This document shows positions 1-64,000 of a DNA stretch of 64,000 nt, one piece after another. Where the stretch lies: the NCBI GenBank assembly GCA_045543075.1, contig JAZQLZ010000025.1, positions 27,681-91,680 on the forward strand. Reading direction: 5' to 3'. Made by a program: the position numbers and the translations under genes. Origin of the DNA: Acutalibacteraceae bacterium. GTDB taxonomy: Bacteria > Bacillota > Clostridia > Oscillospirales > Acutalibacteraceae. Position 1 is the first letter of the stretch; each line of letters begins with the position of its first letter. Below the pieces are notes generated by a model that saw only the letters and a program-made list of their open reading frames with translations, was not told the origin of the DNA and made no database searches.

Positions 1-790
1 TCCCATGGGCTTTTCTAAAATTGACGAAATTACCTCAGGACTTAACCGTTCCGACCTTATTCTGATTGGTGCTCGTCCTGCTATGGGTAAAACCAGCTTT
101 GCCCTGAACATTGCCCGTAACGTTTCTATGACCGGTAAAAAAGTTATCTTCTTTTCCCTGGAAATGTCAAACGAGCAGTTGGCAGCCCGAGTTCTTTCAA
201 CTGAGGCGAGGGTAGAGTCTAATAAGTTGCGTTCAGGTGATATTTCTTCTGAGGAATGGGTTCGTCTCGCTGAGGCAACCGACAGGCTTACCAGGTGTAA
301 TCTTTATTTTGATGATACCGCATCAATTACCGTTCCTGAGATTAAATCCAAGATTAAACGGGCCAAGGATGTTGATTGTATTATTATTGACTATCTTGGT
401 TTGATGGAATCAGCAAAGAAGAAGGAAAACAGAGTTCAGGAAGTTACGGAGATTACCCGAAGTCTTAAGATGCTTGCAAAGGATCTGAAAATTCCTGTTG
501 TTGTTTGTGCTCAGCTTTCCCGTGGTCCCGAAAAGAACGGTAAGGCTTCAAACAGACCCATGCTTTCAGACCTTCGTGACTCAGGTTCTATTGAGCAGGA
601 TGCTGATATTGTTATGATGCTTTATCGTGAGGGATATTATAAAAACAGTGCCCAGAACGCCGATGAAATTGATATGACACAGGCTGATGTGGATATAGCT
701 AAAAACAGACACGGTGCAACCCAGAGGGTCAAACTTCACTGGGATGCACAATATACACTTTTCTCAACACTGGAGTACAGAGATGAATAA
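1..790 (+). CDS. dnaB: Replicative DNA helicase DnaB, C-terminal RecA-like domain (5' end outside window)
   Basis: ORF open to window edge. Walker A GARPAMGKTSF, Walker B IIIDYLGLM and SGSIEQDAD helicase motifs. Stop TAA at 788-790. Confidence 0.95.
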   Translation, partial: PMGFSKIDEITSGLNRSDLILIGARPAMGKTSFALNIARNVSMTGKKVIFFSLEMSNEQLAARVLSTEARVESNKLRSGDISSEEWVRLAEATDRLTRCNLYFDDTASITVPEIKSKIKRAKDVDCIIIDYLGLMESAKKKENRVQEVTEITRSLKMLAKDLKIPVVVCAQLSRGPEKNGKASNRPMLSDLRDSGSIEQDADIVMMLYREGYYKNSAQNADEIDMTQADVDIAKNRHGATQRVKLHWDAQYTLFSTLEYRDE

Positions 791-2147
791 ATATACGCTC
801 GTTGTCAGGAACAAGGTATTGAAAGCCATCTCGGACTATTCCATGCTTCAGGGTGCTTCAAAGATTGTTGTCGGTTTTTCCGGCGGGGCAGATTCGGTGT
901 GTTTATTACATATTCTGAATTCTTTGAAGGATGATTTTGATTATGAAATCATTGGCGCTCACGTTAACCATGGAATCCGTGGTGACGAAGCAGTAAGAGA
1001 TGCTGATTTTGTGCGTGATTTTTGTGAAAATATTGGTGTTGAGTTTAAATTGCTTAATACTGATTGTGTGAAAATAGCAAGAGAATCCGGCGAAAGCGTT
1101 GAGGAATGCGGCAGACGCATAAGATATGACTTTTTTTACAGTTTAGCAAATTATGATGTAAGAGTTGCTACTGCACATAACTCCAACGACAATGCAGAAA
1201 CGGTTTTATTTAATATTTCCAGGGGCTCAACAATCAAAGGCGGTGGCGGAATTCCCCCTGTAAGAGGGATTATAATCAGACCGTTGATTTATTGCAGCCG
1301 TAAAGAAATTGAGGGGTATTGCCGCGAGAATAATCTTCAGTTTGTTACTGACAGTACAAATTTATGTGACGATTACACGAGAAATAAAATCCGACATAAG
1401 GTCCTTCCTGTTTTGGAAGAGATAAATTCTGAGGTCGTTTCCAATTTTGCGCATTTCAGTTCAAATGCCCGTGAGGTTACTGAATATATTCAGAACGAAG
1501 CTCTTGAAATTATAAAGAAATGTGATAATGGTGACGGCACTTATAATGTCAAAAAACTTCTTTCTTTTAAACCCGTTATAGTGCGTGAGGCTTTTGTTCT
1601 TTTGTTTGTGGGCTGGTCTGACAAGTCACTTGAACGAAAAAAAATTGATGAACTTTACGATTTACTTACAAAGTCGGGTAGAATTCAGGTTTACGGCAAT
1701 ATTTTTGCGGAAGCTGTAAAAGGTAGCTTCCGATTTTTCATTAAAGAAAATACTGAAAAGCCCGAACCTGTTTGTGTTGAAAGCTTTCCTTTTAAGTCTC
1801 AATTTGGCGACTACATAATTAATATCAGAGATATTTCTCAAAGTTCAGAAAAAATTAATAAAAAGGTATTGGATAATTTAATAGATTGTGATAAAATCGT
1901 AGGAAATGTTTTCCTGCGAACAAGGATTGAAGGAGATAAAATTACTCTTGCAAACCGCAAAGTAACAAAAACTTTGAAAAAACTCTTTAATGAGCTGAAT
2001 ATTCCTGTTGAAAAGCGCGATTCGTTACCTGTTTTGTGTGACGATAATGGTGTTTTATGGGTTTATTCTGTTGGTGTTGATGCAAGATGTCGCGTTAAAG
2101 CTAATTCCGGTAATATTATTTTTGTTGGGGGAGAAAATAATGATTAG
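783..2147 (+). CDS. tilS: tRNA(Ile)-lysidine synthase
   Basis: PP-loop [13 protein letters not shown]. Conserved tilS-hpt-ftsH order. ATG at 783 overlaps the dnaB stop and follows GGAG; the track ORF start at 714 lies inside dnaB. Confidence 0.9.
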
Positions 2148-2694
2148 TAATGATATGCTTCAGGACATTGACCGTGTTTTAATTTCTGAGGAAGAGCTGG
2201 CAAATATTGTCAAGACTTTAGGTCAAAGAATTACAGAAGACTACAAGGATAAGGATTTACTTCTTGTCAGTATTCTCAAGGGCTCAGTTATTTTTATGGC
2301 TGATCTTATGCGTGAGGTTAAGGTGCCTTGCAATATCGACTTTATGGCGGTTTCAAGCTACGGTTCAGGAACAAAGTCAAGCGGTGTGGTTAAAATTATA
2401 AAGGACCTTGATGCTTCAATCGAAGGTAAGGATTTACTTATTGTTGAGGATATTCTTGACAGCGGCAGAACTCTCAGCTATATTCGTGAAATACTTCTTG
2501 CCCGTAATCCAAAGAGTATAAAAATATGCACTCTTTTCGATAAACCCGAAAGACGCGATGTTGATTTGTATGCTGATTATATCGGCTCCTGTGTGCCTAA
2601 CGAGTTTATTGTCGGTTATGGTCTTGATTATGATGAGTATTACAGAAATCTTCCCTATATCGGTGTTTTAAAAAGGTCTGTCTATGAAGATTGA
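2140..2694 (+). CDS. hpt: Hypoxanthine phosphoribosyltransferase
   Basis: PRPP-binding loop [17 protein letters not shown] at 2140 lies 6 nt after GGGGGAG and overlaps the tilS stop; the longer track ORF (2008) is an out-of-frame overlap with tilS. Confidence 0.92.
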
Positions 2695-2735
2695 CGGAAT
2701 TTATTTCCATAGAATAGTAAGTGAGGTGAGCTGTT

Positions 2736-4697
2736 ATTAAACACAGCGAAAAAATTAAATCAGTTTTACCATATGTTCTTATACCTCTTGCACTAATAAT
2801 TTTTATTGGCTTATATTCAGGTGGTACTGCCAAGAAAACAAAATTAGAGTATTATCAGGTTGTTGAATATTTCGATAATGGTAAAATCACAGAGTATGAA
2901 CTTAATATCGGTACAGGTGCACTTAAGTTTAAGTTAGCGGACGGTACTTCGAAAAAATATACTGTTCCCAATGTTAACCTGTTCCTTGAAGATGTTCATG
3001 ATGATGTTGTTGAATTTAACCGTGCAAACCCCGATAAACCGATTAAATTCAATTATGTCTCGGGAGCTTCTTATTCATTCTGGCTTCAGCTTATTCCCAT
3101 AGTTTTGGGTATCGGTTTCCTGATTGTTGCAGGTTATATACTGATGAAGAGAATGAACAACACAATTACCTCAGAGAATAACAGGGCGATGAGCTTCGGT
3201 AAAGCCCGTGTAAAATTCGGTAAGGATGAAAAACGCAAAACCACTTTCAAAGAGGTTGCAGGTGCTGACGAAGAAAAGGAAGAGCTCCAGGAAATTGTTG
3301 AATTCCTTAAAGATCCCAGAAAGTTCACGGAACTCGGTGCGCGTATTCCTAAGGGTGTACTTCTCGTTGGCCCTCCCGGTACAGGTAAAACCTTACTTGC
3401 GAGAGCCGTGGCAGGCGAGGCAGATGTACCATTCTTCTCAATTTCAGGTTCTGATTTCGTTGAGATGTATGTGGGTGTCGGTGCTTCCCGTGTGCGTGAC
3501 CTTTTTGACCAGGCAAAGAAGAGCTCTCCTGCAATTATTTTCATTGACGAAATTGATGCTGTTGGTCGTCACCGTGGCGCAGGCATGGGTGGCGGTCACG
3601 ATGAACGCGAACAGACTCTTAACCAGTTGCTTGTTGAAATGGACGGTTTCGGTAACAACGAAGGCATTATAATTATTGCCGCTACTAACCGCCCCGATAT
3701 TCTTGACCCTGCGTTACTGCGTCCCGGTCGATTTGACCGTCAGGTAACTGTGGGCAGACCCGACCTTAAGGGTAGAGAAGAGATTCTCAGAGTTCACGCA
3801 AAGAATAAGCCTCTTGCACCGGATGTTGACTTGAAAACAGTTGCTCACGGTACAGTTGGTTTCGTTGGTGCAGACCTCGAAAATCTTCTCAATGAAGCGG
3901 CTTTGCTTGCTGCTAAACGAAACAAAAAGGCAGTTACTATGACTGAAATTGATGAAGCAACAATTAAGGTTGAGGTTGGTGCTGAAAAGAAATCAAGAAA
4001 ATATACCGAAAAAGATAAAAAGATTACTGCTTTCCACGAGGCAGGTCACGCAGTTTCGGCATATTATCTTGAAAATTGTGAGCCTGTATATGAGGTTTCT
4101 ATCATTCCTCGCGGTATGGCAGGGGGATATACCCTGTATCGTCAGGATGAAGATTCAACCCATATGTTAAAATCTGCAATGATTGACAGAATTGTTTCTG
4201 CCATGGGCGGCAGAGTTGCTGAGCAGATAACATTCGGCGATATTTCAACAGGTGCTTCTCAGGATATTGCTCACTCAACCGAAATTGCAAGAGCAATGGT
4301 TACCAAATACGGTATGAGCAGTAAGCTTGGTCCCGTTCTTTACGGTAAGGATAACAATGAAGTTTTCCTCGGCATGGATTACTCAAACTCAAAGAATTAC
4401 TCCGACACTTACGCAACTCTTATTGATGAGGAAGTTCAGAGAATACTCAGTGAGTGTTATCAGAAGTGTGAGGAGCTTCTTACAATTCATAATGATAAAT
4501 TAACCCTCATTGCCGAGACTCTTATTAAAGAAGAAAAAATCGGCAAAGATAAATTCCTTCAGCTTATGGACGAAAATTATGTTCCTGTTGCAGAGGAAGC
4601 AAAAGGGGAAGCAGTTGAGGAAACTGAAATTCAGGAAACTGTTGTTTCTGAGGAAACTGAGCTTTCAGTTGAAAATCCTGCATCTTCCGAAGAATAA
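2736..4697 (+). CDS. ftsH: ATP-dependent zinc metalloprotease FtsH (proposed non-canonical ATT start)
   Basis: AAA Walker A GPPGTGKT, Walker [10 protein letters not shown], zinc motif HEAGH. The same frame stays open from the stop at 2727-2729 and encodes TM1 ([19 protein letters not shown]) plus an FtsH_ext-like domain upstream of the first TTG (3105). ATT at 2736 lies 7 nt after GAGGTG. Confidence 0.85.
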
Positions 4698-4702
4698 AAA
4701 TT

Positions 4703-4742
4703 CACCTCGTATTGAACCAACAATACGAGGTGCTTTTATTTT
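4703..4742. terminator. Bidirectional intrinsic terminator between ftsH (+) and the HAD gene (-)
   Basis: Perfect 12-bp stem CACCTCGTATTG/CAATACGAGGTG (4703-4714, 4721-4732), then CTTTTATTTT on plus and an A-run upstream serving the minus strand. Confidence 0.8.
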
Positions 4743-5406
4743 AAAATTGATTATAGATTTCTGAATAATCGTTTATGTAAACACTGCAAAGCTTTTTAAC
4801 CTTTTCAGGGTCAGCAGGCTCGGAAACATCATTAATGCCTACGATTTTATAGCCCGCTTTGTTGGCTGTTTCAATGGCATAAAGTGCATCCTCAAACACA
4901 AAGGTTGTGTCTTTTTCGGTACCTAAATGTTCCAGGGCTTTGTCGTAAATTACGGGTGTGTCTTTACCTGCACCAACACTTGTGCAAGTGAAAATTTCGG
5001 AGAAATATTCGCGGATTCCGTTGCGTTCGAGTGCTTTTTCAACCATGTATTTATCAGTCGCAGTAGCAACGCACATTTTTACATTTCTTTTTTTTAGATA
5101 CTCTAAAAATTCGGGAACACCATCCTTAAGACCGACTTGTTTGAAATAAAAATCCTCCACAAGAGCATTTATGCTTTTAACAATATCCATTACGGTTTTG
5201 TCAGGTGCATAGTTTTTTATGTAGTGCTCAGCAGCTTGTACAAGGCTGAGCTTCACGAATTCTTCTGATGCACCTGGCGGAGGTGTTATACCTTCATTTT
5301 CAAGAAATTTAAGACCGATTTCACTCCATATGTACATAGAATCAAGTAATGTGCCGTCAAGGTCGAAAATAGCACCTGTAATATTTTTTAGAGCTTTGTT
5401 TTCCAT
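4741..5406 (-). CDS. HAD-superfamily hydrolase (beta-phosphoglucomutase-like subfamily IA)
   Basis: Motif I FDLDGTLLDS near the N-terminus and a C-terminal FEDALYAIETANKAG motif typical of HAD-IA. Confidence 0.8.
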   Translation of the reverse strand: MENKALKNITGAIFDLDGTLLDSMYIWSEIGLKFLENEGITPPPGASEEFVKLSLVQAAEHYIKNYAPDKTVMDIVKSINALVEDFYFKQVGLKDGVPEFLEYLKKRNVKMCVATATDKYMVEKALERNGIREYFSEIFTCTSVGAGKDTPVIYDKALEHLGTEKDTTFVFEDALYAIETANKAGYKIVGINDVSEPADPEKVKKLCSVYINDYSEIYNQF

Positions 5407-5407
5407 A

Positions 5408-6046
5408 TTAGCCTCCTATTTTATAACTGCCGTGTTCACCGTTCCAGATAATTAAAAGCTTACCTTTTTCAACTGAAATGGAGGAACCTTCGGCGATGAA
5501 TTCATTGCTTACGCCCAAGGGAAAGTCGGGGGATATTTGTGCATTGCTCAGAGTGTATAATAAATTATTTATATCAACACCTTCAGCTATATCGGAAACT
5601 GCAAATACAGAAATGATTCCTTTGTTTTCTTTTGTAAAGGATATAGTGTTTTCCTTCAGAACAGTGAGAAAAGTGTCGTTATCAATGAAAACACTCGTAC
5701 CACCTTTTTCTGCAATATACGAAGCCGTGCCGATACTTGCAATGGTATGGTCAAGTCTGCCACCCAGACACCCGTATATTATAAAATTATTATATCCTTT
5801 ATCAAACGCTGTATCAACAGCCAGAATTGTGTCTGTTTCGTCTTTTTTTACAGGGTGTACAATAACATTTTCGCCGTCTGGTACATAGTTGAGAGAATCA
5901 AAGTCACCAACAAGATAATCTGCTGTTATTCCAAGCTTTTCAAGAGTTTTAACGCCCGCATCCGCGGCTATAATCAAATCATCTTTCTGCGGTTTAACAG
6001 GGAATTTTGATACGGGCATTGCTCCGAATATAAAACAAGTTTTCAT
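5408..6046 (-). CDS. thiN: Thiamine diphosphokinase
   Basis: 212 aa with GDFDS and KDETD motifs and the TPK catalytic plus B1-binding domain length. One nt from the downstream HAD gene. Confidence 0.8.
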   Translation of the reverse strand: MKTCFIFGAMPVSKFPVKPQKDDLIIAADAGVKTLEKLGITADYLVGDFDSLNYVPDGENVIVHPVKKDETDTILAVDTAFDKGYNNFIIYGCLGGRLDHTIASIGTASYIAEKGGTSVFIDNDTFLTVLKENTISFTKENKGIISVFAVSDIAEGVDINNLLYTLSNAQISPDFPLGVSNEFIAEGSSISVEKGKLLIIWNGEHGSYKIGG

Positions 6047-6091
6047 TTAATCACCATAGTATAAAACCGCTGTCAAAAACAGCGGTTGATT

Positions 6092-6583
6092 TCAGAAAAT
6101 TCCGTATGTGATAAGGGACATTATGAGTCCTGCAATGAATACGCCCAATGCAATAATCGGGAGACATTTTTTCATTCTTAAGTCCATCATTGCAGCAATA
6201 AGTGCGCCTGTCCATCCACCGGTACCGGGAAGAGGAATAGCAATGAATATCAGTAAGCCCCATTCCTTGTATTTTTCAATAGTGCCTTTTTTCTTCTCTG
6301 CTCTTGCTTCAAGCTTGTCAACAATTTTGCCTAAAAACTTTACCTTGCGCATAAGCTTGAATATTTTCCTGATGAAAAGAAGAATGAAGGGGATGGGCAG
6401 CATATTGGCAAGGTAGCAAATAATAAAAGCCTGAATAAAATTGATGTCTAGAGCTCTTGCGGCAATCATACCTCCGCGGAGTTCGAGTACCGGAAAAAGC
6501 GAAACTATAAAAGGAATAAGTTGAGTCGGAATGTTATAGCTTTCTAAAAATTCAACAAAAGCATTTACAATATTTTCAACCAT
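6092..6583 (-). CDS. Small multidrug-export-family membrane protein (COG2426-like)
   Basis: 163 aa, about 4 TM segments, VLELRGGMIAA motif near the N-terminus. Start overlaps the upstream NUDIX gene stop by 8 nt. Confidence 0.55.
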   Translation of the reverse strand: MVENIVNAFVEFLESYNIPTQLIPFIVSLFPVLELRGGMIAARALDINFIQAFIICYLANMLPIPFILLFIRKIFKLMRKVKFLGKIVDKLEARAEKKKGTIEKYKEWGLLIFIAIPLPGTGGWTGALIAAMMDLRMKKCLPIIALGVFIAGLIMSLITYGIF

Positions 6584-7325
6584 TTTCTACCTCGCTGATA
6601 TATTTATTTTCAATGAGAAAATTATGTGTATCCTTCAGTATGGCTTTATCGTTTTCAAATTTAAGACAGTTGTGAGCACTTTCAAATGGCAACCAGATAT
6701 AGTCTTCAATTTCTTCAGGCTGTATTTTAGTGTGCTCGTCATCGGTAGTTGCTGCAAAAATCTGGACTGTTTTTTGTATTCTGTTCTGAATAGTGTACTG
6801 TGATTTACTGACAAAGCCGGGGAAGATTTTAATCCTTATACCGGCTTCTTCGTAAACTTCGCGTATTGCGGTTTCTTCGAGAGTTTCGCCGTCTTCTACG
6901 TGGCCTTTAGGGAAGCTCCAGTTTGAGCTGCGGCGGTTTTTAATAAGGAGATATCTAATAGTTCCGCCAATGTTTCTGTAAACAACCGCACCGCATGATC
7001 GCTCATAATAACATTCAATAACAAAGGGCCTTCCGGTTGTATAGAAGCTGACAAGCTTTTTAATTTCCCAATCAATAAATTTTTTTGATTTGGGGGCGGC
7101 AACGAGCTTTTGTTCGCCGTTGTCCTTGAAGCGCAATATAGCAATTACTCGTCCGTCGAAGTGTTTAACGGGATTATCTATACCCAGAATAATAACACCG
7201 CTTATGGGTGAAGTTTCGCGGAATTTACCGATGGGTGTGCCGTGGTTAAGTTTGTAAACATTACCATCAGGCAAAGGGGTACCAACTGCTTCGGTAACCG
7301 CAACCCGAATTAATTTGCCTAACAT
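6576..7325 (-). CDS. NUDIX hydrolase with an uncharacterised N-terminal domain
   Basis: Nudix box GHVEDGETLEETAIREVYEEAGI. ATG at 7325 lies 9 nt after GAGG; the track ORF starts at GTG 7340. Confidence 0.8.
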   Translation of the reverse strand: MLGKLIRVAVTEAVGTPLPDGNVYKLNHGTPIGKFRETSPISGVIILGIDNPVKHFDGRVIAILRFKDNGEQKLVAAPKSKKFIDWEIKKLVSFYTTGRPFVIECYYERSCGAVVYRNIGGTIRYLLIKNRRSSNWSFPKGHVEDGETLEETAIREVYEEAGIRIKIFPGFVSKSQYTIQNRIQKTVQIFAATTDDEHTKIQPEEIEDYIWLPFESAHNCLKFENDKAILKDTHNFLIENKYISEVENG

Positions 7326-7456
7326 TAAAGTTAACCTCACAAAAATCGTAAAAATCTATTCTTGATTATAAAACTTTTTTTAACCACTTTCAATATACAA
7401 ATTTGTTATAATTGGGCAAAGTTTTTTGTTGTTTTCATTCAAAATTAATAATATAA

Positions 7457-7478
7457 CGGAGAAACGTGTGTTTCTCCG
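7457..7478 (-). terminator. Hairpin immediately after the thyX stop
   Basis: CGGAGAAAC-GTGT-GTTTCTCCG perfect 9-bp stem, 8 nt downstream of the stop at 7486. The U-tract is only moderate on the minus strand and stronger on plus. Confidence 0.5.
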
Positions 7479-7485
7479 TTGTTTT

Positions 7486-8871
7486 TTAAAGTTTTTTAAT
7501 TGTTTCAATAACCTCGGCAGCTTTTCCGCAGGTTAAAGGACCCTCGGGACATTTTGATACATAGCAGCTGGGACCGTAAAAGTCAAAAACAGTTTTATCT
7601 GCTTCACGAAGCTTTTTAAGCATATCAATTGCGAAATCTCTGATTTCCCACTGTGCACGGTTGCAGGAACGAAGCTTCATAAACAAGAGAAGCTCGCGGC
7701 CGTTGATGGTTGTAACAATATCAACAGTGTTACCGCTTAACTGTAAATAAGCAAGCAATTCCTCGCAAATGCCGTTATCTTTTAATTCATCGTATAAATC
7801 TGCAGTTTTTATAAACGCCTGACAAAATCTTTCCTTAAGGTCGGGTCTTACAGAAATTGTCTCGGGTAAAATGTGTCTTCTTCTGTCTGTTAATGTAAGG
7901 GAGGGAATGCCGATTGACTGCATTCTGTGTCTTGCAAAATGTGTTAAGCAGGAGAGGGAAACATTATTGATTCTGAATGTGAATGTTACTGCCTCAAGAG
8001 GTCTCTGTCTTTTGGAGTTAATAACATTTTTAATAATTGATGCACATTCATTTTCGTTATCTGTAATTTTTTCAATCTGAGCAGTGGGAAGGTTGCATGA
8101 CTCAATAAGAGCGGCTCTTGCAATCACTTTAGAAGCGTCGGGAGTATAGCTGAGAAGCTCAACGGGAGCCTGATTTTTGATTAATTCAGCATCGGGCTTG
8201 TAATTGAATTTAGGTACATCCTGAACGGCGGGACGGCGGTTTTCAAAGTCTGTGAAAATACCGGGTGTAAGTCTGCGTGCCTGTTCAAGTAATGCTTCGC
8301 CAAGTGTTTTTATTTCAGCAAATTCTGAGCCCCTTCCGTAAATCATTGCATATAGCATATTGATCATTTCACGGGCATTGAGCGTGCAATAGAAGTTACT
8401 GTAAAGAGAGTAGGGAAGAAGGAAGCGGGCATCTTCTTTCGGGATGCCGGCATCAATAAATGCTTCATATTCTTTGTAAAGATAATCCATATGAGCCATA
8501 TATTTGTCATGAACGGATTTTGAAGCAAAGTGCGGCACATAATAGCCTAACTTTGCAAAGTCAACATAGCGTCTTGATTTAACGGTAAATGAAGCAAGAC
8601 GGAATTCGATCACGAACTGCTCAACGAGCACAGAAACATTCTGGAAAGCGAGGTTGAAAACAGTATGCTCAACTGTTGAGTTGTGACCTGAACGGGTAAC
8701 CTTTGAAATGAGATTTGCGTTTTTATCGGCATCTTTTGACAATTCGAGTATTTCAAGTGCTGTACCGGGTTGTGTGGAAATCCTGCCTGAAGCAGCGGGT
8801 ATTCTTTCGCCGGTATCGGTAAGACCGATAATGATCGCTTTTGAGTTAGTGTTAAATTCCGTTGTTGCCAT
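7486..8871 (-). CDS. thyX: FAD-dependent thymidylate synthase ThyX, fused tandem-domain form
   Basis: 461 aa, about twice a normal ThyX. N-half has SGHNSTVEH and a degenerate EFRLASFTVKSRRY motif. C-half has the canonical ThyX motif ARHRMQS. Confidence 0.75.
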   Translation of the reverse strand: MATTEFNTNSKAIIIGLTDTGERIPAASGRISTQPGTALEILELSKDADKNANLISKVTRSGHNSTVEHTVFNLAFQNVSVLVEQFVIEFRLASFTVKSRRYVDFAKLGYYVPHFASKSVHDKYMAHMDYLYKEYEAFIDAGIPKEDARFLLPYSLYSNFYCTLNAREMINMLYAMIYGRGSEFAEIKTLGEALLEQARRLTPGIFTDFENRRPAVQDVPKFNYKPDAELIKNQAPVELLSYTPDASKVIARAALIESCNLPTAQIEKITDNENECASIIKNVINSKRQRPLEAVTFTFRINNVSLSCLTHFARHRMQSIGIPSLTLTDRRRHILPETISVRPDLKERFCQAFIKTADLYDELKDNGICEELLAYLQLSGNTVDIVTTINGRELLLFMKLRSCNRAQWEIRDFAIDMLKKLREADKTVFDFYGPSCYVSKCPEGPLTCGKAAEVIETIKKL

Positions 8872-9021
8872 AGCTTTTCCTCCGTCAAGTGATATACATA
8901 TAACTTTCTACATTCTAACACATATTGTTGTTAAATTCAAGAACAAGTTAAACACGGAAATAATGCGGCAAATAATTAGTAAATATTTTGTAATTTATTT
9001 AATAATTATATATTAATTAAC

Positions 9022-9050
9022 TTGAAAATATGTGGCTGTTGTGCTATGAT
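9022..9050 (+). promoter_or_regulatory. Sigma-A-type promoter for the alpha/beta hydrolase gene
   Basis: TTGAAA (9022-9027), 17-nt spacer, TGC-TATGAT extended -10 (9045-9050). Confidence 0.5.
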
Positions 9051-9108
9051 GTTTTAAATAGTGGGTGAATATTGTTTTTTGCTCATTCAACAGAAGGAGG
9101 CTCATTTT

Positions 9109-10035
9109 ATGGCAATAATAAAAAAGGAAGCTTACTTTAATTCCTCAACAGGCGTTGACAAGATTCGTACTCTTATCTGGTATGATGATTCGGTTGAATT
9201 AAAAGGTGTTTTTCAGATAGCTCACGGAGTTTGTGAGCATATCGCAAGATATGATAATTTTGCGGTATTCCTTGCCAAAAACGGCTATGTTGTATGCGGT
9301 AACGACCATATCGGTCACGGAAAATCGGTTGCAAATGAAGCAGATTTGGGTTTCACCGCCGAAAGAGAAGGTTATCGCCGTTTTGTTGACGATATGCATA
9401 TTCTCTATTCAATAATGCATAAGAGATATCCTGATTTACCGTACTATCTCTTCGGTCACAGTATGGGTTCACTCTGCGCAAGAGTATATGCGAGCACATT
9501 TGGCAGCGAACTTTCAGGTCTTGTTATCTGCGGTACCGCTCAGGTTCCGTCGGGTCTCGGTATGTTTGTGGATACCTTGGAAAACGCTGTTGAAAAATTC
9601 GGTCCCAGAACAGTTAATCATTTCCTGGCATCAATGCTTAATAAGGTTTCATCTCTTCGTATTTCCGACAGACAGACAGACTTGGACTGGCTCAGCGTAA
9701 ACAAGCAGAATGTTGAAGATTATATCAAGGACCCCCTTTGCGGTCAGGAGCTTTCTCTTGCAGGCATCAGAGACCTTGCTACAATCGGTATTCTTGCTTG
9801 TGACAAAATGTGGCCTGCAACAATCCCTGTTGACTTACCCATTCTCATTATCTCCGGTGCTCTTGATCCCGTCGGATCTAACGGCAGAGGCCCTATTGCC
9901 TGTGCAGATTCTCTTGTTGAAACAGGTCATGAGCCCACCGTTTTGATTTATCCTTGTTGCCGTCACGAGATTCTCAATGAGGATAATAAAGAGAAAATTT
10001 ATAACGATATTTTAGGTTGGCTTATTCAACCATAA
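9109..10035 (+). CDS. Alpha/beta hydrolase (lysophospholipase / monoacylglycerol-lipase-like)
   Basis: Nucleophile elbow GHSMGS, HG oxyanion motif (AHGVCEH) and a C-terminal His context (CRHEILNE). ATG 9109 follows GGAGG; the track start is GTG 9061. Confidence 0.8.
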   Translation: MAIIKKEAYFNSSTGVDKIRTLIWYDDSVELKGVFQIAHGVCEHIARYDNFAVFLAKNGYVVCGNDHIGHGKSVANEADLGFTAEREGYRRFVDDMHILYSIMHKRYPDLPYYLFGHSMGSLCARVYASTFGSELSGLVICGTAQVPSGLGMFVDTLENAVEKFGPRTVNHFLASMLNKVSSLRISDRQTDLDWLSVNKQNVEDYIKDPLCGQELSLAGIRDLATIGILACDKMWPATIPVDLPILIISGALDPVGSNGRGPIACADSLVETGHEPTVLIYPCCRHEILNEDNKEKIYNDILGWLIQP

Positions 10036-10045
10036 GGAGTAAGTT

Positions 10046-11275
10046 TTGCAAAAAGATATTTTTGTCAGTGAATCAGAATTGCTTAAGCAAAGAGAATATA
10101 CCGAAAAGGTTAACAGTGTTTTAAGTGCGCGTTTTCCCTCAGAAGCGCCAAAGGCATTTATACATACTTATGGTTGTCAGGGCAATGTTGCCGACAGTGA
10201 GCATATCAAGGGTATGCTTGTTGATATGGGTTATGTTCTCTGTGATGATGATTCACAAGCTGATTTTATTTTATATAACACCTGTGCAATTCGTGAGCAT
10301 GCTGAGGACAGGGTTTTCGGTAATGTAGGAGCTTTGAAAAAGTACAAGAAGGACAAGCCTTATTTAATAATTGCTCTTTGCGGTTGTATGATGCAGCAAG
10401 TGCATATTGCCGAAAAGATAAAAAAAAGTTACCCCTTTGTCAACCTGGTTTTCGGTACACATGTTACTCACAGATTACCCGAGTTTATGTCAAAGGTGCT
10501 TTGCACAGGGAAACGCTTTTTCTGTATTGATGACAGCGAGGGTATTATTGCCGAGGGCTTGCCCACTGTGCGTGACAGTGGTGAGAATGCCTGGCTTCCG
10601 ATTATGTATGGCTGTAATAACTTCTGTTCTTACTGCGTTGTGCCTTATGTAAGAGGGCGTGAGCGTAGCCGAAGACCTGAGGTTATTATTGAAGAGGCAA
10701 AGAAGCTTGTTGGTGAAGGCTATAAGCTTATAACTCTTTTGGGGCAGAATGTTAACTCTTACGGTAAAAATTGCGATTTTGAAATGAATTTTGCTCAGTT
10801 GATTCGTGAGATTGATTCAATAGAGGGCGATTTTAAGTTTGATTTTATGACTTCGCACCCCAAGGACTGCAGTTTTGAGCTTTTGGATGTTCTCGCTTCC
10901 TCAAAGCATTTCTGCGGTCATCTTCATTTACCTGTTCAATCCGGCAATAACAGGATTCTTAAAGAGATGAACAGGCACTACACCAGAGAACACTATCTTG
11001 AGCTTATAAAATACGCTAAAGATAAAATGCCCGATGTGGATATCACTACCGACATTATTGTCGGTTTCCCGGGTGAGACTTATGATGAGTTTCTTGACAC
11101 TTTGTCTTTGGTTAAAGAGGTACAGTACGGTTCAATGTTCACATTTATTTACTCGCCCAGAAAGGGCACACCCGCCGCCTCGATGCCCGATCCTTTTACT
11201 AAAAAGGAAAAGACTGCGTGGTTTCTTGAGCTTCTCAAAGTTCAGGAGGAAATTGCCGCTGCAAGAGGCGAATAA
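10046..11275 (+). CDS. miaB: tRNA-i6A37 methylthiotransferase MiaB-like, lacking the C-terminal TRAM domain
   Basis: UPF0004 domain with TYGCQGNVADSE and radical-SAM CNNFCSYCVVPY. Ends at residue 409, where the TRAM domain normally begins. TTG start after AGGAG. Confidence 0.85.
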   Translation: MQKDIFVSESELLKQREYTEKVNSVLSARFPSEAPKAFIHTYGCQGNVADSEHIKGMLVDMGYVLCDDDSQADFILYNTCAIREHAEDRVFGNVGALKKYKKDKPYLIIALCGCMMQQVHIAEKIKKSYPFVNLVFGTHVTHRLPEFMSKVLCTGKRFFCIDDSEGIIAEGLPTVRDSGENAWLPIMYGCNNFCSYCVVPYVRGRERSRRPEVIIEEAKKLVGEGYKLITLLGQNVNSYGKNCDFEMNFAQLIREIDSIEGDFKFDFMTSHPKDCSFELLDVLASSKHFCGHLHLPVQSGNNRILKEMNRHYTREHYLELIKYAKDKMPDVDITTDIIVGFPGETYDEFLDTLSLVKEVQYGSMFTFIYSPRKGTPAASMPDPFTKKEKTAWFLELLKVQEEIAAARGE

Positions 11276-11331
11276 CTTATTAAACAATGTTTCATTGTTG
11301 AAATTATTATATATTTAAGGAGTACACAAAA

Positions 11332-11745
11332 ATGACAGTAATTGAAATCACAAGACAGCTTGGTGCTGCAATTCAGGAAGATCCTCGTTACAAAGAATAC
11401 GAGGCAGCAAGAAAAGCAAATGAGCAGGATGACGCTCTCAATAATCTTATAGGCAGCATCAATCTTATTCAGCTTAACTATCAGAACGAAGCTTCAAAAG
11501 GCGAAGAAGCAGATGCAGCTAAAATGGAAGAGTTTGCAAAAGAATTTGAAGAAAAATACCGCGAGATTATGCTCAACGGTAATATGGTTAAATTTGAAGC
11601 AGCTAAAAATGCAGTTGACGAAATGATGAATGAAATAATGGGCATTCTTGCTTGCTGTGTTGACGGTCAGGATCCTGCTACATGCTCTCCTGAACAGGAA
11701 CATCACTGCGGCGGTAGCTGTGAAAGCTGCGGCGGCTGCCACTAA
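11332..11745 (+). CDS. YlbF/YmcA-family protein (RicA-like) with a Cys-rich C-terminal tail
   Basis: 137 aa helical protein in the miaB-ymcA-mutS position known from Bacillus. Tail is CCVDGQDPATCSPEQEHHCGGSCESCGGCH. Confidence 0.65.
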   Translation: MTVIEITRQLGAAIQEDPRYKEYEAARKANEQDDALNNLIGSINLIQLNYQNEASKGEEADAAKMEEFAKEFEEKYREIMLNGNMVKFEAAKNAVDEMMNEIMGILACCVDGQDPATCSPEQEHHCGGSCESCGGCH

Positions 11746-11772
11746 TAAATTAATTAATTGCTGAGGTAAAAA

Positions 11773-14388
11773 ATGGCTAAACTTTCTCCTATGATGGAAC
11801 AATATTTCCAAATAAAACAGAATTACCCGGAAACGCTTTTGTTTTTCCGCCTGGGCGATTTTTATGAGATGTTCTTTGAAGATGCAAAAATTGCTTCCAA
11901 AGAGCTTGAACTCGTGCTCACAGGGAGAGATTGCGGCCAGGAGGAACGCGCACCCATGTGCGGCGTTCCTTTCCACAGCGCTGACTCTTACATTGCAAAG
12001 CTTGTTTCCCGTGGCTATAAAGTAGCCATATGCGAACAGGTTGAAGATCCGGCTACGGCGAAAGGTATTGTAAAACGCGATGTTGTAAGAATAGTTACAC
12101 CGGGTACTGTAATTGAGAGTAATATGCTTGATGAAAGTAAAAATAACTATCTTGCATCTGTTTTCGTTACCGACAAAAATTGCGGTCTTGCTTTTGTTGA
12201 TGTTTCAACAGGTGAGGTCCATCTCGACAGTGCTTTTGATAATGCATCACAGTACATAATTAACCGTCTTGGTTGCTATTCACCCAGCGAGGTTATTATC
12301 AACAAATATGCCGCATCAATAAAATCTGTTTCTGATTTTATTAAAAACCGACTTAGTGTTGATTATCAGATTGTCAATGAAAAGGACTATGATTCAGAAG
12401 TTTTAAAATCAACCGTTCTTTCCCATATCTCTGACGATGACAGTCAGTTTGAGAAATTCCGACAAAACCCTGCGCTGTTATACGCTTTCGGTGTTGCGGT
12501 TGAATATCTTAAAAGCGTACAGAAAAATGAATTACAGAACATCAATGATGTTGATTTCTATAATGAAGACAGTTTCCTTTCCCTGGATTTATCAGCAAGG
12601 CGCAATCTTGAATTGACTGAAACCCAGTTGCGCCGAGAAAAGAAGGGGAGTCTTCTGTGGGTGCTTGACCACACAAAAACCGCTATGGGTAAACGTCTTA
12701 TGCGTACCTGGGTTGAGCAGCCTCTTGTAAACTATTCTTCGATAATTTTAAGACAAAATGCTGTCGAAGAATTGACATCCGACACCATTTTGCTTGATTC
12801 TTTAAAGGGGTATCTTTCTGATATTTTTGATCTTGAAAGAATTATGACCCGCGTTGTTTATGGCAGTGCCAACGCAAAAGAGCTTAAAACTCTGAGTTTG
12901 ACCATTGACCGTTTAGCGGATATTAAGTCCGCCATTTCGGATGTTAAATCAAATCTGCTTGTCTCTGTTTTTGATGACATTGACTTGTTAGAGGATATAA
13001 ATACTCTTATAACCGAAGCTATTTGTGATAATCCGCCGCTCTCTGTGCGTGAAGGCGGTATGATTCGCGACGGTTATAACTCTGAGCTTGATACACTGCG
13101 CGATATTGTGAATAACGGTAAAGATTACCTTACCGCTGTTGAGCAGGCTGAGCAGGAAAAAACAGGTATCAAGAAATTAAAAATCGGGTATAACAGAGTG
13201 TTCGGTTATTATATCGAGGTTACAAACTCTTTTAAAGACCTTGTACCCGACCATTACATAAGAAAACAAACGCTTACAAATTGCGAAAGATATATTACAC
13301 AGGAGCTCAAAGAGCTTGAGTCTAAAGTTCTCGGTGCTCAGGAGAGAATAGTGCGTATTGAATATGAGCTGTTCTCTGCAATCCGTTCTCAGGTTGCCGA
13401 TCAGCTTGAGCGTGTCAGAACTACTGCGCGGGCAGTTGCGAAGCTTGATGCTCTCTGCTCACTTGCTTTTACAGCAGTAAATAATAATTATACAAGACCG
13501 GTCATTGATACATCCGATGAGATTATCATTGAAAACGGCCGTCACCCGGTTGTTGAACTGATGTTGAGCGGTGCGCCCTTTGTGCCCAATGATACACATC
13601 TTGATTGCCGTGACAACAGAACGGCGATTATTACAGGTCCCAATATGGCAGGTAAATCTACATATATGCGCCAGGTTGCCATAATTACTCTTATGGCTCA
13701 GATAGGTAGCTTTGTTCCTGCTTCATCTGCAAAAATCGGCATTGTTGATAAGATTTTTACAAGAGTCGGAGCTTCCGATGATTTGTCTGCGGGTCAGTCA
13801 ACATTTATGCTTGAGATGACAGAGGTTGCGGATATTCTTAATGATGCAACATCAAAAAGTCTTATTGTTTTTGATGAAATCGGCAGAGGTACCTCTACCT
13901 ATGATGGTATGAGTATTGCGAGAGCCGTTCTCGAATACACCGCCGATAAAAAGAAAATCGGTGCAAAAACTTTATTTGCAACTCATTACCATGAGCTTAC
14001 GGAGCTTGAAAACACCATTGAAGGTGTTAAAAACTACAATACCTCTGTCAAGAAGCGTGGCGACGATATAACTTTCCTCAGGAGAATTGTTAAAGGTCCC
14101 GCAGACGGAAGTTACGGTGTTGAAGTGGCAAAGCTTGCGGGTGTGCCAAAAGTCGTGGTTGAAAACGCCAAAAAAATTCTTGCAACACTGGAATCACAGA
14201 CACCTGTTAATGTTTCGGGTAACGTAAAAGCAAGCGTTGAGTCAGAGGATGATATGCAGCTTTCGTTTACATCCGGGAGCAGAGAAGTTCTGATAGATAA
14301 ACTTAAAAATATTGATGTAAATACATTAACACCTATCGAAGCGATGACGGTTTTGTTTGAGCTTCAGAAGGATGCCAAAAATCTTTAA
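11773..14388 (+). CDS. mutS: DNA mismatch repair protein MutS
   Basis: N-terminal mismatch-binding domain (FFRLGDFYEMF), Walker A GPNMAGKST, STFMLEM and DEIGRGTSTYDG. Confidence 0.97.
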   Translation: MAKLSPMMEQYFQIKQNYPETLLFFRLGDFYEMFFEDAKIASKELELVLTGRDCGQEERAPMCGVPFHSADSYIAKLVSRGYKVAICEQVEDPATAKGIVKRDVVRIVTPGTVIESNMLDESKNNYLASVFVTDKNCGLAFVDVSTGEVHLDSAFDNASQYIINRLGCYSPSEVIINKYAASIKSVSDFIKNRLSVDYQIVNEKDYDSEVLKSTVLSHISDDDSQFEKFRQNPALLYAFGVAVEYLKSVQKNELQNINDVDFYNEDSFLSLDLSARRNLELTETQLRREKKGSLLWVLDHTKTAMGKRLMRTWVEQPLVNYSSIILRQNAVEELTSDTILLDSLKGYLSDIFDLERIMTRVVYGSANAKELKTLSLTIDRLADIKSAISDVKSNLLVSVFDDIDLLEDINTLITEAICDNPPLSVREGGMIRDGYNSELDTLRDIVNNGKDYLTAVEQAEQEKTGIKKLKIGYNRVFGYYIEVTNSFKDLVPDHYIRKQTLTNCERYITQELKELESKVLGAQERIVRIEYELFSAIRSQVADQLERVRTTARAVAKLDALCSLAFTAVNNNYTRPVIDTSDEIIIENGRHPVVELMLSGAPFVPNDTHLDCRDNRTAIITGPNMAGKSTYMRQVAIITLMAQIGSFVPASSAKIGIVDKIFTRVGASDDLSAGQSTFMLEMTEVADILNDATSKSLIVFDEIGRGTSTYDGMSIARAVLEYTADKKKIGAKTLFATHYHELTELENTIEGVKNYNTSVKKRGDDITFLRRIVKGPADGSYGVEVAKLAGVPKVVVENAKKILATLESQTPVNVSGNVKASVESEDDMQLSFTSGSREVLIDKLKNIDVNTLTPIEAMTVLFELQKDAKNL

Positions 14389-14415
14389 TCTAAGACTTAC
14401 GAAAGGAGGATGGCC

Positions 14416-16374
14416 ATGCCTCGTATAAATGTTTTACCTAAAAATATTGCTGACCTTATAGCAGCCGGCGAGGTTGTTGAGCGTCCGTCCTCCGTTATCA
14501 AAGAATTTGTAGAGAACTCCATTGATGCAGGTTCAACCAAAATTGTAGTTGAAATTCACAATGGCGGTAAAACCTATATGCGTGTTACCGACAACGGTTG
14601 CGGTATTGAACGCGAAGATGTCCCAAAAGCTTTTATAAGTCACGCAACAAGTAAAATTAATTCAGTCTCAGACCTTGATTCTATTTCAACCCTCGGCTTC
14701 AGGGGCGAAGCTCTCGCTTCTGTGTGTGCAGTGTCCAAGGTTGAAATTATGACTACTGCAGAAGGTTGTGATGTGGGTACACGTTATGTAATCGAGGGCG
14801 GTGAGGAGAAGCTCATTGATGATGCAGGCTCTCCTGTTGGTACAACTATTATTGTCAGGGATTTGTTTTATAACATCCCTGCGAGATTAAAATTTCTCAA
14901 AAAAGATGTTCAGGAGGGAAATTATATTGCCGCTGTCCTTGAGCGAATAGCCCTTTCTAATCCTCATATTGCATTCAGGCTTATCCGTGACGGAAAACTT
15001 GCTTTTCAGACACCGGGGGACGGTAATCTTAAGTCCGCGGTATATGCTGTTTTCGGTAAAGAATTCACAGCGGGACTTTTACCGGTTGAAAGCGAACATA
15101 ACGGTATTAAAGTCCACGGATTCATTACCAAGCCCACTGCAGGCAGAGGCAGTCGCTCAATGCAGACCTTCTTTGTGAATAAACGATATGTCAAGAGTGT
15201 TATATTTCTTACTGCTCTTGAAAATGCATATAAAAATTCAATAATGGTGGGTAAATATCCCGGTTGTGTTCTGTTCCTCGATATGCCTTACGAAACAGTT
15301 GATGTTAATGTTCATCCTGCAAAAACCGAGGTTCGGTTTTTTGAAGAGAAAAGAGTTTTTGACGCTGTTTACAATGCGGCATTATCAGCACTTAATATGG
15401 ATTTTTCCCGTCCTCAGGCTACATTCAATGAGGCTATGGCTTTTATTGAACCTGCTCAAAGAGGGGAACAGTTAAAGTTAAGTGAAACTAAACCTACAAC
15501 CGTTAAAACAGAACGAAGTTTTGTTATTAAAGAATTCGGTAAACCTGTCAGCGGTGAGGAAAGTAAGGTTGAGTCTCCAAAAAATGACGAACCGAAACAG
15601 TTCGATTTCTTAAAAGAGCAATATTTTAAACCTCAGATTAATGTTATTTCTGAAAACACCCCAAAAATTAAAATTGTTGAAGATAAACCTGTTGGAATAA
15701 CAACAGAAGAAAAAGTTGAGGTTCCTGTAAAAGAAAGCATTGCTTCTGAACCTGTGGCTGATGTGGTGGCAGTTTCTGTTAAGGAAGATACTCCTCAGCC
15801 TGAAGCTGTAGAATTTAAATATATCGGCGAAGCCTTTAATACTTATCTTTTAGCCGAAATCGAGAATAAACTTGTAATTATTGATAAACATGCAGCCCAC
15901 GAACGCATTTTGTTTGAAAAATTCAAATCTCAGGCGAAAGGCGAGTCGCAAATGATGCTTATACCCATATCCGTCAATTTATCTGCTGATGAATATTCTG
16001 CTGTTATCGAAAATATTGATTTGCTTGAAAAAGCAGGGTATGAGGTTTCTGATTTCGGTGACAGATGCGTTAAAATCAGTGCATGTCCTCCCGAGCTTGT
16101 AAATGAAAATCTTGATGAAATTTTGACAGAAATAGCGGGTTATCTCGCTAAGAATATAAAAACATTAATGCCTGAAAAACTTGATTGGATTTATCATTCA
16201 ATGGCATGCCGTGCCGCTGTTAAAGCCGGTAATTTTACCTCCTCATATGAGGCAGAAAAATTTGTTGGTGCTTTACTCAGCGACAGCAGTATCCGTTATT
16301 GTCCCCACGGAAGACCTGTATTGGTGGAAATGACAAAACGCGAGCTTGAAAAGCAATTCGGACGCATTATTTAA
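14416..16374 (+). CDS. mutL: DNA mismatch repair protein MutL
   Basis: GHKL ATPase motifs (AAGEVVERPSSVIKEFVENSIDAG, DNGCGI) and a C-terminal dimerisation domain. ATG 14416 is better spaced from GGAGG than ATG 14410. Confidence 0.95.
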   Translation: MPRINVLPKNIADLIAAGEVVERPSSVIKEFVENSIDAGSTKIVVEIHNGGKTYMRVTDNGCGIEREDVPKAFISHATSKINSVSDLDSISTLGFRGEALASVCAVSKVEIMTTAEGCDVGTRYVIEGGEEKLIDDAGSPVGTTIIVRDLFYNIPARLKFLKKDVQEGNYIAAVLERIALSNPHIAFRLIRDGKLAFQTPGDGNLKSAVYAVFGKEFTAGLLPVESEHNGIKVHGFITKPTAGRGSRSMQTFFVNKRYVKSVIFLTALENAYKNSIMVGKYPGCVLFLDMPYETVDVNVHPAKTEVRFFEEKRVFDAVYNAALSALNMDFSRPQATFNEAMAFIEPAQRGEQLKLSETKPTTVKTERSFVIKEFGKPVSGEESKVESPKNDEPKQFDFLKEQYFKPQINVISENTPKIKIVEDKPVGITTEEKVEVPVKESIASEPVADVVAVSVKEDTPQPEAVEFKYIGEAFNTYLLAEIENKLVIIDKHAAHERILFEKFKSQAKGESQMMLIPISVNLSADEYSAVIENIDLLEKAGYEVSDFGDRCVKISACPPELVNENLDEILTEIAGYLAKNIKTLMPEKLDWIYHSMACRAAVKAGNFTSSYEAEKFVGALLSDSSIRYCPHGRPVLVEMTKRELEKQFGRII

Positions 16375-16384
16375 GGAGAAAAAA

Positions 16385-17326
16385 TTGAAACACAAAGCAG
16401 TTGTAGTTGTCGGTCCTACCGCCTCGGGTAAAACATCCCTCGGTGTTAATATTTGTAAAAAATTCAATGGCGAAGTTATATCAGCCGACTCTATGCAGAT
16501 TTATAAGGGCCTTGATATTTCTACGGCGAAGCCCGATATAACCGAGACGGACGGCATAAAACATCACCTTATCGACTTTCTTGATATTACCGAAAAGTAC
16601 AGTGTTTCAAATTATTGTAAGGATGCACGGGTTGCTTTTGATGATATTATTTCAAGAGGAAAGCTACCTGTTATTGTCGGTGGTACGGGACTGTATATTG
16701 ATTCGTTCCTTACTAACACTGTTTTTATTGAGGATGCATCTTCTGATGAAGTCCGCAAGGAGTTGTTTTTTGAATTAAACGAAAAAGGTGCCCAATATAT
16801 GCACCACAAGCTTCGTGAAATTGACACGGAGGCTGCTGAAAGAATACACCCCAATAACACCGTGCGTGTTATCAGAGCCCTTGAAGTGTATATGACTACC
16901 GGTCAGACAATTACCAAACAGGCACTGAATTCACATAATGTTGAATCCGACATTGAGCCTTTATATATCGGTATTTCCTATAATGACCGAGAGGTGCTTT
17001 ATGACCGTATTAATATGCGGGTTGATATTATGCTCGAGAAAGGGCTTCTGCAGGAGGCCACGAGCTTCTTTGAGGGGAATCCGTCAAAGACATCATTTAA
17101 TTCCATCGGTTGTAAAGAATTAAAACCGTATCTTGATAACGAAAAAAGCCTTGATGAATGTGTTGAACAGCTAAAACGCAGTACAAGGCGATATGCTAAA
17201 AGACAGCTAACCTGGTTTAAACGAAACCCTCATATACATTGGTTTTATCCTGATTTATGTGATGGTGATATTTCAGAAGATGTTTTCGATTTGATACATA
17301 AATATATGGAAGGTGAAGTGACTTGA
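16385..17326 (+). CDS. miaA: tRNA dimethylallyltransferase MiaA
   Basis: P-loop GPTASGKTS and SADSMQIYKGLDI motif. TTG 16385 lies 6 nt after AAGGAG; the track start 16346 overlaps mutL. Confidence 0.9.
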   Translation: MKHKAVVVVGPTASGKTSLGVNICKKFNGEVISADSMQIYKGLDISTAKPDITETDGIKHHLIDFLDITEKYSVSNYCKDARVAFDDIISRGKLPVIVGGTGLYIDSFLTNTVFIEDASSDEVRKELFFELNEKGAQYMHHKLREIDTEAAERIHPNNTVRVIRALEVYMTTGQTITKQALNSHNVESDIEPLYIGISYNDREVLYDRINMRVDIMLEKGLLQEATSFFEGNPSKTSFNSIGCKELKPYLDNEKSLDECVEQLKRSTRRYAKRQLTWFKRNPHIHWFYPDLCDGDISEDVFDLIHKYMEGEVT

Positions 17327-18543
17327 AAAAGAATAATTTGAAGTTCAAAATTATAGCAGTGGCAGTCGCTTCGTGTGTAGTACTTTCATATTTTATCTAT
17401 CAGGCAGTGTTATTTTCAAAGTCTGAAATGGAAACTCAGTTTGCTTTGAATGAAACTGTTTACAATACTATTGATACTACCGGGTTTGTAGTTCGTGATG
17501 AGCATTTTATTACCAATTCCGTAAAAGGTACAACCGTTTCTTTTGCTGAAAACGGTGAACGGGTTGCAAGAGGCGATACAGTTTCAATGGTTTTTGCATC
17601 TTCCGATGATGCTGTGTCATACCTTAAAATCAGTGAATTAAAAAAGAGTATTGAGCATTACGAGGAATTATCGGGTCAGGCAAATCTACAGTCGATGAAT
17701 ATTAATTCTCTGGATGAAAAAATTGATAATGAGCTGATCGATTTCTTAGAAAATCGTGATTCTTATAATTATACCGGAGCTGTTGAGTATGCAAACACCT
17801 TCAGGGATTCCTTAACAGGTAAACAAATCGCAACCGGTGAACAGCTTGATTTTGCGGAAGAGCTGGCAAATCTTAAGAACGAATTGAATCAGCTTCAGAG
17901 CGCAAAGTATTCGTTTACTGAAATTAAAAGTGATACACCGGGATATTATATAAGCGGTTCGGATGGTTACGAAAAGCTTATAGACTTTTCAAAAATAGAT
18001 GAGCTTACTCCCGATTTGGTTGAAAAAGCAATTAAATCAAAACCTTCTGCAGTTTCTGAGGATGTTATAGGAAGGGTAGTTGAATCATTCAAGTGGTATA
18101 TCGTATGTTCTGTTGATACCGATGATACTATTAACCTCACCTATAATAAGCAGATTTATGTTAATTTCCCGTATGAGGGAATTGAGAAATTACCTGTCAC
18201 CTTGTATAAGATCGGTGACAGAACAGGTGATAAAACCCTGCTCGTTTTATCCTGTGATCTTATGAATGATTCTCTCGCTGATTTACGGGTCGAGGAAGTT
18301 CAGATTATTACTGAGGAATACGAGGGTTATAAAATACCTAATTCAGCTATCCGTACTGTTGATGGTGTTAAAGGTGTTTATGTTGTGAGAGGTAATCTCC
18401 TCGGCTTCAGAAAGGTGCATATCGTCTATTCTACAGACAGTTATACTCTTGTTAATAATCCCGAAGGCGATTCCGATTATATTAAACTTTATGATAAAGT
18501 AGTTACAAAGGGGGTTGAACTATATGACAACAAGCTTGTCTGA
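17323..18543 (+). CDS. HlyD-like membrane-fusion-fold protein (N-terminal TM, coiled coil, beta-barrel)
   Basis: N-terminal TM IIAVAVASCVVLSYFIY, central coiled-coil-like region and C-terminal barrel-like region. Overlaps the miaA stop. Function not assignable from sequence. Confidence 0.4.
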   Translation: MKKNNLKFKIIAVAVASCVVLSYFIYQAVLFSKSEMETQFALNETVYNTIDTTGFVVRDEHFITNSVKGTTVSFAENGERVARGDTVSMVFASSDDAVSYLKISELKKSIEHYEELSGQANLQSMNINSLDEKIDNELIDFLENRDSYNYTGAVEYANTFRDSLTGKQIATGEQLDFAEELANLKNELNQLQSAKYSFTEIKSDTPGYYISGSDGYEKLIDFSKIDELTPDLVEKAIKSKPSAVSEDVIGRVVESFKWYIVCSVDTDDTINLTYNKQIYVNFPYEGIEKLPVTLYKIGDRTGDKTLLVLSCDLMNDSLADLRVEEVQIITEEYEGYKIPNSAIRTVDGVKGVYVVRGNLLGFRKVHIVYSTDSYTLVNNPEGDSDYIKLYDKVVTKGVELYDNKLV

Positions 18544-19252
18544 TGAAAGATTTATTTCAATTTCCGAGAATTTAAAGCGCATCCGTGATGAAATCGGTGA
18601 GGCGTCTGTTAAATCGGGGCGCAAGCCGGAGGATGTCAGATTAATGGCGGTTACGAAAACCGTCGATGTGCAATATATTAATTTTGCTATTACCGACTGC
18701 GGTATTGATTTAATCGGCGAAAATAAGGTTCAGGAATTTCTTTCAAAGAAGGATGAACTTAAACTCGACGGTGTTGAAAAACATTTAATTGGTCATTTAC
18801 AGACCAATAAAGTTAAGAAAATTGTACCCTTCGTCGATATGATTCAGTCGGTTGACAGTGTCAAACTGGCAAAGGTCATTTCCGATGAAGCTTTAAAGCT
18901 TAATAAAACAATGGATGTTTTACTCGAAATCAATATAGGCGATGAGGGTAGTAAAACAGGCTTCGATAAGGTTGCTTTTCTTGAATCTCTTTGTGAAATT
19001 TCTGAATTGCCTTCGTTAAGGGTGAAAGGTCTTATGACAATACCGCCCATATGTGAATCGTCCCATGAGGCTGAAAAATACTTTGATGCTTTAAGTGAGT
19101 TTTACAACGAAATTAAAGAAGGCAGCTATAAGAATTTTGACTTCAGTATTCTCTCTATGGGAATGTCAGGTGACTATAAGGAAGCGATTATCCACGGTTC
19201 AAATCTTGTAAGAATCGGGTCAGCCGTTTTCGGTGCCCGTATTTATAAATAA
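18524..19252 (+). CDS. YggS/YlmE-family pyridoxal-phosphate-binding protein
   Basis: LMAVTK Schiff-base lysine context, HLIGHLQTNK and SMGMSGDY motifs. Sits in the conserved position upstream of sepF. Confidence 0.9.
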   Translation: MTTSLSDERFISISENLKRIRDEIGEASVKSGRKPEDVRLMAVTKTVDVQYINFAITDCGIDLIGENKVQEFLSKKDELKLDGVEKHLIGHLQTNKVKKIVPFVDMIQSVDSVKLAKVISDEALKLNKTMDVLLEINIGDEGSKTGFDKVAFLESLCEISELPSLRVKGLMTIPPICESSHEAEKYFDALSEFYNEIKEGSYKNFDFSILSMGMSGDYKEAIIHGSNLVRIGSAVFGARIYK

Positions 19253-19267
19253 TAGGAGGTTTATATT

Positions 19268-19753
19268 ATGGCATTTACCGATTTATTCAAAAAATTAATC
19301 AACGCTTCAGATGATGAATATGATGAGGCAACAGAAGAAAATAATGTAGAAGGTTTTGAAACACCTAATTTTTCCGCAGGTCGTGATTATGAGGCTGAGG
19401 CTCCCAAGGCAACTCGCTCAAGAAGACAGGCAACCTATTCAAGTGACCCCAGCAGAGTTGTTGATATCCGTACCACAGCCATGCTTCAGGTTGTTCTTGT
19501 AAAACCCGATAAATTTGAGGATGCTCGTGCAATTGCTGACCATCTTAATGAAAAAAGAACTGTTGTTCTTAATCTTGAAGCCGCAAGCAAGGATGTTGCA
19601 AGACGCCTTATTGACCTTCTTAACGGTGTTGCTTATGCAAACGGCGGTCAGCTTAAAAAAGTATCTACCAACACATACATTATCACACCTTATAATGTTA
19701 ATGTTTCGGGTGACCTTCTCGATGAACTTGAGAGCACCGGTGTATTCTTTTAA
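19268..19753 (+). CDS. sepF: Cell division protein SepF
   Basis: 161 aa. Conserved C-terminal domain (VVLVKPDKFEDARAIADHLNEKRTVVLNL) in the ylmE-sepF-divIVA context. Confidence 0.9.
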   Translation: MAFTDLFKKLINASDDEYDEATEENNVEGFETPNFSAGRDYEAEAPKATRSRRQATYSSDPSRVVDIRTTAMLQVVLVKPDKFEDARAIADHLNEKRTVVLNLEAASKDVARRLIDLLNGVAYANGGQLKKVSTNTYIITPYNVNVSGDLLDELESTGVFF

Positions 19754-19785
19754 TTAAATCTTTTTGTGGAAACGGGGAATATTTT

Positions 19786-20943
19786 ATGATGACACCTTCT
19801 CAACTCAGGCAGTATGAATTTAAATCTGCCGGTCGTAATGCTTACAAAGCAGAAGATGTTGACTCTTTTTTCGGCGAAGTCCTTGTAAGTTATGAGAGGA
19901 TGTACCGTGAGAACGGTGAGCTTATTAAGCGTGTAAGTCTTCTTGCAGACAGACTTGAACAGTATAAAAATGACGAGGTTGATATAAAACAGGCTGTACT
20001 CAGTGCTCAGAAAGCAGCGGATATTATTGTTCGTGATGCACAGATGGCATCAGAGGATGCAAAAGCCGAGGCTGAGGCTATACTTGCTGCTGCAAAGGGT
20101 GAAGCTCAGATAATTAAGGCTGATGCTGAAAGACAGGCTATTGCTGATTCGGATTTGCTTATGTCCATGGCTCGCGATAAAGCTGAAGATATTCTTAACA
20201 AAGCTAAAGAAAAGGCTCACGGTATTCTTATTGCAGCTAATGACAGTGCCAGCGATACAGTGGGTGCCGCAAACAGGACTATTACCAGTGAATCGCTTCA
20301 CTATGAAATGCTTAAAAAGGAAGTTTCTGAGTTCAGAGCATCAATTTTAGCGCAGTATAAAGCACATATTGAGATGATTTCCAAGCTTCCGGAATTAGCA
20401 GAAGCTGAGGCTGCAAAGATTGAGAATCCTCCTGTGCCTGCTGAGGTAGATGTTTCTAAATTGGAAAATGCTTTTGAGGAAGAAGTGGCACAGGAGCCTG
20501 AAAATGTTGTCCTCGAGTATGTTGAAGTGCCCGATGTTGAAGAGGACGAGGTTACTGTCACAGAATCAAACGAAAGCGAAAATGTTGATGAGGACATTAT
20601 CGCCGAAGAAGAAAACACCGCAGAGTCCCTTGTTGAGGAGGCTGCTGAAACACAGGTGCCGGACGATACAGAACCTGCTGATATTCCAATTTCGCGCGGC
20701 TTTGCAGTTAATACAGATGACTTGCAGTTCGACGGATTTGAGGATAACGATACCGATAGTGAAGATGTCAGGAATCTTGAAACTGCAACAACAGATGAAA
20801 AAACCGAAGTTAATAATGTTGCTGCTTCGGCGAATGATAAAAAAGATGATCTTTCAGGCTTTTTTGAGTCCATTGAAAGCATCAGCACTGATGATGAAGT
20901 GGAAAAACCAAAGAAAAAAGGCTTTTTCGGTAAATGGAAATAA
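19786..20943 (+). CDS. divIVA: DivIVA-domain protein with a long acidic C-terminal extension
   Basis: N-terminal DivIVA motif MTPSQLRQYEFKSAGRNAYKAEDVDSFF and a coiled coil. About 170 aa of Glu/Asp-rich tail. Confidence 0.85.
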   Translation: MMTPSQLRQYEFKSAGRNAYKAEDVDSFFGEVLVSYERMYRENGELIKRVSLLADRLEQYKNDEVDIKQAVLSAQKAADIIVRDAQMASEDAKAEAEAILAAAKGEAQIIKADAERQAIADSDLLMSMARDKAEDILNKAKEKAHGILIAANDSASDTVGAANRTITSESLHYEMLKKEVSEFRASILAQYKAHIEMISKLPELAEAEAAKIENPPVPAEVDVSKLENAFEEEVAQEPENVVLEYVEVPDVEEDEVTVTESNESENVDEDIIAEEENTAESLVEEAAETQVPDDTEPADIPISRGFAVNTDDLQFDGFEDNDTDSEDVRNLETATTDEKTEVNNVAASANDKKDDLSGFFESIESISTDDEVEKPKKKGFFGKWK

Positions 20944-20958
20944 AATCAGGAGTTAATT

Positions 20959-21501
20959 ATGTTCGTAGTTTTTGCTGTAGTTGCAGCTGTTTTGCTTGTT
21001 GGTGCCGACCAGCTGTTTAAATATCTTGCGGTTGCACACCTTTCTGATATTGATTATTTAACTGTAATAGATGGTGTGCTTCAGTTCAGATATGTAAAAA
21101 ATACAGGTGCGGTTTTTGGTTCTTTTTCAAATCATACCGTATTGTTAACGGTTTTTTCTGTTGTTTTATTGGCAGGCGCAATATTTTTATTGGTCACAAA
21201 TAAAAACAGAGCTAAATTTGTTAATGTATGTCTGGTTTTAATGATATCGGGCGGTATGGGAAATATCATTGACAGAATCCGCTTAGGGTATGTTGTTGAT
21301 TTTATAGAGCCTACATTTATTAATTTTGCTGTATTTAACTTTGCTGATTGTCTGATAACGGTAAGTGCATTTTTACTTATAGGCTATATCATTTACGACT
21401 TTATTAAGGATTACAAAAAGAGTAAAAATAAAGTAACAGCAGAATCTACGACTTCGGATGCCTTAACTGATAATACGGAGACCGACAATGGAGCAGAATG
21501 A
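20959..21501 (+). CDS. lspA: Lipoprotein signal peptidase II
   Basis: Four TM segments with NTGAVFG, GNIIDR and FNFADCLIT motifs. Confidence 0.92.
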   Translation: MFVVFAVVAAVLLVGADQLFKYLAVAHLSDIDYLTVIDGVLQFRYVKNTGAVFGSFSNHTVLLTVFSVVLLAGAIFLLVTNKNRAKFVNVCLVLMISGGMGNIIDRIRLGYVVDFIEPTFINFAVFNFADCLITVSAFLLIGYIIYDFIKDYKKSKNKVTAESTTSDALTDNTETDNGAE

Positions 21502-22399
21502 TTTTTTTGTAACGGATGAAATAATCGGTAACCGACTTGATAAAGCTGTTACTTTGCTCTGTGCTGATTTATCACGAAATAGTGCGCAGCAGCTTATAGA
21601 ATCAGGGAACATTCTCGTTAACGGTGTTGTAAGTAATAAGAAATATACGGTTTCTGACGGAGATATTGTTACGATTAATTTCCCCGAACCGACTAATTTG
21701 TCGGTTGAACCTGAAAACATACCACTTGATATCTTTTATGAGGATGAGCATCTCCTGGTCGTTAATAAGCCAAAGGGAATGGTCGTTCATCCTGCAGCCG
21801 GAAATTACACGGGTACGCTGGTTAATGCACTTCTTTATCACTGCGGGGACTCCCTTTCAGGAATCAACGGTGTAATCAGACCGGGTATTGTACATAGAAT
21901 TGATAAAGACACGAGCGGATTGCTTGTTGTTGCGAAAAATGATGTTGCCCACAACGGTTTAGCGGAGCAGATTAAAGAACACAGCTTCACGAGGGTTTAC
22001 AATACGGTTGTTGTTGGTAATATTAAAGATGATTTCGGTACTGTCGATGCACCAATAGGAAGACACCCTAAGGATCGTAAAAAGCAAGCAGTTACCGACA
22101 AAAACTCTAAAAATGCAGTAACTCATTTTGAGGTGCTTGAGAGATTCAACGGTTTTACATTCCTTAAAGTGAGGCTTGAAACAGGCAGAACTCACCAGAT
22201 AAGAGTGCATATGGCTTATAGAGGGACTCCCGTGGCAGGTGATGTTGTTTACGGCAACCCCAAGAAAACCTACGGCTTAGAGGGTCAGTGTCTTAACGCA
22301 TCCACTATTGGCTTTATACATCCTGTAACAGGGGAGTATCTTGAGTTTACTACTGAGTTACCCGAGTATTTTAAAGATTTTCTCAGGAGAATTTCTTAA
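21488..22399 (+). CDS. rluD: 23S rRNA pseudouridine synthase, RluD/RluA family
   Basis: S4 domain followed by the catalytic motif HRIDKDTSGLLVVAKN. Overlaps the lspA 3' end. Confidence 0.9.
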   Translation: MEQNDFFVTDEIIGNRLDKAVTLLCADLSRNSAQQLIESGNILVNGVVSNKKYTVSDGDIVTINFPEPTNLSVEPENIPLDIFYEDEHLLVVNKPKGMVVHPAAGNYTGTLVNALLYHCGDSLSGINGVIRPGIVHRIDKDTSGLLVVAKNDVAHNGLAEQIKEHSFTRVYNTVVVGNIKDDFGTVDAPIGRHPKDRKKQAVTDKNSKNAVTHFEVLERFNGFTFLKVRLETGRTHQIRVHMAYRGTPVAGDVVYGNPKKTYGLEGQCLNASTIGFIHPVTGEYLEFTTELPEYFKDFLRRIS

Positions 22400-23223
22400 T
22401 GGAAAATAATTTTTCAAAATGGCTGTTGATTTCTGATATTGACGGTACATTGAATGATAAGGCAATGAAGCTGCCGCCACAGAATAAAGAAGCGATAGAC
22501 AGTTTTGTGAAAAAAGGCGGTGTATTCACTCTTTGTTCGGGCAGAAATCTTGAGTCATTGTCGATTCACTACAATAAATTAGGTATTAAAACACCTGCAA
22601 TATTCTTAAACGGAGCAGGTATTTATGATTTCGGTAAATCTGAAATAACTTATTTTAATCCCATTATTACGGAGGGCGAGGAAATTATACTGGATATTTT
22701 TTCCCGTTATAAATCCTTGCAGTTGACGGTTTTCGGCAGTGAGATAATTTATCTTGCTAAAAGAACGTGTATTTATGGTAGGGTTATCTCTAAAATAGAT
22801 AAACTCAACTATAGGCTGTGTAAGAAAACATCTGATTTACCACGAGGTGTATGGGGCAAGGTTAGTTTTTTTGGCTTACCTGAGTTAGTTAAGAAAATAC
22901 AAAACATCTTAAAAACAGAATATAATGATTATTTTGATTGCTTTCTTACATCAAGGTTTACTCTTGAAGTTGTGAATAAAGGGGTAAACAAGGGCTCGGG
23001 CGTACAGAAGCTTGCAGATATTTTAAATATACCCATATCAAATACTGCTGCAATCGGTGATTATTATAACGATGTAGATATGTTAAAAACAGTTGGCCAC
23101 CCTGTGTGTTGCGGTCAGGCTCCCGACGATATCAAGGAGATATCCGAGTACGTTGCCTGTCACTGTAACGATGGTGCGGTTGCTGATTTTATAAATTATT
23201 TAGAAAAAAATTATATTTTATAA
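22399..23223 (+). CDS. Cof-type HAD-IIB phosphatase
   Basis: SDIDGTL motif I, KGSGVQKL and GDYYNDVDM motifs. TAATG overlap with rluD. Confidence 0.8.
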   Translation: MENNFSKWLLISDIDGTLNDKAMKLPPQNKEAIDSFVKKGGVFTLCSGRNLESLSIHYNKLGIKTPAIFLNGAGIYDFGKSEITYFNPIITEGEEIILDIFSRYKSLQLTVFGSEIIYLAKRTCIYGRVISKIDKLNYRLCKKTSDLPRGVWGKVSFFGLPELVKKIQNILKTEYNDYFDCFLTSRFTLEVVNKGVNKGSGVQKLADILNIPISNTAAIGDYYNDVDMLKTVGHPVCCGQAPDDIKEISEYVACHCNDGAVADFINYLEKNYIL

Positions 23224-23237
23224 ACGGAGGTTTATTT

Positions 23238-24080
23238 ATGGACGCTATTGCCAAAAAAGAATTGGCTAAAGTTGCCTGCAATGTCCGTAAGGGTATTGTT
23301 GAAGGTACATTTAATGCCAAATCCGGTCATCCCGGCGGATCTCTTTCAATTGCGGAAATTGTTACATACCTTTATTTTAAGGAAATGAACATTGACCCTG
23401 CAAATCCTGCTATGGCAGAAAGAGACAGATTTGTTCTTTCAAAAGGTCATGCTGCACCTGCACTTTATGCAGTAATGGCTCAGAGAGGTTATTTCCCCGT
23501 TGAAGAACTTAAAACACTTCGTAAAATCGGGTCAAGACTTCAGGGTCATCCCAGTATGAATTGTCTTCCCGGCATTGATATCAGTTCGGGTTCACTCGGT
23601 CAGGGTATATCCGCTGCTTGCGGTATGGCTCTCGGTGCTAAGCTTAAGAACGCTGATTTCCGTGTTTATTCAATCCTCGGTGATGGCGAAATCGAAGAAG
23701 GCCAGGTATGGGAAGCTGCAATGTATGCTGCAGCTAAGAAGTTAGATAACCTTGTTGCTTTCGTGGATAATAATAATCTTCAGATTGACGGTACTGTTGA
23801 AGAAGTTAACTCTCCGTATCCCATTCCCGAAAAATTTGCAGCATTCGGTTGGAATGTAATCGAAATAGGCGGTCATTCATTCGATGAAATCGAAAATGCA
23901 CTTAATGCCGCTCGCGCTTGCAAGGGTAAGCCCTCTGCAATTATTGCAAAGACGATTAAGGGTAAAGGCGTTTCCTTTATGGAAAATCAGGTTAACTGGC
24001 ACGGTTCCGCTCCTAATGCAGAACAGTATGAAACAGCAATGAACGAACTTAATGAAGTTCTTAATGGATTGGAGGCTTAA
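23238..24080 (+). CDS. tkt: Transketolase, N-terminal (TPP-binding) subunit
   Basis: GHPGGSLS and GDGEIEEGQVWEA thiamine-diphosphate motifs. 280 aa split form. Confidence 0.93.
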   Translation: MDAIAKKELAKVACNVRKGIVEGTFNAKSGHPGGSLSIAEIVTYLYFKEMNIDPANPAMAERDRFVLSKGHAAPALYAVMAQRGYFPVEELKTLRKIGSRLQGHPSMNCLPGIDISSGSLGQGISAACGMALGAKLKNADFRVYSILGDGEIEEGQVWEAAMYAAAKKLDNLVAFVDNNNLQIDGTVEEVNSPYPIPEKFAAFGWNVIEIGGHSFDEIENALNAARACKGKPSAIIAKTIKGKGVSFMENQVNWHGSAPNAEQYETAMNELNEVLNGLEA

Positions 24081-24082
24081 TA

Positions 24083-25027
24083 ATGGCAGATGTAATTAAA
24101 GTTGCTACACGTGATGCTTATGGTAAAGCTCTCGTTGAATTAGGCGAAAAGAACCCCAATATTGTTGTTCTTGATGCTGACCTTGCCGCAGCTACTAAAA
24201 CAGGCGGCTTCAAAAAGGCTTTCCCCGACAGGTTTTTTGATACAGGTATTGCAGAATCTAATATGATGGGTGTTGCAGCAGGTCTTGCAACAACCGGTTA
24301 TACTGTATTTGCAAGCTCATTTGCAATGTTCTCAGCCGGCAGAGCTTTTGAGCAGGTGAGAAATACAATCGGTTATCCTCATCTTAATGTTAAAATCGGT
24401 GCAACACATGCAGGTATTACCGTTGGCGAAGACGGTGCAAGCCACCAGTGTTGCGAAGATATCGCTTTGATGCGTTCAATTCCCGGTATGGTTATTATTA
24501 ACCCTGCTGATGATGTTGAGGCTCGCGCAGCAGTTCTTGCCGCAGCAGAGCTTGACGGTCCTGTTTATATGCGTTTCGGAAGACTTGCTGTTCCGAGAAT
24601 TTTTGATGAAGATTACAAATTTGAAATCGGTAAAGCAGTTACTCTTAAAGAGGGTACAGATGTTACAATTATAGCTACCGGACTTATGGTTAATGAGGCA
24701 ATTCAGGCTGCCGAAGCTCTTGAGGCTGAAGGTATCTCTGTTGAACTCATTAATATGCACACAATTAAACCTCTTGACAAAGAGGCAGTAGTTGCTGCTG
24801 CTAAAAAGACGGGTTGCATTGTTACAGCAGAAGAGCATAATATTATCGGCGGTCTCGGCGATGCTGTTTGTGATGCAGTCTGCGGTGAGTATCCGGTACC
24901 CGTTGTTAAGGTTGGTGTTGAAGATACCTTCGGTAAGTCAGGCCCCGCAGTTGACCTTCTTCATTGCTTTGGTCTTGATGCTAAAAACATTGTTGAAAAG
25001 GCAAAAATTGCAATTTCAAAAAAATAA
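24083..25027 (+). CDS. tkt: Transketolase, C-terminal (pyrimidine-binding) subunit
   Basis: FDTGIAESNMMGVAAGLA motif. 314 aa, starting 2 nt after the N-terminal subunit gene. Confidence 0.93.
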   Translation: MADVIKVATRDAYGKALVELGEKNPNIVVLDADLAAATKTGGFKKAFPDRFFDTGIAESNMMGVAAGLATTGYTVFASSFAMFSAGRAFEQVRNTIGYPHLNVKIGATHAGITVGEDGASHQCCEDIALMRSIPGMVIINPADDVEARAAVLAAAELDGPVYMRFGRLAVPRIFDEDYKFEIGKAVTLKEGTDVTIIATGLMVNEAIQAAEALEAEGISVELINMHTIKPLDKEAVVAAAKKTGCIVTAEEHNIIGGLGDAVCDAVCGEYPVPVVKVGVEDTFGKSGPAVDLLHCFGLDAKNIVEKAKIAISKK

Positions 25028-25070
25028 TGTGGTTTTTAACTAATTTTTAGTTTAAAATATTTTATTTTTA

Positions 25071-25099
25071 TTGAAAATACAAAAATACTGTGTTATAAT
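25071..25099 (+). promoter_or_regulatory. Sigma-A-type promoter
   Basis: TTGAAA (25071-25076), 17-nt spacer, TGT-TATAAT extended -10 (25094-25099). Confidence 0.55.
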
Positions 25100-25143
25100 G
25101 TTTCAATAGATACTATTATTTCTATTGATAGGTAGGAGATATT

Positions 25144-25977
25144 ATGGCTAACTGTCCTAAATGCGGATACAAACTCAGAATGATTGATATAAAGGCTGAA
25201 TGCCCTAAGTGCGGTGTTAACCTTTTATATTACAATCAGCAGGAAAGATTGGCACTTGATGCCGATAAAGCTGAAGAAGAACATATTAAAATGCAGCCCA
25301 AGATTGACAGAATCAAGTTTTCTTTTGTTGGCACAAAGCTCTCAATAGTAAGACTTATTTCTCTCTTGATTCCAATAGGTGTAATGTTCCTTCCCCTGGC
25401 AAGTGTCAATGTTAATATCCCCTGGAACACAATCGATAAAGATATTTCAATTCTTAATGTTGTTATGGATATCATAATGAATCTTAAGCTTGATATTCTT
25501 GTTGATATGATTTCCGGTTCTGATTTAACAAGAGTTGCGTTTATTTTCTACGCCGCTTCAATTATATTTATTCTTTTGGCAGCGGTGTTCGCTATTCTCA
25601 ACATTCCCTTTGATGCAATTTCCTGCTCTCCCAAGGGCTTCAAGAGAAATATAACTCTTTCTTCATGCGGTATTGTGTTCACAGTTCTCAGTATTATTTC
25701 TTTCTTGATTTTCAACTCACAGCTTACAAAAACTTTCGGCGCTATTTATTCAGGTAATATTGGTATCGGCGGTTTCCTTGTTATATTAGGCTTCTTAATT
25801 ATTATTGCTATCAACATTATTATTAAGAAGAAAAATGTTCCCGTTAAATATACCGATGTTTCCGAATACGTTGAACGAATTGCAAAACGTAAAGAAGAAA
25901 TTGCTGAAATGGAAGCTAAGGCAGCTCTTGCAAGAAAAGCATATCAGGAGCGCGCACAAGCGGAAGCTAATAAATAA
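25144..25977 (+). CDS. Zinc-ribbon membrane protein, function unknown
   Basis: N-terminal CPKCG...CPKCG ribbon, about 5 TM segments and a charged C-terminal coiled coil. Confidence 0.6.
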   Translation: MANCPKCGYKLRMIDIKAECPKCGVNLLYYNQQERLALDADKAEEEHIKMQPKIDRIKFSFVGTKLSIVRLISLLIPIGVMFLPLASVNVNIPWNTIDKDISILNVVMDIIMNLKLDILVDMISGSDLTRVAFIFYAASIIFILLAAVFAILNIPFDAISCSPKGFKRNITLSSCGIVFTVLSIISFLIFNSQLTKTFGAIYSGNIGIGGFLVILGFLIIIAINIIIKKKNVPVKYTDVSEYVERIAKRKEEIAEMEAKAALARKAYQERAQAEANK

Positions 25978-25990
25978 AAACAAAAATATA

Positions 25991-26028
25991 GAGTGGCTCA
26001 GGTTAACTGAGCCACTCGTTTTTGTTTT
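25991..26028. terminator. Bidirectional intrinsic terminator
   Basis: GAGTGGCTCAG/CTGAGCCACTC 11-bp stem (25991-26017), followed by GTTTTTGTTTT on plus and by TATATTTTTGTTTTT on minus. Confidence 0.8.
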
Positions 26029-26030
26029 AT

Positions 26031-26207
26031 ACCCCGCCGTGCCGGATGCGATAATAGTAACCTGCTCTCAGCAGGTGGGTGTCCTCTCTACGGGTTCACG
26101 CTCCCTTCGTCCGTTAAAAACGGGAGGTCTGCAATCCGCCGCGGAAGTTGGACTCCCTTTTAATTGTCATAGGGTTAGTATTAGTCGCATTTATCGAACA
26201 CCGCAGG
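26031..26207 (-). ncRNA. GC-rich structured small RNA, 6S (SsrS)-like architecture
   Basis: Local GC is far above the flanks. A long imperfect closing helix pairs 26034-26062 with 26173-26207, about 27 bp. Three positions are G-U on the minus strand but C-A on plus, which sets the strand. There are A/U-rich 5' bubble, 3' bubble mini-hairpin CCUGCUGAGAGCAGG and an internal stem GGGAGUCC/GGACACCC. It ends at the bidirectional terminator. No SRP, RNase P or tmRNA signature motifs. Confidence 0.5.
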
Positions 26208-26235
26208 AATAATATTATTTGATTATATTTTATGA

Positions 26236-26550
26236 TTATTCTTCGTCGAACTCGAAATAATCAGCAAGTCTTTCTTCGAAAAGCTCACCGACTTTATTGA
26301 AAAGCTTTTCATCCTCAATAGGTTCAAGGTAAGTTTCGCCGTCTTCATCCTCAACAACAGAGAGAATAATTAATTCACCGTCATCATCAAGAATTTCTTC
26401 AGCCTCATCAAAAATGGGGAGAAGAGCGATAAAGCGACCCTCATCAGTTTCAATTCTGTCCAGTTCTTCGAAGGTGTGCTGAACTCCGTTTTCATCAACA
26501 ACCGATACAATATCGGGTCCGTATTCGTTATTATCAAATGTATCTGCCAT
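26236..26550 (-). CDS. DUF1292-family small acidic protein
   Basis: 104 aa, highly acidic, with a DENG...F..L..I....FIALLPIFDE pattern typical of DUF1292. Confidence 0.65.
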   Translation of the reverse strand: MADTFDNNEYGPDIVSVVDENGVQHTFEELDRIETDEGRFIALLPIFDEAEEILDDDGELIILSVVEDEDGETYLEPIEDEKLFNKVGELFEERLADYFEFDEE

Positions 26551-26623
26551 AGTATTTTCACCATTGCCTTTCGTATATTACAAATATATTTTATATTATT
26601 CTTTAATTGTAGTCAACTGTAAT

Positions 26624-27475
26624 TTATTCACAAATTTCGATGTTCCAGTTAAATGATTTGCTTTCGTTTGCATTTAAAGTCATTATTGCGCGCTTTTGGG
26701 ATAAATCATCCTTCTTGTCGTAGTTATCATTGACACCCCACCAGGGCTCAATGCAAACATAAGGTGCGCCGGGTTTAGCCCAGATGCCCAACAGGGGAGA
26801 ATCAAAGTTGAATTTAACAACTCTGTTGTGATTATTGCTTTTAAGTGAAACGGATTTTGACTTATATCCGCTTAAAATAAGAGCATCATCAACAAAAAGA
26901 TTTTTTGTGATTTCTAATTTTTTGCCTTTGATATCAACAGGGAATTTTTCTTCAATAAGAATGGAGTCATGGTCAATTCGCTCGGTCAACAAATTTTCGT
27001 TTTCTGAGAATTCAAGATAGTCCCCGATTTCACAATTGAATGCAGGATGAGCGCCGAAAGAATAGTACATAATACTGTTGTTTTTATTTACAACAGTGTG
27101 AGTAACACTTAACCCGTTGTCTGTGATTTTAAATTCAACAATCAAGTCAAAATGATAAGGATAGCTTTTCAATGATTCTTCGTCATCGGACTGAATAAAT
27201 TTAAGTGAATTCTCGGTTTTTTCGATTAATTTAAAAGGCTTCTTTCTGACGATACCGTGTTTGGGCATGGTATATGCTTTACCGTCAAGTCTGTATTTAT
27301 CATCAAGAAGTCTGCCGATAATCGGGAAAAGAACAGGGGACTGACCATACCAAATATCGGTATTACCGCACCAGATGAATTCAAAACCTGTTTTTTTGGA
27401 TTTAAAAGAATTAAGCTCCGCACCCATTTCTTTAACCGCAAGGGAAAAATCTTTGTTTTCTACACTATAAATCAT
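26624..27475 (-). CDS. Aldose 1-epimerase-family (galactose mutarotase-like) protein
   Basis: 283 aa beta-sandwich family pattern (PVLFPIIGRL, FGAHPAF, CIEPWWG). Confidence 0.8.
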   Translation of the reverse strand: MIYSVENKDFSLAVKEMGAELNSFKSKKTGFEFIWCGNTDIWYGQSPVLFPIIGRLLDDKYRLDGKAYTMPKHGIVRKKPFKLIEKTENSLKFIQSDDEESLKSYPYHFDLIVEFKITDNGLSVTHTVVNKNNSIMYYSFGAHPAFNCEIGDYLEFSENENLLTERIDHDSILIEEKFPVDIKGKKLEITKNLFVDDALILSGYKSKSVSLKSNNHNRVVKFNFDSPLLGIWAKPGAPYVCIEPWWGVNDNYDKKDDLSQKRAIMTLNANESKSFNWNIEICE

Positions 27476-27496
27476 ATAACATCTTCCTTTATAACA

Positions 27497-27524
27497 AAGG
27501 CACTACGCAATTGCGTAATGCCTT
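27497..27524 (-). terminator. Hairpin downstream of the uracil permease gene
   Basis: 13-bp stem AAGGCACTACGCA/TGCGTAATGCCTT. One position is G-U on minus and C-A on plus. The U-tract on minus is poor, so termination efficiency is uncertain. Confidence 0.35.
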
Positions 27525-27567
27525 GTTTAGTTTATTTAATTATATAACAATTCTTTTATACTGTCAA

Positions 27568-28959
27568 TTACTCGGCAGCTTCTTCCTTCTTTTTTCTTGA
27601 AAGAATAATATTGGTGATGATACCAAGAATGAGAGCGGAAGCGATAGCGGTGATTGTAACTTTGCCGATTGAAAGAGCCATACCACCGATACCTGTAATG
27701 AGGATAACGGAGGTTGTGAAAAGGTTTGCATTTTCCTCAAGGTCAACCTTTTTAATCATCTTAAGACCTGAAACTGCAATGAAACCATAGAGCGTGATAC
27801 ATACGCCACCCATTACACAACCGGGAATAGAATCAAGGAAGGCAACAAAGGGTGATACAAATGAAATAAGAAGAGCGATAATTGCTGTGCATGTGATTGT
27901 TGCAACGGATGCGTTTCTTGTAATAGCAACGCATCCAACGGATTCACCGTAGGTTGTGTTAGGGCAACCGCCAAAGAAAGCACCAACCATTGAGCCGACA
28001 CCGTCACCGAGGAGTGTTCTTGAAAGACCGGGATCTTCCAAAAGGTCTTTTTCAATGATGGATGAAAGGTTTTTATGGTCGGCAATATGTTCTGCGAAAA
28101 CAACAAATGCTACCGGAATATAAGCAACAGCAACAGTTGCAACATATGTTGAGTCAAGTTCTTTAATTGCGCTGAAACCTTCAATAAATGAAAACTCGGG
28201 AACCTGAAGGAAGGTGGATAATTGAACACCATTTTCAACAAGGGATTGGAAAGGTGCAAGGTCAAGAATTATAAATGCTTCTTTACCGGTGGCAACACCA
28301 ATAACAGTGAAAATGGCTGCAACGGCATAACCTGATAAGATGCCGATGATAAAAGGTATGAGTTTAGCCATTTTTTTGCCGTATGTTGAGCAAACAACCA
28401 CAACAATTAATGTAACCAAAGCACAAATAAGCGCAAGCCATGCGTGGGTATCCATAATATATACACCGTTAGCAGCATCATATACGGTAGTTCCGTTACC
28501 GTCAACTGCATCCTTTACTGCGGCACCTGCAAGGGAAAGACCGATAAGAGCAACTGTGGGGCCTATAACAACCGGGGGCATAAGCTTGTTTATCCAGTTA
28601 ACACCTGCAAATTTAATTATAACAGCGATAACAACGTAAACAAGACCTGCAAAAACAGCACCCAAAATTATGCCCAAAAATCCTTTCGCGGCAGTTGTGG
28701 CTCCTGCAAATGCTGCAAACATTGAGCCAATAAATGCAAATGATGAGCCAAGGAAAACAGGGCTTTTAAATTTTGTGAACAACTGATAAACGATCGTACC
28801 TACGCCTGCACCAAACAAAGCAGCGGATGCGGACATACCGTTACCAACAATTGCAGGTACAGCGATTGTTGCTGCCATAATGGCAAGTAATTGCTGAAAA
28901 GCAAAAATCAAAAGTTGTCCGAATTTTGGTTTGTCGTTGATATTGTAAATCAACTTCAT
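27568..28959 (-). CDS. pyrP: Uracil/xanthine permease (NCS2 family)
   Basis: 463 aa polytopic protein with an NCS2 signature region (TTYGESVGCVAITR). Directly downstream of pyrR. Confidence 0.88.
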   Translation of the reverse strand: MKLIYNINDKPKFGQLLIFAFQQLLAIMAATIAVPAIVGNGMSASAALFGAGVGTIVYQLFTKFKSPVFLGSSFAFIGSMFAAFAGATTAAKGFLGIILGAVFAGLVYVVIAVIIKFAGVNWINKLMPPVVIGPTVALIGLSLAGAAVKDAVDGNGTTVYDAANGVYIMDTHAWLALICALVTLIVVVVCSTYGKKMAKLIPFIIGILSGYAVAAIFTVIGVATGKEAFIILDLAPFQSLVENGVQLSTFLQVPEFSFIEGFSAIKELDSTYVATVAVAYIPVAFVVFAEHIADHKNLSSIIEKDLLEDPGLSRTLLGDGVGSMVGAFFGGCPNTTYGESVGCVAITRNASVATITCTAIIALLISFVSPFVAFLDSIPGCVMGGVCITLYGFIAVSGLKMIKKVDLEENANLFTTSVILITGIGGMALSIGKVTITAIASALILGIITNIILSRKKKEEAAE

Positions 28960-28999
28960 AGAGAACCCTCCATTTTAGTATTTATTATAGCCTTAAAGC

Positions 29000-29536
29000 T
29001 TATAAACTATATAATTTAACAGATGTGCAATCATCAGTTTCGGGAAGAAGCACAGAAATAAACTCCGTTGTTGCTGTCGGTACATTTTTACCAACATAAT
29101 CAGCTCTGAAAGGAAGTTCACGGTGACCCCTGTCAACGAGTATTGCAAGCTGAATACTTGAAGGGCGACCTAAACTGAAAATTGCTTCAATTGCGGCCCT
29201 TACGGTTCTGCCGGTAAAGAGCACATCATCAACGAGAATAATATCCTTGCCGGTTACATCAAAATCAACGGGTGATTCTGTGAATTCGGGAATAACATGA
29301 GCTTCGGTTAAGTCATCACGATAATGATTGATATCAAGCTCGCTGAAAGGGAGTTCAACACCCTCTATGTTCTCTATTTTTTTGACAATTATCTTAGCTA
29401 ACGGTACACCCCGTGTTTTTATACCTAAAAAGGCAAGGTTATCCGTACCTTTATTTTTTTCGATTATTTCGTGAGAAATTCGGGTTAAAGCTCGGTTTAC
29501 TGCGGATTCGTCCATTAATTCTGCTTTTAATTTCAT
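29000..29536 (-). CDS. pyrR: Bifunctional pyrimidine operon regulator / uracil phosphoribosyltransferase PyrR
   Basis: 178 aa, PRPP loop IILVDDVLFTGRTVRAA and N-terminal LMDESAVNRALTRISHEI. Confidence 0.93.
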   Translation of the reverse strand: MKLKAELMDESAVNRALTRISHEIIEKNKGTDNLAFLGIKTRGVPLAKIIVKKIENIEGVELPFSELDINHYRDDLTEAHVIPEFTESPVDFDVTGKDIILVDDVLFTGRTVRAAIEAIFSLGRPSSIQLAILVDRGHRELPFRADYVGKNVPTATTEFISVLLPETDDCTSVKLYSL

Positions 29537-29544
29537 AAAAACCT

Positions 29545-29575
29545 CAAAAAAACAGCCTTGTCCGAAGACAAGGCT
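29545..29575 (-). promoter_or_regulatory. Leader intrinsic terminator (attenuator candidate) immediately upstream of pyrR
   Basis: On the minus strand AGCCUUGUC-UUCG-GACAAGGCU is followed by G-UUUUUUU-GAGG. The U-tract runs into the pyrR Shine-Dalgarno. Overlapping alternative hairpins lie upstream (AUCAAU/AUUGAU and UUGAUAA/UUAUCAA). Confidence 0.6.
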
Positions 29576-29714
29576 TGATAATAATTCTACTAAAAAACCT
29601 TATCAATTCACTGATTGATTTAAAAGCTTACAATATAATAGTAATATTGATTTCGGTTTTTGTAAATAGTTTAAATTATAGAAAAGTTATGTCGTAATTT
29701 GTCTATTTTACCTA

Positions 29715-30386
29715 TTAAAGCATATAGACACCTGATTCAAGTTCAACTAACTCACGGTCATTGGTCTTTATATATCTGTAAACCGGCTCTTCAAAGGTCT
29801 TATAGTCAGCGACAGTGTAATCCTTAAGGTCAACCGTGCGTATTTTACAAGATTCATAATTACAGATATACAATTTGTTATCGTAAACGGAAATTGAAAC
29901 AGGATTTAAGAATGCAGTTGATGAATCTCCGCCGATTCTTAAAACAATTTTACCCGTGGTAGGGCAGTAGCGAACTATACAGTTGTTTTCGGGTACAACG
30001 CACCAGATGTATTTACCCTCGGGTGCAACACCGCTGATGGGATAATCTCTGTATTGGAGGTCACCCGTCCAATACAACTCGCCCTTGTCGTTAAATAAAC
30101 CCAATTCACCGCTTGAGTAAGCAACAGCTATGTGTTTATTAGGAAGTGTTGCCGCATCGCAAAAGATAAAGTCGCTTAATTGCTCTGCGATTTTTTCATA
30201 ATTTTCACCAAACTTGTTGAGTAAATAAGCTCCACGGGTGCTTGCGGTAGGCCTTTCCAGTTTAACATCATAGGTAAAAAATGATATTTTGGTATTTCCG
30301 CTGGGCATAACATCCTTACGGGCAACAATTATACCTTTTGAAAACGGTACAATATCGACAATATCAATATCCATTAATTTTTTCAT
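29715..30386 (-). CDS. Hypothetical protein, last gene of the acn-icd-rex operon
   Basis: 223 aa with no recognisable motifs and a repetitive beta-strand-like pattern. Starts 2 nt after the rex stop. Confidence 0.5.
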   Translation of the reverse strand: MKKLMDIDIVDIVPFSKGIIVARKDVMPSGNTKISFFTYDVKLERPTASTRGAYLLNKFGENYEKIAEQLSDFIFCDAATLPNKHIAVAYSSGELGLFNDKGELYWTGDLQYRDYPISGVAPEGKYIWCVVPENNCIVRYCPTTGKIVLRIGGDSSTAFLNPVSISVYDNKLYICNYESCKIRTVDLKDYTVADYKTFEEPVYRYIKTNDRELVELESGVYML

Positions 30387-30388
30387 AA

Positions 30389-31039
30389 TCAGACCTCGTT
30401 ATTGTCAGATAATTTATTGATTTGGTAGCAAAGAGTCATTAAAGAATCACCGAGATGAACATTTTCAACTGCAACACCTTCATAACGATGCATAAGGTCA
30501 TACTGCGCAAAATTCCAGAAGCCCTTGATGCCCAATGATACAAGTTTATCCGCATTTTCAGCTGCATATTCGGGAGGAATACAGAGTATCGCAACTACGG
30601 GCTTTTCTTTTTTGCAGAATTCCTCTAAACCTGCTGAATCAAGTACGATTTTACCGCCGATGTCGGTGCCGATTACATTGGGGTTATTGTCAAAAATACC
30701 AATGAGATCAAAACCGCGGTTTTCAAAGTGAAGATGGGTTGCTATTGCGTGACCGAGATTACCTGCACCGATCATAATAGCTTTTGACTTTTTGTTGATA
30801 CCCAGAATAAGACCGATTTCATTATACAACTGTTCAATATTATAGCCGTAACCTTGTTGACCGAAACCGCCGAAACAGTTAAGGTCCTGTCTTATCTGGG
30901 ATGCTGTGAGCCCCATTCTCTGAGATAACTCTTTTGATGAGATTCTCACAACACCCATATTTTTTAATTCTTCGAGATATCTGTGATAACGGGGAAGTCT
31001 TTTTATAACAGGTACCGAAACCTGATTGCTGTTTTTCAT
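30389..31039 (-). CDS. rex: Redox-sensing transcriptional repressor Rex
   Basis: Winged-helix IKRLPRYHRYL and Rossmann GAGNLG. 216 aa. Confidence 0.93.
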   Translation of the reverse strand: MKNSNQVSVPVIKRLPRYHRYLEELKNMGVVRISSKELSQRMGLTASQIRQDLNCFGGFGQQGYGYNIEQLYNEIGLILGINKKSKAIMIGAGNLGHAIATHLHFENRGFDLIGIFDNNPNVIGTDIGGKIVLDSAGLEEFCKKEKPVVAILCIPPEYAAENADKLVSLGIKGFWNFAQYDLMHRYEGVAVENVHLGDSLMTLCYQINKLSDNNEV

Positions 31040-31054
31040 AATTTATCGCCCTTA

Positions 31055-32221
31055 TTAATCTAATGTTTTAAGAGTGTCCATTACATAGTTACCGAATTCT
31101 TCACAAGTACAGCCGTTATCACGACCGGTGATAACCATTTTCTTTTCGGTAATCATACAAATATCAAGAGCTTTTTCCAGCTTGTCTGCTTCTTCCTGCT
31201 TGCCGATGTGTGAAAGAAGAAGTACTGCAGCTCTGAGCATTGAGCAGGGGTCTGCATACTGACCGCGACCCTCTTTTACCATACGGGGAGCAGAGCCATG
31301 GATAGCTTCAAACATTGCGTATTGTTTACCGATGTTTGCGCTGCCTGCTGTACCAACGCCACCCTGGAATTCAGCAGCTTCGTCTGTGATAATATCGCCG
31401 TAAAGGTTGGGAAGAACGAAAACCTTAAAATCGGTTCTGCGCTTTTTATCAATAAGCTTTGCGGTTGTGATATCAATATACCATTCGTCTGTTGTGATTT
31501 CGGGATAATCCTTAGCGATGTTTTTGCAAAGGTTAAGGAATTTACCGTCAGTTGTTTTGATGATATTCGCCTTTGTGATGATTGAAACTCTGTCTTTTTT
31601 GTTGTTACGGGCGTATTCGTAAGCGAGTTTAGCAATTCTTTCAGTACCTTCGGTTGTTGTTACAACGAAGTCGAATGCAAGCTCACCGTCAACATCGACA
31701 CCCTTGGAACCTACTGCGTATGCACCCTCAGTGTTCTCACGGAAGAATGTCCAGTCGATGCCTTCCTCGGGGATTTTAACGGGACGAACATTTGCGAAAA
31801 GGTCAAGAGCCTTTCTCATAGCAACGTTTGCGCTTTCGATGTTGGGAAGACCGTCGCCCTGCTGAGGAGTGGTTGTGGGTCCTTTAAGAATAACGTCGCA
31901 AGCCTTGAGCTCTTCCATAACATCATCCGGAATTGCTTTCATAACTTTAGCACGGTTTTCAATTGTAAGACCGTCAATGTATTTGAATTCAACCTTGCCG
32001 TTATCAACATCTTCTTTGAGGATGAATTTGAGAACATTTGCGGCTTCTTTTGTAATGATGGGGCCGATGCCGTCACCGCCGCAGACACCGATTACAATTT
32101 TATCAAGTGCTTTGAAATCCTTGAAATCTTTTGTTGATTTGATTTTCTGGTTGCGCTCGTCCTGTTCGATGAGTAACTGTTTGAATCTATCGAGAGCGTT
32201 CTGAATCTGTACTTCAGTCAT
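31055..32221 (-). CDS. icd: Isocitrate dehydrogenase (isocitrate/isopropylmalate dehydrogenase family)
   Basis: GGDGIGPII and NLYGDIITDEAA motifs. Start overlaps the aconitase stop. Confidence 0.85.
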   Translation of the reverse strand: MTEVQIQNALDRFKQLLIEQDERNQKIKSTKDFKDFKALDKIVIGVCGGDGIGPIITKEAANVLKFILKEDVDNGKVEFKYIDGLTIENRAKVMKAIPDDVMEELKACDVILKGPTTTPQQGDGLPNIESANVAMRKALDLFANVRPVKIPEEGIDWTFFRENTEGAYAVGSKGVDVDGELAFDFVVTTTEGTERIAKLAYEYARNNKKDRVSIITKANIIKTTDGKFLNLCKNIAKDYPEITTDEWYIDITTAKLIDKKRRTDFKVFVLPNLYGDIITDEAAEFQGGVGTAGSANIGKQYAMFEAIHGSAPRMVKEGRGQYADPCSMLRAAVLLLSHIGKQEEADKLEKALDICMITEKKMVITGRDNGCTCEEFGNYVMDTLKTLD

Positions 32222-34158
32222 TATTTATTTTCCTCCTTGGTGTAGTCGAGTAAGCCGCCTGCTGTGAGAATATCAACCTGTCTTTCGGATACATCACAGA
32301 TGAGCTTGTATTCTTCGTTTTTGGTTTCGTTTTTGAGAGTAATTTCACTGCCTGCTTTAAGTTCGGCTTTGATAGCGGGAAGTGTAAGCTTGTCGCCAAC
32401 TGAAATTTTGTCATAGTCATCAGCATTCACAAAGTTAAGGGGTAAAATGCTTGCGTTTACAAGGTTAGCCTTGTGAATACGTGCAAAAGACTTTGTGATA
32501 ACAGCCTTAACACCTAAATAGAGGGGAACGAGAGCAGCATGTTCTCTTGAAGAGCCCTGTCCGTAGTTGTTACCGCCGATAATTATGCATGAACCTGCTT
32601 CCTTACAATGCTCTGCAAAGTTTTCATCACACTGACGGAAACAGAACTGTGAAAGATGAGGAATGTTTGAACGATAGGGAAGAATCTTTGCACCTGCAGG
32701 CATAATATGGTCAGTTGTGATGTTGTCCTCAACTTTGAGAACTGCTGTTGCTTCTATTGAATCAGCAAGGGGAGTTGTCTTGGGGAAAGGTTTGATGTTG
32801 GGTCCGTAATATACCTCAACTGCTGCAGCCTCTTCGGGAGTTTCTGCAGGCATTTCAATCATATTGTCGTTAATGATAAATGATTTAGGAAGTGTAACTG
32901 AAATATCTTCTGTACAAGTAGTTGCATCAGTGAGAACGCCTGTGAGTGCAGATACCGCGGCTGTTTCAGGGCTTACAAGGTAAACCTTACCGTCTGCGGT
33001 ACCGCTTCTGCCTTCGAAGTTACGGTTAAATGTTCTTAAAGAAACACCCGATGAGCAGGGTGACTGACCCATACCGATACAGGGTCCGCAAGCGCTCTCG
33101 AGAATACGGGCGCCTGCATCGATCATATCTGCAAGAGCACCGTTGAGTGCGAGCATATTAAGAACCTGTTTTGAACCGGGAGCAATACCCAGGGATACTG
33201 AAGGATGTACCTTTTTACCTTTAAGGATTTTTGCAACCTTCATCATATCAAGAAGTGATGAGTTTGTGCATGAACCGATAAGAACCTGGTCAACCTTAAT
33301 TTCGCCGATTTCTGCAACAGATTTAACATTATCGGGCATATGGGGCATTGCAGCAAGGGGCTTTAATGCACAAAGGTCAATATCAATAATTCTTGAATAT
33401 TCAGCATCCTCGTCCGGAAGTAGCTCAACCCAATCCTGTTCACGGCTTTGAGCTTTCATGAAATCATATGTAATATCATCAGAAGGGAATATTGATGTTG
33501 TAGCACCGAGCTCCGCACCCATATTGGTGATTGTTGCTCTTTCGGGAACGGTAAGTGTTTTGACGCCTTCGCCGCCGTACTCAATAACTTTACCTACACC
33601 GCCTTTGACGCTGAGTATTCTCAAAACCTCAAGAATAATGTCTTTAGCAGCAACATAGGGGGAGAGCTTACCCGTTAAGTTGACCTTAATTACCTCCGGA
33701 ACGGTGATGTAATATGCACCGCCGCCCATTGCAACTGCAACATCGAGACCGCCGGCACCCATAGCAAGCATACCTAAACCGCCGCCTGTGGGTGTGTGGC
33801 TGTCGGAACCGATAAGTGTTTTACCGGGAATGCCGAATCTTTCAAGGTGAACCTGGTGGCAGATACCGTTACCGGGTCTTGAATAACGAACGCCGCGTTT
33901 TTTACAAACGCTCTGAATGAATTTATGGTCATCGGCATTCTCGAAACCTGTCTGGAGAGTGTTATGGTCAATATAAGCCACAGAAAGCTCTGTTTTTACC
34001 TTATCAATATCCATAGCCTCGAGCTCGAGATAAGCCATTGTGCCGGTAGCGTCCTGGGTTAAAGTCTGGTCAATTCTGATACCTACTTCATTACCAGGGG
34101 CATATTCGCCGTCAACAAGATGACTCTTAATAATTTTTTCGCATAGAGTGAGTCCCAT
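32221..34158 (-). CDS. acn: Aconitate hydratase (645-aa type)
   Basis: Fe-S ligand contexts IGSCTNSS and CGPCIGMG. Swivel domain GGNNYGQGSSREHAA. Confidence 0.92.
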   Translation of the reverse strand: MGLTLCEKIIKSHLVDGEYAPGNEVGIRIDQTLTQDATGTMAYLELEAMDIDKVKTELSVAYIDHNTLQTGFENADDHKFIQSVCKKRGVRYSRPGNGICHQVHLERFGIPGKTLIGSDSHTPTGGGLGMLAMGAGGLDVAVAMGGGAYYITVPEVIKVNLTGKLSPYVAAKDIILEVLRILSVKGGVGKVIEYGGEGVKTLTVPERATITNMGAELGATTSIFPSDDITYDFMKAQSREQDWVELLPDEDAEYSRIIDIDLCALKPLAAMPHMPDNVKSVAEIGEIKVDQVLIGSCTNSSLLDMMKVAKILKGKKVHPSVSLGIAPGSKQVLNMLALNGALADMIDAGARILESACGPCIGMGQSPCSSGVSLRTFNRNFEGRSGTADGKVYLVSPETAAVSALTGVLTDATTCTEDISVTLPKSFIINDNMIEMPAETPEEAAAVEVYYGPNIKPFPKTTPLADSIEATAVLKVEDNITTDHIMPAGAKILPYRSNIPHLSQFCFRQCDENFAEHCKEAGSCIIIGGNNYGQGSSREHAALVPLYLGVKAVITKSFARIHKANLVNASILPLNFVNADDYDKISVGDKLTLPAIKAELKAGSEITLKNETKNEEYKLICDVSERQVDILTAGGLLDYTKEENK

Positions 34159-34178
34159 TTTTTAATCCTCCGAAAAAC

Positions 34179-34197
34179 TTGTTTAAATTTTTAACAA
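34179..34197. promoter_or_regulatory. Candidate Rex operator overlapping the acn operon transcription start
   Basis: On the minus strand TTGTTAA-AAATT-TAAACAA, close to the clostridial Rex consensus TTGTTAA-N4-TTAACAA (one extra spacer base or one mismatch). Lies 4 nt downstream of the predicted -10. Confidence 0.5.
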
Positions 34198-34201
34198 TGA
34201 C

Positions 34202-34230
34202 ATTTTAATATTTTTCACAATCTTTGTCAA
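34202..34230 (-). promoter_or_regulatory. Sigma-A-type promoter of the acn-icd-rex operon
   Basis: On the minus strand TTGACA (34230-34225), 17-nt spacer, TAAAAT (34207-34202). Confidence 0.55.
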
Positions 34231-34282
34231 CGAAAATTTGATAAAAAATAAACAAACAATTATAAATATAATATGTCAAATA

Positions 34283-34311
34283 TTGCACTTTTTTGTTTAA
34301 TGTGCTATTAT
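34283..34311 (+). promoter_or_regulatory. Sigma-A-type promoter for tepA-uppP-ftsK
   Basis: TTGCAC (34283-34288), 17-nt spacer, TATTAT (34306-34311). Confidence 0.45.
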
Positions 34312-34359
34312 ATATGATAAAAGGGGTAAATTGGTTATAATAAAAAATGGTGATGTTTT

Positions 34360-35088
34360 TTGTATAACTATTTACACGATTTTTATAATTTTGATGCTAC
34401 TGTTCCCGATGTGGAAAACGATAATAACGAGGCTGACGAAGGTGTATTTCCCGAAAATAATATTATTGACGGAAGTGTTACCGTAAACAAAAACGGTAAG
34501 TATATCCATTGTCTTACTATTGTTGGTCAGATTGAAGGGCATTACGTTTCTCCGTCAAACACTAAAGCCACAAAGTATGAGCATATTATTCCTCGGCTTG
34601 TCGCTGTTGAAGAAAATGACGATATTTCGGGTTTACTCATAATTCTCAATACTGTTGGCGGTGATATTGAGGCGGGTCTCGCTATCTCCGAGCTCATTTC
34701 CGGAATGAAAAAGCCCACAGTTTCCCTTGTTTTGGGCGGTAGCCATTCCATTGGTATTCCTTTGGCTGTCAGTGCAAAAAAATCCTTTGTTGTTCCTACG
34801 GCTTCCATGACAGTGCATCCCGTCAGAATGAGCGGTCTTATCTTGGGTGTTCCACAGACCCTCGTTTATCTTAACAAGATGGAGGAACGGGTTGTTGACT
34901 TTGTAACCCGTAATTCTGGTGTAACTTCACAGCGGTTCAAAGAAATGATGCTCAACAGCAAGGAGCTTATCACTGATTTCGGTACAATTCTCAATGGTGT
35001 ACAAGCCGTTGAAGAAGGTCTTATTGATTGTGTAGGCGGTCTTAGTGATGCGCTTGACTGTCTTTATAATATGGTGGATAATCATTAA
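34360..35088 (+). CDS. tepA: ClpP-fold serine protease, TepA-like
   Basis: IVGQIEGH, LNTVGGDIEAGLAISE and VLGGSHSIGIPLAVS motifs as in Bacillus TepA. TTG start. Confidence 0.7.
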   Translation: MYNYLHDFYNFDATVPDVENDNNEADEGVFPENNIIDGSVTVNKNGKYIHCLTIVGQIEGHYVSPSNTKATKYEHIIPRLVAVEENDDISGLLIILNTVGGDIEAGLAISELISGMKKPTVSLVLGGSHSIGIPLAVSAKKSFVVPTASMTVHPVRMSGLILGVPQTLVYLNKMEERVVDFVTRNSGVTSQRFKEMMLNSKELITDFGTILNGVQAVEEGLIDCVGGLSDALDCLYNMVDNH

Positions 35089-35102
35089 TTGCGGAGGTTT
35101 TT

Positions 35103-35984
35103 ATGAAAGAGATAATACAAGCTTTGTTTCTCGGCATAATTCAGGGGCTTACAGAGTTTTTACCTGTGTCGAGCAGTGGTCATATGTCAATCTTCAGACA
35201 TTTCAGCGGAATGGCAACCGAAGGCTCGGGGCTTTTTTCCGCAATGCTACATATAGGAACACTCGTTGCAATTTTCATTGTATTTTATAAGCCTATTTAT
35301 GAATTGTTCGTTGAGTTCTTGCTTTGCTTCAGAGATTTATTTAAAAGGGACTTCAGTAAATTTAAAATGAAAAATATGTCCGCTGCACGTCGGATGTTAT
35401 TTATGTTTGTTATTTCATGTGTTCCCTTGCTTATCTTGTTATTGCCTGTTGGTAATGGTAATAATCTTATGGATGCAGTAGGTGTTTTCAGCTCTGATAA
35501 CAGCATAAAAGCTGAAGGCTTATGCTTTATGATTACCGGTTTTGTGCTATTGTTGGGTACAAATGTTGCCCTAAATACCAAAAGAAACCTCAGCGTTTCT
35601 CCGTTATCCGCACTTATAATCGGTATCGCTCAGTTTTTTGCAGCTTGTTTCCCGGGTATCTCCCGTTCAGGTACTACTGTTTCTGCCGCTATGTGTTGCA
35701 GAGTATCTAAAAACAATGCTATAAGATATTCCTTCATTTTAAGTATTCCTGCAGTGCTTGCAAGTGGTCTTGTTGAATTTAAGGATGCGCTTGAAAGTCC
35801 TGAAATAATTCCTGTATTTCCGTTGATTGTCGGAGTTGTCGCATCAGCAGTTGTGGGTGTACTCTCAATTAAGCTTCTGCAGCTTATTATGAAGAAAAAT
35901 TTGTATAAGTACTTCGGTATTTACTGCGTAATCCTCGGCTTTATTGTTACTGTTATCGGTGCAGTAGAAGCGTTCATTAAATAA
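35103..35984 (+). CDS. uppP: Undecaprenyl-diphosphate phosphatase
   Basis: QGLTEFLPVSSSGH and PGISRSGTT BacA/UppP motifs. 8 TM segments. Confidence 0.93.
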   Translation: MKEIIQALFLGIIQGLTEFLPVSSSGHMSIFRHFSGMATEGSGLFSAMLHIGTLVAIFIVFYKPIYELFVEFLLCFRDLFKRDFSKFKMKNMSAARRMLFMFVISCVPLLILLLPVGNGNNLMDAVGVFSSDNSIKAEGLCFMITGFVLLLGTNVALNTKRNLSVSPLSALIIGIAQFFAACFPGISRSGTTVSAAMCCRVSKNNAIRYSFILSIPAVLASGLVEFKDALESPEIIPVFPLIVGVVASAVVGVLSIKLLQLIMKKNLYKYFGIYCVILGFIVTVIGAVEAFIK

Positions 35985-36000
35985 TAAGGAGATTTCAGTT

Positions 36001-38688
36001 TTGGCTCAGACTAAGAAAAACGCGCCTAAAAAAAGCGCAAAAACCTCTAAAAAGAATAATTCTGAAAAAGCCAAGGGTGCAAAATCACTTTTCAGCCGTG
36101 AGCATAAGCTTATTATCGCTTTAGTTGGTATTTTCGTTGCATTGCTTATGGGTGCAATTGTATTTATTCCTGCGGGGAGTGTCTGGGGCGCACTCAGAAA
36201 CTTCAGCTTTGGCTTGTTCGGCTTTACAGCGTTTATTGTGCCTTTCTTTATGATATTTGTTTGTGTTGTTGCGCTTTTGGGTAAGGATTCAAAGAAGTAC
36301 AAAATCAGAGTAATACAAGGCTTTACTTTGTTCACTTTGATTGTTGTTTTTGTAAATATCATAATCGCAAATACCGAATATACATACGGGGAACAGATTG
36401 CGGATGCGTATAACATATTTAAGAATTATAACGGTGAAGGCGTTCATTACGGTACAGGTGTATTCGGTGCGCTCATCGGCGGTATTCCTCTTTTGTTAAC
36501 CGGTGGAAATAAAATTGCCGCAGGTTTCGTTGTAATTCTTATTCTTACAGCCTTGTGTATGATTTTCTTCCGTACAGGCCTACTTAAGCTTGTTGAATCC
36601 CTGAAGGGTCCTGCTGAATCGGTTTCAAAAATAGCAGGGGAAAAGCTTGAAGATATTAAAACATCCTACAATGCCGCTTCAGAAAAGGCTCAGGAAAAAC
36701 GCGCAAGAAGCGCTGAAAAGCGAAGAGCCGAAAGCAATAAACAGGAAATTGATCTTGATATTCCCATTGATGAAGATGTTGTGGTTGTTGATAACGGTGT
36801 GGACCCCATTTTATCAAACAGCATTGAAGTTTCTCCCGACAGGGATACTCAGATGGCTGAAATTATTGATTTGTTCAAAAATGATGATGCCCGGGAAGAG
36901 GAAGATAATTTAATTGCTTTTGACGAGCTTGGTGATAAGACCGTTCAGGAAGAACTTTTTGAAGAGATTATTGAAGCTGCGGAAGATGAGGCTGTTGTTG
37001 AACTCGCTGATTACGAAGTGAACGAAGAACAGTCTGCAGAAGAAATTGTTGAAGATGTAATTGAGGAAAGGGTAGAGGAGACTGTTGTTTACGAGTTACC
37101 GCCCGTTGAGCTTCTTGATTTGCCTAAGAATAATAATACAGGCGGTTCTGCCAACGAACTGCGCGAAAGAGGCGAAACAATAGTTAAGACCCTTAAGAGC
37201 TTCGGGGTTGGTACTCATATTGTCGAAATTTGCCAAAGTCCCTCGGTTACCCGTTTCGAGCTTCAACCTGACCCGGGTGTTAAGATAAGCAGAATTACTG
37301 CGCTTGCGGATGATATAGCAATGAATCTTGCTGCCTCCGGTGTTCGTATCGAAGCACCTATACCCAACAAAAACGCTGTGGGTATTGAAGTGCCCAATGC
37401 TGAAAAAGCAATGGTTACGCTTCGTGAAATCCTTGAAAATAATTCATTTAAAAACTCAAAGTCGCGGCTCAATGTTGCGCTGGGTCGTGATATTCAGGGC
37501 GAAGCAACCTGTGCTGACCTTGCAAAGATGCCCCACTTGCTTGTTGCAGGTACCACCGGTTCTGGTAAATCTGTATGCCTTAACACCATGATTATGAGCT
37601 TGCTTTATAATGCAAAGCCCGATGAGGTTAAGCTTATAATGATTGACCCCAAGAAGGTTGAGTTTACTGTTTATCGCTCTATTCCTCATCTTCTTGTGCC
37701 CGTTGTTGCGGATCCCAGAAAAGCTGCAGGTGCTCTTTCCTGGGCGGTAGCAGAGATGGACAAGCGTTATGCATTATTTGCAGAAAAAGGTGTAAGAAAC
37801 CTGCAGGGTTATAACACCTATGCTCTTTCAAACAATTTACCTAAAATGCCCCAGATTGTCATTATTATCGACGAGCTGTCCGACTTGATGATGGCTGCTT
37901 CAAATGAGGTTGAGGATTCTATTTGCCGTCTCGCCCAGAAAGCCCGTGCTGCAGGTATGCACCTTATCGTTGCAACCCAGAGACCTTCTGTTGATGTTAT
38001 CACAGGTCTTATTAAAGCCAATATTCCAAGCAGAATTGCTTTTGCCGTTAAATCACAGATTGACTCCCGTACAATCATTGATACTCAAGGTGCTGAAAAG
38101 CTCCTTGGTAACGGTGATATGCTCTACTGTCCCGTAGGTCTTTCGAAGCCTGTGCGTGTGCAGGGTTGCTATGTTTCGGACGATGAAATAGAGCGTGTTA
38201 TTGAATTCGTAACCGCTCAGGGCGATGTTAAGTATGATGATGCCGTTATGCAGGAAATTGAGATTAAAGCTGCTCAGGACGGTAAAAAGAAATCATCTGC
38301 AGCTGTTGAAGCTGATACATCTGCTGATGACTACGGCGATGAAATGATACCTAAAGCTATCGAGGTTGTAGTTGAAGCAGGTATGGCATCTACAACTCTC
38401 TTGCAGAGAAAGCTTAAATTAGGTTATGCACGAGCTGCGCGTATTGTAGATGAATTAAGTGAAAAGGGGATTATAGGACCCTTTGAAGGCAGTAAGCCCC
38501 GTAAGGTGCTCATCACAAAAGAGCAATGGTATGAAATGCAGGCTAGTTCATCTGTTTCCACACCAAAACAATTATCGGTTGATGATATACCTGTACAGCA
38601 GGCTGAGACCGTTGAAAACGGCGGAGCTCATTTACCTGAGAATCACAATTATTTCGGCTCTGCCATAAATAATAACCTTGAGGATTGA
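36001..38688 (+). CDS. ftsK: DNA translocase FtsK/SpoIIIE
   Basis: N-terminal TM block, acidic linker, Walker A GTTGSGKSV, Walker B IIIDELSDLM and gamma winged helix LLQRKLKLGYARAARIVDEL. TTG start 8 nt after AAGGAG. Confidence 0.95.
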   Translation: MAQTKKNAPKKSAKTSKKNNSEKAKGAKSLFSREHKLIIALVGIFVALLMGAIVFIPAGSVWGALRNFSFGLFGFTAFIVPFFMIFVCVVALLGKDSKKYKIRVIQGFTLFTLIVVFVNIIIANTEYTYGEQIADAYNIFKNYNGEGVHYGTGVFGALIGGIPLLLTGGNKIAAGFVVILILTALCMIFFRTGLLKLVESLKGPAESVSKIAGEKLEDIKTSYNAASEKAQEKRARSAEKRRAESNKQEIDLDIPIDEDVVVVDNGVDPILSNSIEVSPDRDTQMAEIIDLFKNDDAREEEDNLIAFDELGDKTVQEELFEEIIEAAEDEAVVELADYEVNEEQSAEEIVEDVIEERVEETVVYELPPVELLDLPKNNNTGGSANELRERGETIVKTLKSFGVGTHIVEICQSPSVTRFELQPDPGVKISRITALADDIAMNLAASGVRIEAPIPNKNAVGIEVPNAEKAMVTLREILENNSFKNSKSRLNVALGRDIQGEATCADLAKMPHLLVAGTTGSGKSVCLNTMIMSLLYNAKPDEVKLIMIDPKKVEFTVYRSIPHLLVPVVADPRKAAGALSWAVAEMDKRYALFAEKGVRNLQGYNTYALSNNLPKMPQIVIIIDELSDLMMAASNEVEDSICRLAQKARAAGMHLIVATQRPSVDVITGLIKANIPSRIAFAVKSQIDSRTIIDTQGAEKLLGNGDMLYCPVGLSKPVRVQGCYVSDDEIERVIEFVTAQGDVKYDDAVMQEIEIKAAQDGKKKSSAAVEADTSADDYGDEMIPKAIEVVVEAGMASTTLLQRKLKLGYARAARIVDELSEKGIIGPFEGSKPRKVLITKEQWYEMQASSSVSTPKQLSVDDIPVQQAETVENGGAHLPENHNYFGSAINNNLED

Positions 38689-38690
38689 TT

Positions 38691-38933
38691 ATGGATATTT
38701 TCGTAGAATACTTAGATGGGGATTTTGCTGTTTGCCGATTGCCCGATAAAGCAAAAAACCTTATTCGTTTACCTTTGAGAGATTTACCCGCGGGTGTTCA
38801 CGAGCTCGTGGTTGTATCAATGCGTGACAATGGTTCATTTGTAATAAATGACTATGCACGCGAGGTAAGAATGAAAAAAATTACCAACTATTTACGATAC
38901 AAAAAATATTGTTTTAACTTAGAAAATAATTAA
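38691..38933 (+). CDS. Small DUF3006-like protein
   Basis: 80 aa. The EYLDGDFAVCRLPD...LPLRDLPAGVHE pattern resembles DUF3006. ATG 38691 lies 6 nt after GAGGA and overlaps the ftsK stop region. Confidence 0.45.
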   Translation: MDIFVEYLDGDFAVCRLPDKAKNLIRLPLRDLPAGVHELVVVSMRDNGSFVINDYAREVRMKKITNYLRYKKYCFNLENN

Positions 38934-38943
38934 CAAAAAAGTA

Positions 38944-38972
38944 TTGCTTTTTTTGTAAAAAGGTGATATACT
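38944..38972 (+). promoter_or_regulatory. Sigma-A-type promoter of rpsB-tsf
   Basis: TTGCTT (38944-38949), 17-nt spacer, TGA-TATACT extended -10 (38967-38972). Confidence 0.55.
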
Positions 38973-38986
38973 TTCCAAGTTAAAAA

Positions 38987-39062
38987 ACTCACGCAGGGTA
39001 GATTGCGGGTGTCGTGTGCATCTTTGATGTGGTATCCGTGAGTCGAAACCTTGCGGCGGTTT
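38987..39062 (+). promoter_or_regulatory. Structured GC-rich 5' leader of rpsB (ribosomal-protein leader candidate)
   Basis: ACTCACG (38987-38993) pairs with CGTGAGT (39037-39043), enclosing a G-rich 43-nt insert. A second hairpin AAACC-TTGCGGC-GGTTT (39046-39062) ends 8 nt before the GGAGG. Confidence 0.45.
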
Positions 39063-39083
39063 AACAAAAAGGAGGACAATATT

Positions 39084-39818
39084 ATGTCAGTAGTTTCAAT
39101 GAAACAATTACTCGAAGCAGGTGTTCACTTCGGACACCAGACCAGAAGATGGAACCCCAAAATGGCTCCCTACATCTTCACTGAAAGAAATGGTATTTAT
39201 ATCATCGACCTTCAGAAGACTGTAAAGAAGCTTGAAGAGGCTTACACCTTCATCAACCAGATCGCTCAGGAGGGCGGCGAAGTACTTTTCGTAGGTACTA
39301 AGAAACAGGCTCAGGATTCTGTTAAAGAGGAAGCAGAACGTTGCGGTATGTCATACGTAAATGCTCGTTGGCTCGGCGGTATGCTCACAAACTTCAACAC
39401 AATCCAGAAGAGAATCAGAAGACTTGCTCAGCTTAACGCTATGGAAGCTGACGGTACATTCGACCTTCTTCCCAAGAAAGAAGTTATCAAGCTCAACCTC
39501 GAAAGAGAAAAGCTTGAGAAATTCATGGGCGGTATCACTGAAATGAAAAAGATGCCCGCTGCTATGTTTATCGTTGACCCCAGAAAAGAAAGAATCGCTG
39601 TTCTCGAAGCAAAGAAGCTCGGTATTCCGATCGTTGCTATCGTTGACACAAACTGCGATCCCGATGAAATCGACTATGTAATCCCCGGTAACGATGACGC
39701 TATCCGCGCTGTTAAGCTTATTGCAGGCGCTATGGCTGATGCTATTATTGCAGGTCGTCAGGGCGAGCAGACTGTTGCAGCTGCTGAAGAAGAAGTAGCT
39801 GAAGAAGCAGCTGAATAA
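39084..39818 (+). CDS. rpsB: 30S ribosomal protein S2
   Basis: [30 protein letters not shown] 39084 lies 8 nt after GGAGG; the track start TTG 39051 falls in the leader. Confidence 0.97.
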
Positions 39819-39881
39819 GTAGTTAATTTAAATAGGCGGAATTTATTCCGCCTTGATAACTTTATAAAGGAGGAAACCCCT

Positions 39882-40979
39882 ATGGCATTCACAGCTTTAG
39901 ATGTTAAAAACTTAAGAGAAAAAACAGGCGTTGGTATGATGGAGTGTAAAAAAGCACTTACAGAAGCTGACGGTGATATGGATAGAGCTTTTGAGATTCT
40001 TCGTGAAAGAGGCCTCGCTGCTTCTGAGAAGAAAGCAAGCAGAATTGCTGCTGAAGGTGCAATTATCGCTTACACAGACGATGCTGCTAAAGTTACAGTT
40101 CTTCTTGAAATCAACTCTGAAACAGACTTCGTTGGTAAAAACGATAAATTCCAGGAGTTCGGTCTTAACGTTGCTAAAACAATCGCAGCAAACAAGCCTG
40201 CTACAGTTGAAGCTCTTGCAGAGCTCAAGCTCGTTGATTCTGACAGAACAGTTACAGAAAACCTTAACGACCTTATCCTCGTTATCGGTGAGAACCTCAA
40301 AATTCGTCGTTTTGTAATTGTTGAGGGTGACGTTGTAACTTACATCCACGCAGGCGGCGCAGTTGGTGTTGCAGTTAAATTCGAAACAAATCTCGAAGAT
40401 AAAGCAGAATTCGTTGCAATGGGTAAAAACATCGCTATGCAGATTGCAGCTATGAGCCCCGAATATCTTGCAAAAGAATCTATTTCTGCTGACGAGCTTG
40501 CAAAAATGAGAAGCATCACAATCGATAGCTCACTCAACAAGCCAGAATCTCTTCCCAAGCCCATTCTTAGCGCTCTCTTCCAGAAAGCTTTAGCTGAAAA
40601 CCTTTTCAGCGCTGAAGATGTTGCAGCTTACGAAGAAAACCAGAAGAGCCCCTATCTCTTCAACTTCCTTTCAAAAGAGGCTGTTGCAACACTTGCTTCA
40701 CTTGCAGTTGCAGGTAAAGAAGAGTATATGAGCAACAAAATCTTCGCTGGTGCAGTTGAAGGCCGTATCAAGAAGCAGATTAAAGAAATCTGTCTCCTTG
40801 AACAGACTTTCGTTCGTTCCGACCTCTTTGATGGTACAGTAGCCGGTTATGTTGCACAGGTTGCTAAGAACAATAGTGCTGATATCAAGGTTGTTGATTT
40901 TGTTCGTCTTGTAAAAGGCGAAGGTCTCGAAAAAAGAGAAGACAATTTTGCTGACGAAGTTGCCAGCATGATGAAATAA
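39882..40979 (+). CDS. tsf: Translation elongation factor Ts (long form, 365 aa)
   Basis: UBA-like N-terminus LREKTGVGMMECKKALTEADGDMDRAFEILRERG in the rpsB-tsf order. About 60 aa longer than typical EF-Ts in the C-terminal half. Confidence 0.93.
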   Translation: MAFTALDVKNLREKTGVGMMECKKALTEADGDMDRAFEILRERGLAASEKKASRIAAEGAIIAYTDDAAKVTVLLEINSETDFVGKNDKFQEFGLNVAKTIAANKPATVEALAELKLVDSDRTVTENLNDLILVIGENLKIRRFVIVEGDVVTYIHAGGAVGVAVKFETNLEDKAEFVAMGKNIAMQIAAMSPEYLAKESISADELAKMRSITIDSSLNKPESLPKPILSALFQKALAENLFSAEDVAAYEENQKSPYLFNFLSKEAVATLASLAVAGKEEYMSNKIFAGAVEGRIKKQIKEICLLEQTFVRSDLFDGTVAGYVAQVAKNNSADIKVVDFVRLVKGEGLEKREDNFADEVASMMK

Positions 40980-40993
40980 GATTTCAAATGAGG

Positions 40994-41027
40994 GCGACTT
41001 TCATTGAAAGTCGCTCCATACTTTTTT
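40994..41027 (+). terminator. Intrinsic terminator after tsf
   Basis: GCGACTTTC-ATT-GAAAGTCGC stem. The T6 run starts 7 nt after the stem, which is sub-optimal spacing. Confidence 0.5.
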
Positions 41028-41078
41028 CAATGTTTAAAAATCCAAATTAGGTAAACTAAATAAAGTGGTGAGATTATT

Positions 41079-42269
41079 ATGGAAAGAAAAGTAGGTACAG
41101 TTTCACGCGGTATTCGTTGTCCCATTATCAGACAGGGTGATAACCTTGTTGATATTGCTGTTACAAGCGTTATTGAGGCGGCTGAAAGTGAAGGCTTTGC
41201 GCTTAGAGACCGCGATGTTGTTGCTCTTACTGAGTCAATCGTTGCAAGAGCTCAGGGTAACTACGCAAAAGTTGAAGATATCGCAGCTGACGTTAAGGCT
41301 AAGCTTGGCGGTGAAACAGTTGGTGTTATTTTCCCCATTTTGTCACGTAATCGTTTTGCAATTTGCCTTAAAGGTATTGCAATGGGTGCCAAGAAGATTG
41401 TGCTTATGCTCAGCTATCCCAGTGATGAAGTTGGTAACTCTCTTTTAACTTACGATCAACTTGACGAAGCCGGTATCAACCCTTATTCAGATGTACTTTC
41501 TCTTGAAAAGTACAGAGAACTTTTTGGCGAAAATAAACACGAGTTTACAGGTGTTGACTACGTTGCCTACTATTCTGAAATCATAAAAGAAGCAGGTGCA
41601 GAGGTCGAAATTGTTTTTGCTAACCAGGCTAAAACAATCCTCGATTATACCGATTGTGTTCTTACTTGTGATATTCACACAAGAGCAAGAACAAAGCGCA
41701 TCCTTAAAGCTGCAGGTGCAAAGGTTGTTTGCGGTCTTGATGATATTCTTAATGCATCTGTCAACGGCAGTGGCTGTAACGAAGCTTATGGTCTTCTTGG
41801 TTCCAATAAATCAACAGAAGATACAATTAAGCTTTTCCCCAGAGAATGTAATGACCTTGTTAAGGATATACAGGCTGAATTTCTTGCAAGAACAGGAAAA
41901 CACATCGAGGTAATGGTTTACGGCGATGGTGCTTTCAAGGATCCTCAGGGTAAAATCTGGGAGCTTGCAGACCCCGTTGTTTCTCCTGCTCATACCGATG
42001 GTCTTATCGGTACACCCAATGAACTTAAATTAAAATATCTTGCAGATAATGACTTCAAGGGTCTTTCCGGTGCCGAGCTTAAAGAGGCTATCTCAAACAG
42101 CATCAAAGCTAAATCCGGTAACCTTGTAGGTAATATGGCTTCTCAGGGTACAACTCCCAGACAGCTTACAGACCTTATCGGTTCACTTTGTGACCTTACA
42201 AGTGGTTCTGGTGACAAGGGTACACCCATTATCCTTGTTCAGGGTTATTTCGACAACTATACAGACTGA
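41079..42269 (+). CDS. CofE-fold (F420-0:gamma-glutamyl ligase-like) protein, function unknown here
   Basis: N-terminal pattern GIRCPIIRQGDNLVDI...RDRDVVALTESIVARAQGN resembles the CofE family (GDDL...DGDVVVVSQKIVSKAEGR). 396 aa, longer than archaeal CofE. Confidence 0.5.
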   Translation: MERKVGTVSRGIRCPIIRQGDNLVDIAVTSVIEAAESEGFALRDRDVVALTESIVARAQGNYAKVEDIAADVKAKLGGETVGVIFPILSRNRFAICLKGIAMGAKKIVLMLSYPSDEVGNSLLTYDQLDEAGINPYSDVLSLEKYRELFGENKHEFTGVDYVAYYSEIIKEAGAEVEIVFANQAKTILDYTDCVLTCDIHTRARTKRILKAAGAKVVCGLDDILNASVNGSGCNEAYGLLGSNKSTEDTIKLFPRECNDLVKDIQAEFLARTGKHIEVMVYGDGAFKDPQGKIWELADPVVSPAHTDGLIGTPNELKLKYLADNDFKGLSGAELKEAISNSIKAKSGNLVGNMASQGTTPRQLTDLIGSLCDLTSGSGDKGTPIILVQGYFDNYTD

Positions 42270-42293
42270 TAATTCACAGGAGGTTTAACTGTT

Positions 42294-43295
42294 ATGGAAA
42301 TTATTAAAAGACCCGAGGAAATGAAAAGAATTACAACAGTTGAACTTGCAGAGGCGTTCATTGCCGAACAAGTTGACGAAATTCGCAATCAGGTAGGCGA
42401 CAAGAAGGTTCTTCTTGCCCTTTCAGGCGGTGTTGATTCCTCTGTTGTTGCTGCTTTACTTATTAAAGCAATCGGCAAACAGCTTGTTTGTGTTCATGTT
42501 AACCATGGCCTTATGAGAAAAGGCGAGAGCGAACAGGTTATTGAAGTTTTCGGCAAGGAGCTTGATGCTAACCTTGTTTACGTTGATGCAACAGACCGCT
42601 TCCTTGATAAGCTTGCAAATGTTGCTGACCCCGAAACAAAGCGTAAAATCATCGGTAAAGAGTTTATCGAGGTTTTTGCTGATGAAGCAAGAAAGCTTGA
42701 CGGCGTTGAATTTTTAGCACAGGGAACAATTTATCCCGATATCCTTGAGAGCAATAAGCAGGCAGAGGGTAAAAAGGCTGTTAAGGCACACCACAACGTT
42801 GGTGGTCTTCCCGAGGATCTTCAGTTCTCACTTGTTGAGCCCGTTAAATTACTCTTCAAGGATGAGGTAAGAGTTGTTGGTGAGGCTCTTGGCCTTCCTC
42901 ATGCAATGGTTTATCGTCAGCCATTCCCCGGTCCCGGACTTGGTGTTCGTTGCCTTGGCGCAATTACTCGTGACAGACTTCATGCTTTAAGAGAGGCAGA
43001 TGCAATTCTTCGTGAGGAATTTGACATCAACGGCCTTGCAGGTAAGGTGTGGCAGTATTTCATCACCATTCCCGATATCAAGAGCGTTGGCGTTAAAGAC
43101 GAAGCTCGTTACGAGGGCTGGCCCGCAATCATCCGTGCAGTTAATACAACTGACGCTATGAGCGCAACAATCGAAGAAATTCCTTACGCACTTCTTCACA
43201 AAATTACAGACAGAATTACCCACGAAGTAGAAGGCATCAACCGTGTCCTCTACGACCTCACTCCGAAGCCCATTGGCACAATTGAGTGGGAATAA
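42294..43295 (+). CDS. guaA: GMP synthase ATP-pyrophosphatase plus dimerisation domains only (no glutamine amidotransferase domain)
   Basis: PP-loop LALSGGVDSSV, HHNVGGLPE and C-terminal PIGTIEWE. 333 aa versus about 510-520 aa for fused bacterial GuaA. Confidence 0.85.
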   Translation: MEIIKRPEEMKRITTVELAEAFIAEQVDEIRNQVGDKKVLLALSGGVDSSVVAALLIKAIGKQLVCVHVNHGLMRKGESEQVIEVFGKELDANLVYVDATDRFLDKLANVADPETKRKIIGKEFIEVFADEARKLDGVEFLAQGTIYPDILESNKQAEGKKAVKAHHNVGGLPEDLQFSLVEPVKLLFKDEVRVVGEALGLPHAMVYRQPFPGPGLGVRCLGAITRDRLHALREADAILREEFDINGLAGKVWQYFITIPDIKSVGVKDEARYEGWPAIIRAVNTTDAMSATIEEIPYALLHKITDRITHEVEGINRVLYDLTPKPIGTIEWE

Positions 43296-43368
43296 TACCG
43301 AGTTTTTTAAAAATCCTTGATTTATAAGGGATTTAAGAGTTTTTTCACACTCTGTGACTAAGCTTGTG

Positions 43369-43383
43369 ACTAAATATATATTT
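43369..43383 (+). repeat. Direct repeat copy 1 (ACTAAATATATATTT), candidate att remnant
   Basis: Identical 15-mer recurs at 44409-44423. The two copies bracket the integrase, excisionase and dockerin remnants. Confidence 0.4.
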
Positions 43384-43385
43384 GG

Positions 43386-43420
43386 ACTGACTGATTATAA
43401 TATCGGTCAGTTCTTTTTTT
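43386..43420 (+). terminator. Intrinsic terminator downstream of guaA
   Basis: 10-bp stem ACTGACTGAT/ATCGGTCAGT (one G-U), loop TATAAT, then TCTTTTTTT. Confidence 0.8.
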
Positions 43421-43461
43421 ATAAAATTTTATGTTGAATAATGAAGATTTTCTGTCATTAA

Positions 43462-43614
43462 TATTTTGAGGAAGATATCGAAATAAGTAAGGGTGAAGCT
43501 TATAAGCTCATAAAAAAGCTTAATGGCGAACTCGAAGCAATGGGTTATTGCGTATTTCGTGGTCGTGTAAATCGTGAATATTATTACAAAAGAACACGAT
43601 ATCAGGCTTCATAA
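43462..43614 (+). pseudogene. 5'-truncated excisionase/HTH-like gene fragment
   Basis: The frame reads EEDIEISKGEAYKLIKKLNGELEAMGYCVFRGRVNREYYYKR, the C-terminal half of small HTH proteins found next to Firmicutes ICE/phage integrases. No start codon; in-frame TAA at 43459. Confidence 0.55.
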
Positions 43615-43683
43615 TTTTAGCGGCTATTAAGCCGCATACATATAAATCTTTATATGAAAATTTAAAACAACGAGGTAATTAAA

Positions 43684-44100
43684 ATGAAGTTAAATGTTTA
43701 CTATGACGAAAAAAGAATAACTTATCGTGCTCAATATAAAAAATTAAGGGACGAAGTAACAGGAGAGACCTACTGGACTTATAAAAGAGGTTTCAAAACA
43801 GAAAGAGAAGCTCAAAAGTTTATTATTGAACAAGAAGAACTATTAGAAAAGCAATTAAAAACAATTGCCGAGCAACAAGAACGATAGAAGAAACTGAAGA
43901 GCAAGATAAAGAATGTGAATTGTCCTTAGAGGACTTCTTTTATGGTGTATAGAATTTTCAGCCAAGGCGCTGAAGCTGCTGGTTTAAATGAAATTCGCAT
44001 CCACGACTTAAGACATTCGCACGTTTCCTATTTGATTAGTAAAGGATTATCTGTTCCTGCAATCGCTAAACGCATTGGTCATACTAATAAATCGGTCACA
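43684..44100 (+). pseudogene. int: Disrupted tyrosine recombinase (integrase) gene
   Basis: 43684-43887 encodes an AP2-like arm-binding N-terminus (MKLNVYYDEKRITYRAQYKKLRDEVTGETYWTYKRGFKTEREAQKF) and then stops. 43942-44100 encodes only the catalytic tail IRIHDLRHSHVSYLISKGLSVPAIAKRIGHT. The core domain and the catalytic Tyr segment are missing. Confidence 0.8.
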
Positions 44101-44330
44101 AAACATTTGGTGAGGTTCAGAATATACAAAAAGGTGACTTTAACCTTGATGGTATGGCATTTTCAATTGATGATATCATTGAAATGCAAACAGCTCTTTC
44201 TGATATTGAAGCAAATGCACCAAATATGTCAACCTCTCAGAAATTCGCAGCAGATATGAACTGCAACGGAAGGGTTGACGAAGAGGACCTTGAATATCTT
44301 ATAAATAATTATGGAGATATGCGCAGCTAA
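44091..44330 (+). pseudogene. Orphan 3' fragment of a dockerin-containing gene
   Basis: The frame reads GDFNLDGMAFSIDDIIEMQ...ADMNCNGRVDEEDLEYLINNY, the two Ca-binding repeats of a type I dockerin, ending at TAA 44328-44330. No start and no upstream catalytic module. Abuts the integrase fragment. Confidence 0.7.
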
Positions 44331-44408
44331 ATCACAATTCATATTCTTTCCAAATATAAAACAAAAACACACTTCAATTAAGTGATTACGAGTTTTATAA
44401 CAAAAACA

Positions 44409-44423
44409 ACTAAATATATATTT
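44409..44423 (+). repeat. Direct repeat copy 2 (ACTAAATATATATTT)
   Basis: Identical to 43369-43383. Confidence 0.4.
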
Positions 44424-44461
44424 TTAAAAACCGTTTTTTGTTAATATTGTAAAAAAAACTG

Positions 44462-44490
44462 TTGATTGAATAGTGTTTTTTTGTTATAGT
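44462..44490 (+). promoter_or_regulatory. Sigma-A-type promoter of the GH3 gene
   Basis: TTGATT (44462-44467), 17-nt spacer, TGT-TATAGT extended -10 (44485-44490). Confidence 0.5.
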
Positions 44491-44527
44491 ATAATCAAGA
44501 TTAATTTAATATAAAGGAGATGTCATA

Positions 44528-47143
44528 ATGGAAATACGCAATAAGATTACGGCTTTTATTCTTGTTTTTACACTTCTTATAACTTTTATGTCTGTTCCTG
44601 CTTTTGCTGTAAGCGGAAATATTCCTGATGAGGTTATTGAAATGTCAAGTCAAGTTGCTGTTGAGATTGAGCAAGAGGGTATAGTTCTACTTAAAAACGA
44701 AGACGATGTATTACCCCTCAACGGTAAAAAAGTTAATGTGTTCGGTGCAGCATCTGTTGTTCCGCTTTTGGGTGGTGCAGGCTCCGGTTCAATCGCTACT
44801 CATGATCCTGTGTATTTCTACGAGGCACTTGATAATGCGGGAATCACTTATAATACCGAGCTCAGGGAGCTTTATGATAAATATTGCAGTTCTAATGAAA
44901 TTCTTAAAACAGGAAGTACAGTGTTTAATAATCTTGCTCAGTTACTCCTTACTAAGAGTGCACTTAATGAAATGGACCCCGAAAAGCTTACTGATGATGT
45001 TATGAGTAATGCAAAGGCATTTTCAGATACTGCAATTATAGTTATCGGCAGAACCAGTGCAGAAAACACAGACCTTACTCCCGAAATCCTCCGCTTGAGT
45101 GATAATGAGAGAGCAATGGTGGATAAGGTTGCTACAACATTTTCAAATGTTATTGTACTTTTTAATATCGGTAATATAATGGAAATGGGTTTTCTTGATG
45201 AATACGAGAGCATAAAGGGTGCAGCTATATTCTGGATTCCGGGTGAATTCGGTATGAGAGCTGTTGCACAGGTGCTTAAAGGTGAAGTGAATCCTTCGGG
45301 CAGACTTGCTGATACAATTGCTTACAGTATTTATGACCATCCGTCAACACAGAATTTCGGTACTTATGAATACGAAGGTGGCGGGCACTACGTTGAATAT
45401 CAAGAAGGTATTTACGTTGGTTATCGGTATTTTGAAACCTTCGCAAAAGATAAAGTTCAATATCCGTTCGGTTACGGTCTTTCTTACACGACCTTCACGA
45501 AAGAAATTGTATCTTCAAGCACACGAAATGGTAAAATCACAGTCGATGTTAAGGTAACAAACACAGGTGATGTAGCCGGTAAAGATACCGTTCAGATTTA
45601 TTACAGCGCACCATATACAGGTGAAATTGAAAAGAGTGCAATTGCTTTGGGTGGTTACGAAAAATCTAAACTTCTTGACCCCGGAGAATGTGAAATCGTT
45701 ACTGTTCAGTTTGATGTGAATGATATGGCATCTTATGACAGAATCAATAATCAGGCGTGGATTCTTGAAAAGGGTGATTATCAGATTATTCTTGGTGAAA
45801 ATGTACGTGAGCATATTGATTCTTTTACTTATACTATTAATGAAGATGTTGTGACTAAAAATGACAGCGTTACCGGTACTGAAATCAAAAACTTATTTGA
45901 TAATGCATATTCAGGATTCACTATTCTTTCAAGAGAGAATGCGGTTGATACATATCCCGCAGCAAGAAGTCTCATTAAAACAGATGAAATTAAAAACGCC
46001 GATGATTATCCTGCACCTACTAAAGAAGGCGAAGCTCCAAAAATGGGTGTAACTTATGACGATGGTGTAATCACTCTTCAGGATGTATATGAAGACGAAT
46101 CACTTATGGATGCATTCCTTGACCAGCTCACTTTAGATGAAATGGTTAATCTTGTAACGCGCGGTGGCTACCAAACCTATGGTATTGATAGACTTGGTGT
46201 TCCTCAGACATGGGATAATGACGGTCCCTCCAGCATTAAAGGTGCTCACGGTATAGCTTATACCGATAGCGGCACAGCTTACCCTTGTGCAACTGCAATT
46301 GCTTGTACATGGAATAAAACACTTGCAAATAAAATGGGAGACAGCGTTGGTATAGAAGCAAGAAGCATCGGTACTGATATCTGGTATGCACCCGGTGTTA
46401 ACATCCACAGAAATCCCATGGGAGGCAGAAACTTTGAGTATTTTTCAGAAGATCCCGTTCTTTCAGGCACAATGGGTGCTGAAATAATCAATGGAGCTTG
46501 GGGTCAGGGTCTTGTCACTACAATTAAGCACTTTGCTATGAATGATCAGGAATCACACCGTGCCGGTATATTTACATGGGCAGATGAACAGACAATGCGT
46601 GAAATTTACCTTAAAGCTTTTGAAATTCCGGTTAAAGAATCTGCTTGCTTTGGAGTAATGTCCGCTTATAACAGAATTGGTACAGATTGGTGTGGCGGCT
46701 GTTCAGAGTTACTTAAAGATTTGCTCCGTAAAGAGTGGGGATTTGAAGGTTTTGTTGTTTCCGACTACTCAAATAACTTTATTGGTAACGGACATATGAG
46801 CCCTGTTCTTGCAGTTTACAACGGTAATGATACAATGCTCACAGGTGTATGGCTTCTCAATATGCCCTCACACGTTGCAGCTGTTGAAATGCAGTATTAT
46901 GCTGATCCCATCGGCTTTGGTACAGCATTACGTGAAGCCTGCAGAAATATTATGAATGTAAAAATGAAGACAAAAGCATTCCTTGAACCGGGATATTTTG
47001 TTGATGATGAAGATCTTTCTATTAAGGAGGAAGATTGGAATCACACAGAGCCATATATTATCTCCGTTTTAAATTTCGAATTTACAAATTTTGTTAATCA
47101 GATTGTAATGATTTTAAGAAAATTTATTGACTGGCAGTACTGA
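44528..47143 (+). CDS. Secreted glycoside hydrolase family 3 beta-glucosidase-like enzyme with circularly permuted domain order
   Basis: Signal peptide MEIRNKITAFILVFTLLITFMSVPAFA. The GH3 C-terminal alpha/beta sandwich (IVLLKNEDDVLPL, GEVNPSGRL) and Fn3-like domain (YGLSYTTF, VKVTNTGDVAGKDTVQIYY) precede the TIM-barrel catalytic domain (LTLDEMVNLV, KHFAMNDQE, nucleophile context GFVVSDY). Confidence 0.88.
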   Translation: MEIRNKITAFILVFTLLITFMSVPAFAVSGNIPDEVIEMSSQVAVEIEQEGIVLLKNEDDVLPLNGKKVNVFGAASVVPLLGGAGSGSIATHDPVYFYEALDNAGITYNTELRELYDKYCSSNEILKTGSTVFNNLAQLLLTKSALNEMDPEKLTDDVMSNAKAFSDTAIIVIGRTSAENTDLTPEILRLSDNERAMVDKVATTFSNVIVLFNIGNIMEMGFLDEYESIKGAAIFWIPGEFGMRAVAQVLKGEVNPSGRLADTIAYSIYDHPSTQNFGTYEYEGGGHYVEYQEGIYVGYRYFETFAKDKVQYPFGYGLSYTTFTKEIVSSSTRNGKITVDVKVTNTGDVAGKDTVQIYYSAPYTGEIEKSAIALGGYEKSKLLDPGECEIVTVQFDVNDMASYDRINNQAWILEKGDYQIILGENVREHIDSFTYTINEDVVTKNDSVTGTEIKNLFDNAYSGFTILSRENAVDTYPAARSLIKTDEIKNADDYPAPTKEGEAPKMGVTYDDGVITLQDVYEDESLMDAFLDQLTLDEMVNLVTRGGYQTYGIDRLGVPQTWDNDGPSSIKGAHGIAYTDSGTAYPCATAIACTWNKTLANKMGDSVGIEARSIGTDIWYAPGVNIHRNPMGGRNFEYFSEDPVLSGTMGAEIINGAWGQGLVTTIKHFAMNDQESHRAGIFTWADEQTMREIYLKAFEIPVKESACFGVMSAYNRIGTDWCGGCSELLKDLLRKEWGFEGFVVSDYSNNFIGNGHMSPVLAVYNGNDTMLTGVWLLNMPSHVAAVEMQYYADPIGFGTALREACRNIMNVKMKTKAFLEPGYFVDDEDLSIKEEDWNHTEPYIISVLNFEFTNFVNQIVMILRKFIDWQY

Positions 47144-47259
47144 ATACATTCTATTAATTTATAACTCTGTTGTATTGCTAAAACAAAACAATAAGTTATA
47201 CTATGCTTTAATGGGGTGTTATGTAAAATAGCTATTTAATAATTTTAACGGAGATGCAT

Positions 47260-48405
47260 ATGAATATGAACCATTTACAAAATGTTGCTAAGCATTTTGT
47301 AATACAAGGAACAATTAAAAATATTGAGCACATCAATAAGGGGTATATCAATCGTACTTATAAAGTTGAAACTATTTCAGAAAACGGTAATATTCATCAG
47401 TACATACTTCAACGGATTAATACCAATGTTTTTCCTGATATTGATGCGTTAATGAGTAACTATCAGTTAATTACAGAGCATTTATCTGATAATTTGAAAA
47501 TGCCCGGTCAGCATAATCGCGGTACAGTACAAACTCTTCGTCATACAAAAGACGGGAAATTGTATCTGATTGATGAAACAGGTATTTGGCGTATGATAAC
47601 ATACTTTGATAATGTGTATTCGTTAGATATTCCTGAAAGTCCTGATGTTTTTTATTACACAGGGGTTTCCTTTGGCGGGTTTATTAAGTCTATGTGTTCA
47701 GTCGATGTTACAAAAATTAAAGAGGTTATTCCAAACTTTCACAACACCGGAAGTCGCTACCTTGATCTTGAAACTGCCATTTCCCGTGATTCTCAGAAAA
47801 GAGTTAAGGATGTTACGGAGGAAATCGAATTTATTCGTTCCCGTGCCGACGGGTTCGGGAAAATTACCGAGGCTTTGGAAAATGGTGCTATACCAACAAG
47901 AATCTGTCATAATGACTGTAATTTAAATAACATACTTTTTGATGAAGATACGCATCTTCCCGTTGCAATAATAGATCTTGATACCGTTATGCCATCGTCA
48001 CCGTTGTATGATTTTGGTGACAGTATGAGAATCGGTACTAATACTGCTAAGGATGATGAAAAGGATTTGAGTAAGGTTTCGTGTGATTTGTGTCTTTATG
48101 AGGCATACGCCCGCGGATACCTGGAGGCTTGTGGTGATATTCTTACTAAAGGAGAGTTAGAGTTACTTCCCTTTGCAGCTTTAATTATTACCGCAGAAGA
48201 TGGTATCCGTTTCTTGATGGATCATATAAACGGCGATACATATTATCACATTGATTATCCCGGTCAGAATCTTGACAGAGCTCGTACTCAACTGAAGCTT
48301 TTACAGGATATGGAAAAGAAATTACCCGAAATAAGAAAAATATTACAAAACATCTATGACGCACAGGGCTTTGAGGCTAATGTGTGTGAATTAGTTAATG
48401 TATAA
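47260..48405 (+). CDS. APH-fold anomeric sugar kinase, N-acetylhexosamine 1-kinase (NahK)-like
   Basis: Kinase motifs ICHNDCNLNNILFD and AIIDLDTVMPSSPLYDFGDS plus DDEKDLSKV and RTQLKLLQDMEKK segments, which I recall as characteristic of Bifidobacterium NahK. Three possible ATGs at 47254, 47260 and 47266. Confidence 0.65.
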   Translation: MNMNHLQNVAKHFVIQGTIKNIEHINKGYINRTYKVETISENGNIHQYILQRINTNVFPDIDALMSNYQLITEHLSDNLKMPGQHNRGTVQTLRHTKDGKLYLIDETGIWRMITYFDNVYSLDIPESPDVFYYTGVSFGGFIKSMCSVDVTKIKEVIPNFHNTGSRYLDLETAISRDSQKRVKDVTEEIEFIRSRADGFGKITEALENGAIPTRICHNDCNLNNILFDEDTHLPVAIIDLDTVMPSSPLYDFGDSMRIGTNTAKDDEKDLSKVSCDLCLYEAYARGYLEACGDILTKGELELLPFAALIITAEDGIRFLMDHINGDTYYHIDYPGQNLDRARTQLKLLQDMEKKLPEIRKILQNIYDAQGFEANVCELVNV

Positions 48406-48420
48406 GTTATGGAGAACGAA

Positions 48421-49182
48421 ATGAAATCTATCAGAGCAATCGTTCCTGCTGCAGGAAAAGGAAGCAGACTGCAGAAGGTCAGCGGAGATATGCCCAAGGC
48501 AATGTTTTCAGTCGGCAACAGACCAATGCTTGAATATGTGTTGGATAACATATCATTTATTGATAAAAAGGACACATATATTGTTGTTGGATGCGGCAAG
48601 GAAATGATAATTGATCACTTCGGTAATCCCTATTGCTATGTTGAACAGAAGCAGCAGCTCGGAACCGGTCATGCTGTTATGGAATGCGCTAAGGAATTTG
48701 ATGGCTTCGACGGCAGCGTACTTATAACATTTGGCGATATGCCATTGTTCAGATGCGAAGAAATGGAAGCTATGTGCCGACAGCATATACAAAACGGCGC
48801 GGATTGTACCCTTATGACCGCGGCTAACGAATCATTAAAAATGTGGGCGCGAGTTATCCGCGATGAAAATGGTAACTTTATGGGAATTGTCGAAGGTAAG
48901 GACTGCAACCCCCAACAACAAGAAATTAAAGAATTATTTTCGGGTGTAATGGTGTTTAACAGTAAGTCTCTTTTTAAGGTTTTGCCCGAGATTGGTTGTG
49001 CCAATGTCCAAAAAGAGTACTATATTACCGAAGTCCCTGAGCTTATGGTAAAAAAAGGAATGATCGTTGAAACCTACTTCACAAAAGATGGGGACGACCT
49101 CCGCGGTATTAATACCCCTGAGGATTTAAAAATATGCGAAGAAATACTTCAGAATCGAAGTGGTTTAAAAGGAAGAATTTAA
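48421..49182 (+). CDS. Sugar-1-phosphate nucleotidyltransferase (GlmU N-terminal-domain-like, no acetyltransferase domain)
   Basis: AIVPAAGKGSRL, QLGTGHAV and ITFGDMPLF motifs of the GlmU/MurU pyrophosphorylase fold. 253-257 aa. Starts 4-16 nt after the kinase gene. Confidence 0.8.
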   Translation: MKSIRAIVPAAGKGSRLQKVSGDMPKAMFSVGNRPMLEYVLDNISFIDKKDTYIVVGCGKEMIIDHFGNPYCYVEQKQQLGTGHAVMECAKEFDGFDGSVLITFGDMPLFRCEEMEAMCRQHIQNGADCTLMTAANESLKMWARVIRDENGNFMGIVEGKDCNPQQQEIKELFSGVMVFNSKSLFKVLPEIGCANVQKEYYITEVPELMVKKGMIVETYFTKDGDDLRGINTPEDLKICEEILQNRSGLKGRI

Positions 49183-49186
49183 CTGC

Positions 49187-49228
49187 AGACCGACTTTAAC
49201 TATGAATTAAAGTCGGTCTTTTTGTTTG
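49187..49228 (+). terminator. Intrinsic terminator after the nucleotidyltransferase gene
   Basis: 13-bp stem AGACCGACTTTAA/TTAAAGTCGGTCT followed by TTTTTGTTTG. Confidence 0.85.
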
Positions 49229-49317
49229 CATAATGATTTTATATTAAAACTATTGATATCTATTATGGTGTATGTTAAAATATTGACGAATATTTTTGTT
49301 GAAGAGAGGTATAAAAT

Positions 49318-50334
49318 ATGGGCAGATATGCTATTTACGGCGCAGGTTCTCTTGGAACTGTTCTCGGTGCGTTTATAACAAAAAACGGTGGTGAGGTTGA
49401 CCTTATTAACCGCAACAAAGCTCATGTTGATTTATTAAATGAAAAGGGTGCAAAAATCATCGGTACTGTTGAAATGACAGTGCCTGTCAAAGCTATTACT
49501 CCCGATATGATGAAGGGTAAATACGATGTAATTGTTTTACTTACAAAGCAGCTACATAACAAAGAGGTTGTTACTTTCCTTAAAGATTATCTTTCTGACG
49601 AAGGCGTTATTGTAACTCTTCAGAATGGTATTCCCGAACCGGGTATTGCTGAAATCATAGGTGATAATCACACTATGGGTTGTGCTGTTGAGTGGGGTGC
49701 AGCCCTCATTGAGCCCGGCGTTTGTGAGCTTACAAGTGAAAAGGACAGTCTTTCTTTCCATATGGGTAAAATGCCCGGTATTACGGATGCACAGTTCAAT
49801 ATGGTTAAGGATTTACTTGAGCTTATGTGTCCTGTGCACGCTGAGGAAAATCTTATGGGTGCCCGTTGGTCCAAGCTCCTTATAAATGCAACCTTCTCAG
49901 GTCTCGGCACTGTTGTAGGTGGCGTTTTCGGTGATGTTTCCGAGGATAAGGACGGTAAAAAGGTTGCCATAAGATGTATGAAGGAGTGCATTGATGTAGG
50001 TCACGCTTCAGGTGTTGAGTTTGCACCTGTCCAGGGCAAAAACATTGTAGGTCTCTTTTATTATAAAAATGCGCTCAAACGCGCTTTCGGTTGTTTCCTG
50101 CTTCCCATTGCAATGAAGAAGCACAGAGATATTGAACCCTCAATGCTTCAGGACCTTAAGAAAGGTAAGCCCTGTGAGGTTGATGCAATTAACGGTGTTG
50201 TTTGCGATTTCGGTAGAAAATACGGGGTTGCAACTCCTATAAATGACAGAATTGTTGAAATCATAAAGAAGATACAAGCAGGGGAGATTAAAGCAGAAAA
50301 AGCAAACATCCGTCTTTTTGATGATATTCTTTGA
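49318..50334 (+). CDS. Ketopantoate reductase (PanE/ApbA) family oxidoreductase
   Basis: N-terminal Rossmann YGAGSLGTVLGAF and ApbA_C-like C-terminal domain. 338 aa. Confidence 0.75.
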   Translation: MGRYAIYGAGSLGTVLGAFITKNGGEVDLINRNKAHVDLLNEKGAKIIGTVEMTVPVKAITPDMMKGKYDVIVLLTKQLHNKEVVTFLKDYLSDEGVIVTLQNGIPEPGIAEIIGDNHTMGCAVEWGAALIEPGVCELTSEKDSLSFHMGKMPGITDAQFNMVKDLLELMCPVHAEENLMGARWSKLLINATFSGLGTVVGGVFGDVSEDKDGKKVAIRCMKECIDVGHASGVEFAPVQGKNIVGLFYYKNALKRAFGCFLLPIAMKKHRDIEPSMLQDLKKGKPCEVDAINGVVCDFGRKYGVATPINDRIVEIIKKIQAGEIKAEKANIRLFDDIL

Positions 50335-50342
50335 AAAGCATT

Positions 50343-51080
50343 ATGAAAATTATAGCAAGTGATTATGACGGAACCTTTAACCGCAACGGTATTACCGAAT
50401 ATAAAAAAGAAAAGCTTTCTCAATGGCGCAATTCAGGTAATTTATTCGGTATTATCAGCGGCAGAGGTTATCCGTCACTAATGGAATGTATTCAGTCACA
50501 TCCCTTTGAATATGATTTTTTAGTTTGTAATAACGGAGGTGTTATATATAACACTGACGGTAAAATTATGTTCGAAGCAAGGTGCGACGGCGCAAACGCA
50601 AGACCCTTTATTGAGGATTTATTCTTATGGGGTTGTCCCTTTGCTTGTATTGACAGAGATATTCCCATCAGGGTGTTAAATACAACTGACCCCATTGACG
50701 ATGATGAAATATATTTCTCGGATTTTCCTGAGATTGAGTATTTTAATCAAATAAGCACAGAACTTAAAACCGTTGAGGATGCGGCTGAGGTTGTTAAAAA
50801 AATCGAAGGAAAATACTCCCAAATATTAACTCCTTTACAAAACGGAAACTGTATTGATATAGTACCTGCGGGAGTTAACAAGGCACAGGGGCTTTATTCG
50901 CTTTTAGAGGTTATCGGCGGTTCTTATGAAGATATTATAGCCGTAGGTGACGATATAAACGATACCCATATGATAGCGGAGTTTCGCTCTTACGCTATGG
51001 AAAACGGTGTTGATTCAATAAAAGAATTAGCGGATTATATTGTTAAGGATATTACTGAGGTTATTATTAAAGAGTCTTAA
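50343..51080 (+). CDS. HAD-IIB (Cof-like) phosphatase
   Basis: SDYDGTF motif I and GDDINDTHM motif. ATG 50343; the track TTG 50331 overlaps the upstream stop. Confidence 0.75.
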   Translation: MKIIASDYDGTFNRNGITEYKKEKLSQWRNSGNLFGIISGRGYPSLMECIQSHPFEYDFLVCNNGGVIYNTDGKIMFEARCDGANARPFIEDLFLWGCPFACIDRDIPIRVLNTTDPIDDDEIYFSDFPEIEYFNQISTELKTVEDAAEVVKKIEGKYSQILTPLQNGNCIDIVPAGVNKAQGLYSLLEVIGGSYEDIIAVGDDINDTHMIAEFRSYAMENGVDSIKELADYIVKDITEVIIKES

Positions 51081-51095
51081 GCTCTGAGGTTATTT

Positions 51096-51674
51096 ATGGA
51101 TATAAAAAAAGAATTACTTAAGCTAAGAAAAGATCGGATTATAAAAATCATTGTTGCTTTGTTTTTGCTTGCTATCGGTTTACCGTTTTATATTGCGGGC
51201 GGTTTTTTGCAAGCTGTTTATATTGCGCCAATAGGAATTATTTTGTCCTTTATAGGTTTGGCTTTACTGTTAAGAACGGCTTTTCATCCCAATTATTACA
51301 ATCTGAAAGGGGAAATAGCCGGCTATGACAAATGCAAGCAATTACATATGTGCCCGCCCCGCGGTAAAAGCGAGGACCTTGATAAGAGAATTAAGGCACT
51401 TGAGTTTTCTTTTTTAAAACAAGGCAATGATATGCTTGGGGGTCAATTATCTGCAGATAAAATGACTTCTGAGGACGTCGCTTTGATTAAGAGAACCCTT
51501 ACTTCCATGGGCGATATTGATAAAGCAACTGATGAAGCTCTTTTCAAAACATATGCGCATCTTTGCTCTCAGGCTTCTCTCGGAGGTCTCGCTAAAAATA
51601 AACACTCAAGGATTCAGAAGGAATGTGTCTTCAGAATTCTGTATTGCAGATACTACCACATAATAAAAGAATAA
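51096..51674 (+). CDS. Hypothetical membrane protein
   Basis: Two N-terminal TM segments followed by a soluble 110-aa domain. No recognisable motif. Confidence 0.5.
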   Translation: MDIKKELLKLRKDRIIKIIVALFLLAIGLPFYIAGGFLQAVYIAPIGIILSFIGLALLLRTAFHPNYYNLKGEIAGYDKCKQLHMCPPRGKSEDLDKRIKALEFSFLKQGNDMLGGQLSADKMTSEDVALIKRTLTSMGDIDKATDEALFKTYAHLCSQASLGGLAKNKHSRIQKECVFRILYCRYYHIIKE

Positions 51675-51679
51675 AAATG

Positions 51680-51717
51680 CACACTTACTCATTAATTTTT
51701 GAGTAAGTGTGTTTTTG
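51680..51717. terminator. Bidirectional intrinsic terminator
   Basis: 12-bp stem CACACTTACTCA/TGAGTAAGTGTG (51680-51711), TTTTTG on plus and an A-run upstream for the minus strand. Confidence 0.75.
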
Positions 51718-53334
51718 TTAATCTGTAGTAACTTTTTCTGTGTTACAGGCTTTCACTTCAAGCTCACTGTCGAAGGTATTGTTTTTAATAATAACTTCTT
51801 TAATATGCTCAAATAAAAAACGGTGCTTCTCGCATGAGGGCTTTTCAAAGGTGTTATTTTCTATAAGTAATTTGCCGTGTACATATGTATCAGCATCCTC
51901 ACACAAAACCTTTGGGGTAACTCTTATTACAGGACCTCCGGGAGTTGTTTCATGATATTCACAGCCTGAAACAGTATTGTTTCTGAAAATAACCTTTGTT
52001 GTGTAGCCTGACTCAAACCAGAAATTACAATCGTCTTCAAGTAAAAGTGCGGGGCCCCATAGTTTTTCAAAGGTGTTATTTTCAATAATTACCTCTCCTC
52101 GGGTAGTGCAAAGAATGCCTCTTGCAGCGTTCTGCGAGAAAGTACAGTTGCGGACATATAAATTGGGGGTATAGGTTGCGTTTTCAACTACGTCTTTATT
52201 CAATTCAATTTCGGGTAATTCGCCGTCAACTGTAAGCTCAATATCCGTATTATTGATTTTCTTGTATTCTGTGACAATTAATGTATGGTAGGGAATGAGG
52301 GTATCCCATTTTATAAAATCAATTATATCGCCCTCGTCAAACGCCTGAAACCCCCATGTTTCAGGGTGCATAAAGCGCACAAGAAGCTTCTTCTCACTAT
52401 AATTCGCCTCAATAATCCTGAGATGAGTGCCGTGAACATTAACATAGTCGTCGTGAGCACCCCACGCCTTGCAGTTGTCAATTATAATATCACCCTTACA
52501 ACCTGAAAACTGAAAGAAATCGGCGGTGCTTGTAATTGTGCGACCTTCACCCGGTGTTAAATCACAGTTTCGGAACTCAATATTTTCACTGAACTGCGAA
52601 ACCATACCTAAGCCGTGCATAAATTTAATTCTTAAATTGCTGAACCTGATATTTTTACAGCGCTCAATCAACGCGCCCGTCTGGTCGCGCACAATACTTC
52701 TGGATTGGAAAACATGGCCGACAGGCAGTCCGGAATTTTTATTTTTTAATGTAACATTAAGTGTGTTTTTATCAATCTGCCGGATTTTTTCAAAGGTGAG
52801 ATTGTCACGGTCAAAATCAAAGCTATGCTTTGTTTCGGGGTCATAGCTCTTTATATAACGCTTGTAGCCTGAGTTGGTATCATACCAATAATACTCGCCG
52901 TTTTTACTTTTTTCTCCGTGCCAATAAAGAGTGTTATCCTTGACCTCAAATAAGCAGTCATCATTAATTCTGATTACATACTCGTCATTTTCACCCGAAA
53001 CAACCGTAAATTCGCTCATAGTAGGGCAGGCATAATCTATTTCAAGGTTCTTTATTGTTATATTTTCGCATTTGTAGAGTAAAAACGGTGTCATTTTGCC
53101 GTGAACGAGGATTTTAGCGCCGTTACCGTCAATAACCATATCTTTCATGCCGTTAAGGTATATTGCGCTGTAACGCAAGCCTGAGGGGTTTTCGTCTTTC
53201 CTTGCGGTATTTGAGCAAAAATAACCCGTTAATTCAAAGCAATCGTCCTGATAAACATCATAAATCTTGTTTTTCTCGAGAGTAATTGTTGTATTATTCT
53301 GAGCGTTCAGAAATTTTTCGCATAAGCTGTTCAT
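51718..53334 (-). CDS. Right-handed parallel beta-helix repeat protein (probable cytoplasmic glycan-active enzyme)
   Basis: 538 aa with repeated NNT/RNCT-type turns (IENNTFEK twice, FRNNTVSGC, VRNCTFSQN). No signal peptide. Confidence 0.6.
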   Translation of the reverse strand: MNSLCEKFLNAQNNTTITLEKNKIYDVYQDDCFELTGYFCSNTARKDENPSGLRYSAIYLNGMKDMVIDGNGAKILVHGKMTPFLLYKCENITIKNLEIDYACPTMSEFTVVSGENDEYVIRINDDCLFEVKDNTLYWHGEKSKNGEYYWYDTNSGYKRYIKSYDPETKHSFDFDRDNLTFEKIRQIDKNTLNVTLKNKNSGLPVGHVFQSRSIVRDQTGALIERCKNIRFSNLRIKFMHGLGMVSQFSENIEFRNCDLTPGEGRTITSTADFFQFSGCKGDIIIDNCKAWGAHDDYVNVHGTHLRIIEANYSEKKLLVRFMHPETWGFQAFDEGDIIDFIKWDTLIPYHTLIVTEYKKINNTDIELTVDGELPEIELNKDVVENATYTPNLYVRNCTFSQNAARGILCTTRGEVIIENNTFEKLWGPALLLEDDCNFWFESGYTTKVIFRNNTVSGCEYHETTPGGPVIRVTPKVLCEDADTYVHGKLLIENNTFEKPSCEKHRFLFEHIKEVIIKNNTFDSELEVKACNTEKVTTD

Positions 53335-53461
53335 ATAAAATCAACGCCTTTTTCCCACATATCTGTGATTTGCTTTAATTATACTATAACCGCTGAAATT
53401 GTAAATGGTTATGGTTTTAAATACTGTCCAAATATTACATTAAAAGATTGGTGAAAATTTA

Positions 53462-53485
53462 AAAGCCGACCCGAAGGTCGGCTTT
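53462..53485 (-). terminator. Intrinsic terminator of the gntR-ABC operon
   Basis: 10-bp stem AAAGCCGACC/GGTCGGCTTT with a UUCG loop on minus, followed by UAAAUUUU. Confidence 0.65.
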
Positions 53486-53495
53486 CAGTAATAGC

Positions 53496-54560
53496 TTATT
53501 TCGCAGAAACTACAATCATAAATATAATGAATGTGATTATTTCGGCTAATGTGAATCCTGCTGTGGTAAAGAGCAGCTTGCGGTATTTACCTTTTTTGAT
53601 AATTGCAAATACCAATGCCACTATAAAGATTACAGCGGGTACAACACCGAAGAGAAGTATCAGGAAGAAATAAGAGACTTTAATTGCAAGCTCGTCGTTA
53701 TAAAGATAACCAAAATCATCCTCATAATAGGCTGTCTCAGCAGCTTCGATTCCGCTGAGTAAGGCTTCATCGGTAATTTCATGTACTAAAATTCCTTTAA
53801 GCTGACCGTCTTCGGAGTAAACATGCTCCATAAAGAAGTCCATATTATGAGATTTATTTTCTGCAAAATCGAAGTAATAATACTTCTCGTTAACCTTGAG
53901 CATAAGACCGGGGTTATATGTCAACACACCGTCGTCGGAGTGTGCGTAAATATAGTAATAGTCAAAATCCATCCAGTAGTCATAATCTTTGAGTGTTAAT
54001 TGCTCGTTGGCTAAAAGCTCTTGCTTTGTTGTTTTGACAACATTTCCTTCGGGCCACTCGAAATCAATTTCTAAATCAGCGAAACCGCCTGCAATGAATT
54101 TATCGTATTCATCAATATAATCATCCCGTAGGTAGGATATTGAAAGCATAGTACCGTCATTATAGCTTATATCAGCAGTAAATAAAATATCGGTACCGTA
54201 AAGACTTATATCATACACAAGCTCCTTTTGCGTATCCGATAAAACATAGTCTGCATTTGTCGGTATAGCAAAATCCATAGTGCTCATGATATCGTCGAAG
54301 TCATCAACATAGTAATCGGTGACATCATATTCTGTGGCGACATAAGAATCAAAAAATATTAGATTTTTTTGATAGTATTCGTGATCGTTAAAATACATTG
54401 TTCTGAAATCTTCAGAAAAGGTCGCGGAAGGGATTTGGTTTATCTCAACCTCATCGGGTACCGATGTTGCAAAGGAGGTAACACCAAGACAAACAGAAAG
54501 AATTAAAACTGTAACAATTACATATATAAATTTCTTCATATTATCATCCTCCTTATGCAA
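53496..54560 (-). CDS. Asp/Tyr-rich extracytoplasmic protein with an N-terminal signal anchor and two C-terminal TM helices
   Basis: 354 aa. Signal/TM FIYVIVTVLILSVCLGVTSFA, a very acidic aromatic ectodomain and a C-terminal FFLILLFGVVPAVIFIVALVFAII plus a second TM. Start overlaps the ABC permease stop by 8 nt. Confidence 0.55.
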   Translation of the reverse strand: MHKEDDNMKKFIYVIVTVLILSVCLGVTSFATSVPDEVEINQIPSATFSEDFRTMYFNDHEYYQKNLIFFDSYVATEYDVTDYYVDDFDDIMSTMDFAIPTNADYVLSDTQKELVYDISLYGTDILFTADISYNDGTMLSISYLRDDYIDEYDKFIAGGFADLEIDFEWPEGNVVKTTKQELLANEQLTLKDYDYWMDFDYYYIYAHSDDGVLTYNPGLMLKVNEKYYYFDFAENKSHNMDFFMEHVYSEDGQLKGILVHEITDEALLSGIEAAETAYYEDDFGYLYNDELAIKVSYFFLILLFGVVPAVIFIVALVFAIIKKGKYRKLLFTTAGFTLAEIITFIIFMIVVSAK

Positions 54561-55383
54561 GATTTAATTTCTTGTGCAAGCACCAGTAGTTTACATAATA
54601 AAATACTGAGCACGCCGCGCACAAAATGAATATTACAATAAGTAAAAGTAAGGCTATACTGCCGAGAACCGCAACTTCGGATATACTGGAGAATACACTC
54701 ACAAGGCTTGTAAGACCGAAAAGATAGAATATTGTAAATATAAAGCCTAAAATAGATGTAGCAACATAATAAATACCCACAGCCGCGAGAATCTTTGCTT
54801 TTTTAACAAGGACACTTGCAACAGAAATGCAACCGTAGTTGAAAAGCATTGCTGTAAGGGTCAATAATCCGAAAAGAATAAGAGCTTCAACAAGGAAAAT
54901 AATGAAGAAATAATTGTACTCGTAAGCAGCAAATTCTTCAAAAATTATTTTCAACTCTTCGAGAGATTCTTTGCTGAAAATATACTTATGTGCACCTATA
55001 ACCGTAACTATCAGTAAGTTAATAAATAATACCAAAGAGGTTGAGGTGGTGGTTACAAAGCCTAAAAATACTTTTGAATTGAGTATTGACTGCCTCTTTG
55101 CAGGAAGTGTAAATGTAAGGTAACCCTGGTCGGTGTAGAAGTTTTTATAAAATCTTACATAAACCAGAATATCCGAAAATACGCCGAATGCCATGTAGGC
55201 GATGTAAACCATTATTATTGCAAAAACTGCGACAATAGTTACGGGGACGGGAATTTCTTTTTCAGTGTAGAAAATAGTGGAAAATCCGCCGCCGATAAAA
55301 GATAAAACAAATGTTGAGAGAGCGCCTATCCACCAGAGCTTAAACACTGATTTAAAGTCATAGCGCATTAATTTCTTTAGCAT
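54553..55383 (-). CDS. ABC-2-type transporter permease-like membrane protein
   Basis: 276 aa, about 6 TM segments. Translationally coupled to the upstream ATPase by a 7-nt overlap. Confidence 0.6.
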   Translation of the reverse strand: MLKKLMRYDFKSVFKLWWIGALSTFVLSFIGGGFSTIFYTEKEIPVPVTIVAVFAIIMVYIAYMAFGVFSDILVYVRFYKNFYTDQGYLTFTLPAKRQSILNSKVFLGFVTTTSTSLVLFINLLIVTVIGAHKYIFSKESLEELKIIFEEFAAYEYNYFFIIFLVEALILFGLLTLTAMLFNYGCISVASVLVKKAKILAAVGIYYVATSILGFIFTIFYLFGLTSLVSVFSSISEVAVLGSIALLLLIVIFILCAACSVFYYVNYWCLHKKLNLA

Positions 55384-56078
55384 CTGAATACCTCCTTAAA
55401 CAGCTCGTCGAGGGATTTGCCCGTAGCGTTTCGCGCTTCCTCGGCATTTCCTGCCATCATAATCTGTCCGCCGTAGCCCATAAAGATAAAATCATCAAGG
55501 ACCTGCTCAACATCGGTAATTAAGTGAGTAGTAATTACAATGGATGCTTCCGGGTTATAGTTACTTACTATTGTGCTGAGAATATATTCTCTTGCGGCAG
55601 GGTCAACACCCGCAATAGGCTCGTCAAGAAGATATAATTTAGCGTTACGGGACATAACGAGGATGAGCTGAACCTTTTCTTTAGTACCTTTGGAAAGTGT
55701 TTTTAGGTTTGAATTAGGGTCAATTCCCAAATTGTTAAGTAAAATGTAGGCTCTTTCAGAATCAAAATCTGCGTAGAAATCAGCGAAGAATTTAATTATT
55801 TCTTTTACCTTCATAGAGTTACTGAAATATGTTCTCTCGGGCAGGTAGGAAATAAGTGCGCAGGATTTTTCACCAACAGGGTTTCCGTCAACGGTGATTG
55901 TACCGCTGTTGGGCTGTAAAATACCGGCAATCATTTTAATCAGTGTTGATTTTCCGCAGCCGTTGGGTCCTAAAAGACCAACTATGCGACCTTTGGGAAT
56001 TTCAATATTAAGATTGGTTAATACAGGTTTATTTCTCTTGTACGATTTATTTATATTCGTACACTCGAGCACATTCAT
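55377..56078 (-). CDS. ABC transporter ATP-binding protein
   Basis: Walker A GPNGCGKST, signature LSKGTKEKV, Walker B LYLLDEP. Confidence 0.92.
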   Translation of the reverse strand: MNVLECTNINKSYKRNKPVLTNLNIEIPKGRIVGLLGPNGCGKSTLIKMIAGILQPNSGTITVDGNPVGEKSCALISYLPERTYFSNSMKVKEIIKFFADFYADFDSERAYILLNNLGIDPNSNLKTLSKGTKEKVQLILVMSRNAKLYLLDEPIAGVDPAAREYILSTIVSNYNPEASIVITTHLITDVEQVLDDFIFMGYGGQIMMAGNAEEARNATGKSLDELFKEVFRC

Positions 56079-56434
56079 TGATATACCTCCTCAATCATCT
56101 CAATGGCCTGAGATTTTGGGATAGACAGGTCATTAATGTTATTGACAAAGTCTTTGACAATTTTTTCGGCTGTTTTTTTGCGGGTGTTCTCAATAATATC
56201 GTTATCTTCGGTTACGAATCTGCCGAGAGTACCCTTTGATTCAACAATACCTTCGCTTTCAAGCTCGGCAAAAGCATGTTGTACGGTGTTTGGATTGACA
56301 GCGGCATCTAAGGCTAATTGTCTGACACTTGGTATTTGTTCACCGGGCTTATATTCCCCGGATAAAACCGATTTTACAATTCTGTCAGTAATTTGCAGAT
56401 ACACGGGTCTGTCAGAAGTAAATTTCCAAGCCAA
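56075..56434 (-). CDS. GntR-family transcriptional regulator, YtrA subfamily
   Basis: Short (about 120 aa) GntR with PVYLQITDRI...GEQIPSVRQLALDAAVNPNTVQHAFAELE. TTG at 56434 lies 6 nt after AGGAGG; the track start 56488 falls in the promoter. Confidence 0.85.
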   Translation of the reverse strand: MAWKFTSDRPVYLQITDRIVKSVLSGEYKPGEQIPSVRQLALDAAVNPNTVQHAFAELESEGIVESKGTLGRFVTEDNDIIENTRKKTAEKIVKDFVNNINDLSIPKSQAIEMIEEVYQ

Positions 56435-56467
56435 AATATCCCTCCTTTGTATTATTGTACTAACACA

Positions 56468-56496
56468 AGCATACAACGGAAATTTCATATTGTCAA
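56468..56496 (-). promoter_or_regulatory. Sigma-A-type promoter of the gntR-ABC operon
   Basis: On the minus strand TTGACA (56496-56491), 17-nt spacer, TATGCT (56473-56468). A partially palindromic TGTGTTAGTACA lies just downstream as a possible operator. Confidence 0.55.
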
Positions 56497-56518
56497 TACT
56501 TTTTTCTAAAAAAACAGC

Positions 56519-56534
56519 CCGAGAAGAATCTCGG
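56519..56534 (-). terminator. Terminator after the 507-aa membrane protein gene
   Basis: CCGAGA-AGAA-TCTCGG, followed on minus by GCUGUUUUUUU. Confidence 0.6.
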
Positions 56535-56542
56535 ACTAAGTT

Positions 56543-58066
56543 TTAAAGTATAAAGATTAATGTTACAAGCATACAAGCCGTAAAATAACAATGTACCGTT
56601 ATCACTGCTTTGTTCTTTTTAAGGAAGAGTTTGAAAAGGTCTTTTTTAGTATATTCTTCATCTGAATTTTTGATTTCTCTCTTGAATATTCTGAATGCAC
56701 GAAGTCCAAGCCAGGAGAGGGTAAGTAATTCATAACCAAAGGTATAAAGTAAAATTGTACCGATTATACCAAAGTCAAAAGAGAATATACACTGTACAAT
56801 AAAAATGGCGAGAGCTATAACTCCCAAAGGAATTTTAACTGCTAAGTCATATTTTTTTGTAAGGCTCTTTTCAAGACCTACCTCCTGTGCAATTACAAGG
56901 AATAACAGGAAGAATGAGGAAATCAGAGCAGCTTCCTTTGAGCCTAAACAAATCAATATAAAGGGGATTGCGCAATATAAAACAGGCTCAATCTTTTCGG
57001 TGAAATCATCGTAAATATCATAACCGCGGGGTACTGCTGTAACTGCCTTTAAGCGCTTAACAGCGTATTGCTCCTGGGTAATCTGTTTTCTTTTAAGCTG
57101 TCGCTTAAGCTCCTTTTTGGTAATGGGGCGTTTGACGAAATAATGTACCATATCGCCCATAAGAAGAACAACCCATATAATAAACAATACTAAAGCAAGG
57201 ATTTTATTATAGGGGAGAAGACCATCATTTTTTTCAAGGTTATAAAGAGTGAGTTTAAATTGCTCATAGCTTAATAAGAAGCCTGCTGCCGCACCGAGTC
57301 CGCCGAAAGCGCCCAGAACACATTCCATTATTTTCCAGGAATCCACACCGTTTTTGGAAGACAGTCTGCGACAAAACCGTGATTTTGAATTTTCGGCATT
57401 GTGTATTGAGTAAATCTGCAAAAGCTGACCCACAATCCAGCCTGCACCGCCAAAAACAGCACAGCTGAAGCTGAAAACAAGGGTTATAACATTTAATTTA
57501 ATAATTGCAAAAATTATAAGGACAAGGAAGGCACCGAGTAAAGCGCCCCAGCTTTCCTGTCGGGTTTTGGAAAAGTAAATTTTAGGAAATTTCTTTTCTT
57601 TGATATTAAGGGGTTTGTTAAATAAAAAGTATCCGCCAACTGCGGCAGCAGGTGTGAGGATAAATATAAGAACCAATTCAAGAGCTGAGTATGTATAACA
57701 AACTGCATTTAAACCCGTTGTGAATACGGCACCGAATAAACCGAACCACAAAAAGCCTTTTACGAATAAGGCGATAAGACCTTTTTTCATGTTTTCTGCG
57801 GGTTTTGTGTTCATGGAAAGACCGAGGGTTTCCCCATAGGTCATTGAGCCGCCAAGATACATCGCAACTGCACCAAGAGCCGCAAATATATAAAAGTGCT
57901 CCTGTGCAATAAGTATTTTACTGAAAACCGCAATAACAAGACCTATCATTGCGCCCGGTAGCATTGCGCCTTTTTCGCCGCCTATAGTTGTACCGCGCAT
58001 ACCCCAAGCGTAGGATGTTCCCACAACAAGGGTTATTATAAGAGCTGTTGCTGTAATGATATCCAT
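56543..58066 (-). CDS. Large polytopic membrane protein, function unknown
   Basis: 507 aa, at least 12 predicted TM segments and a basic cytoplasmic loop (KKELKRQLKRKQITQEQYAVKRLK). Start overlaps the GNAT stop by 1 nt. Confidence 0.6.
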   Translation of the reverse strand: MDIITATALIITLVVGTSYAWGMRGTTIGGEKGAMLPGAMIGLVIAVFSKILIAQEHFYIFAALGAVAMYLGGSMTYGETLGLSMNTKPAENMKKGLIALFVKGFLWFGLFGAVFTTGLNAVCYTYSALELVLIFILTPAAAVGGYFLFNKPLNIKEKKFPKIYFSKTRQESWGALLGAFLVLIIFAIIKLNVITLVFSFSCAVFGGAGWIVGQLLQIYSIHNAENSKSRFCRRLSSKNGVDSWKIMECVLGAFGGLGAAAGFLLSYEQFKLTLYNLEKNDGLLPYNKILALVLFIIWVVLLMGDMVHYFVKRPITKKELKRQLKRKQITQEQYAVKRLKAVTAVPRGYDIYDDFTEKIEPVLYCAIPFILICLGSKEAALISSFFLLFLVIAQEVGLEKSLTKKYDLAVKIPLGVIALAIFIVQCIFSFDFGIIGTILLYTFGYELLTLSWLGLRAFRIFKREIKNSDEEYTKKDLFKLFLKKNKAVITVHCYFTACMLVTLIFIL

Positions 58067-58632
58067 TACTTTTCCTCCGTTAGCTTCTTGCCGTAGGCAT
58101 AGCCTGTTTTTTTAGCATTAAGTAAGGTAAAGCCGTTTTTCTCATAGAATTTCTGAGCGCGCACATTATCGTAGCCCACTATAAGCATCACACCCTTGAT
58201 GCCTTTTTCTTTGAGATTATTGCAGAAGGTATCAATCATTGCGGAGCCGTAACCCTTACTGCGAAATTCTCCGAAAATATCAATATGTAAATGAGCAGGG
58301 TATTCCTCTTTGTAAATATCGTGATTGTACATTTCAACCTGAGCATCTGCAGTAAATATGCCGTCGTTGATTTCAGCTATTCTCTCAAGATATTTTGTCA
58401 TATTTTTGTGATAGGTATCGTAATCTGAAGCGCCGTAAACATAGCCCATCGCCACATCGTTTTCATCAGTTACAACAACGCAGTTCTCAGGCTCTTTTTC
58501 AATATAATAAAGACAAAACATCTGCTTTACATACTGATTAATGGGAGTTTTCTGCTCATCTTTGTCATAAGTATCAAGACAAATATTTATAATCTGTTCG
58601 TAATCTTTGGGTTCATACATTCTTATAGCCAA
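58066..58632 (-). CDS. GNAT-family N-acetyltransferase
   Basis: 188 aa with acetyl-CoA-binding region FRSKGYGSAMI and C-terminal FYEKNGF. Confidence 0.85.
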   Translation of the reverse strand: MAIRMYEPKDYEQIINICLDTYDKDEQKTPINQYVKQMFCLYYIEKEPENCVVVTDENDVAMGYVYGASDYDTYHKNMTKYLERIAEINDGIFTADAQVEMYNHDIYKEEYPAHLHIDIFGEFRSKGYGSAMIDTFCNNLKEKGIKGVMLIVGYDNVRAQKFYEKNGFTLLNAKKTGYAYGKKLTEEK

Positions 58633-58732
58633 TTAAAACACCTCACAATTTCTTCCATTATATATAAAAAGTATTTAAAAGTCTATTTATTTTTAAATTT
58701 AATTGTGGTAATATGTCAAAGAGGTGGTTATT

Positions 58733-59656
58733 ATGAAAAAAATCAACACAGGTGTTTATCCCACAATGCTTACACCTTTTACTGATGATAATAAAATCGA
58801 TTACAACGGAGTTAAACAAATACTTGAATGGTACGAGAAGAAGGGGACGGACGGCATTTTTGCAATCTGCCAGAGCAGTGAGATTTTTTACCTTTCCTTT
58901 GAAGAAAGACTCGAGCTGCTTAAATTTGTTATGGCAAACAAGCCCGAGGGTATGTGCGTTGTAGCATCGGGACACACTTCCGATGACCTTGATGTTCAGA
59001 TTGCCGAAGCTAAAGCCTTTATAGAAACCGGTATTGATGCCTATGTTTTCATTTCAAACCGTTTTGCCAAAGAGGACGAGGACGACGATATACTTCTTAA
59101 GAATATGGAATATGTAGCAAATGCCTTACCCGAGATTCCTCTGGGTGTTTATGAGTGTCCGTATCCTTATAAGCGCGAGCTTACACCCTATGTAATGAAG
59201 AAAATGGCTGAGTCCGGCAGATATATGTTTATAAAAGACACTTGCTGTGACCTTGGTAAAATTCAGGCGAAGCTTGATGCAATCAAGGGCAGTGATATTA
59301 TGATTTTCAACGCTAACGGTGCAACCTTTGCAGAGAGTATGAGGATGGGTTGCCACGGTTATTCCGGTGTTATGGCTAACTTCCATCCCGAGCTTTACTC
59401 CCAGCTTATTGAAGCTATTGATAAGGGCGACGATGAGAAAGCAGTATTCCTTGAAAATATGGTCGGCTTTTTCTCCCTTACCGAGTGTCAGTGTTACCCC
59501 GTAAATGCCAAATACTATATGAGCCTTGACGGTGTTGACATCGGCATTATGACAAGAACAAGAAATCCCGCCGACTTATTCCCGGCACGCAAAAAAGAAA
59601 TTGAGCAAATGCACACATTTACTCAGGAAATGAAAGCTAAATATAACTTAAGATAA
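58733..59656 (+). CDS. Dihydrodipicolinate synthase / N-acetylneuraminate lyase family (class I aldolase) protein
   Basis: DapA-fold length and pattern (YPTMLTPFTDDNKIDYNGV, Schiff-base Lys context FIKDTC, YECPYP). The usual GxxGE motif is replaced by CQSSE. ATG 58733 follows GAGGTGG. Confidence 0.7.
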   Translation: MKKINTGVYPTMLTPFTDDNKIDYNGVKQILEWYEKKGTDGIFAICQSSEIFYLSFEERLELLKFVMANKPEGMCVVASGHTSDDLDVQIAEAKAFIETGIDAYVFISNRFAKEDEDDDILLKNMEYVANALPEIPLGVYECPYPYKRELTPYVMKKMAESGRYMFIKDTCCDLGKIQAKLDAIKGSDIMIFNANGATFAESMRMGCHGYSGVMANFHPELYSQLIEAIDKGDDEKAVFLENMVGFFSLTECQCYPVNAKYYMSLDGVDIGIMTRTRNPADLFPARKKEIEQMHTFTQEMKAKYNLR

Positions 59657-59950
59657 AAAAATACTGCCTGACTTTCGAGGCGCACTCCGTAAGGAAGTGC
59701 GCCTCAGTTATATTCGCCTTACGGCGAGTGATATTGCTTCGCAGTGATATTATGCTACGCATAGTGATATTGTCCTTCGGACAGTTTTAGGGCGAATATA
59801 ATATCACGAAAACCGCAAGGTTTTCATATCACTTTTGCCTTTGGGCAAAAATATCACTGCAAACGACAGTTTGCAATATCACTTTACCTGCCGAGAAAGA
59901 TATTCTTTATTTTCGGCAAATATTACCTTTCTCAAAGTATGTAACCCACT

Positions 59951-59992
59951 ATGACACTTTCACAATTCTTGTGTAAAGTGTCATTTGTTTTG
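59951..59992 (+). terminator. Plus-strand intrinsic terminator inside the hairpin block
   Basis: ATGACACTTT-CACA...TGTG-T-AAAGTGTCAT (14 bp, one bulge) followed by TTGTTTTG. Confidence 0.7.
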
Positions 59993-59995
59993 TGA

Positions 59996-60040
59996 AGATA
60001 AAAGCTGAGGGAGACAACTTCTTTACGAAGTGTCTCCCTC
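59996..60040 (-). terminator. Minus-strand intrinsic terminator after the ACT-domain gene
   Basis: GAGGGAGACA...TGTCTCCCTC (60007-60040) with inner ACTTC/GAAGT pairing, followed on minus by AGCUUUUAUCUU. Confidence 0.7.
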
Positions 60041-60059
60041 GGTCAGGCAGTTTTCTTTA

Positions 60060-60494
60060 TCAGAAATTTTCGATATCTTCCTGGTTGAGAGAGCGGATGT
60101 TATTATCTACAAGAGCTTTCGTTGCCAGAGCATCGTCATGAACTCTGAAAATCATATATGCGTGGTTTTTCTCCTTCTTACCGAGGAAGGCGTACATATA
60201 TTCAATGTTAAGTCCTTCTTCTTCAAGCACATTAAGTACTTTATTCACACCACCGGGTACATTGGGAATCGCAACACCCAAAACATTTGTAACGGAGTGA
60301 ATATAACCTGCATCTTTTAAAACTGTTGTAGCTGCGTAAACATTATCAACAATAATTCTGACAATACCGAAATCGGCAGTTTCTGCAAGGGATAATGCGC
60401 GCATATCAATATTGTTTTCAGCGAGCACTGAGGTCATAGCACTCATAGCACCGGGTTTATTTTCAACGAAAACTGAAATCTGTTTAATGCTCAT
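60060..60494 (-). CDS. ACT-domain protein
   Basis: Two ACT-like repeats (ISVFVENKPGAMSAMTSVLAENNIDM). ATG 60494 follows GGAGG; the track start 60527 overlaps paaK. Confidence 0.8.
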   Translation of the reverse strand: MSIKQISVFVENKPGAMSAMTSVLAENNIDMRALSLAETADFGIVRIIVDNVYAATTVLKDAGYIHSVTNVLGVAIPNVPGGVNKVLNVLEEEGLNIEYMYAFLGKKEKNHAYMIFRVHDDALATKALVDNNIRSLNQEDIENF

Positions 60495-60507
60495 AATATT
60501 ACCTCCG

Positions 60508-61809
60508 TTAAATTTTTCGTTTATCAATTACTCGTACTGCTTTACCTTCGCTTCTTACGATTGATTTAGGTGCAACCAATGTAACCTTAGCAGAGATACC
60601 GAGCATTGAGCGTAAGCCTTCAACAAGCTCCTTCTGTCTGCGGTTGATATCACCAACATTATCGGCGAACATTTCGGGTGTCATTTCAACCTGAACATCA
60701 AGGGTGTCGGTGTTTTTAACTCTGTCAACTATAATCTGATAGTTTGCGGAGTAGCCCTGATTAATAAGAACTGTTTCAATCTGTGAGGGGAATACATTAA
60801 CACCTCTGATAATGAGCATATCGTCGCTTCTGCCCATTGGCTTACACATTTTTACGTGTGTTCTGCCACAGGGGCAGGGCTCGTAATTAAGCATACATAT
60901 ATCCTTTGTTCTGTAACGAAGAAGGGGGAATGCCTCTTTAGTAATTGAGGTAAATACAAGCTCACCTTTTGAACCCTCGGGAAGAACCTCGCCTGTATCG
61001 GGGTCAATAATTTCAGCAATAAAGTGGTCTTCATTAATGTGCATACCACTTTGTGCAGAACACTCAAAAGCAACACCGGGTCCTGAAAGCTCAGTAAGAC
61101 CATAGATGTCATAAGCCTTTATGCCAAGGGAGTTTTCAATATCACGACGCATTTCCTCACTCCAGGCTTCTGCACCGAAGATACCTGCTTTAAGTGAGAG
61201 TTGGTCTTTGGTGATGCCCATTTCCTTCATTGATTCAGCAAGATAAGCGGCGTAAGAAGGGGTACAACAAAGGATTGAAGCCTGTAAATCCTGAATAAAC
61301 ATAATCTGTCGTTCTGTGTTACCAGATGAAACTGGAAGTGTAAGACAGCCTGCCTTGTGGCTACCGCCATGAAGTCCCATACCGCCGGTGAAAAGTCCGT
61401 AGCCGTAAGCGACGTGACAAACATCTTCGTTAGTTGCACCTGCGGCAACGAGAGCTCTTGCACAACAGTCTTCCCATAAATCCACATCGTGTTGAGTGTA
61501 GAAAGCGACAACTCTTTTACCCGTTGTGCCTGAAGTTGAGTGAATACGTACACAGTCCTTGAGGGGAGCTGCAAGAAGTCCGTAAGGATAGCCCTCACGC
61601 AAATCGTCCTTAGTAACAAAGGGGAGCTTGTGAAGGTCTTCGATACCCTTTATATCATCGGGAGTAACACCTTTATCTTCCATCTTTTTACGATAATAAG
61701 GCACATTATCCCAAACATGCTTTACCTGTTTAACAAGTCTTTCACTCTGCCAAGCTTTGATTTGTTCCTTGCTTGCGGTTTCAATTTCAGGTTGATAGTA
61801 ACGTTCCAT
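60508..61809 (-). CDS. paaK: Phenylacetate-CoA ligase family adenylate-forming enzyme
   Basis: 433 aa, AMP motif HSTSGTTGKRVV, YGLTE and PaaK-type C-terminal domain. The usual partner ACT gene lies downstream. Confidence 0.88.
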   Translation of the reverse strand: MERYYQPEIETASKEQIKAWQSERLVKQVKHVWDNVPYYRKKMEDKGVTPDDIKGIEDLHKLPFVTKDDLREGYPYGLLAAPLKDCVRIHSTSGTTGKRVVAFYTQHDVDLWEDCCARALVAAGATNEDVCHVAYGYGLFTGGMGLHGGSHKAGCLTLPVSSGNTERQIMFIQDLQASILCCTPSYAAYLAESMKEMGITKDQLSLKAGIFGAEAWSEEMRRDIENSLGIKAYDIYGLTELSGPGVAFECSAQSGMHINEDHFIAEIIDPDTGEVLPEGSKGELVFTSITKEAFPLLRYRTKDICMLNYEPCPCGRTHVKMCKPMGRSDDMLIIRGVNVFPSQIETVLINQGYSANYQIIVDRVKNTDTLDVQVEMTPEMFADNVGDINRRQKELVEGLRSMLGISAKVTLVAPKSIVRSEGKAVRVIDKRKI

Positions 61810-61823
61810 TTTTGTTTGTCTCC

Positions 61824-64000
61824 TTAGTGTATCAGTTTACCTTTGTTATAAATCTTGATATTGGTTGTATCGCCATCCAAATTGTAGTTTACGATTTCGC
61901 CGTTTTTCCACTCAATATCAACAGTGATATTACCCATTGCCTTAAGACCTGTAACCTTTCCGTTTTTCCAGCTTGAGGGTAATGCGGGTAAGAGGAAAAT
62001 CTTGCCCTGTCTTGACTGTAAGAGCATTTCGCAGATACCGCTTGTGCAACCGTAGTTACCGTCAATCTGGAAGGGGGGATGTGCATCGAAAAGGTTGGGA
62101 TATGTACCGCCGCCGCGATAACGTAAGTTTTTACCTGCCGGTACGGGACGAAGCTGCATATCCAGTAATTTCAGTGCGTGGTCACCGTCCCAGAGTCTTG
62201 CCCACATATTTATTTTCCAGCCAAGGCTCCAGCCTGTGCCGTTGTCACCGCGAAGCTCAAGTGAGCGGATACAGGCTTTTGCGAGGTCGGGGGTTTCGTC
62301 CGGTGTAATCTGATAACCGGGATGAAGTCCGTAAAGATGTGATTTGTGGCGGTGTGTGGGCTCGTGCTCTTTAAGCTCCTTGTACCATTCGAGCATTTCA
62401 CCACGGCTGCCGATCTGATAGGGTAAAAGTCGGGGAATTGCCGCTTTGGCGGCTTCGATATCCTCATCACTTTTACCGAGGATTTCCGCTGCCTGAACCG
62501 TATTTGTAAGAACCTCGCGCACAAGCGCCATTGTCATTGTGGTGGTTTCGCTGACACTCATTGCCACACCATCAATTAAGAATTCATTTTCGGGTGAGGT
62601 TGAGGGGCTCATAATGAGATAGCCGTCTTTTTCAACCAACATATCAAGAACGAATTGAATACATTTTTTAAGAATGGGATATGCGGTTTCTTCCAGATAT
62701 TTAACATCGTTAGTGTATAAATAATGGTTGAATACATGCTGACAGAGCCATACGCCTGACATGGGCCAGAAGCCCCACTGAGCATCACCACAGGCAGGGT
62801 CGCAGTAACGCCATATATCAATATTATGGTGACCGCAGAAACCACGGGCGTTATAAATGTGTTTAGCTGTTTTTTCACCCTTTACCGATAAATCGGATAC
62901 CAACTGAATAACGGGCTGATTAAACTCGTGAAGGTTGCACATAAGAACGGGCCAGTAGTTCATTTCGGTGTTGATGTTTACTGTGTAGTTCGAGCTCCAT
63001 GGTGGAGCGATTTTATCGTTCCATATACCCTGGAGGTTGGTTGCCTGGCTTCCTGCACGGGATCCTGCAATAACAAGGTATCTGCCGAAATTGAACATAA
63101 GAGAATAAAGAGCAATATCCTGAGCACCGTTATCGTGCTTTATAAGACGCTTATCGGTAGGAATGTCACCCTTATTATCAGAACCGATATCGAGAGAAAC
63201 TCTGTTGAAGAATGATGAGAAATCATCGATATGCTCCTTTTCGAGTGTTGCATAGGGGATTTTCGAAACATCGTTAAGGTGATTAAGGCAGGCATTTTTG
63301 TATTCCTTACCTTCAAGAACGGGATGCATGTCAAAGCCGTTGAATGAGTTTTCGGTGCAGAAAATTATTGTGGCTTCTTTAGCTTCTGTTACGGTGATTG
63401 AGTTTTTATTCTCGGTAACCTTACCGTCGGTAATAACCTTAAGAGCGCAACGGAAATACATACCCTGTTCTTCGGGCTTATCCGAATATTCAGGGTCATT
63501 TTTGTAGATATCCAGATCACGGTTAGCAGGGGAGTTTGAAGGACATCTGCCGTCAAGAATAAGAACACCGTTCTCAACAAATGAAGTACCTTTTAATTTT
63601 GTTTTTAAGGAAACAGTGAAGTTGATACCATTGCTGTTATCAGCCGTAATTCTGTCAATATAAGCATCCGCAGGGGATGATACAAATGATTTTCTTGTAA
63701 AATTAGTATTACCGCGTGAATATTCAACGGTATTTACACCTGTTTCAAGGTCAAGTGTTCTTGAATAATTCTTACGGGGGAATGTGGGCTTGTATTTAAT
63801 ATTGATATCACAAAGGGGCATATATGCCTGAGAGCAGGTAGCGAGTACGTTTTCCTCAATAATATCCTGACCCTTGCGGTATTCGCCTTTGAGAACCAGC
63901 TCTCTTGCTTCCAGGAACTTCTCGTTACAATCGTCTTTTAAGATAGTTTCACGGGGGAAGCCTGTCCAGAGAGAGTCTGAATTCATTGAAATAGTTTCCT
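61824..64000 (-). CDS. Glycoside hydrolase family 95 alpha-L-fucosidase (N-terminus outside window)
   Basis: NLQGIWN motif, WSSNYTVNINTEMNYWP and PPFQIDGN motifs typical of GH95. The frame is still open at position 64000. Confidence 0.85.
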   Translation of the reverse strand, partial: ETISMNSDSLWTGFPRETILKDDCNEKFLEARELVLKGEYRKGQDIIEENVLATCSQAYMPLCDINIKYKPTFPRKNYSRTLDLETGVNTVEYSRGNTNFTRKSFVSSPADAYIDRITADNSNGINFTVSLKTKLKGTSFVENGVLILDGRCPSNSPANRDLDIYKNDPEYSDKPEEQGMYFRCALKVITDGKVTENKNSITVTEAKEATIIFCTENSFNGFDMHPVLEGKEYKNACLNHLNDVSKIPYATLEKEHIDDFSSFFNRVSLDIGSDNKGDIPTDKRLIKHDNGAQDIALYSLMFNFGRYLVIAGSRAGSQATNLQGIWNDKIAPPWSSNYTVNINTEMNYWPVLMCNLHEFNQPVIQLVSDLSVKGEKTAKHIYNARGFCGHHNIDIWRYCDPACGDAQWGFWPMSGVWLCQHVFNHYLYTNDVKYLEETAYPILKKCIQFVLDMLVEKDGYLIMSPSTSPENEFLIDGVAMSVSETTTMTMALVREVLTNTVQAAEILGKSDEDIEAAKAAIPRLLPYQIGSRGEMLEWYKELKEHEPTHRHKSHLYGLHPGYQITPDETPDLAKACIRSLELRGDNGTGWSLGWKINMWARLWDGDHALKLLDMQLRPVPAGKNLRYRGGGTYPNLFDAHPPFQIDGNYGCTSGICEMLLQSRQGKIFLLPALPSSWKNGKVTGLKAMGNITVDIEWKNGEIVNYNLDGDTTNIKIYNKGKLIH

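Follow-up and report, generated by a model that had tools for sequence, protein, structure and literature searches.

In the 64,000-nucleotide stretch analysed here (the window), the gene-less block at 59677-60040 is probably a non-autonomous composite insertion, whose fold-back single-stranded structure is under selection and whose mechanism of movement we can only infer. As part of the same reading, the block is likely to have entered the apical loop of a terminator shared by two convergent genes, encoding a dihydrodipicolinate-synthase family protein (DHDPS) and an ACT-domain protein. Two parts would make up the block: a miniature orphan-oriT element comprising hairpin A, a spacer, a minus-strand MOBV-type oriT and hairpin B, and a 180-nt Gut-1 repeat placed directly 3' of hairpin A. 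We regard it as composite because orphan-oriT mini-elements that lack the core exist (L260, L352 and L383), with hairpin A present in them. The features of the locus are as follows.

58724-59656, plus strand: DHDPS host gene (Pfam PF00701, E 1.6e-26), outside the element
59657-59672, no strand assigned: 5' half of the host bidirectional intrinsic terminator, A-run and stem ACTGCCTGAC; an intact hairpin in the empty sites of relatives
59677-59705, plus strand: hairpin A, GAGGCGCACTCC-GTAA-GGAAGTGCGCCTC, left end of the inserted block
59705-59884, plus strand: bipartite Gut-1 core, described by our own covariance model R1
59705-59775, plus strand: part of the core that matches Rfam Gut-1 (RF01706), a full-length model match by cmscan
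59708-59718, plus strand: L1/X arm TTATATTCGCC, with two alternative partners, the local GGCG at 59723-26 (H1) and the centre arm
59791-59801, plus strand: centre arm GGCGAATATAA, partner of L1/X
59889-59917, plus strand: spacer hairpin TGCCGAGAAAGATATTCTTTATTTTCGGCA in the long-form tail, conserved in long-form copies of other genomes
59934-59992, minus strand: orphan MOBV-type oriT, RS_A-like, with an inverted repeat (59951-59984), a nick region and repeated ACTTT
60007-60040, plus strand: hairpin B, GAGGGAGACAACTTC-TTTAC-GAAGTGTCTCCCTC, right-hand end of the inserted block, in inverse orientation to hairpin A
60042-60058, no strand assigned: 3' half of the host terminator, stem GTCAGGCAGT and T-run, the right-hand bracket of the initial annotation
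60060-60527, minus strand: ACT-domain host gene (Pfam PF19571 ACT_8, E 3.7e-26), convergent with DHDPS and outside the element

A split terminator and its hairpin ladder

The outer inverted repeat of the locus pairs ACTGCCTGAC (59663-72) with GTCAGGCAGT (60042-51). The initial annotation had taken the bracket CTGCCTGAC/GTCAGGCAG as part of the element. The bracket is present as sequence, but the empty sites of relatives identify it as the split stem of the host bidirectional terminator. When the DHDPS/ACT loci of relatives were located via homologue clusters, 13 close-relative contigs (DHDPS 80-92% identical) had one plain terminator hairpin at the site and no element, and the ACT gene directly followed the site in 12 of these 13 element-free contigs, in the same gene order. 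The empty site of L242, for example, carries the intact hairpin ACAGCCTGTTCT-aataaa-AGAACAGGCTGT. Other long-form copies are flanked by locus-specific outer pairs that are terminator-like as well, with an A-run and stem on one side and a stem and T-run on the other. An ORF check of the block found no credible reading frame, as had been claimed.

The ladder of hairpins and heptamers within the block was recovered position for position and is far above chance. GTGATAT occurs at 59728, 59744 and 59764 and, in the degenerate form GTTATAT, at 59707; between each heptamer and the next lies a perfectly paired mini-hairpin. The sequence AGTGATATT is found 7 times in the window against 0.78 expected, a count reached in 0 of 100 shuffles, and the fold energy z-score is -15.4 on the plus strand and -15.1 on the minus strand. 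The exact 25-nt period noted earlier is true of the right half here but is not a family trait, with spacings of 21-26 nt and more in relatives. The hairpins at 59677-59705 and 60007-60040 are indeed related and inverted in the window sequence. Hairpin A is kept with compensatory changes in long-form copies, and hairpin B is conserved in them directly 5' of the 3' half of each local terminator stem.

The Gut-1 core and its covariation

The initial annotation knew of no described RNA family with this layout, yet the left half of the ladder is Rfam Gut-1, which it matches with 66.0 bits (E 5e-13), above the gathering score of 50; 17 relatives also match Gut-1 at 51-88 bits. The cmscan alignment covers H1-H3 and four heptamers, which read GUGAUAU or GUUAUAU here. 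Along the core, the L1 heptamer and X arm are followed by H1, three units of GTGATAT plus hairpin, the centre GGCGAATATAA and the right array, in which ATATCAC at 59801, 59826, 59851 and 59876 encloses three 18-nt hairpins. Model R1 gives the core 183.7 bits on the plus strand and 59.3 on the minus, and finds a single core copy in the 64-kb window.

Gut-1 as known from Rfam shares with this left half its three to four short covarying hairpins, its GUGAAAU-like heptamer spacers and its origin in mammalian gut Clostridia. The two-array layout is already visible in the flanks of two original seed sequences, BAAZ01000095 and BAAZ01025322, and some seed members (BAAY01013587) have no right array. 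The Rfam model differs in being 77 nt long and in covering neither the centre arm nor the complementary right array, and its heptamer is GUGAAAU-like where that of the window is GUGAUAU. In Rfam, Gut-1 is an sRNA with no assigned function, from the human gut only, whereas here it behaves as a dispersed insertion in human and ruminant gut MAGs. On the strength of covariation, Weinberg et al. rated Gut-1 as certainly RNA (2010, PMC2864571).

That the stems vary and nevertheless stay paired is confirmed across 105 copies. Both-side changes occur at every H2-H7 pair, and these hairpins hold 798 compensated cells against 226 in shuffles, with 0 of 500 shuffles reaching 798. The reverse complementarity of the two heptamer sets is likewise meaningful, as it is preserved through seven different heptamer pairs in sister subfamilies, which also have seven complementary X arms; two subfamilies can occur on one contig. 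The alternative 11-bp pairing TTATATTCGCC/GGCGAATATAA is present and covaries. Paired in 97.9% of cells (105 copies), this L1:centre helix is the best-conserved long-range pairing, and the X arm changes in sequence between subfamilies with its complementarity retained. The fold with L1:centre is energetically better in 32 of 43 copies, and a few U.G changes preserve the pairing on the plus strand only.

The nested heptamer pairings fared less well. Three of the four are perfect in the window, but they are a minority state in the family, and the proposed rod of three linker-free four-way junctions is not conserved. Its outer two rungs are usually mismatched and uncompensated even in the GTGATAT subfamily to which the window belongs, where the third rung base pair is paired in 5 of 102 copies for L1:R4, 36 of 103 for L2:R3, 71 of 105 for L3:R2 and 85 of 104 for L4:R1. 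A search for compensation of the rung mismatches within this subfamily found none. The left and right arrays also differ in constraint, with G/T variation at position 3 confined to the left.

The hairpins are closed by a C-G pair in 181 of 195 cases. Their triloops are GNA in 56 cases and TNC in none, and their tetraloops are GNRA (29) or GNYA (25). The mini-hairpin DNA GCGNAGC/GCGNNAGC is much weaker as RNA (PMC13037366). The hairpins of the element match this mini-hairpin DNA and are of a DNA type. The stable loop type changes strand at the centre, so that a single transferred strand offers no simple explanation of it. A promoter consensus scan returned 5 hits against 2.8±1.9 expected, which is chance level, and no promoter stands out. 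A promoter at the centre (TATAAT, with a TG-extended -10 on the other strand) was rejected on this result and because the motif is missing in other subfamilies. Kissing loops between left (UNC) and right (GNA) hairpins were also discarded, as pairwise complementarity between them is absent in the window.

Dispersal, insertion sites and the orphan oriT

The core belongs to a dispersed family. Our genome scan yielded more than 120 copies among the matches listed, in 108 genomes and more than 100 genomic contexts, and the carriers among these matches are all Oscillospirales/Clostridia MAGs; about 15 additional copies lie within the same 8-kb blocks. A strict search for arrays of identical heptamers was too stringent for cataloguing the subfamilies, and a looser one for three heptamers in IMG/VR gave unrelated tandem repeats almost exclusively, plus one true copy (L039). 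Contig ends are enriched, at 36 of 125 copies against 5.5 expected. Cores 90-98% identical occur in different species with unrelated flanks (94.5% between the window and L146). Pairs within one genome are 51-80% identical, one pair reaching 93%, a weak test with at most three copies sampled per genome; judged by sequence, this divergence suggests an old paralogous family more than it does a recent burst of MITEs. With all related sequences coming from MAGs, the number of copies per genome is an estimate. Set against a plain MITE, the possibility raised in the initial annotation, the family is multi-copy and present or absent between close relatives, but a target-site duplication was not found and copies within a genome are not near-identical.

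Insertion is polymorphic at a second locus as well. Downstream of ppdK, L215, L384, L136 and L393 carry the element and 8 contigs (PpdK 93% identical) lack it, and the insertion points there differ between copies. Most copies are of a short form without the oriT, chromosomal, and placed after tRNA or gene terminators, where the core begins right after the T-run of an intact terminator. Among 104 copies, 34 begin 30-40 nt past a tRNA or tmRNA on the same strand, and 1 copy has any other tRNA configuration; the gene upstream runs in the same direction in 53 cases and in the opposite one in 18.

Comparison of filled and empty sites gave no clear target-site duplication, only a split hairpin loop. 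The 9-nt repeat AAGATAAAA (59650/59995) was rejected as a duplication because its right copy belongs to the conserved element, and the X' direct repeats because they measure anywhere from 5 to 7 nt depending on the subfamily, which makes a fixed length unlikely. As a putative terminal repeat, only a 9-bp imperfect match with one mismatch could be defined, between the core ends AGTTATATT and AATATCACT. When ORFs within ±2.5 kb of 125 copies were clustered, no protein family exceeded 6 of 125; with no enriched neighbour family, readings as a toxin-antitoxin system, a retron, a CRISPR-like or a transposase-adjacent element were dropped. No transposase, recombinase or relaxase gene was linked to any copy, by ORF neighbours of the 125 copies and, for the relaxase, by tblastn.

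The segment 59951-59992, first read as the block's own plus-strand terminator, is the inverted repeat of a MOBV oriT on the minus strand. The repeat at 59951-59984 is followed by AGTGGG/TT and two copies of ACTTT, with a predicted nick region ATAGTGGG/TTACATAC and a predicted minus-strand nick between 59945 and 59944. By the rules for the pMV158 oriT (PMC5863519), an inverted repeat precedes a G/T nick by a few nucleotides, with the repeated motif around it, and the layout of 59934-59992 fits these rules. A 28-nt stretch matches pD610-HI2 at 28 of 28 positions, 66 nt upstream of its Mob_Pre gene, and is also found in Kurthia pND2a. Among 115 informative metagenome loci with an exact 21-mer of the site, 93 have a Mob_Pre gene in divergent orientation no more than 200 nt away. 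The 21-mer also adjoins Mob_Pre ORFs in IMG/VR contigs; the Mob_Pre assignment was checked against Pfam (PF01076, E 1e-52). The site thus resembles the MOBV1 oriT, or RS_A, of pMV158 and of Tn4451-type units in its inverted repeat, placed a few nucleotides before a G/T nick motif, in its repeated ACTTT and in its 28-nt identity to sites 23-70 nt upstream of Mob_Pre, and the nicked strand would encode mob. It differs in being relaxase-less and in lying in a gene-less block of ~364 nt within a chromosomal terminator, with a nick site predicted from sequence. A tblastn search with two Mob_Pre proteins found nothing in the window or in 120 genome blocks. Of 120 metagenome loci carrying the oriT, a single one also has a Gut-1 core. 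Faecalibacterium, which belongs to the same order, is rich in MOBV1 mobilizable elements (PMC12084326).

Alternative readings, related systems and implications

On the insertion-element reading, the Gut-1 core would be a dispersed, polar, non-autonomous element of gut Oscillospirales, residing beside GC-rich hairpins that are usually terminators and often those of tRNA genes. Its unit would be a conserved heptamer plus a short variable hairpin, C-G closed and with a GNA or GNNA loop, and with about four units on one strand and four on the other, a single strand could fold back on itself. Selection would act on the fold, namely on the hairpins, the complementarity of left and right heptamers and a three-part X-X'-X' switch. 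The likeliest reason may be handling as single-stranded nucleic acid during spread, or a compactness that makes the element tolerable at a terminator. The analysis establishes that the core is a Gut-1 member, that insertion is polymorphic, how the target is arranged, that the structure covaries and what the oriT is; we infer a single-stranded DNA intermediate and any part played by a relaxase acting in trans. A further-reaching proposal, which we hold to be distinctly doubtful as a whole, is that Gut-1 is no sRNA gene but an unrecognised class of mobile DNA, free of proteins and defined by its structure, which targets terminator hairpins and moves as a single folded strand. The long form would then be coupled to an orphan MOBV oriT, and resident relaxases from integrative mobilizable elements would transfer it between cells and insert it by strand transfer into extruded hairpin loops. 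SSB-resistant mini-hairpin arrays with self-complementary linkers would be its functional core, serving folding, priming or both.

Gut-1 could instead be a functional structured sRNA, a plus-strand 3' extension of the upstream gene or tRNA with mobility secondary, folded into a four-way-junction rod or an L1:centre multiloop in which the heptamers are pairing or protein-binding sites. The long-term compensation in six hairpins and the fixed orientation to upstream genes and tRNAs would indeed fit a host-beneficial RNA, as would the standing of Gut-1 as an RNA class in Rfam and in Weinberg et al. and the U.G changes that hold L1:centre on the plus strand only. The mutually exclusive X-X'-X' helices recall RNA switches, and heptamer complementarity across seven subfamilies coexisting in one genome favours nucleic-acid pairing over one cognate protein. 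We nevertheless consider an sRNA unlikely. G.U pairs in the stems (36) are about as common as A.C (30) and so are not in excess, the C-G-closed GNA/GNNA loops do not have the purine preference of RNA GNRA loops, and the entire left array on the plus strand presents the complementary UNC loops. Most copies leave the outer two rungs mismatched without compensation, promoters are no better than chance, and a short-form core that follows the T-run of an intact terminator would be transcribed by read-through only. Presence or absence between close relatives at two loci also speaks against this account.

A single-strand initiation or origin signal (ssi, sso or Frpo-like), whose SSB-resistant mini-hairpins recruit primase or RNA polymerase so that complementary-strand synthesis starts in the recipient, would account for the polarity and the pronounced structure that the element shares with ssos. 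In the long form the core falls in the leading ~240 nt of the predicted T-strand, a region that holds the mob gene in autonomous elements, and the abundance of MOBV1 mobilizable elements in Faecalibacterium (PMC12084326) agrees with such a role. Motifs of mini-hairpin DNA occur at the G4 and ssiA priming sites, and SSB binds them poorly (PMC13037366). However, most copies are chromosomal short forms without an oriT, the core is rare at metagenome oriT loci and core-less mini-elements exist, a plasmid or rolling-circle context was looked for and not found, and on the predicted T-strand the stable loop type is limited to half of the hairpins; we judge this reading very unlikely. A double-stranded protein-binding array appears highly improbable. 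In such an array, the 9-bp AGTGATATT in two opposed arrays would be bound by a host or element protein and would be a roadblock, an insulator or a gyrase or nucleoid site as in REP/BIME, and the palindromic spacers would be incidental. Two arrays that are inverted copies of one site, the use of the same heptamer in all units of one element and a BIME-like location after highly transcribed genes and between convergent genes speak for it. The spacing, however, is irregular (16-26 bp) with helical phasing absent, the two arrays are constrained differently at position 3, and seven heptamer types, sometimes on one contig, would need as many proteins. A duplex model also leaves the six covarying hairpins and the X-X'-X' arms unexplained.

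Among known repeats, MITEs and extragenic repeats such as REP/BIME/REPIN, BOX, Correia and ERIC are similar in being short, non-coding, multi-copy, intergenic, hairpin-rich and modular; they too lie at gene ends, break assemblies and are present or absent between relatives. In REP the palindromes are conserved and the linkers vary, whereas here the opposite holds. A conserved palindromic unit repeated through the genome, the mark of REP/BIME, is not seen, as the hairpins comprise 384 distinct sequences among 692. The element also shows no target-site duplication, and copies from the same genome have diverged and belong to subfamilies, each with its own internally complementary heptamers. We know of no cognate transposase for it. 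A CRISPR array, with identical direct repeats of at least 23 nt, unique spacers and cas genes or a leader, was excluded, since the repeats are 7-9 nt in both orientations and the would-be spacers are hairpins. Class C group II introns and IS elements that insert in REP likewise occupy an intrinsic terminator hairpin or the position directly 3' of it, at a fixed polarity, but the element is ~180 nt and without ribozyme domains, reverse transcriptase or transposase. The sso, ssi and Frpo sites of plasmids and ssDNA phages resemble it in being orientation-specific and strongly folded, with C-GNA-G mini-hairpin loops, and in the oriT beside the long form. It differs from them in being chromosomal, multi-copy and mostly oriT-less, with RS_B and CS-6 motifs absent, and a priming role would be by analogy. 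The consensus sequences of integron attC, dif/Xer, DnaA-box, Chi and RSS do not fit.

Gut-1 has stood in Rfam since 2010 as an RNA motif without organism, context or function. It now gains hosts, namely Oscillospirales of the human and ruminant gut, a complete architecture that exceeds the Rfam model more than twofold in length, and a behaviour, insertion beside or inside intrinsic terminators and often right behind tRNA genes. Its loci are probably repeats that break MAG assemblies rather than sRNA genes. Covariation here marks a mobile DNA family, in which linkers, arms and stems change in concert between subfamilies, and this is a caution for covariation screens: a functional RNA is not proven by covariation alone. 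For these bacteria, terminators are insertion targets, and the presence of gene-less, oriT-bearing mini-elements in the chromosomes of a MOBV1-rich clade bears on how seemingly non-mobile gut DNA may be mobilised.

The repeat ladder and its Gut-1 identity

The ~400 nt between a dihydrodipicolinate-synthase (DHDPS)-family gene and a convergent ACT-domain gene hold no credible ORF, as the initial annotation had stated, and the heptamers and mini-hairpins all lie where it placed them.

59654-59656, plus strand: stop codon of the DHDPS-family gene (Pfam PF00701)
59707, plus strand: left heptamer GTTATAT
59728, 59744 and 59764, plus strand: left heptamers GTGATAT
59801, 59826, 59851 and 59876, plus strand: right heptamers ATATCAC
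60060-60062: stop codon of the convergent ACT-domain gene (PF19571)

Perfectly paired mini-hairpins separate successive heptamers. The window has 7 occurrences of AGTGATATT where 0.78 would be expected, and on both strands the fold of the region is 15 standard deviations more stable than that of shuffled sequences. The initial annotation knew of no described RNA family with this layout, but the left half (59705-59775, plus strand) scores 66 bits against Rfam Gut-1 (RF01706; gathering score 50, cmscan), which demonstrates membership of a known family. The right half gives a weak reverse Gut-1 match of 26 bits. Gut-1 was first described by Weinberg et al. in 2010 from human-gut metagenomes only and graded 'RNA: Y', not cis-regulatory and without function (PMC2864571). 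The two-array layout is already visible in the flanks of BAAZ01000095 and BAAZ01025322 in their Stockholm file, so the 77-nt Rfam model spans under half of the core that is conserved; in BAAY01013587 of the same file the right array is absent. Elsewhere, the window carries an unrelated 6S/SsrS RNA gene (26027-26212, minus strand; RF00013, 75.7 bits; gathering score 46.4).

Counting copies in relatives, as the initial annotation had proposed, gave at least 120 loci in at least 108 genomes, in diverse contexts. The scan pattern was the centre plus right heptamers R1 and R2, both fixed, so these two positions are biased. The matches listed are all Clostridia/Oscillospirales metagenome-assembled genomes (MAGs) from human and ruminant guts; every relative is a MAG or metagenome contig, and the counts are lower bounds. 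The commonest layout has four left and four right heptamers. With a covariance model of 176 positions built in this analysis, the window holds exactly one copy. Forward copies score 110-198 bits and the same loci on the reverse strand 30-85 bits; the element is therefore pseudo-symmetric but polar.

Insertion sites and dispersal

Relatives with a DHDPS 80-92% identical keep the gene order of the window (507-aa protein, GNAT, DHDPS convergent with ACT, AMP-binding enzyme, GH95). Their DHDPS and ACT stop codons are 40-55 nt apart, separated by a single plain A-run/stem/T-run hairpin. This empty site is found in 13 contigs, among which L246 is an exception, having a different sequence beyond the hairpin and no called ACT gene. 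The window's homologous stem, ACTGCCTGAC/GTCAGGCAGT, is interrupted by positions 59673-60041. Other long-form copies, in which hairpins A and B and an oriT accompany the core, are arranged alike, each with a stem particular to its locus. The block is an insertion, and the bracket that the initial annotation had placed around it is the host terminator, intact as a single hairpin in the 13 contigs. Without the rest of the block, the core is likewise an indel, as seen downstream of ppdK, where it follows the host terminator in contigs L215 and L384, precedes it in L136 and belongs to a different subfamily in L393; the site is empty in eight contigs with a PpdK 93% identical. Insertion polymorphism is demonstrated at these two loci.

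The copies demonstrably target terminators and hairpins with a defined polarity: 34 of 104 start 30-40 nt past where a tRNA or tmRNA on the same strand ends, just beyond its terminator, and a single copy has any other tRNA configuration. Among upstream protein genes, 53 point in the same direction as the copy and 18 in the opposite one. The neighbourhood of the copies shows no enriched protein family (maximum 6/125), 36 of 125 copies lie within 300 nt of a contig end against 5.5 expected, and ~15 additional copies occur inside the same 8-kb blocks. On these grounds the core is a dispersed repeat, with perhaps tens of copies per genome as an estimate only. Different species share cores 90-98% identical in unrelated flanks; copies sampled from a single genome share only 51-80% identity.

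Several contexts were observed at individual loci. After a tRNA-Tyr gene, L206 (5080-5920, minus strand) has two tandem elements of different subfamilies, each with a tRNA 3'-end copy (GAATCCACCCGCTCCCACCA) before it and an inverted T-arm-like GGTGGATTCGAACCAC after it, as if insertion at the 3' end of a tRNA had taken place more than once. L123 and L169 also have copies with similar inverted T-arm sequences on the 3' side. In L128, L160, L168, L186 and L219, a conserved ~50-nt AAAGAAAATCCTCGGTTTTC...CAGTTCTTTTTCGGACACGAATGCCA with a CCA end like a tRNA 3' end stands directly before terminator and core; neither ARAGORN nor Rfam recognizes it. After many short-form copies (core alone) comes a conserved promoter-like module, TTGCNC-17-TATAAT, lying in the 60-90 nt that follow the last ATATCAC in L125, L139, L160 (two copies), L168, L186, L171 and L134. 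It contains CCACCGC, which could pair with the Shine-Dalgarno-like GGCGGTG, and AGGCGGTGAT-N4-ATG comes after it. Because the proteins downstream differ between copies, the module may be carried along by the element. Copies are also present on two contigs filed as phage or viral sequence (MT835815.1, L254 6001-6119; IMG/VR L039 1478-1532), which may be misclassified bacterial fragments.

Conserved pairing and hairpin chemistry

Across 105 forward copies, core hairpins H2-H7 have both sides changed at every base pair, with 92-99% of cells paired. Compensated cells number 798 against 226 in shuffles (0 of 500 shuffles reach 798), in line with the selection on structure claimed initially. The alternative 11-bp pairing that had been suggested between the first left heptamer region and the centre (L1:centre) is likewise borne out, being paired at 97.9% in these copies. 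The nested heptamer pairings, or rungs, show zero compensation within the window's subfamily, where left heptamers are often GTTATAT and the right ones still ATATCAC. The third pair of the rung is intact in 5/102 copies for L1:R4, 36/103 for L2:R3, 71/105 for L3:R2 and 85/104 for L4:R1. By fold energy, L1:centre is favoured over the four-rung ladder in 32 of 43 copies, though not in the window.

Lower-scoring copies in the same contigs are sister subfamilies that keep the full architecture with different sequences, and complementarity always holds (left/right heptamers GTGATAT/ATATCAC, GTGAAAT/ATTTCAC, ATGAAAT/ATTTCAT, GCGATAT/ATATCGC, GTGATGT/ACATCAC, ATGATGT/ACATCAT, GCTAAAT/ATTTAGC). The arm at 59708-59718 has seven complementary versions, matching both its local (H1) and its distal (centre) partner. 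Heptamer complementarity is therefore real at the family level, and covariation in stems, arms and heptamer sets is demonstrated, as are the extended core architecture and its subfamilies. The rod of four-way junctions that the initial annotation drew from this complementarity is not a conserved structure; homologues covary in the hairpins and L1:centre but not in the rungs inside the GTGATAT subfamily. Since one contig can hold two subfamilies, self-pairing of nucleic acid is a more plausible explanation than a single cognate protein that binds the DNA.

Further apparent subfamilies with other linkers, such as ATGAAGC, GTTCTAT and TATCCATTGCGAAAGCAATGG-type units, lie downstream of tRNA terminators in L174, L221, L230, L161 and L168. 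A recurrent hairpin, TGCGGAACGAAGTGGAGCA, is the first of the right array in L132, L138, L158, L174 and L127; its conserved non-Watson-Crick interior (GGAAC/GUGGA) suggests a specific internal-loop motif, not a plain stem.

When each hairpin unit is read on the strand where the heptamer is ATATCAC, the loop closing pair is 5'C-G3' in 181 of 195. Among triloops, 56 are GNA and none is TNC; among tetraloops, 29 are GNRA and 25 GNYA. The favoured strand of the loop type flips at the centre. Among ~1,790 stem pairs, G.U (36) is no commoner than A.C (30). These statistics are the signature of 'mini-hairpin DNA' (GCGNAGC/GCGNNAGC, any N), which has extraordinary stability in DNA but far less in RNA, is found at ssDNA priming sites and is poorly bound by SSB (PMC13037366). 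The loop chemistry argues for DNA-level hairpins or both-strand selection, with proof of neither. A functional RNA, the main rival, would fit the polarity, the switch-like arms and the long-term compensatory change. However, the wobble and loop statistics, the placement of copies behind intact terminators and the pattern of gain and loss all speak against it, and we consider it unlikely.

An orphan oriT and the spread of the element

The tail of the block (59927-59985) matches plasmids. Its minus-strand GAAAGTGTCATAGTGGGTTACATACTTT is identical to a site that a Tn4451-like unit of K. pneumoniae pD610-HI2 carries 66 nt upstream of its Mob_Pre gene (PF01076), and is also present in Kurthia pND2a. 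The exact 21-mer adjoins Mob_Pre ORFs in IMG/VR contigs. Of the 115 informative metagenome loci among the matches listed, 93 have a divergent Mob_Pre gene within 200 nt of it. Like the pMV158 oriT (PMC5863519), the window site has an inverted repeat (59951-59984) and then AGTGGG/TT, and its ACTTT motif is repeated. These matches demonstrate oriT identity at the sequence level. No relaxase gene was found in the window or in 120 genome blocks, and what had been annotated as the block's own plus-strand terminator is best read as a minus-strand orphan oriT.

Core-less mini-elements (hairpin A, ~90 nt, oriT) exist in L260, L352 and L383, and the core is present at 1 of 120 metagenome oriT loci among the matches listed. 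The block in the window is therefore a composite, an orphan-oriT mini-element that carries the Gut-1 core immediately 3' of hairpin A, just as short forms are placed behind terminators. Metagenomes also contain orphan MOBV oriTs of another kind (L265, L274, L284, L293, L327, L331, L341, L343, L344 and L369), in which the same 21-mer comes after a conserved hairpin, AAGGGCAAGACAAACC...GGTCTGTCTTGCCCTT. These lie downstream of unrelated genes and have neither a Mob_Pre gene nor a Gut-1 core.

In Faecalibacterium, MOBV1 mobilizable elements are abundant, at 6-10 per genome (PMC12084326), which makes trans-acting relaxases plausible in Oscillospirales, the same order. We suggest that the Gut-1 element would spread as a single strand, or would have to fold as one, and that a relaxase may take part in its spread.
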